The notes under the pieces: model-generated
The model's input: only the letters and a program-made list of their open reading frames with translations
Database searches by the model: none
Told to the model about the DNA's origin: nothing
In this document: piece by piece, positions 1 through 64,000 of the stretch
Numbering within the stretch: position 1 is the first letter of the stretch
Layout of the letters: every line of letters starts with the position of its first letter
Translations under genes and position numbers: made by a program
Assembly: GCA_013239625.1 (NCBI GenBank)
Contig: MU054338.1
Location: 744,001-808,000, forward strand
Origin: Lama guanicoe
Lineage: Eukaryota
DNA length: 64,000 nt
Reading direction: 5' to 3'

Positions 1-34985: not shown

Positions 34986-36039
34986 ATTTTTTTAAAAAAG
35001 AGCCCAAACTATATTCTGTGTACTGGGTACACCTGAATTGATGCTGGGATTAAAGTCAGGAACGTGTGTACAGAGACGATTTTGTCCCACGGGTTGCCCT
35101 GAGGTGGAAGGGAGGGAGTGAATGAGGAGGAGGGAAAAACAAGCCGTCTTGTTCATCTTTTAAAAAAGATCTGAATCAAACATGACAAAGACGCTAATAT
35201 GTGTTCATTTCAGTGTCAGGTACATGACTGCATGTTATTTTATCCCTGGTAGGTGTCTGTGTTTTTAAAAGTATATTATTTTAAACAGTTTGGGTCTGGC
35301 TTCCTTCATTTGAGCACATCCTGTCCATTTCACTCATACCTTTTGTGGTTCATTTATCCAGTGGATGGACATGTGGGTTGTTTCCAATTTTCTGCTCTTC
35401 TAATAGTGGGCTGTGAACATCCTGGGGCATGTCTGTCTGTCCCCACACTCAGGCCAGCATTTGGGGGTTGTTGAGCTTCCACTGATGGAAGGACAGTGCC
35501 GGCTGGCCCCCCAGTTTCTGAGGCACCCCATCACTCTATATGACTTAGCTTTTCTCCCGCACACTTATTTCCACGTGCCAGACTTACCCCACCCCCGGTA
35601 GGGAGCCTGCCCCGCCAAGTATTACTGATTTCTTTTGACCTGAAAAACTTTATGGAGTCCCCAGGGGGAGGACATAATGCCTGCCTGATGCCAACTAGGG
35701 CCACTCCTTTCTCCTTTGCTGAGCTTCCGTTTCTCACCTGCAAATGGGGAATAAGGAGTTGCTCTCCTCCAGTGGCTACTGTGAGCAATGAGACAGATGC
35801 CTACGTGCTTTGCCAACTGGAAAGTGGCCTAAGTCAGGTGTATTTTAAATGTTTTATTTTGCACTGTTTGCCGAAGACCTAGTTCCTTCACGCCTCACAT
35901 TCATTTAATTTTATGGGGAATACGTTATATCGTCAGGCCATCAAGAGGCTGAGAAAGTGAGCAGGAAATCGCCAGGCTGCCCAGACCCCCATCTGACACC
36001 ACACAGGTCAGCATCGCCTGTCGTCTGCGTAGACCTGGG

Positions 36040-36255
36040 TGTCTCCGCCTCGGGTGCTGGCGTGGAAAGCAGGTTATTCTCTGTTGTGGGGCCAGTCCTG
36101 CCCATTGTAGGATATTTAGCAGCATCCCTGGCCTCCACCCACTAGATGCCAGTAGCCATCCTCCCAGTGGTGACAACCAAAACCCGACCTGCAGACTTCG
36201 CTCAGTGTTTCCTGGGGGAGAGAAAGGCTGAATCACCCTGGATGAAAACCGCCGG
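36040..36255. mobile_element. MER20 DNA transposon fossil
   Basis: tgtaggatatttagcagcatccctggcctccacccactagatgccagtagc...gtgacaaccaaaa. Confidence 0.85.
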
Positions 36256-37009
36256 TGTGGACTAATGAGGGCAGGACAATATTTGGCACACGATAAGGAC
36301 TCAGTATGTTTCTATAACCACTGGATTTACAGCCAAATGTTGGATTTGATTCCAGTTCTTCCCCTGAGCGGGTGATCTTGGGCAGGTGATTGAACCTCTC
36401 TGACCGTCAGTATCTTCTTCTGGGAAACGAACGAAGCGCTGACGCCTCCCGCGACTCGGCGGGGTTCGGGCGTGGCCTCTGCCCACGGCTGACCCCACGT
36501 GTCTCGCCCGCTTCCCACGCAAGACCGAACAAGGAAGCCGCAGCCGCGCCTGCGCCCCGCGGCGCCTAGCCCCGAGCGCCTCGCCGCGCACGCCCCCTCG
36601 CGCACGCGCACGCACGTGGGCGCGCTCCCAGCCGCGGGGCGGGGCTGGCGCCGGAGCGCTGACTCCACTTCCCAGCATGCCCCGCGGCAACGCCTGCCGC
36701 CGCCGAGGAGGAAGACCGGCTCGTGGCGGCCGAGCTGCGGCAGCGCGGGTCCCGCCGCACGCACGCACGCAGCACGCACGCACGCGGGAGCACCCCTGAC
36801 CCCGCCCCCGGAGGCCCCGTGCGGGAGCGCGCCCGGGCGTGCGCAGGGCGGCGGCGCGGGCACGGGGGCGCGCGGTGACCGTTGGCGCTGAGGGGAGGAG
36901 GCAGCGCGGCCGCCGCCGTTGCGCAGATCCGGGCGGCTGCTGTGGGGAGGGTGCCGGGGCCAGTGACCTTCCGGAGGCGGGAGCGAGCCAGGGGGCCCGG
37001 ACGCCGAGC

Positions 37010-37039
37010 GCCGCTGCCGCCGCCGCCGCCGCCGCCGCC
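37010..37039 (+). repeat. (GCC)n trinucleotide tract abutting the DAZAP1 ATG
   Basis: gccgct(gcc)8 ATG. Confidence 0.9.
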
Positions 37040-37068
37040 ATGAACAACTCGGGCGCCGACGAGATCGG
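37040..37068 (+). CDS. DAZAP1: DAZAP1 exon 1
   Basis: gccgccATG MNNSGADEI|gtgagg. Confidence 0.95.
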
Positions 37069-40000
37069 GTGAGGACGCGCCGGCCCGCGCCGCCGCCTCG
37101 GCCGGCCCCCGCCCGGACCCGCCCGGCCCGTCAAGGTCACGCCGCGGGGCCGCGCCGGGCCGGCGGCCGGGGAGCCGGGGGCCGCGACCGGCCGGGGGCT
37201 TCTGGGAGTCCGGGCGCCCCGCCGCCTCATGGCTGGGAACCCCGAACGGGATCTGGGGAGCCCTGCGAGAGTCCATACGCCCCGCCGCCTCGTGGCTGGT
37301 GACCCTCAGCAGGAACTGGGGGAGTCTGGAGAGTCCTGGGAGTCCGGACGCCCCACCGCCTCGTAGCCGGGGACCCCGAGCGGGAACCGGGGGTTCCGGG
37401 GAGTCCTGAGGGCCTGGGAGCCCCGCTCCCTCGTGGCTGGGGACCCCCAGTGGGAACCGGGGGAATCTGGGGAGTCCTGAGGGTTCTGGCGCCCCGCTGC
37501 CTCGTGGCCTGGACCCTGAGCGAGAACCAGGGGATCTGGGGAGTCCTGGGGTCCGGACGTCTCGCCTTCCTGGCCAGGGACCCAGAGCGGGAACTTGTGG
37601 GTCAAGGGGGTGTCCTGGGGGCCCACGCGATTTCCTGCCTGAGGGAGACCCCACCACTGCCGTCCCCGAATTTCCCGCTGGGGGACCCTCGATCGGGAAC
37701 CTGCGGGCTCCGGGGTACCCTGTCCTCCCCTGCACCTGGATTTCCTGCTGGGGGACCCGGAAGCATCCCGGTGCCGTATTTCTCGGGGACTTCGAACAAT
37801 AACTTAGGGGGTCCGGGGCGCCCCCAGGCCTTGCGCGAACTTGGCAGGTCGGCGGATGTGGCGCGCCTGCTGACGGGTTCCATTTCTGCTGCTGCCCAAC
37901 TTCTCCCGGCCGGTACTCCCAGCGACAGCCCCCTCCTCCATTCACTCTGTCCTCCCAAGTGAAGGTTTGCAAACCGAAGGCCGAGGGCCAAGGTTACGGG
38001 GGCCGGTCCCAGGTCTGCATCCGGAGCACTCCGCGGGGTCCACCATCTCAGCGCACCCGAGTCCCCTGATGGGGCATCTGCAACTGCTGTTTTTATGTTG
38101 CTAGAGCTTCTTCCTGCTCAGCCCCCACCGCACCCTTATGGGTGAGTTTAAGATAAAGAGAAAGGGAAACTCCAGTGGTGGACAGAATAGGCTCCTTTCC
38201 GAGGTCTTTCTCTTTGGTGCAGCTATTAGCGAGAGAACGTTTGTTACAGCTAAGTTTTCCCTGTTAATTATAGTCTTCCCTAATTCTAAATGAGCTGGAG
38301 ATGAGAGAAGTGATCCCAGAGGAGCCAGAGAACCCAATTCTGCCCCAGTCTCGGGGTTTGGTCTAGTTTTCTTTGTGGAGACTGTCTTACAGCATCAGAG
38401 TAATTTTACAGTTAAATTCTTCCACGAAGATGGCACAACTGCCTGGGCTTGGTTTCCGTGGCCTTGTGTACATTTCTCAGTGCGCTTAGCTTTGAACAGA
38501 TGCCGTGTTTACAAAATGCTTGATTTGGTGAGTAAGTCATTGTTTGCTGGTGGGTGGCCGGCCTCCCTGGGCCCCTGCCTGGCTCCAGCTGCAGGTTACA
38601 CCAGAAGACATAAAACACATTTTGTGAGCTCACCCCTCCAAAACCCCCACACCATTGAGAGGACTGGGAGGAAGGCATTTAGCTCCTAGCCTGGTTTGTT
38701 TTAGGAGACAGGTCCAGGCACTAGAAGTCTGAGTTGTGTGTTAGATAAAGGAAAAGTTGCAGCATTTCCAAGGGGAAACTAGGAAGTGAGGGGAAAGAGA
38801 GCTCCGCCCAAAGGGGACGGAATCTTAGGGGGAGTTAGCGCCCCCCCCCGAGATGGGGACCTGTCTTTCTGGGGAGCCTTTCAAGAGGCAGGTTCCTTTG
38901 GGCCTGGGCTGCCTTTCCCCTCGCCTGGGAAGGAAGGGAGCCTCCAGGTCCACAAGGCTGCCCCTCGGTGTGTCCTCAAGGAGACAGTCCTCTGTTGCCT
39001 GGCATTTCACCCCAACTTGTACTGACTCTGGGAGATGGTGGAGCCAGGATCTGAGGCTGGGTCTGGAGGGTCCCACCCTCAGCGCTGGAGCCCCAGGCAA
39101 CTTGGGGAGGCCGTGAAGCAGGTAGCAGAACCAGGATCTGGATGAGGGACCTGCCTGGCTACATTCCCCTCCCCACCCTGGCGAATGTACCCAGATTAGC
39201 TTAGTTTTAAAGTTGTCTCAGGTGTCCCAGAAACTTTTTATTGCTTTGCCCAAAAGCATCGACTGGTTTCCATTTTATTAGGAGCCTTGTTTGTGTGTGA
39301 TGTGGGAAGTCCAGGCCCGCCCTGTAGTTGAGCTTGTGTGGGCTCCATGGTGGCCCTCTCGGGGTTCCTAGGAGAGACCACAGTTGCTGGCTTCAGGGCC
39401 GTCACCATGCGGGAGTGTGTGGTGTGCAGATGAGGCGATAGCCAGCGGTACTGGGCCGTGATGGTGGGGGTAATCTCTGACGACACCCACCTGCACCTCA
39501 CAGCTCCTTTGCTTTGGGGTCTGGTCACCCCCCCCCTCCCCTGGTGGAGACCTATGTCCTCAGGAAGTGTGTGGATGCGGGGGGGCATCCCACTGGCAGG
39601 GTGTGCTTTGGAGTTTGAGTCTCTGAGGAAGAGGTTCTTGCCCCTTCTCTTTTGTGGTGTCTTGGCTGTAGCAGAGCTGCCTCGGTGATCAGCGTGGACT
39701 CTGAGTGGAGAACAGGGTTGGCGAGATCACTCCTTCCTTTAACGGAGAGAGGAGGTATTTACGTATTTAACGGACTGGGAATTGAACCCAGGACCTCGTG
39801 CGGGCTAAGCACGTGCTCTACCACTGAGCTAAAGCACCCCCCAGACCACTGCTTTTAGATTACGTTTCAGCGCCCTCGGTATCACAGTCTCCACTGAAGC
39901 AGAGCCAGGGCGGGGCTTGAGGGCAGGGGTCAATGGGAGCAGCTGTCACATGTGACCTCGCGGAATCCACGTGCAGATGTCCTCAGTCCTGGGCCACCTG

Positions 40001-43000
40001 GCTGGACAGGCACTCACCTTGCTGGGGGCTGGGGAGCAGCCAGGGTTTCTTCCTGTTCTGTGGTCTTGGACAGTCCACTTAAGTAGAGGTCCCCTGACTC
40101 AGATCTTGGGAACTGACGCCCGCGTGGCCTCTCCGAGAACCCCACGGTGCCCACCAGGGAGCTGGTGAGACAGGGACACCTGGATGAGACTGAGGGGCCG
40201 CCCCAGGGAGAGGAAGGACCCGGCAGAGGGAAGGGAAGCAGCAGTGGAAGAGGCAGGGAGATGCGGTGCGTCCGAGGCCACAGACGCAGGGAAATGGTGA
40301 CCTCGGGGCCACAGATCCCAAGTGCTGACTCCATGGGGGCCGGTGGCTATGTGGTGCTCTGCTGACTTCAGCATGTGGATTTGTCCTGAGGTGGAGTGCG
40401 TGGGTCCTGCGTGGCCACGGCCCCTTCTGGAATGGTTGACTGCAGAGGTGTAGGACGCCGACAGCCCTCTGTGGAGCTCTGGCTGGGCCTGGAAGGGCGG
40501 AGACCAGGGGCACACAGGACCTGACTTGCTAAGGGCCTGTTTGTGTGAGCGCCCCAGGAGGCGGGTGGGGTCCCTGTTCAGTTCCGAGAGGGTGGAGACG
40601 CTGCTGTCAGAGGCTCATCTTTTAACTTTGGGGCTGTCCTGGGCCAGTATCTCCCCTTCAGCATGGCCGACGTTCGGGGCCATCCAGGCACCTTGGGTGT
40701 GGAGCATCCCCGCCCCTACCCCTTCGATGCCGGTACCCCCCCAGTCGTGACAATCACAGACGTCCCCAGACGTGACAGAGTGTCCCCCCAGCTGCCATCC
40801 CCTGTTTGGAACTTTGCTTTTTCAGGCACTTGCTCCCGGAGTTCAGGACGTGTCCCAGGGCTGGCTGCCCCTGGGAGGTGGGCAGTGATGTTGGGAGGTG
40901 TTCTGCTGGACTCCTGTCTGGGTCCTGCTGCTGCAGTGGGCCCAGCAGCTTAATGCTGTGGTGCGCCCTCCCGACCCAGCAGCTGTGAGGAGCGGTCCCC
41001 GGTGAAAACCCTTCCTTTTGGCAGGGCAGAGGGAAGCTTGGAGGGGTCAAGACTGTCCCTCTGTGTCACTCTCATGATGGCTGGGCCAGAGCAGGGAGCC
41101 CTGCGGGTCGGAGTCAGTGTTTTCCACATGGGGGCAGCACCGCTGCCAGCCGTCCGCCTTCTCCGGTCGCGTCTGGGCAGAAGGCCACTCATCTGACCCA
41201 GGCCCCGGCTGGTTCTGGGTTGGGTGGGGAGCACCCTGATTGTGCCTGGGAGGCGTGGGAAGCCTGCGCTCCTCCCATGGGCTCTTCTTGAGTGCGGGGC
41301 GGCCCCCGCCGCTGTTGAAGCCTGGTGAGCTTAGCTGCTGGCCTGAGGGAAGCCAGGGCTGCAAGGTCAGGGGCCAGTGTGGGCAGGCTTTGGGGTGAGA
41401 CCCCTGCCCCAACAGCTGCCTTCGGGGCTTCCTGTCTGTCACGGTAGAAGGGCCTGGAAGTGGGGCCACACATGGGAAGATGAGGCCTGGCGAGCCCTGC
41501 TGGGGTCAGAGGTGCGAGCGCTGGCCTTTAAGCAGAAAGGGGTCCAGCCCCTTCTGCACATCCTCCCGTGCGAAGCCGCCAGCCTGCAGTGCTGCCAGGG
41601 CAGGGCCCGCTGCGGCTGCATGGGCAGAGACGCCGCTGAGGATTTGGTTTCCGGTAGAAAAACACCACGTGGAGCTTAAGTGCTTGGAGCAAGAGCAGGA
41701 TGGTCATCCAAGCCAGACTTCAGGTTCAGCAGGCGGAGAGGGGGAGTATGTCCTGGAGCCTGGAGCCCGGTCACTTCTGCAGAGCCCCCCTGGGAGGAGG
41801 TCACCGACCCCAGCTGTTGAGGTGCAGGCCCTGGGATCCAGCAAGCTGATCGCAGACCAGCTCTTGTGGGTCCCCTGGGTGGTGGCATTGCTTGTTTACT
41901 GAGTAGGATCCTGACTGGGTCACCAGAGGTGGACGGGCTCGGAGGTCCCCTCAGGGTTTGTCGGGTGTGGGGTCTGTGGGATCTCTGAGTAAAGACTGGC
42001 ACCCTTCAGCGCAGGGAAGGCTAGAGCAGGCAGCCACGTGTGGCAGCTGACCGCTCACCTGCGGAGTCGTGTGTGAACGCAGCATCACCGCGCTAACCGG
42101 GTGCCCAGCTGTCTGTCTGGGTGCCCCTGCAAATGTGTGCGGCCGCGTTAGCCAGGGTGGCCCTGTGGCTGGGGCAGCAGTGCAGCCCCGTCTGGCTCTT
42201 CCTGTCAGGAGGCCCTGAGTCTCTGGACACAGTCCCTGCCACCAGGAGTCAGTGGGGTCTCCTGGGGACTTCCGGAACCTTCCGTCTGCAGTCCAGGGAG
42301 CAGGAGGAAAGGAAATAAAAGCTTGTGAAGCGGTCAGCACAGCGTTGGCTGGGGCTCCGTGGCTCCTCCCGTGTTGAGGAGCTGTGTCCCGTAAACCTGT
42401 CTCAGGGGCCGCATGCTGATGGGTCTGAGAGGAAGCCTCCATCCCGGCATTTCCTCACTGATGAGCCACCTTCACCCTAGAGTGGCTATAACTTGAGACT
42501 TAGAGGTCAGTGACAAGAACAGCAGCCCGGTGCCCGTGTCCTCACACAGCAGCCAGCGTTCTGCCCGTCCGGGTGCCCTCTCACCGTGCCTCTTCCAGGG
42601 GAAGCCAGCCCGTCAACACCTCTGTGCAGGCGCGTCCACAGGTCCTGAGAGCCCAGCACAGCGGTGCCGTCCGGAAAGTCGGTGGCAGCGCCGCATCGTC
42701 CGTTCTGCGGGACAGGCTCTGGTTTTGTCGATTGCAAGGTTGATGACGTTTCTAGTCCTTTCGCCTTAATGCTTGATTTCGAAATTTCAATGAGGGCTGG
42801 AACCTGGACTGGTCAGACCAGTTCCTTCCTCCACTGTGGCCGGTGGGGATTGGGTTGCTTGGAGAGACACCTGTTTCTGACCTTCTTGTTTGGTGGGACT
42901 CAGGCCTAAGCAGAGGCTGGTACTCCTCCAAGTGAATTGGAGTTTGTTTTGGTTTTGGTTTTTGAGAGTGCTTGAGGCCTCTTTTTTCTACTCCAAGCTG

Positions 43001-46000
43001 CTTTTCCACAGCAAGCCCTCTGTTTCCGTGCCGAAGGCCTGGCCAGAGCAGCAGTCCCTTGGTGGCACCAGCCAGCCTCAGGGCCCTTCTGTTGTGGGCC
43101 CTCCTGGGCGTCAGGTCCACTCCCTGGGGTCATGAGGAGGTAGGAGGAGGCCTGGCCAGATTTCGAGAGTGTGTAGGAGACTGGACGTGAAGTTAGTGAG
43201 GCCCAAGTGTGAGCCTCCCCTGCTGCCTGGTGGGTTCAGCCCCTGGAACTGGTCCTTACAGAGCGCCTTCCAGGGCCCTGGGAGTTTGGCCTCAGGCAGG
43301 CGTGTGGGGCCACCTCATGGGGTCTGTCCTCGGGTGCAGGGCAGGGCACCCTGTCTGGCGGCTCTCTCGGTGGCTTGGGGCTCAGTGCACCTGGCCCTGA
43401 GGGCATTTTATCTTCTAGCTGAAGGAGGTGTGGTTAGCTGTGCAGGGGGCCTGGGCCCCCCGCACTGGCATCTGATGACCCACTGGTTTGCACCAGGAGC
43501 CCCGAGGGTGACGCTGCTGTGTCCCTTTTCCGGGGGAAGCAGGCAGGAGGGAGGGCTGCCGCCCCATCGCTGGCCCTGGGGTGCGGGGCCTGCGTCCCAG
43601 CTGCGAGGGGTGCCAGAGTGCACGTGGGTGCGGTCCCGAGTGGGGCTGGGACAGCCACAGCGCACGGGGCTCCCCCGCTCACCTGGGCTCAAAGAGTTGC
43701 AGGCAGTGGGAGGGCTCCGTGGGCTGCAGAGACAGCGGAAGGTGTCCTTTCAAACATGCTGGTCCATCTGCCTGAAAGGCCACCCTGCTGAGTCTGCTCC
43801 AGGGACCTTCCCAGGGATTCATGTGTCCTTACTCACCACCACATGGCGGGTATCTGAGGCCTAGCCCTCAGGCCCCCACCCGCACTGTCCTAGCTTGCTA
43901 TGTGCCATCCCAGACCTGTTCCCAGAGTGGTCCGGGGGCCTGCCCCGTAGTCTTGCGCTGGAGCTGGCGTGGTTGGGGGCGCCCGTCGTTCTCTTGCAGG
44001 ACCCCATTTTGTTACGATGACAAAGGTCGGCATGCCTGTGCGATTTTGGACATGATAACCCTCACTTCCCACTGTTTTGGCACATCTTGGAGTCATTTTT
44101 CACATCTTCTGCTGGCAAGGCCTGGCCAGGCGATAACCAAGGCGGGCACATCACGGCCCTGCCCTAGACCTGAGTCCTCCGGGACCGCTGTCGGATGGGC
44201 CAGATGGGCGGCACTTGGGCAGAACCGCCTTGGTCCTCAACATTTTCTTGTTGAATTGCAGGAAGCTGTTCGTGGGCGGCCTTGACTGGAGTACCACCCA
44301 AGGTAGGTGCGGATGGGCTATGGGCTGGTGACCTTGGTCTTCAAGTTGTGTGAATTTGTTTTTTAATTCTCAACTGATTTGATTGGTTTCTGGGATGCAA
44401 CATTTGATCAGGAGTTGGCTGGGACAGAGAGTGGTCCTTGGCCTTGGAGCTGGATCTTGTCCTAATGTTTCACGGCAGAGTTGAGGGAGGACGTCAGGGG
44501 CAGGCTCCCAGCTCAGGGTGGAGGCAGAGGACTGGTGGTGTGTGGAGGGTGCAGTGAGGTGGGCTAGGGGTTGACAAGGGGCGAGGGGCAGGTGTCGCTG
44601 AGTTCCGACCCTCAGAGGAAGAAATTTGTGATTGGCGGCCTTGGGAGGCCTTGGAAGTCATCCTCCTGCCCCTTCCTTTGGCTGGCTGGCCCCTCCCCTC
44701 ATGCAGCCTTCCCCTTCCAGCCGCGCCCCCAGCAACTGATTGGCCAGTTTAAAGGTTCCTGGTTCCCCACCTTCCAGGCCAGGCTGAGGGACCAGGGGAG
44801 CATTTGTGTGCGCGCTGGCTGTGACCCGTCTTAACCCTGTGGCACGTTTGTCTGTCCCGCTTTCCGAGCAGAGACCCTGCGCAGCTACTTCTCCCAGTAT
44901 GGAGAGGTCGTGGACTGCGTGATCATGAAGGACAAGACCACCAACCAGTCTCGAGGCTTTGGGTTTGTCAAATTCAAAGACCCCAACTGCGTGGGCACGG
45001 TGCTGGCCAGCAGACCGCACACCCTTGATGGCCGAAACGTGAGTGTCCATACCTGAACGAGGCTCCCACCGCCCTTCCGTGTGTCCTTCCTCTGCTTCCC
45101 TCTGTCCCCATGCTCTGGTGGCGTCTGTGTCATGGACTGCTTCCCAGTGGGGTTGGTTGAGGAGGGTCAAGGCTTGGGCGTGGGTGGGGTGTGGACGGAA
45201 AGTGTGCACCTGGCTGCTGCCACTCACCCCTGTTTCTGGGGGAAACAGCCTCCTGTTCACAACTGGCTCCTTTGAAACTTCCACAGATCGACCCAAAGCC
45301 ATGTACACCTCGGGGGATGCAGCCGGAGAGGACGCGGCCGAAGGAAGGATGGGTAAGGGGCTGGGGGCTCCTCCCCCTGGGGGCTTCCACAGCCACCATT
45401 TGGAGGAAATAGGTGCCTTTGGTCTGGTGTTTTTGCTCATTAAAATGGAGAGGGACAGAAGGTCTTCTAGTTCCACGTTGCAGCGGCTGAGAATTGCTCA
45501 GATTTGTTCAGCATTGAAAGTTTTTTTATCTCGTAGCCAAGAAGATTCTCATCAGTCTACCTTAAAAATAACAGCTTACACCCGTTTGTCGTCAGGAACC
45601 TTCCATTTCATCCTCACTGCCTGCTCTCCACTGGCCCAGCTGCTCAGGCGCCCTCTCTACCCCAACTCAGCTCTCCTTGGTGACCCAGCTGAGCTCGGTT
45701 CCCCACCCCTCCACGTGTCCCGCTCTGTGGACTGCTCCCCCCAGGGCTGTGTCCCACCGCCGGGTCCCTGAGCAACTAAGCTCACAGCCCAGCTTGGGGA
45801 TTCTCTGTGAGCTGTGTGTGGCACCTGCTGCTCAGCCAGCTGGAGCAGGGCCCTCCCACAGCCCCCACCCCGGCACCTAAAGTGAGCCGGGTGGGAGGCT
45901 GTTGAGGTGCTCGTCTTGGCCCACCACGCAGGTCTGATCAGCCGGCTGGGCCTGGGAACCTGCATTCCTAGCGGATTCCCAGCTGCTGCTGGTGGACAGG

Positions 46001-49000
46001 AGCCTCAGCCCAAGTTTTTATTTTCCCAGCTTCCTGTTAGAAAAATAGGGATACAGGGAAATGGGAAGAGCAGTGAACCCCTGAATACACTGCCCAGATG
46101 CGCCAGTTGTCAGCGTCAGTAATCTGTATAGGACCCTGGATGCCAAATCCACAGACGCTCAAGTCCCTCATACGACATCATGTAGCATTTGCATGTGATC
46201 TGCACACGTCCTCCCGTGTACTTTAAACCACCTCTAGGTGACTTATAAGACCTAACACAGTGTAAGTGCTATGCAGGTGGTTAGCTGGCATGTGGCAAAT
46301 CCAAGTTTTGCTTTTTGGAACTTTGTGGAATAGTTTTCTGCGTATTTTTGATCCACAGTTGAAACCAGGGACGCAGAACCTGTCAGGGGGCCAGCGTGCT
46401 TATCCTCATCTTGGTCTGCACACACTGCTGCTGACAGCACACCCTCCTGCCCCATCCCCACACCCCGGGCACCCGCTAGGCTTATTCGCAGGGCGCTCAC
46501 AGCTCTTCTGTTCAGACCTGGCTGGAGCGAGGCTTGTGTCCTGTGGCATTCGCCCTCCAGTTGCTCAGGGGAGGGCAGGGGAGGCCCAGTAACCTGCACA
46601 CCCTGGTGGTCTTGAGCCCCCTGTGCCCCTGTGAACCTGTCCCCGCCCAAGTGTAGCCTCTGAATCCCTAGTGGAGTCCCTTGGGAGTCTTTGGGGGCAG
46701 GAGGAGGCAGGAAAGGGGAACAGTCAGGTAAGTGATCTTCAGGTACCAGAACTTTCCACAGTCCTGAAAGCGAGCCTCGTTGCCAGTTTGAGTTGTGGAG
46801 GCTGCCCTGATTTCCGTGATTCTCCTGAAACCCTGGGTTTACACTGCAGAGCTCTGAAGTCCGCAGCCGTGTGACCGCCCATCCCCGGGCACAGGGCGCG
46901 GCAGGGCTGGTGGGGCCCCATGGCCTGTGCAGGGAGGCAGCACGCTGCCGGCGCTGCTGCTTTGCTTCTCTTTGGACCTGCTGGATTCTTGGCGTGTTCC
47001 AGTCTGACTTTCAGAGGCTACATCGTACGCACTGTGGGGAGTGTTCTGAGGGTTTCCCATGTGAGCTAACCATTTTCTTCTTCTTGAAACAGCAGAAAGG
47101 ACCCAGGAGCGATAACAGTAAATCAAATAAGATATTTGTCGGTGGAATTCCCCACAATTGTGGTGAGACAGAGCTCAGGGAATACTTCAAGAAATTCGGA
47201 GTGGTGAGTCCTTCCCGCGCCAGCAGCATGGCTGGTCAGGGCGGGAGTGGCGTAGCCCTGTGTGCACGGGAAGGTGCGGCCCGGCCGCCTCTCCTCTAGT
47301 CCCGGTCCTCCCCTGACAAGGCGGGCCAGAGCCGTCCTTCCTCTTCATGGCCGTCTGCCAGCCCAGGAGAATAGTTAGTGGCTTTTCTAGGAAAATGTCA
47401 GTTGGACAGACGGACTTCCTGGAAGGCGCTCTGGTTGCTTGTGGCCACCATGGTGGAAACCCCTAGATGGTACTTGGGACTACGGGTGTGTCTGGGCCGA
47501 GGAGCTAGCCTGCTATCCCTCGGCACAGGGGGGAATAACCTATATCAGGTCCACCTGGGGCCTTGGCTGACTGCCTCCCCTTCCCCCAAAGGACCTGAGG
47601 ATGGTTTTCTTTTCTGGAAGAGGATAAAATCCTTTAGAATCTTACAGGGCTCAGTTACTTGGGGTCACACGGGGAACTCAGTTCTTGTGGGGCAGACAAA
47701 ACTAGGCTGCAGCTAGGGAGCCGGCAGGTGTGGGAGGCTGTGCGGTCATCTGAGGCGAAGGCGCGAGGTCACCCAGGCTCCTGCCGGGTCATGCTCTCGC
47801 TGCCGTCAGATGGCACATGTGCAGGCCTCGGGCCTGGCCAGGAATTAGGAGCGTGGGGGCCAGGGGTGCTGTCCCTGGGAGGTCCTGGCCCCCACAGTGT
47901 CCCATGCCCGCCCTGGGAGCACCCATCCAGCCTGCTCACGCCCCACGGACCTCAGACCCCACAGACACAGCCTTTTGCTGCGGGACTTCCTGGGTTCTGG
48001 AGACACTCAAGCAGCCGTGGGCTCGGGAGTTTGGTTGTAGCCAGAGGTGGCTGGGGCGCCTGTGGACCTGGGTCCTCAGACGCCGTCTCTCTTCCAGGTC
48101 ACAGAAGTGGTCATGATCTACGACGCGGAGAAGCAGCGGCCTCGAGGTAAAAGAGACGGAGTTTGTCCTCGACCCCCCCTCAGATGGCAAACTATCTCAC
48201 AATTAGGTGGTGGTTGTAGCGAGCATTGCCTCAGAAAAGGGTGATTTGGAGACCAACCATTAAAGTGTAGGCCCTTCTTACGCGGCCCCCAGCCTGTCTG
48301 CTTCCCAAGGTCAGGCAGTACTGTCTTTTTTTTCCCCCTCCAAGCTCACTCTTTTAAAGTTTTTACACCTTGACATGAATTTCAACATGGTTTCTGTTTT
48401 TAAGTGTGTCCTGAAAGATTAGTTGTTCTTTTAAATCGTGAACGTCCTCCCTTACGCCCATCTCCTGTTTTAAGTTCACACCAGTGAAGTCAGGAGTCTC
48501 ATTTCACGTCGTCAGGCTAGGTCTGCCCCAGCTCAGCTCGAACGTGGACTTTCTTTGATCCATCTCATGCTTTTTTCTTACTTTGGTATTCTTTCTCCCC
48601 TGAGTCCGTGGGGCAGGCGGGAGGAGGGGTGAGGAGCCCCCTCAGCACATCCTGGCCAGAGTCCCCGAGCTGCCCACACTTGCACGTCTAAATGGGTTTG
48701 CGGGGCTGGGGCACCGGCACCCAATCTCCGTGCCCCTTTTTTTTCTTTTTTTTTTTTTTGGTGTGTGTGTGCGCGGCTGCTGCTCCTTGTCCCCGCCTGT
48801 ATGTTTTGGTTCATGAACCGCTTTTGGACCGGCCATGTGAGCTGATCTGCCATCTGGGCTCCAAGCGGCCCCCCGCCCCGTCGAGGCACCCCGAGCGCTG
48901 AGCCGGCGCCGCCCGCAGCATGCGCCCGCCATGCTGGAGAATAGTTTGCCATTTGAACCTCATCTCCTCTTACTCCATGATTAAGTAACATATCCTCACT

Positions 49001-52000
49001 TCATGTTGATTAAGCTGTTTAAGTCTTAGTCTTAATTTTAACGTAGATGTACATGCTTAGTGACGTACTTAAGTGTTTCATAGTAAAGTACAGTAACGTT
49101 AAGTAAGTTGTTTTTCCTTTTCTCTCTGTGAATTGTTTGNNNNNNNNNNNNNNNNNNNNNNNNNNNNNNNNNNNNNNNNNNNNNNNNNNNNNNNNNNNNN
49201 NNNNNNNNNNNNNNNNNNNNNNNNNNNNNNNNNNNNNNNNNNNNNNNNNNNNNNNNNNNNNNNNNNNNNNNNGTTCCGCTTCCTCAGTGGTGATGTCGCC
49301 TCTGACAGACAGACGCATCCCTAGAGGCCCCGCCCCGGGGCTCCTTCCCCACGACTCACCGCCTCTTGTGCTATAAGGACCGCGAGCCCTGTGGCTTCAG
49401 ACACTCCTGCACTTGGAGAAAACGTTCACTTTTTAACATGCCGCTCAGCACCCATGTTGCGTTCCACCACCTGCCTCCGATCTTGTGACACCTCAGGACG
49501 CGGGGACACTGAGGCTGCTCTTAGATCCCTTGGTCGGCCCCCCAAGGCCCTCGCCCCGGGCCGGGGGCAGGCCGAGCTGCCTGGGCGGGTTCAGGCAGGA
49601 AGAGCTGGCAGGGAGAGCGCTTTGGGCTTGACCCTTGGGCGGCATTGAGTGGGGCTCAGACACCCGCTTGCCCCTGAGTCCCCAGCACTGGGCGAGCGAG
49701 GGCGGGGCCAGGCCGAGAGCAGGACTGGTTGGCGGGCGTCCCAGAAGACTCCCTCCTGCCTCCTCACCTTCCGAGTCTTCTCCAGAGCCTCTGCCTCACC
49801 CTCCCCATCCCAGTCTATCTCCCCTCATTCCCGCTCCCACCTCCTTGAGTCTGTTCTGCAGCCAAGACTTGCTCCGTCTCTCATGCCCCGTGCAGGGTCC
49901 TTGTGGTGGGTGTGCAGGAGTCACCCCTCACCCCCACGAGCCTGTCCCCCCTGCCTTCTCCCACCTCCTTCCTTCACCGCGGTTTTGCCAATAATGTTTG
50001 CACATGGCCCCAAGGACTGGCCCGCATCCCTCTTTCCTTGGTCCCAGAGGCCTGGGAATGCTGCTCCTCCTGGTCCCTCCCCAGCTGCCTGCAATCTCTG
50101 CATCTGCCTCCTGGGATGCTCTGTGCCCCGCACCCCTCCCCCATGCCTGTCTCCAGCCCCTCTCAGGCCCTCGGCCCTTCCCCTGGCCTGTCTTTTGTTC
50201 TAGGGGGTCTTCCGGCAGCTGTCTGCCACGAGAGTCCTTTTGTGCTCAGAGCAGTTGGGCCCCGGGGAGCCAGTGCAGCAGACTGAGGACCGGACAGGCC
50301 AAGCTAGCCAGGCGGTCGTGCTCACCCAGACCAGCAAACTTCGTTTATACTGCACTTTCTTGTGTTTGGGAAATGCTAAATTGTTTTTCCCTTGGAAATT
50401 CTCTTTTTGATGACGTTGTGCCTCTTGCTCTTGCTGCCGACAGCAGTGTTTGACCTGCTGGAACCCGTTGTGGCCTGTATCTCTGTGTATTTATGTAGAC
50501 ACGAACAGATAGACACCTGTATGCATATGTACCTTACCTTGGCAGGACTCCTTGGGCTTACCCAACAGCGTTGGGCAAGCTTGGCGAGGCTCTCCCTGTG
50601 GTAGAGACCGTACCTCTGTTAGCGCTAGGCCGTAGACGGCGGCTGTCAGCACGAGCTGCAGAGCAATTGCAAGCCGAGGGGGAGGACCCTGGGTTTCAGA
50701 AAAGCGGAGACGCACCCACAACACACACCCAGTTGGGCAGGGCTCAGCCCAGCCCCTGCCTGCTGGACCCCGCGGGCACCTCGCCCCTCCGTCCGGCGGC
50801 CGCGCGCTCGGACGCACCCCAGCAGATCCGGGGTGGCGCACACGGGCTTCGCTGAAACCCTCGGTCGATCCCTCGGCCGGCCCTGATACTGNNNNNNNNN
50901 NNNNNNNNNNNNNNNNNNNNNNNNNNNNNNNNNNNNNNNNNNNNNNNNNNNNNNNNNNNNNNNNNNNNNNNNNNNNNNNNNNNNNNNNNNNNNNNNNNNN
51001 NNNNNNNNNNNNNNNNNNNNNNNNNNNNNNNNNNNNNNNNNNNNNNNNNNNNNNNNNNNNNNNNNNNNNNNNNNNNNNNNNNNNNNNAACTTAGGGATTT
51101 CACTGGAAATGAAAATCCCTTATCAGGAGGAGGGCCGGGCTAGTCGTCCTGGGACCCTAAGCTGTGGGTTGGGCCCGGTTCTCCCGGAACCGGCTTTCCA
51201 TCTGGAGCCCCACCTGGGGGCGGGCATGGGGTGGGGGCCCCAGGGTGGGGGGGGCTGGCCTCCAGTGAAGTCACAGGTTGCCTCAGGCTTGGTTTCAGTG
51301 ACCACTCCTTCAGACGTGTGTCCCTTCCCCGATTGTCCTGTGGGGGCCGGTAACGGGCCAGCCGCGAACCTTGGGAGAACAGGGTCTGTGTAAAACTGAA
51401 GGCAACGTAAACACCCTGAAGGATTGGTTGTTAATTGGGTCACTTACTGTGGACTCGGTACCAACCACATGCTCCTGGTAGTCCTTAACTCCATGCAGTC
51501 AAGTGACCTCTGGTTGTTTCATCTTCATACTGTGTTGCTCCACAGAGGGAAACTCAGAAGTGGCCCGACCCTCATTTTCCCCAGCCCCAGGGAGCTTTTT
51601 GAGTTTGAACATAGCTCAAAAATGAGTAACTGGTGGGAACTGTGCAGTTTGCCAGGGCTGAAGGTCCCCCTTTCACAGGGTTCCCACCTCGGGCCCCGAG
51701 ACCTGCTCAGCACACCCAGCCCTTCTGACAGGCCCCGGCCGACTGGCCGGCTCCAGTGGGGAGGAATCTGGTTCCAGTGTGTCCTGTGCGTCCGCCCCTG
51801 GAGGGCAGTGAGATGTAGTCTCAGGCTTCACCAGTTCCACTTGAACCAGACTGTGCAGGAGACAGCTGCACTTTTAGTTTTAGGCAGTCATTGAAGCTTT
51901 TAGTTTAAAATTAGCACGTGGATTTCAAGGACGCGTGCAGTTACAAACACAAAGTTCAGAGGAGCCCGCGTCCCATGTTTTAAGGCACTGTGACGTTCAC

Positions 52001-55000
52001 AGCCCAGCTCCTGCAGGGGCAAGAGGCCTGCTAAGCCACCGGTCTGCCCTGGCCCGGTTTTATGGGTCCCAGCAGTGTCTGGGGCTGGGGGCGCACCTCC
52101 AGCGAGGGGTGCACGTGTGGAGGCCGGCTTCCGCCCCCGGGGTGCGAGCTGGAGTGCAAGGAGTGACATCTGCGATCCCGTAGGAAGGGGAGAGGTGGTT
52201 TTGTTTTGTTTTTTTTCCTTAAAGCGGGGCTGCTTTGCTTTGTTAAGCAGGAACCAAATTCCCTTAAGGGAAGTGTGGGAAGACTCGTTAATTTGAGTTC
52301 TTTGAAATGGTCCCCATCCTGCTGTTGCACCACCCTGAGCTGGCGGGGATTTTGTTCCTGTCTGTGGAGCATCCTTGGGTCATTGGAAGGTGGGGTCCCT
52401 GTGCCTCTGTCCCCCGCCTGTCTTCTCTCCCAGGCAGGGGTTTAGGGCAGAACACCTGGTGCTAGGCTCACAAGATGGGGCCCCAAGGACGACTCCAAGT
52501 GGGTCCTTGTCTCTTTCTGCTCATTCACACTTATCCTACCAGCCAGAAACACTTGGGGTCCCGGCAGGCCTGGAACGGGGGTCTCTGCTGTCAGACTGCC
52601 TGCACAGGGAAGGCTTTGGGGGGTGAGCGGCGGCCAGGCCTCCCCGCGCCGGCTCCTGACACCTGACACGTCCGAGAGAGGGAGGGCCCGGGCTGCTGAC
52701 CTAACACAGTATGAAGATTGCTTACTGATTCAAATGTCCATTTTATTGCATGTTTGTTTACTTTTTGTTAGATGTAATGTAAGATCCTCTTACCACATCC
52801 ATTTCCTCTGACATTGTTTTGAGTTAATTGAGATTCTTTAAGCGTTAGCCTGGGGAAGGTAAGTCTTTATCTTCCATTAGACATTTTAAATAAAAACCTA
52901 AGTAAACCAGCTGTGTTTCTCAGGTATGAGCTGAAGGTGCAGCAGGGGTGGGTCTGGAGAGGGCCGGCTTGTCTGGCGGCCTGGGCTGCTCCCAGCCCAG
53001 GTCCCTCCCCGCGGCCGGAGGTGCCTGTGATGGGGCGATCCCAGTCTCTGGGGCCACTTAGCTGGATGGAAGGCCCTGGTCCGCACAGAGGGCTCTGGGG
53101 GTCCTGGTCCCCAGGCCTGCCCCCCGTGGGCAGGGCTTTGCTTGTCTTACAGTTGGATCTGTTGTACCTGAGAAACATTTTTTAAACAAAAAAAATTTTT
53201 TAAATTTTTTTTAAGAAAAAAGTTAATGGCCTAAATAAGGTTTATAGTTAAGTATTTAGTTTTAAGTTGTAATAAGATGCTAAGTTTAGTTGTAAGTTAC
53301 TTGAGGGTGTGTCTGAAGGGATGGGGTCCGAGACCCCCGGCATCTCCCTGAACCAGAGCTCGGTTTGTCTAGGTGGAAGTTAAGCGGGCCGAGCCTCGGG
53401 ACAGCAAAAGCCAAGCGCCAGGACAGCCGGGTGCCAGCCAGTGGGGCAGCCGGGTCGTGCCCAGTGCCGCCAATGGCTGGGCAGGCCAGCCCCCGCCCAC
53501 GTGGCAGCAAGGATACGGCCCACAAGGTAAGGCTCGTACCCGCAGCCAGCCCGGGTAGCTGCGGGGCCGGGGCAGGGCTCCTGGTGCTCGTGCAGGCCAT
53601 GTCGGGGCTCCCCGTCCGGCCCGGAGGTGCACGCTCGTCCCAGGAGCCGGTGCCTGGCCCTTCCTGCAGGCCTGCAGTGGGTACTGGCATTCACTGCCAA
53701 TTCACTGCCCACGGAGGGAGACAGCAAGGCTGTCCTTGGGCACCAGGTCCATCTGGAGAGTCGAGTGACCCTTGGTGGTCATCGTGGCCACAGAGCTGCA
53801 GTGGGTGTCCTCCCTGAGGGCCAGGCTGGTCTGAGTGAGCTCTGGGTCCTTTCCCGGTGCTGGCCTGTGGTTGGGGGCTGCTGAGGCAGTGCCTCCAGGT
53901 AGGGAGTATCAGGGAGACCGTCCCCTGCACTGAGTATTGTGCCCACCCAGAAGAGGGGTTGGGAGTGGCCAGGGCCTCAGATCAGATCCTCAGGGGAAGA
54001 GTGGGCTGCTCCCTGGGCCAGAAGGAAGCTCAGAGTCCTGCTGCCTCTTGGGCCCTTAGGGTCTTTTCCGGCTCTCTGGGCTGTGGGTCCTCCATGTGGC
54101 ATTGGCAGAGCTTTTGAGGACAGCTCTGCAGGAGGGTTGGGGTGACCAGGGGTCCCAGGACAGGAGCCGGAGCCTCCACCCGCTTTAGAACCCCAAGAAG
54201 GGCCAGCATCCAGGGAGGGCACCAAGGAGGCCAGGCAGGCCTGACTGCTCCCAGGGCACTGGCACCCCTGCACCCGCAGAGCCGTCTCTGCCCGGCTTGG
54301 GGCTTTCTCCTGGGTCTTTCCAGAGCTGGCTTTTAAAATACGTGTTTTATTGCAAAAAAAAAAAAAAAAAAAACTGCAGCTGTAGGAAACCATCTAATGA
54401 GACCTGAGGCCCTCACATCCACCAGCAGGTGAAAAACTAGCATTTGACTGTGGAGTCTGGCCCCAGGTTCCCACCTCCCAACCTGAGATCCCACTCGTGC
54501 ATCTGAGTCCCTGATCTGTGGGTGCACCTGGAATGTGTCAGGACCCCAGGTCCTGCGGCAGGGCGGGGGGTCCCCAGTCTGCAGTGTGGTGCCGACTGGG
54601 CACCCACCCCACCTGAACCCTGTGTTTCCTGTGCAGGAATGTGGGTGCCGGCAGGACAGGCGATCGGTGAGTCCTGCCCCAGAAAAGGGGAGAAGGGAAT
54701 CTGAAACGGGCAGCCTGCGTCTAGCAGGTGGGGCTGTGAGCCGAGCTCTGGTCCTCACCCTGCGTCCTGTGTTCCAGGTGGCTACGGTCCGCCTCCTGCG
54801 GGAAGAGGAGCTCCCCCCCCACCCCCGCCGTTCACCTCTTACATCGTGTCCACCCCTCCTGGAGGGTTCCCACCTCCTCAGGGCTTCCCCCAGGGCTACG
54901 GCGCCCCGCCGCAGTTCAGTAAGTGCCCGCGGCCCTTCTGGGGTTCTGAGCCTCCAGCCTGGCACCCTTCAACCTCTCTGGGGGGGCGCGGCGTGGCCGT

Positions 55001-57515
55001 GCTGCACAGAAGTGTGCTCTGTCAGCAGGCGGGCCTGTGAGGCGTCCCAGCCTCGGGACCCGGTCTCTGTGATTCAGCCGAAGGACTTGATTCACTTTCT
55101 CTGCTCAGCTTTCTCATGATGGCTGGCGGCAGGCACCCCCGGAAGGTGGGCCACCCCTTCCTTCCCAGCACCCTGGGTAGATGGGGACAGCCACGCACGG
55201 TGACTGGGTTCCTGTTGAGGGGTGCGGGGTGACAGGTGGTCACTGCAGCGTGTCACTGGGCCAGCCCTCCTCTCTCAGTCCTTGGGGCGATGAGCTCACT
55301 TGGCCCCACAGGGTTTGGTCTACCCGACTTTGTGGGCTCAGTGGCACCTGGTGGCCGGTGACCCAGGACTGGGCCTACAGGCTGCTTGATGGCCATGTGG
55401 CATGGACAGGGTGTGCCCACTCCGGGCCCAGACTGCAGCTGGTTTTACTTCTGACAGGGTAGAGGGTGGCCATGACCCTGCCTGCGCGTTGGCTCTGACC
55501 CTGTCCTCGGCGAGCACGGGGTTGGGGGGTGTTGAGGGAGTGTTTCCCTGCAGCTGCCGCCCACGTAAACCCCCGTCTCCTGCCAGGCTGGTGTGGGTCA
55601 GTCTCTGCCCAGTGAGGGCCGTTTCTTTGGGCAGAGCTGCGAGTGTAGTTACAGTCCGGCCTGTGGACGTCCTCGAGGCCTGGCCCTTGGATGGAAATGG
55701 TCTGGGTGGCTCCCGGCAGGCTCGGCCATGGGCCGCACCATGTCTGTGTCTATCTCTCCTGTCTGTCTGTAGGTTTTGGCTACGGGCCTCCACCTCCCCC
55801 ACCGGATCAGTTTGCCCCTCCGGGGGTCCCCCCTCCACCGGCCACTCCGGGGGCTGCACCTTTGGCCTTCCCACCACCTCCGTCTCAGGCCGCCCCTGAC
55901 ATGAGCAAGCCGCCAACCGCCCAGCCTGACTTCCCGTACAGTCAGTATGGTGAGTGGCCTCCCTCCCGGCATGCCCGCGCAGGGTTGTCGGACAGCTCAC
56001 GCGACCTGGGCTCAGCAGAGCTCAGACAGGCGCTGGGGCACTGGCATGGAAGAGCGGTGATGGCGTGGCAGGAGTCCAGGGCCAGCAGGTTTGGGGGCCT
56101 GGCAGGCTCTGCTGCCCTGGGTGCCTGGGTTTGCCGAGTGCAGAGCACAGAGCAGGCGTCGGGGCCCACGGCGTTGGCTTTATGCTTCACTGCAGGTGCT
56201 GGTCCAGTAGGTGCTAGGGCCCGGGTGGGGGAGCTCCTTCGGGGACAGGGTGGGCCTGAAGGTCTCCTGGCACTGAGCAGTTGCTCCCAGCACCACCACA
56301 TCCCCTGCTCTTGCTCCCCTGGGGACTTGGCCGGCCATTGTCACTGAGTATGTGGGTTCTCGCCCCAGCTGGAGCAGGACATGTCGCTGGCCCCCAGTGG
56401 GGGTATGCCCCGCCCTGCCCCCCACCCCCCCACCGCTTCTCTGCCAAGGCGGCCTGGGGCAGTCACCCTGGTCTCGTCTCTTGCCAGGCCTGGGTACCTA
56501 TTCTCCAGACCCGCCAGGCTTCGGCCCACACTTTGTTTACACCCTTATGGTCGGGCTGAGCAGTGATGTGGCCTAGGTAGGTGGCGCCTTCTCCATGGTC
56601 CCCACGCCTGCGCCCAAGCCACGGACATCGCCTCCCCTGCCGTCCTGGGCGGGGGTGGGCCCGGCGGTGCCCTCGGGGACGGGCCCTTGCCAGGGTGAGG
56701 ATCTCAACCGGCCAGAACCCCGCAGGCCCCAGACCTCTGCTTTCTCAGGACAACACTCAGGCCCAGTGGGAATCTGGGCCCTGGGACGGGCCGTCTGCAC
56801 AGCGTGTGGTCCAGGTGGGCCTCCTGTGCCCTCTGAGGTGCGGGGTCTGGTCCTCCTAAGAGGAGGGCCCTGCCCCCTCCCCATACCAGTTGGTTTCCTG
56901 GAAGTCGCCAGCCTCAGGGCCAAGCTCCGTGCCTCGGGCTGCTCTGTAGTTCTTTCTTAAATCCTGAAAGCTGTGCTGAGTCCACCCTGCATTCCACTTG
57001 AACACAAACTCTCTAGAAACCTGGTGTCCACCACAGTAGGCCAGGTGATCTGTGTCTCCAAGCTCCAAGGCCTCTCCAGCTGCTAGGATCTGCTGCTAGG
57101 TCCCTGGCCCTGAGCCGGAATGAGTGGGGAAGGGACCGAGAACAGACAGGACAGACCAGTGGGTCCTTGAGGTCTCGGAGCTGCTTTTCTTTCTGTGCGA
57201 GATGCCGTCCAGGGCCCTGCCAGGGCTCCCAGGCGGGCTTTCCGCCCGCCAGGTCCTAGCCCCATCCTGAGCCAGGGCCCAGGCCATAGGTGCCCATGGG
57301 AGCGGGAGCCCCGGCCCCAGCTCACTGGGTTCTTCCCTGCAGGGTACGGACAGGACTTGGCCAGCTTCGGACAGGGCTTCTCAGACCCCAGCCAGCAGCC
57401 CCCCTCCTACGGAGGCCCCTCGGTGCCAGGCTCAGGGGGTCCCCCCGCCGGCGGAAGTGGCTTTGGACGCGGTCAGAACCACAATGTGCAAGGATTCCAC
57501 CCCTACCGACGCTAG
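37040..57515 (+). CDS. DAZAP1: DAZ-associated protein 1 (two RRMs, Pro-rich C-terminus), spliced CDS, ~406 aa; exon 7 missing (N gap)
   Basis: join(37040-37068,44262-44302,44872-45038,45287-45352,47093-47203,48098-48146,[exon 7 in gap],53373-53526,54637-54666,54778-54918,55773-55949,57343-57515); [22 protein letters not shown], C-terminal GRGQNHNVQGFHPYRR. Confidence 0.97.
37195..37620. repeat. Degenerate GC-rich minisatellite, ~6 copies of a ~63-71 bp unit
   Basis: Recurring ggagtcc...gccccgccgcctcgtggctgggracccyragcgggaacyggggg; cores at 37220, 37283, 37354, 37424, 37495, 37563. Confidence 0.85.
39744..39842 (-). mobile_element. tRNA-derived SINE (camelid Vic-1-like)
   Basis: ctgggaattgaacccaggacctcgtgcgggctaagcacgtgctctaccactgagcta; A and B boxes on the minus strand. 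Confidence 0.8.
44262..44302 (+). CDS. DAZAP1: DAZAP1 exon 2
   Basis: KLFVGGLDWSTTQ. Confidence 0.95.
44872..45038 (+). CDS. DAZAP1: DAZAP1 exon 3
   Basis: [34 protein letters not shown]...DGRN. Confidence 0.96.
45287..45352 (+). CDS. DAZAP1: DAZAP1 exon 4
   Basis: IDPKPCTPRGMQPERTRPKEGW. Confidence 0.96.
46120..46390. mobile_element. MER2 (Tigger-derived) DNA transposon fossil
   Basis: ggatgccaaatccacagacgctcaagtccctcata...tcctcccgtgtactttaaaccacctctagg...tttttgatccacagttg. Confidence 0.8.
47093..47203 (+). CDS. DAZAP1: DAZAP1 exon 5 (NAGNAG acceptor)
   Basis: QKGPRSDNSKSNKIFVGGIPHNCGETELREYFKKFGV. Confidence 0.96.
48098..48146 (+). CDS. DAZAP1: DAZAP1 exon 6
   Basis: VTEVVMIYDAEKQRPR. 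Confidence 0.96.
49140..49272. other. Assembly gap (N run); other gaps at 50892-51087, 57664-57951, 61123-61265
   Basis: N runs. Confidence 1.
53373..53526 (+). CDS. DAZAP1: DAZAP1 exon 8
   Basis: VEVKRAEPRDSK...QQGYGPQ. Confidence 0.96.
54637..54666 (+). CDS. DAZAP1: DAZAP1 exon 9
   Basis: MWVPAGQAI. Confidence 0.93.
54778..54918 (+). CDS. DAZAP1: DAZAP1 exon 10
   Basis: GYGPPPAGRGAPPPPPPF...GAPPQF. Confidence 0.95.
55773..55949 (+). CDS. DAZAP1: DAZAP1 exon 11
   Basis: FGYGPPPPPPDQF...DFPYSQY. Confidence 0.95.
56488..56576 (+). CDS. DAZAP1: DAZAP1 alternative C-terminal cassette exon (short isoform)
   Basis: cag|LGTYSPDPPGFGPHFVYTLMVGLSSDVA*|gtaggt; resembles the alternative C-terminus of the short human isoform as recalled. 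Confidence 0.8.
57343..57515 (+). CDS. DAZAP1: DAZAP1 last coding exon
   Basis: YGQDLASFGQGF...GFHPYRR*. Confidence 0.96.
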
Positions 57516-58230
57516 CTGCGGGAGCCACGCGGACATCAGGCGGCTGAGACCCAGGATTCGAACTTGTGAACTCGTGACAATCACAGACTTGGGCAGAGAT
57601 ACCGACTCAACCAGGGGGGCGGGGGGGCGAGAGGCTTTGGAAGCGGCTGTGGGTATCTGGACTNNNNNNNNNNNNNNNNNNNNNNNNNNNNNNNNNNNNN
57701 NNNNNNNNNNNNNNNNNNNNNNNNNNNNNNNNNNNNNNNNNNNNNNNNNNNNNNNNNNNNNNNNNNNNNNNNNNNNNNNNNNNNNNNNNNNNNNNNNNNN
57801 NNNNNNNNNNNNNNNGAGNNNNNNNNNNNNNNNNNNNNNNNNNNNNNNNNNNNNNNNNNNNNNNNNNNNNNNNNNNNNNNNNNNNNNNNNNNNNNNNNNN
57901 NNNNNNNNNNNNNNNNNNNNNNNNNNNNNNNNNNNNNNNNNNNNNNNNNNNCGGCACTGGTGGAGGTGAGGGGCATTTTTAGTCCCTCACTCCTGGCTTT
58001 GAGGGTTGGGACTCTTTGGTCCAGAAACTCTGGGAGCTTGATGAAGAAGTCCTACTGAGTGTGTTTTGTTTTTGTTTATTCCTTGCTTTTGTCGACTGGC
58101 GTGCCTGGCAGTGTCTGCAGGCGCGCTGTGGGGGCCGCGCCGCCTGCGTCTGGCCCGGCGTGCAGGACCAGGAGGCCCGCATCCCATCGCCCGCACACGC
58201 GGCATCGGGGCGTCCCCGCTGAGCAGTTTG

Positions 58231-58236
58231 AATAAA
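58231..58236 (+). terminator. DAZAP1 polyA signal AATAAA
   Basis: End of 3' UTR, followed by GU/U-rich sequence. Confidence 0.8.
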
Positions 58237-59071
58237 GAAAGTGAGTTTGGATTAGAAACCCACGTTGTCTCTGTTATTCCTCCTGCTCCTGCTGCAAGGA
58301 GTCCTTCCCGTGGGAGCGTCCCAGGCCCTCCGTGGTGGGCCTGGGGGTCTGGTCTGGGGGTGGCTGCCTGGTCAGAGCTGCAGGTCCACTGTGAGGGGCT
58401 CTGGGTTCTGGGGTTCAGGGCCGCTGGCTGGCGCCAAGGAAGAGGCATCTCGACGGATCTGGGTACGGTGGGCCCAGCACCCCTAGACCCTGCAGGCTGC
58501 TCACCTTTCCATGAGCTACGCTGTTGGCGTGGGTGGTGTGGGTGTTGGGACCCCCAGTTCAGGGCTGGTGGGACACAGCTCCTGGAGCTGAAGGAGGCCG
58601 GGTCATGGTGAGCGCCTTGGGGGCTCATGGTGAGGCCCCACCAATGTTCACACAGCCTGAGAGGTGGGCCAGGCGTGGGCAGTGGAGCAGCTGGACCCTG
58701 ACCTTTTGACTCAAGTCCAAGCAAGGGTGGGTCCTAGAGATGAGGATGGGTCTTGGGAGCCAGGCAGGTGGGATGGGACAAGTTCTGACCCACCCCGCAG
58801 CGGCCACCCCTCCTGTGGACACCGCGAGCCTAGCCGGCAAAGTCCGTCTGCAGGGCCCTGCCCGCCCTAGGTGTTTTGGTCTCATACCACATGGTTTCTG
58901 TCCATTTTCTTGACTGCCCCCTACCCCAGACTTAGGGAGCTTTGCCATTTGAAGCCCCTGTTTCCCCCCTGAGGATGGAGGGGAGCCTGTCTGGGCTTGG
59001 GGCTGGCCTCCGCTAGGTGGGGAGGGCTCCTGGGTCCCAGGAACGTCTGAGAACAGACGTTCTCAGTCTGT

Positions 59072-59500
59072 GTGGGACGCCAGGAGCAGCTGTGGCTAAT
59101 CACTGAAACTTGGTGGTTTAAAATAACATGGATTATCTCAGTTTTGGAGGTCAGGAGTCCGACTGGGCTAAAATCCAGGCGTGGGCAGGGCGGGTCCTTC
59201 AGAGGCTCCAGGGAGGAGCGGCTCCTGCCTCTTCCAGCTTCTAGAGGCGCCACATCCCTGGCTCGCGGCCCCTCCCTCCATCCTCACCCCCAGCAGCGCA
59301 GCATCCCCCGTCTCTCTCTGACTCTGACCTCCCGCCTCCCTCTGATGAGGACCCTGTGAGGACACAGGTCCCCCTGGGAATCCAGGGTCACACCCATCCC
59401 AAGGGCCTTAACCCCCCTGCAAAGTCCCTCTGCCTCTAAAGTCACGTGTCTACAAGTCCCTGGACCAGGACCAGGGACATCTTCGGGGATCACTCTGTCA
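59072..59500 (-). mobile_element. MLT1C/D-like MaLR solo LTR
   Basis: cttggtggtttaaaataaca...ctcagttttggaggtcaggagtcc...cttccagcttctagagg...gcaaagtccct. Confidence 0.8.
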
Positions 59501-59529
59501 TTGTAAAGACTACAATCAAGATTTCAAAA

Positions 59530-59765
59530 CATAGGGAGGAGGGTGGGAAGGGAGATGGAGTTGGAGATTTGGAGATACTGACAGGTATATAAAGGATAGA
59601 TAAGCAAGTTCATACTGTAGAGCACAGAGAAACATTCAAGATGTTGTAGTGCACGGTGAAAATATGAAAATGAACATGTGTATATTCATGTGTGACTGAA
59701 AAGTGGTGCTGTACACCAGAAATTGACACAACATTGTAATCTGACTGTAACTCAAAAAAAAGTTT
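59530..59765 (+). mobile_element. Cetartiodactyl-type L1 3' end with A tail
   Basis: tgctgtacaccagaaattgacacaacattgtaatctgactgtaactcaaaaaaaa. Confidence 0.8.
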
Positions 59766-60859
59766 TTAAAAAGATTTCAAAACAGAACCAATTCCTCCAA
59801 AATGTACTGGGTGCCTCTAGTGTGCCTGCCTGGCTTTAGATAGTGTAATGAACAAAACAGCCAGAAAGCCTCAACCCAACCCCCAGCCCAGCACATACGG
59901 AAAGGGGGCCAGGGAAGTTTGGCTCAGCTCAGAGAGCCAGGAAAAGGGGCACCTCCACCCAAATACCCAAAGTGCCCCTCCAAGATGGCACCCCCCCATG
60001 CACCCCTTCTCCTCCCGTCCTCTCCAGAGCTGCTGCCCTCCTGGTTTATAGGAGCAGGAGCAGGTGCGGCAGGGACCTCGTGCCCTTGTCCTCCCATCAC
60101 CACCACGTGTCATCCCACCCTTTAAAGTGCCTTTCATTAGCGAGCTGAATTCTCTGCAAATTTAAGATCCTTTGGTCAAAGGGCACCATGCAATCCATGA
60201 AGGGACTTCCAGCAAGCCAGGAGCTCCCGGGACCAAGTTTGCTTCACACACGACACACCTCGAGGGACAGTTTCTGTAGCCCCAGACACGGTGCTTGTAT
60301 TCCACTGGGGACAGGGAAGGATGTCCCCTCGTTGGCCTGGAGTTTGACTGGCTCTCCCATTGGGACTGTGGAAGTGGCTGGGGAAGGCTTTGAACTCCTT
60401 CAAGACTTCTCACCTCCTCCAGGCCAGCCCCACCTCCCCACAAAGCCACTTGGCTGAACCATGCCCCATGCACCTGCTCAGGAGGGGCTGGAGGCTCGAT
60501 GCCCCCACCCAGCAGGGACACTGAAGCACAGTGGTGTCATGTGGAGGGAGGGGAGAGTCATTAGCCTTTTCTCTTGTTTTAGCAGCTCTTTCCTACCCCA
60601 GGGCCTTTGCACGTCTGCCCCCTCTTCCAGGACCATGCCTTTCCAGTGGGGCTGGTTGCATCCTCAACCCATTGTCACCAACATGCATGGGAACATGCGT
60701 GGGCTTACCTCTGCCAAACATTTCACTGTTTTCTATATGCCACGTGTGTTTTTGTTCTTGTATGCCTCTGTTAATGTTTCTTTTGCATTAAATGAGTATT
60801 TTCTAGTGTAGCATTTTAATTCTTCTAATGATTTTTTTTAATTTTAAAATTTTCTTTTA

Positions 60860-61004
60860 TATATTTTATTTATTTATTTATTTTTATTGGCGGTGGGAGG
60901 CAGTTAGATTTACTTACTTATTTTTAGAGGAGGTGCTGGGGATTGAACCCAGGACCTTCTGTATGCTAAGCTTGTGCTCTTCCACTTGAGCTATACCCTC
61001 CCCC
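60860..61004 (-). mobile_element. Vic-1-like camelid SINE with (AAAT)n tail
   Basis: Reverse complement ggggagggtatagctcaagtggaagagcac...ggtcctgggttcaatccccagcacctcctctaaaaataag; TSD-like aatgat(a)ttttttt on both flanks. Confidence 0.85.
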
Positions 61005-61089
61005 TCAATGATATTTTTTTCATTATAATTTTCGAGTTTCTTGGAAGTTGCTCTAGAGTTTACCATATGTGCCTGTTTGGTTGTTTTCT

Positions 61090-61600
61090 ATTGTGGCAAA
61101 ATATAAGATTTACCATTTTTAANNNNNNNNNNNNNNNNNNNNNNNNNNNNNNNNNNNNNNNNNNNNNNNNNNNNNNNNNNNNNNNNNNNNNNNNNNNNNN
61201 NNNNNNNNNNNNNNNNNNNNNNNNNNNNNNNNNNNNNNNNNNNNNNNNNNNNNNNNNNNNNNNNNTTTCCTGGCTCTGTGGATGTGACTCCTCTAGGGAC
61301 CTCTTATGAGAGGGTTAGGTTATACAGTATTTGTCCTTCTGTCTCAGGATTCTCTCAGTGGTGTCCTCAAGGTCCATTCACATTGTAGCATGTGTCAAAA
61401 TGTCCTTCCTATTTAAGGCTGAACAATATTCCACTGTGTGGATGGACCACACAGTGTTTACCCATCACCTATTGATGGACGCTTGGGTTGTTTCCACTTC
61501 TTGGCTACTGTGAATCGTGCTGCTGTGAACATGGACGTGCACATCTATTCAAGTCCCTGCTTTCGGTTTTTGGGATATCGACCCAGGAGTTGAACTGCTG
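61090..61600 (-). mobile_element. L1MA/MB-like 3' UTR (interrupted by N gap)
   Basis: tccttcctatttaaggctgaacaatattccactgtgtggatggaccaca...tgtgaatcgtgctgctgtgaacatgg. Confidence 0.85.
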
Positions 61601-62199
61601 GGCCACAGGTACCACACACATCTTAATTACTCGGATGGACATTAACTCAGGTCCAGTGAATACTGAAAGAACACTCCTATGTAGTCCTAGTCCCTTGTCC
61701 CGAGCTTGCTGAAATTGTTACACGTATTACATCTGTGTGTGTTACAAACCTAGTACTGCAATGCTACAGTTGTTACTTCATATAATTTTGTCTGTTAGAG
61801 GCTGGCTGGTCCCTATCAGGGACGCCTTTTCTGACCACCTGTGCGAAGCCAGTGTCCCACCCCTCCCGACGTTCCTCTTGGCTCAGATATCTGTACGCCC
61901 TTGTTCCTGGGCTTGGGCCTCGCCCACTGGAACGCGAGCTCCCTGGGGGAGGGCCAGCCCAGAAACCCTGCCTGACAGCGCCTACTGCAAACAGGCACTC
62001 CAGAAACACTCTTCACGTGTGGGCTCCGTCGTGGAGATTACACAGCACGGATACGAGTTTCCGGAAGGGGCCGCGACGCGTCCCACGTCCCCCAGGTGAG
62101 GAAGTGTCCCAAACCCTAAGCGGCCGGCCCCAGCTTGGAGAGCACCCAAGAGCGGCGGGGGCTCCTTTCCGTCTCGCAGCCCGCACTCTGGCCTCCGAC

Positions 62200-62332
62200 C
62201 ACAGAGGGCGCGCGTTCTCCGTCGGGAAGGCGGAAGCGCGTGGGCGCGCAGGCCGGGGGCGGGGCATCGTGGGCGACCTCGCGATAACTGCGCAGGCGCA
62301 GAGGGGGCGGTCCTTTCCGAAGAGCCGACAAG

Positions 62333-62335
<3 letters not shown>
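62200..62335 (+). promoter_or_regulatory. RPS15 promoter: GABP, Sp1, CGCG-box, NRF1-like, TCT initiator/5'TOP
   Basis: cgggaaggcggaag ~62223; ggggcgggg; cctcgcgata 62277-62286; tgcgcaggcgca 62289-62300; polypyrimidine tcctttcc 62311-62318, ending ~15 nt before the ATG. Confidence 0.8.
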
Positions 62336-63943
<1,608 letters not shown>

Positions 63944-63953
63944 CCTGCTGGTC

Positions 63954-63959
63954 AATAAA
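63954..63959 (+). terminator. RPS15 polyA signal AATAAA
   Basis: 10 nt after the stop. Confidence 0.92.
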
Positions 63960-64000
63960 GGCAGCAACTTCTCTAGTCCTAAGTCTGGCAGGTCCTTAGC

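Follow-up and report, generated by a model that had tools for sequence, protein, structure and literature searches.

Unproductive splicing around exon 7 of DAZAP1 in relatives, and AU-rich islands and predicted long-range helices of the locus in Lama guanicoe

The window analysed here is a stretch of 64,000 nt from Lama guanicoe (contig MU054338.1), and coordinates count from its start on the + strand. It carries DAZAP1, identified by 100% peptide matches of exons 3 and 8 to named DAZAP1 proteins. The encoded protein binds RNA and acts in splicing, as an activator with links to proliferation and spermatogenesis. Three coding exons frame the interval of interest:

48098..48146, + strand: DAZAP1 exon 6, 49 nt with a phase-1 end, from translation and splice sites
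50892..51087, + strand: run of N, inferred position of exon 7 (83 nt, frameshifting) and of the start of intron 7
53373..53526, + strand: DAZAP1 exon 8, 154 nt, with a weak acceptor

The exon 7 peptide is absent from the readable window (best six-frame match 6/28) and the first run of N is taken by a stop-carrying exon, 6b, so that exon 7 is placed in 50892..51087. Its length was estimated from its 28 residues, taken with the phases of the neighbouring exons 6 and 8. In a 406-aa orthologue, RRM2 spans residues 115-183, with exon 6 ending at 154 and exon 7 at 182. Splice sites were scored with a crude frequency matrix, and ranks are given among the 310 donors and 333 acceptors of the interval. 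Isoforms were counted in protein records, i.e. the matches listed from 24 clusters (at most 15 members each), of which 284 were informative; this is a biased and incomplete sample. In a run search with 51100-53600, part of the interval was present in 20 of the 24 runs listed, five of them on record as RNA (0.40 of words). An exon 8 scan of metagenomes gave one locus (L001) at 53% identity, which was left unused.

Several dead-end splicing routes lie near exon 7, and one of them is already documented in mice. Skipping of exon 7 is seen in 17/284 informative records from mammals and reptiles, among the matches listed. The tails of the stop forms fit exon 8 one base out of frame in 9/9 cases (up to 11/11 codons), and eight downstream-ORF forms come from platypus, marsupials, pocket mouse, macaque, three lizards and one Logan contig. 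When exon 8 is joined directly to exon 6 in the window, the computed product ends in G-G-S-stop, 494 nt before the last junction, compared with 493 nt in mouse (PMC3446288, Table S8). That table lists the skipping as an NMD target in Upf2-null mice, with a premature termination codon (PTC) upon exclusion, and in its exon 6-8 junction row Upf2 loss changes PSI from 0.96 to 0.66 in macrophages and from 0.75 to 0.25 in liver. Within six supplements of that paper, a set possibly lacking the inclusion table, Dazap1 occurs in two places only, namely the list of common PTC+ genes and the exclusion table. The exon 7 skip isoform thus exists in relatives, where it is conserved and NMD-sensitive. A sequence-only reading of this locus had placed an NMD-coupled circuit around RRM2 and assigned it to two poison exons. 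The coupling to NMD is real, but the documented route is exon 7 skipping in the mouse Upf2 knockout, and the two proposed exons (units 1 and 2) occur in 0/284 listed records.

The units lie in AU-rich islands of introns 6 and 7:

48960..49139, + strand: island 1, AU-rich, UAAG x6 and UAAGU x5, upstream flank of exon 6b
49047..49102, + strand: unit 1, 56 nt, with a weak acceptor; the exon in use is probably another
49160..49293, + strand: exon 6b, stop-carrying, start inferred, mostly in a run of N, end given as the stop of the longest form
52705..52905, + strand: island 2, AU-rich, UAAG x4
52772..52858, + strand: unit 2, 87 nt, a candidate for a poison or decoy exon, reading M-stop when joined to exon 7
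52889..52894, + strand: AATAAA, 30 nt past the unit 2 donor, the only one in readable introns 6-7
53170..53300, + strand: island 3, AU-rich, UAAG x7 and UAAGU x4

All three islands are present as described earlier, with a GC content of 0.32, 0.32 and 0.19, respectively. Both units indeed start with ATGTA directly after TAG (49047 and 52772, the only two occurrences in 64 kb) and have GTAAGT donors (49103 and 52859). Their early in-frame stops were likewise found, as D-V-H-A-stop after exon 6 for unit 1 and M-stop in the exit phase of exon 7 for unit 2. Either was expected to truncate RRM2, but unit 2 would cut only at the end of RRM2, after residue 183. A common origin of islands 1 and 2 was rejected (local alignment p 0.29); they share no further similarity, and the common start is therefore not from duplication.

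In intron 6, the exon used by the records is 6b. It is joined to exon 6 in 5/284 informative records among the matches listed: P0128 (snow leopard), P0131, P0105 (colugo), P0138 (Logan) and P0334 (human XP_016882071.1 / XP_054176488.1). Two of the five are colinear with the window beside the run of N; P0128 matches the readable 49276-49293, which puts the start of 6b near 49160 if there are no indels, and P0131 resumes at acceptor 49288. A vole gene model fits 6b one frame over (11/12 codons, 0/2000 shuffles), and at the peptide level 6b recurs in primate, colugo, cat and vole. The two human accessions are the RefSeq model DAZAP1 isoform X11, in which exon 6 is spliced to 6b; exon 6b is already annotated in human, and the stop exon of this isoform differs from the unit 1 proposed earlier. 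Protein records fit a cassette (NMD) and a last exon equally. A search with P0138 among representatives at 50% identity brought up mainly generic RRM proteins and added no 6b record to the tally. Camel gene-model pieces at 49861-49905 and 50249-50356 in the intron were taken as prediction artefacts. The acceptor of unit 1 is weak (crude score 0.8, rank 41/333), a pyrimidine tract directly 3´ of its donor runs into the run of N, and it is spliced in 0/284 informative records among the matches listed. From its donor to the 6b acceptor is about 57 nt, which is very short for a mammalian intron relative to the typical minimum. With the used acceptor this close, unit 1 is probably not the exon and more likely a flank of 6b.

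Unit 2 in intron 7 has the strongest donor of the interval (rank 1/310), an acceptor of rank 7/333 preceded by an AG-free zone of 53 nt, and, on canonical sites, a stop 586 nt before the last junction, more than the 50 nt that go with NMD. Both of its ends recur, at the peptide level only, in two lizard gene models: P0268 appears to use the 3´ donor (7/9 residues; next best 4 identities among 296 donors) and the skink model P0265 an internal donor (last 4 residues; next best 1). Being gene models labelled 'hypothetical' and carrying no name, the lizard and vole entries point to conservation of sequence and donors rather than to splicing. Spliced unit 2 was found in 0/284 informative protein records among the matches listed, and a 20-nt unit 2 pattern had 0 matches in metagenome contigs. 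P0001 (GKK-SGS-stop, 185 aa) resembled a unit 2 product, but by inspection it is better explained by one extra A in the A-run where exons 7 and 8 join, and P0124 (GKK-SV-stop) in the same way, on a retained intron; both were set aside. A vole segment that starts with M after exon 7 has no counterpart in unit 2. As a poison or decoy exon, unit 2 is thus a good candidate, if an unproven one.

The islands had been called rich in UAG and UAAG, of which the second is borne out. UAAG is observed 6, 4 and 7 times in islands 1, 2 and 3 against 0.8, 1.0 and 1.2 expected from shuffles (p <0.001, 0.018 and <0.001 with mononucleotide and 0.001, 0.02 and 0.0015 with dinucleotide shuffling). UAG is at the level of composition, with 4, 3 and 3 against 3.1, 3.6 and 3.2 expected (p 0.38-0.72). 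The UAAGU repeats of islands 1 and 3, which resemble 5´ splice sites, have p <=0.001. AUA-N1-3-AUA, the reported DAZAP1 (RBNS) motif, is absent from 3/3 islands. Two DAZAP1 hexamers from the literature, GCUUAG and GUAACG, occur in island 1, both within unit 1 (p 0.08), and none occurs in islands 2 and 3. DAZAP1 is reported to boost inclusion from tens of nt downstream of a 5´ splice site (PMC13751310).

Folding of the introns predicts long-range helices:

48180..48198, + strand: helix A, 5´ arm, 33 nt past the exon 6 donor, pairs with 48937-48956
48836..48856, + strand: helix B, rival partner of the helix A 5´ arm (-21.5 kcal/mol)
48937..48956, + strand: helix A, 3´ arm, at the upstream edge of island 1
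51521..51537, + strand: helix C, 5´ arm, pairs with 52702-52718
52702..52718, + strand: helix C, 3´ arm, at the upstream edge of island 2, over the last two AGs ahead of the AG-free zone of unit 2
52914..52927, + strand: helix D, 5´ arm, immediately beyond island 2, over a cryptic donor after 52923
53164..53177, + strand: helix D, 3´ arm, at the upstream edge of island 3

Helices A, C and D, the longest three stems in the interval, each have an arm at an island edge, a pattern noticed post hoc. Helix A has 16 bp (-25.4 kcal/mol, mean pair probability 0.96), helix C 16/16 Watson-Crick pairs and one G-U (17 bp, -23.1 kcal/mol, probability 0.95) and helix D 14 bp (-20.3 kcal/mol, probability 0.98). 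Helix B is out-competed by A in the fold, with a pair probability of 0.00. Two stems of at least 16 bp occurred in 0/150 shuffles and 0/10 control stretches, and a single 16-bp stem in 3/10 control stretches. Stems of at least 14 bp arose in 58/150 shuffles; helix D alone is thus unremarkable, its length being within chance. Read-through peptides over the 5´ arm of helix A recur in Anolis (P0076), P0139, P0166 and P0214, and over the 3´ arm bank vole P0215 has EHSLPFEP for the ENSLPFEP of the window, a change that by the codons would fall at a one-base bulge. Among these peptide-level recurrences of both arms, no compensatory pair change in helix A was found.

Introns 6 and 7 are also read through, in 16/284 and 4/284 informative records (20/284 in total), among the matches listed, which include gene models and unspliced precursors; one intron 6 form was present on 26 contigs. 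Loss of ZFR is reported to raise a detained intron of DAZAP1, not necessarily intron 6 or 7, with ZFR eCLIP signal there (bioRxiv 10.1101/2022.06.15.495552). ZFR binds duplexes of 12-24 bp and favours introns with conserved complementary pairs.

We consider it probable that introns 6 and 7 form a conserved unproductive-splicing module that sets the amount of full-length DAZAP1. In relatives, the 83-nt exon 7 is seen to be skipped, which places a stop early in exon 8 and leads to removal by NMD; exon 6 is joined to the stop-carrying 6b, whose position is directly behind island 1; and both introns are also found retained. Unit 2 may be a third exit, through rare splicing or as a decoy. The three helices would shorten the introns: helix A would bring the exon 6 donor close to the 6b acceptor, helix C would loop out about 1.16 kb and hide competing AGs before unit 2, and helix D would hide the cryptic donor and put the UAAG-rich island 3 tens of nt behind the unit 2 donor. 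Proteins of the hnRNP A/B type may use the islands as binding platforms, and ZFR could plausibly enter at the helices. Self-regulation, with DAZAP1 itself as the sensor, is a plausible candidate that we hold at somewhat below an even chance, given mixed motif evidence. The most elaborate version, a structure-gated switch with three exits (exon 6b, exon 7 skipping and unit 2) by which DAZAP1 limits itself, in which the helices deliver UAAG islands to the stop exons and the single-strand binders DAZAP1 and hnRNP A/B are read against the duplex binder ZFR on one pre-mRNA, appears rather unlikely in full.

Other arrangements can be weighed against this module. Cross-regulation, with ZFR/ILF2 acting on the helices and hnRNP A1/A2 on the islands and no sensing by DAZAP1, comes close to an even chance. 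The duplex preference of ZFR and its effect on a DAZAP1 intron speak for it, as does the absence of DAZAP1 from an ENCODE-based autoregulation screen, as far as its main text and one supplement go (PMC6547761), but this absence may reflect missing DAZAP1 eCLIP data, and hnRNP-type genes commonly autoregulate (well established; also background in PMC3446288). It is also possible, if somewhat doubtful, that unit 2 and the UAAGU repeats engage the spliceosome unspliced, keep introns 6 and 7 detained in the nucleus and promote the skipping of exon 7. The repeats themselves, the read-through records, the listing of one DAZAP1 intron as detained in the ZFR preprint, and unit 2 sites that outscore the exon 8 acceptor yet are unspliced in listed records all agree with such a role; however, spliced unit 2 would be rare anyway because NMD would remove it, and the read-through records have the mixed origin given above. 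This detention is compatible with the module and can coexist with it.

The earlier proposal, that units 1 and 2 are both poison cassettes whose inclusion rises as DAZAP1 binds UAG/UAAG clusters, we regard as improbable. The AG/GT ends and early stops of both units, the two hexamers inside unit 1 and the conserved ends of unit 2 in lizard gene models favour it, but unit 1 has a weak acceptor and a donor 57 nt short of the record-used acceptor, neither unit is spliced in any of the 284 listed records, and UAG motifs to which DAZAP1 binds within exons have a silencing effect (PMC4344520). Intronic polyadenylation, with unit 2 as a composite last exon ending past the AATAAA at 52889 and cleavage suppressed by U1 on the strong donor and by helix D, is likewise improbable; the position of this sole hexamer and the GU-rich stretch that follows under helix D would suit it, but one such hexamer in an AU-rich island is the chance expectation.

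In the literature searched, largely open-access, no paper was found on DAZAP1 autoregulation, unit 2 or the helices, and none gave a mechanism for exon 7 skipping. DAZAP1 appears only as regulator or knockdown target in the supplements searched of PMC11632617 (9/9), PMC10123112 (4/4) and PMC8052449 (1/1), and only in references or passing mention in PMC7764535, PMC3552424 and PMC3091714. The skipping in mouse (Weischenfeldt et al., 2012; PMC3446288) is the same event in the same gene, but no regulator, cis-element or RNA structure is given for it in the main-text passages and table part consulted, and its row is silent on exon 6b and unit 2. NMD-coupled skipping of DAZAP1 exon 7 was known from a 2012 supplementary table. 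To it are now added, as candidate cis-elements, the stop exon 6b and unit 2 as well as helices A, C and D and the three islands. The three predicted long-range helices ending at island edges appear to be what is new, and they offer a concrete structural reason for the reported effect of ZFR on a DAZAP1 intron. If the module is true, the DAZAP1 level could be adjusted by antisense blocking of unit 2 or a helix arm.

PTBP1 exon 11 and FUS exon 7 are frameshifting exons with autoregulated skipping. As in DAZAP1, an exon of the RRM region that shifts the frame lies between conserved flanks, and its skipping leads into NMD. Autoregulation has been shown there and is putative for DAZAP1, where the skipped exon moreover has one or two stop exons beside it. 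RBFOX RNA bridges are a related known system for the helices. Fus exon 6-8 appears in Table S8 of PMC3446288 as well. Poison exons under paired conserved complementary regions are described for BRD2 exon 3b and BRD3 (PMC10789245) and ATE1 (PMC7797038), and a catalogue of such pairs exists (PMC8052449); the DAZAP1 helices may already be listed in the catalogue. They compare with these pairs as intronic helices of 14-17 bp over 0.2-1.2 kb beside regulated exons, with one arm that has two possible partners, but are predicted from sequence, with indirect conservation for helix A only. Conserved, often retained splicing-factor introns with strong cryptic sites provide a further parallel, for which unit 2 would be a putative decoy: Parra et al. 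in 2018 reportedly described decoy exons in the retained intron 4 of SF3B1. Systems of this kind are familiar, so what is gained is a new example that lends itself to testing.

Data from relatives place alternative splicing around exon 7 of DAZAP1, which codes for part of RRM2: exon 7 is skipped, leading to NMD, a stop-carrying exon 6b within intron 6 is spliced to exon 6, and introns 6 and 7 are found retained. In the window, these introns of the mammalian gene (+ strand) house three AU-rich islands (islands 1-3: 48960-49139, 52705-52905 and 53170-53300) and two stop-carrying exon-like units (unit 1, 49047-49102, intron 6; unit 2, 52772-52858, intron 7). Compared with named DAZAP1 proteins, the window's exon 3 peptide reaches 100% identity and its exon 8 peptide 98%.

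Features of the interval. Helix energies and pair probabilities come from folds of 1-2 kb pieces, in which long-range folding is only indicative.
48098-48146, + strand: DAZAP1 exon 6, 49 nt, phase 1 at its end
53373-53526, + strand: DAZAP1 exon 8
49288: acceptor just past the first N run, used by snow-leopard model P0131, where a short version of exon 6b precedes it
52779-52784: internal donor AAT/GTAAGA, 7 nt into unit 2, used by skink gene model P0265
48180-48195 with 48941-48956: helix A, 16 bp, extending past a bulge (-25.4 kcal/mol, mean pair probability 0.96)
51521-51537 with 52702-52718: helix C, 17 bp (-23.1 kcal/mol, 0.95)
52914-52927 with 53164-53177: helix D, 14 bp (-20.3 kcal/mol, 0.98)

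Protein records served as splicing traces. The sample of 493 fetched and 284 informative records is biased, comprising cluster representatives and at most 15 listed members from each of 24 clusters, with de novo gene models included. Of the informative records, 220 are canonical and 17 skip exon 7; 16 run into intron 6 and 4 into intron 7, 5 have an extra exon from intron 6, and 22 are others. The 28-residue exon-7 peptide is unreadable in the window (best match 6/28, all frames scanned). The interval contains two N runs, and since exon 6b occupies the first, exon 7 (83 nt by phase) probably lies in the second. The truncated forms P0001 and P0124 are best read with one extra A in the A-run ending exon 7, from either assembly error or slippage. 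Two kiwi records (P0293, P0295) carry a 43-residue in-frame insert at the exon 6/7 boundary. Intron-7 read-through peptides (VCSCSFILP, VYSCNFILP and VCSW, in P0077, P0122, P0115 and P0009) show that intron 7 begins with a conserved stretch, unreadable in the window, that medaka shares with mammals and birds.

Exon 6 joined to exon 8 reads G-G-S-stop. Nine records end in this way or in matching longer tails, and all nine agree with exon 8 translated one base out of frame, with up to 11/11 codons. Eight of them come from Logan assemblies and most likely derive from spliced RNA, because upstream exons are joined. Another eight skipping records begin in the other frame of exon 6 and join exon 8 (platypus, marsupials, pocket mouse, macaque, three lizards and one Logan contig). 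In the Upf2-null mouse, the Dazap1 row of PMC3446288 Table S8 classes the exon 6-8 junction as PTC upon exclusion. PSI there drops to 0.66 from 0.96 in macrophages; in liver it drops to 0.25 from 0.75, and the gene level is up 2.9-fold. The PTC distance is 493 in that table and 494 by our computation. Exon 7 skipping is therefore already known and published.

Exon 6b is seen in five records (colugo, snow leopard twice, one Logan contig and human XP_016882071.1), in which exon 6 continues with DFSSPGAKLYHT..., and is already in RefSeq. The end of a snow-leopard form reaching PLPQW-stop is readable in the window at 49276-49293, and a vole model fits exon 6b one frame over (11/12 codons; 0/2000 shuffles). 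Either a cassette or a last exon fits the protein records. If there are no indels, the acceptor would lie near 49160, 57 nt past the unit 1 donor, a placement that would assign the pyrimidine tract past unit 1's GTAAGT to exon 6b. Unit 1 is more simply read as the upstream flank of exon 6b, though it could be a minor upstream acceptor. Camel gene-model peptides match intron 6 closely elsewhere (49861-49905, 14/15; 50249-50356, 33/36); these matches lie in ordinary intron, so intron conservation in a close relative means little by itself.

The sequence-only reading had built an AS-NMD switch around RRM2 from units 1 and 2. A switch does exist there; its proposed parts hold only partly, as 0/284 informative records splice unit 1 or unit 2 and unit 1 is more likely the flank of exon 6b. 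The early in-frame stops are real (D-V-H-A-stop for unit 1 after exon 6, M-stop for unit 2 after exon 7), and so is the common start TAG/ATGTA, which occurs twice among 4487 AGs and beyond which islands 1 and 2 are unrelated (p 0.29). Ranked within the interval by a crude splice-site matrix, unit 2 has donor 1/310 and acceptor 7/333, the latter preceded by an AG-free zone of 53 nt; the acceptors of unit 1 and exon 8 rank 41 and 77. Unit 2 donors join exon 8 in two lizard gene models. Phrynosoma DRLSQSLGK matches window DSLSVSLGK at 7/9 residues (next best 4 among 296 donors), and the Lerista end VRCN, matching at 4 residues where the next best site matches at 1, covers the unit 2 acceptor and an internal donor. 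Because of these matches, both ends of unit 2 seem to be conserved among amniotes. With a stop 586 nt upstream of the last junction, spliced unit 2 would be an NMD target and rare. That unit 2 is a decoy is a live reading, compatible with the others. An AATAAA at 52889-52894, 30 nt past the unit 2 donor and followed by a GU-rich stretch under helix D, is a possible intronic poly(A) site.

Helices C, A and D are the three longest uninterrupted stems of the 5.2-kb interval. Two stems of at least 16 bp occurred in 0/150 block shuffles and 0/10 other window stretches, and one such stem in 3/150 and 3/10; the length of helix D is not significant, because 58/150 shuffles attained 14 bp. An island edge coincides with one arm of every helix, a pattern spotted after the fact. 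Read-through peptides of Anolis and three further records repeat the 5' arm of helix A, and a vole record repeats the 3' arm, where the sole change, judged from codons, falls at the bulge. Arm 48180-48201, itself able to fold into a small local hairpin, has a second, weaker partner at 48836-48856; the layout is docking/selector-like, though this partner is out-competed in the fold. Helix A would loop out ~740 nt and so draw the donor of exon 6 close to the acceptor of exon 6b. Helix C would loop out ~1.16 kb, burying the last AGs ahead of the unit 2 acceptor zone, and helix D would bury the donor that ranks third in the interval, setting island 3 ~55 nt plus the helix past the unit 2 donor. 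DAZAP1 enhances inclusion from such a position downstream of a donor, according to KATMAP (PMC13751310).

The motif case for DAZAP1 as regulator of introns 6-7 is mixed. The islands, claimed to be rich in UAG/UAAG, are indeed AU-rich (GC 0.32, 0.32 and 0.19 in GC-rich intron), and UAAG is enriched over shuffles in islands 1, 2 and 3 (6, 4 and 7 vs 0.8, 1.0 and 1.2 expected); UAG is not (4, 3 and 3 vs 3.1, 3.6 and 3.2). UAAGU, which is 5' splice site-like, occurs five times in island 1 and four times in island 3 (p <=0.001). The islands contain no AUA-N1-3-AUA, the RBNS motif of DAZAP1 (bioRxiv 10.1101/201996). Of seven hexamers listed in PMC4344520, island 1 contains two (p 0.08), whereas islands 2 and 3 lack all of them. 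Autoregulation by DAZAP1 through introns 6-7 is to us a tentative reading, rated slightly below an even chance. Cross-regulation by ZFR or hnRNP A/B is also live and compatible with the other readings. ZFR binds short duplexes and prefers introns in which conserved complementary stretches occur as pairs; when ZFR is lost, one detained intron of DAZAP1, marked by ZFR eCLIP signal, increases (bioRxiv 10.1101/2022.06.15.495552).

In our literature search, neither autoregulation of DAZAP1 nor unit 2 nor the helices turned up in any paper; the PREPH catalogue, a RIC-seq supplement, bioRxiv supplements or GENCODE may hold them. Helices A, C and D are an addition to the sequence-only reading. Known kinds of regulation include both AS-NMD in genes of the hnRNP type and poison exons controlled by RNA structure.

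Follow-up and report, generated by a model that had tools for sequence, protein, structure and literature searches.

The question raised by this locus is whether intron 7 of DAZAP1 contains a poison exon, a non-coding cassette exon the inclusion of which would lead to NMD. The initial annotation had proposed such an exon of 87 nt, here referred to as exon X, which we analysed within the window, that is, the whole 64-kb stretch of DNA under study. Our preferred answer, which we consider moderately probable, is that exon X is a real, amniote-conserved non-coding cassette exon of DAZAP1 intron 7 whose inclusion would direct the transcript to NMD. The window carries genes that we take to be, in this order, PWWP3A-, NDUFS7-, GAMT-, DAZAP1- and RPS15-like, and DAZAP1 is located on the plus strand. 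The peptides of exons 5 and 8 matched PDB 2DGS (DAZ-associated protein 1), and these matches, the exon layout and the human exon table support the earlier assignment of the gene as DAZAP1 and of the intron as number 7. The following layout was obtained.

37040-37068, 44262-44302, 44872-45038, 45287-45352 and 47093-47203, plus strand: DAZAP1 coding exons before exon 6
48098..48146, plus strand: DAZAP1 exon 6, 49 nt, ends in phase 1
50892..51087, plus strand: assembly gap (N), most likely holding DAZAP1 exon 7 (83 nt, ends in phase 0)
53373..53526, plus strand: DAZAP1 exon 8, 154 nt, starts in phase 0 (GTG GAA GTT, VEVKRAEP)
54637-54666, 54778-54918 and 55773-55949, plus strand: DAZAP1 exons after exon 8; the last-exon reading frame ends at 57516

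A tandem acceptor (CAG CAG) at exon 5 (47093-47096) permits a one-residue variant of the protein. Further downstream, an alternative DAZAP1 exon at 56488-56576 has its stop at its last base (LGTY...SSDVA); the SSDVA C-terminus was found in 3 of the 134 named DAZAP1 proteins among the matches listed, and the exon therefore represents an annotated shorter C-terminus that should escape NMD. Elsewhere in the window, a divergent pair of tRNA genes, tRNA-Phe(GAA) at 18203-18275 on the minus strand and tRNA-Asn(GTT) at 18405-18480 on the plus strand, was located just upstream of NDUFS7, while a tRNA-Ala prediction at 39767-39843 resembles a SINE of tRNA origin. Two direct repeats between GAMT and DAZAP1 (30331-30519 and 33623-33811; 94% identical, 3.3 kb apart) could be the LTR pair of a short element resembling an endogenous retrovirus.

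The effect of exon X on the reading frame is set by the phase in which exon 7 ends. Human spacing scaled to the window placed exon 7 at ∼50970, within the gap. Along 2DGS, residue 36 is the last to match the exon 5 peptide and residue 81 the first to match that of exon 8, and the 44 codons between them correspond to 49 + 83 nt. Among the matches listed, 102 of the 104 named orthologues with both anchors had 28 residues between EKQRPR and VEVK, and the human table gives DAZAP1 exons of 49, 83 and 154 nt (PMC8361881). The claim that the upstream exon ends in phase 0 was thus right, even though that exon is hidden in the gap, and the junction falls after residue 182. Because exon 7 ends in phase 0, the ATG-TAA of exon X is read as Met-stop, a premature stop; the ATG is incidental, being only the first in-frame codon. 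Two named Camelus models lack exon 7 and contain intron-derived peptides instead, which showed 89% and 94% amino-acid identity to pieces of intron in the window (49861-49914 and 50249-50356). These identities mark the window as camelid DNA. As intron peptides take the place of the missing exon, those protein records are mis-modelled. A short hairpin (51093-51120, -8.8 kcal/mol) lies just past the gap, probably close behind the exon 7 donor.

The signals that define exon X are listed below.

52723..52729, plus strand: branch-point-like TACTGAT, its A ∼44 nt upstream of exon X, within a 53-nt AG-free zone
52752..52771, plus strand: U-rich pyrimidine tract and TAG acceptor; the tract TGTTTGTTTACTTTTTGTTAG ends at 52771
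52772..52858, plus strand: exon X, candidate non-coding cassette exon, 87 nt, starts ATG TAA
52856..52864, plus strand: 5' splice site AAG/GTAAGT of exon X, the strongest donor scored in the window
52889..52894, plus strand: AATAAA, possible intronic poly(A) signal, with TGTA upstream at 52773 and 52778 and a GU/U-rich tract downstream at 52911-52924

Each element that the initial annotation had named (TACTGAT, the U-rich tract, the ATG TAA start, AAG/GTAAGT with the intron beginning at 52859, and AATAAA at 52889) was present where it had been placed. The AG-free zone upstream of exon X contains three branch-like motifs, and the exon has stops in every frame (52775, 52820 and 52829; 52809 and 52839; 52780, 52825 and 52846). 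Exon X lies in an intron between coding exons and is flanked by GT-AG sites of its own, as is required of a poison exon. Its in-frame stop ends 81 nt before its donor, exceeding the 50-nt distance used for NMD, and four further junctions are found downstream; the predicted premature stop 81 nt before the junction is thereby supported by the measured distance as well as by the phase. The island around exon X has a GC content of 0.34 vs 0.54 for the intron. An Rfam scan of 47000-55000 gave one chance-level match outside exon X (16.4 bits vs a cut-off of 71) and no snoRNA or miRNA match. The local fold of 52690-52930 revealed no local structure (z = -0.32), no tandem repeats were detected in 47000-58000, and a search of the window allowing up to 3 mismatches identified no second copy of the end of exon X.

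To observe how far these signals exceed chance, a splice-site matrix was trained on the window's own true splice sites (36 donors and 36 acceptors), with leave-one-out scores used for comparison. The donor of exon X scored 13.1 bits, above all 36 true donors. AG/GTAAGT occurs twice on the plus strand and not at all on the minus strand of the 64 kb, against a shuffle mean of 0.55. The other occurrence, at 46728 in DAZAP1 intron 4, has GC-average surroundings and possible acceptors 159-235 nt upstream. The acceptor of exon X scored 0.97, above only 2 of the 36 true acceptors, on a matrix whose training acceptors are C-rich, and exon X fell outside the top 45 AG..GT pairs (1,274 paired donors). 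Its tract holds 12 U in 17 nt, a density reached by none of the 36 true acceptors, and its 53-nt AG-free zone is equalled by four of them. Taken together, the tract, the AG-free zone and a GGTAAGT donor were found at 1 of 2,263 YAG sites on the plus strand and 0 of 2,501 on the minus strand. When the AT-rich island was shuffled 20,000 times with its dinucleotides preserved, 1 shuffle showed the combination under strict and 137 under lenient criteria; the thresholds of this combined test were taken from exon X itself, and it is hence post hoc.

The AATAAA motif suggests a different use of the same acceptor, in which exon X would be an alternative last exon, spliced at 52772 and cleaved ∼15-25 nt after the hexamer, yielding a stable mRNA and a 183-residue two-RRM protein without the proline-rich tail. 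The two TGTA motifs upstream and the GU/U-rich tract downstream would fit such an event; the hexamer on which the intronic polyA outcome raised earlier depends is frequent in AT-rich DNA of this kind, arising in 2,000 of the 20,000 island shuffles (10%). A perfect U1 site near a poly(A) signal should suppress cleavage. Such a site lies 30 nt upstream of AATAAA and should act against cleavage here (see also PMC6097662), and the GU-rich tract is at the same time an arm of the helix H2 described below. Truncated proteins ending in GKK-M were sought among the named proteins of the matches listed and were found in 0 of 114 and 0 of 134. The first of these counts covered 120 of 257 matches, and both were made on named proteins (6 of the 120, and 6 more in the exon 8 search, were unnamed). 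None of the 134 named proteins ends at this position, which is also expected if the product of exon X is non-coding. We regard a last exon as very improbable.

Conservation was gauged by annotated proteins as a proxy, with exon 8 as the query. A named gene model of the horned lizard Phrynosoma platyrhinos (JD844_034043) reads EKQRPR-GDRLSQSLGK-VEVKRAEP, and its inserted peptide resembles the following part of exon X.

52830..52858, plus strand: 3' end of exon X, frame-0 reading DSLSVSLGK, matching lizard DRLSQSLGK

The last nine codons of exon X are identical to the lizard peptide at 7 of 9 residues, and the match ends exactly at the donor; at the nucleotide level at least 5 of the 27 positions differ. 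Across all 6,566 GT sites (3,790 on the plus and 2,776 on the minus strand), the next-best matches reached 4/9 and 5/9, respectively, and the 7/9 match was unique among ∼128,000 nine-residue stretches of the window. The other 12 non-standard junction peptides matched exon X at no more than 2/9. The possibility that the lizard peptide is a diverged end of exon 7 was rejected, as the exon 7 tail matches exon X at 1/9. The lizard peptide stands directly before exon 8 in 1 of the 122 named proteins with the exon 8 anchor; a targeted search revealed no second model with an exon X-derived peptide in its 22 matches, and tblastn of 133 named proteins against introns 6-7 returned only the two Camelus intron pieces and low-complexity noise. 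The evidence of conservation from annotated proteins covers the last 29 nt of exon X and its donor, matched in one lizard model. It appears from this comparison that a lizard has the 3' end and donor of exon X between its exons 6 and 8, which supports exon X as a real exon-like element.

The lizard model lacks exon 7 and is labelled 'hypothetical'; it is probably the product of a predictor bridging a gap. This leaves room for a reading, which we judge improbable, that the island is conserved for a regulatory or structural role within the intron (protein sites, helix arms), its splice signals being unused, and that the lizard model merely picked the conserved GT to bridge the missing exon. The low acceptor score and the absence of a catalogue entry agree with it, as does the resemblance of the lizard model to the two Camelus models, which use unrelated pieces of intron. 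The perfect donor, the U-rich tract, the branch motif and the AG-free zone, all at exon spacing, argue against it, and so does a conserved block that ends exactly at the donor. Taken literally, the structure of the lizard model would instead make only the last 26-29 nt of exon X an in-frame coding exon that replaces exon 7 (exon 6, short X, exon 8), resulting in a DAZAP1 whose second RRM is broken. Splicing to the AG at 52831 would leave 26 nt that continue the frame of exon 6, but this AG scores -6.8 and has no tract; in the lizard the acceptor is placed another 3 nt upstream, a position at which the window lacks an AG, and the arrangement is seen in 1 of 122 models. This is the least probable of the readings weighed here, and we give it next to no weight.

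The cassette exon that we prefer is bracketed by long-range complementary sequences, whose arms are as follows.

51521..51536, plus strand: helix H1, 5' arm, a 16-nt perfect complement of 52703-52718, 1,166 nt apart
52703..52718, plus strand: helix H1, 3' arm, stops 4 nt short of the branch-point motif and takes in two upstream AGs
52914..52926, plus strand: helix H2, 5' arm, covers a cryptic donor CAG/GTATGA (52924) and the GU-rich element after AATAAA
53165..53177, plus strand: helix H2, 3' arm

Among the perfect inverted repeats of introns 6-7, H1 (16 bp, ∼-24 kcal/mol) and H2 (13 bp, extending to ∼18, also ∼-24 kcal/mol) are the longest, and exon X lies between them without being looped out by either. 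A repeat of at least 16 arose in 9 of 1,000 block shuffles; since the whole window has 4 such repeats within 6 kb, H1 by itself is not unique. Of 5,634 placements tried, 3 had an arm of 13 nt or more within 80 nt on each side, and all 3 were at exon X; none of the 5,604 placements elsewhere and none of the 28 true exons did so, in a test that is again post hoc. A partition-function fold of 51088-53400 gave mean pair probabilities of 0.92 and 0.99, which on 2.3 kb is a weak argument. If formed, H1 would take ∼1.2 kb out of the distance from exon 7 to the branch point and mask two upstream AGs, and H2 would mask the cryptic donor and the GU-rich tract behind AATAAA; the two helices probably aid the definition of exon X. 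A helix that would loop exon X out (51895/52883) was considered and found weak, at -6.5 kcal/mol.

Intron 6 showed structural features of its own. A third long-range helix pairs 48184-48195 with 48941-48952 (alternative partner 48836-48856) and reaches ∼-28 kcal/mol with extension. It starts 38 nt past the exon 6 donor, has two competing partners and could bear on exon 7 skipping. An AT-rich island at 48940-49139 (GC 0.32) contains TAA/GTAAGT at 49103, with no good upstream acceptor found, and its DAZAP1 motifs, 3 in 200 nt, are the densest measured.

Skipping of exon 7 is a second route by which the DAZAP1 reading frame can be lost. In five named isoforms (Perognathus, platypus, Varanus, Sphaerodactylus and Sceloporus), the nine residues before VEVK correspond to exon 6 in another frame, as seen by eye from TTRRSSGLE in the window and MMRRSRGLE in the isoform, and this indicates that exon 7 is skipped in them. 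These exon 6-exon 8 isoforms were counted as clusters, with the number of species judged from member counts only. Skipping yields Gly-Ser-stop in exon 8. A human table of NMD isoform pairs has a single DAZAP1 row, which concerns exon 7 (PMC8361881, Supplementary Table 1, row 1807); the row gives no direction, and judging from the frame the event is skipping.

DAZAP1, a splicing regulator of the hnRNP type, is required for growth and spermatogenesis (PMC3834821), acts as a downstream intronic activator (PMC13751310) and is recurrently mutated in mantle cell lymphoma (bioRxiv 686956). We found no literature on a DAZAP1 poison exon, or on a helix-bracketed RNA-structure switch in its intron 7; a prior annotation (VastDB, GENCODE) is possible. 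Exon X was absent from the human and mouse NMD and poison-exon supplements of PMC6547761, PMC8091538 (novel-event table), PMC11188260, PMC10123112 and PMC11632617, and the PMC10123112 supplements name DAZAP1 in 4 places, always as regulator or knockdown. DAZAP1 motifs numbered 1 in exon X and 0 in the next 100 nt, the window background being 3.2 per kb. As there is no enrichment downstream of exon X, autoregulation is without direct support, and control of DAZAP1 by its own protein through exon X may be suggested by analogy only.

Decoys are conserved non-coding exons found in retained introns above 1 kb (PMC6097662), and exon X is possibly also a retention decoy. Were it mainly a decoy, its U1- and U2AF-bound sites would engage the terminal splice sites non-productively, leading to nuclear detention of intron 7 (or of exon 7 together with its introns) or to the skipping of exon 7, and inclusion would be a leak. 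This account is compatible with a poison exon and would explain the absence of exon X from inclusion catalogues. A detained intron of DAZAP1 that shows a strong ZFR eCLIP signal and is retained more when ZFR is absent has been reported (bioRxiv 2022.06.15.495552; the text does not number the intron), human intron 7, between chr19:1,425,960 and 1,428,842 (hg38), measures 2,881 nt (PMC8361881), and both the listed exon 7 event and the five isoforms that join exon 6 to exon 8 are in line with a decoy. On the other hand, the main text of PMC6097662 does not mention DAZAP1 and places most non-coding cassettes in non-retained introns, and the helices are placed to bridge, not to block. We consider a predominantly decoy function unlikely. 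Equally tentative is the idea of intron 7 as a conserved RNA-structure switch, in which H1 and H2 would be read by a double-strand binder (e.g. ZFR) that chooses between full splicing, exon X inclusion (NMD), exon 7 skipping (NMD) and nuclear detention.

Under the preferred cassette reading, exon X would be mostly skipped and at times spliced between exons 7 and 8. A ribosome on an mRNA containing exon X would add one Met after residue 182 and then stop, and with the next junction 81 nt away and four more downstream the mRNA would be degraded by NMD. Inclusion of exon X and skipping of exon 7 would thus form two unproductive routes capping DAZAP1 output, and H1 and H2, by shortening the flanking introns and hiding nearby cryptic sites, would favour recognition of exon X. 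We infer the splicing of exon X, NMD, helix formation and the action of any regulator, be it DAZAP1 itself or ZFR.

Exon X can be compared to a wider class, the conserved poison cassette exons known from SR and hnRNP genes. As in TRA2B (PMC13751310) and in the AS-NMD of hnRNP A2/B1 (PMC3091714), it is non-coding, belongs to an RNA-binding-protein gene, carries a stop more than 50 nt before the junction and appears to be conserved in sequence; in its case inclusion, NMD response and feedback by the encoded protein are putative, and the sequence is only moderately conserved (no more than 81% over 27 nt when set against the lizard) and not demonstrably ultraconserved. Of the 394 conserved cryptic intronic exons described by Margasyuk et al. 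(2024; PMC11632617), 73% are poison, and exon X resembles these in being unannotated-looking, apparently conserved, ∼90 nt long (their median is 94) and poison on insertion. It is, however, not among the 394, and wherever their table names DAZAP1 (9 of 9 places) it does so as a regulator. With the decoy exons of SF3B1, OGT and ARGLU1 (PMC6097662) it shares apparent conservation, lack of coding capacity, an intron above 1 kb and a gene with a reported detained intron, whereas intron 7 retention, U2AF binding and splice-site dependence are only putative for exon X. The exon 7 event of PMC8361881 concerns the same gene, the adjoining exon and the same predicted outcome, a premature stop, but exon X represents the gain of a non-coding exon and not the loss of an 83-nt coding one.

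Most relatives of DAZAP1 have a documented unproductive-splicing brake, and for DAZAP1 we found none described. The ZFR-dependent detained intron that has been reported might be explained, at the level of sequence, by H1 and H2. A conserved poison or decoy exon in intron 7 would be a precise handle on DAZAP1 dosage control and, if the structural switch holds true, helix disruption or antisense masking of exon X would tune DAZAP1 levels.
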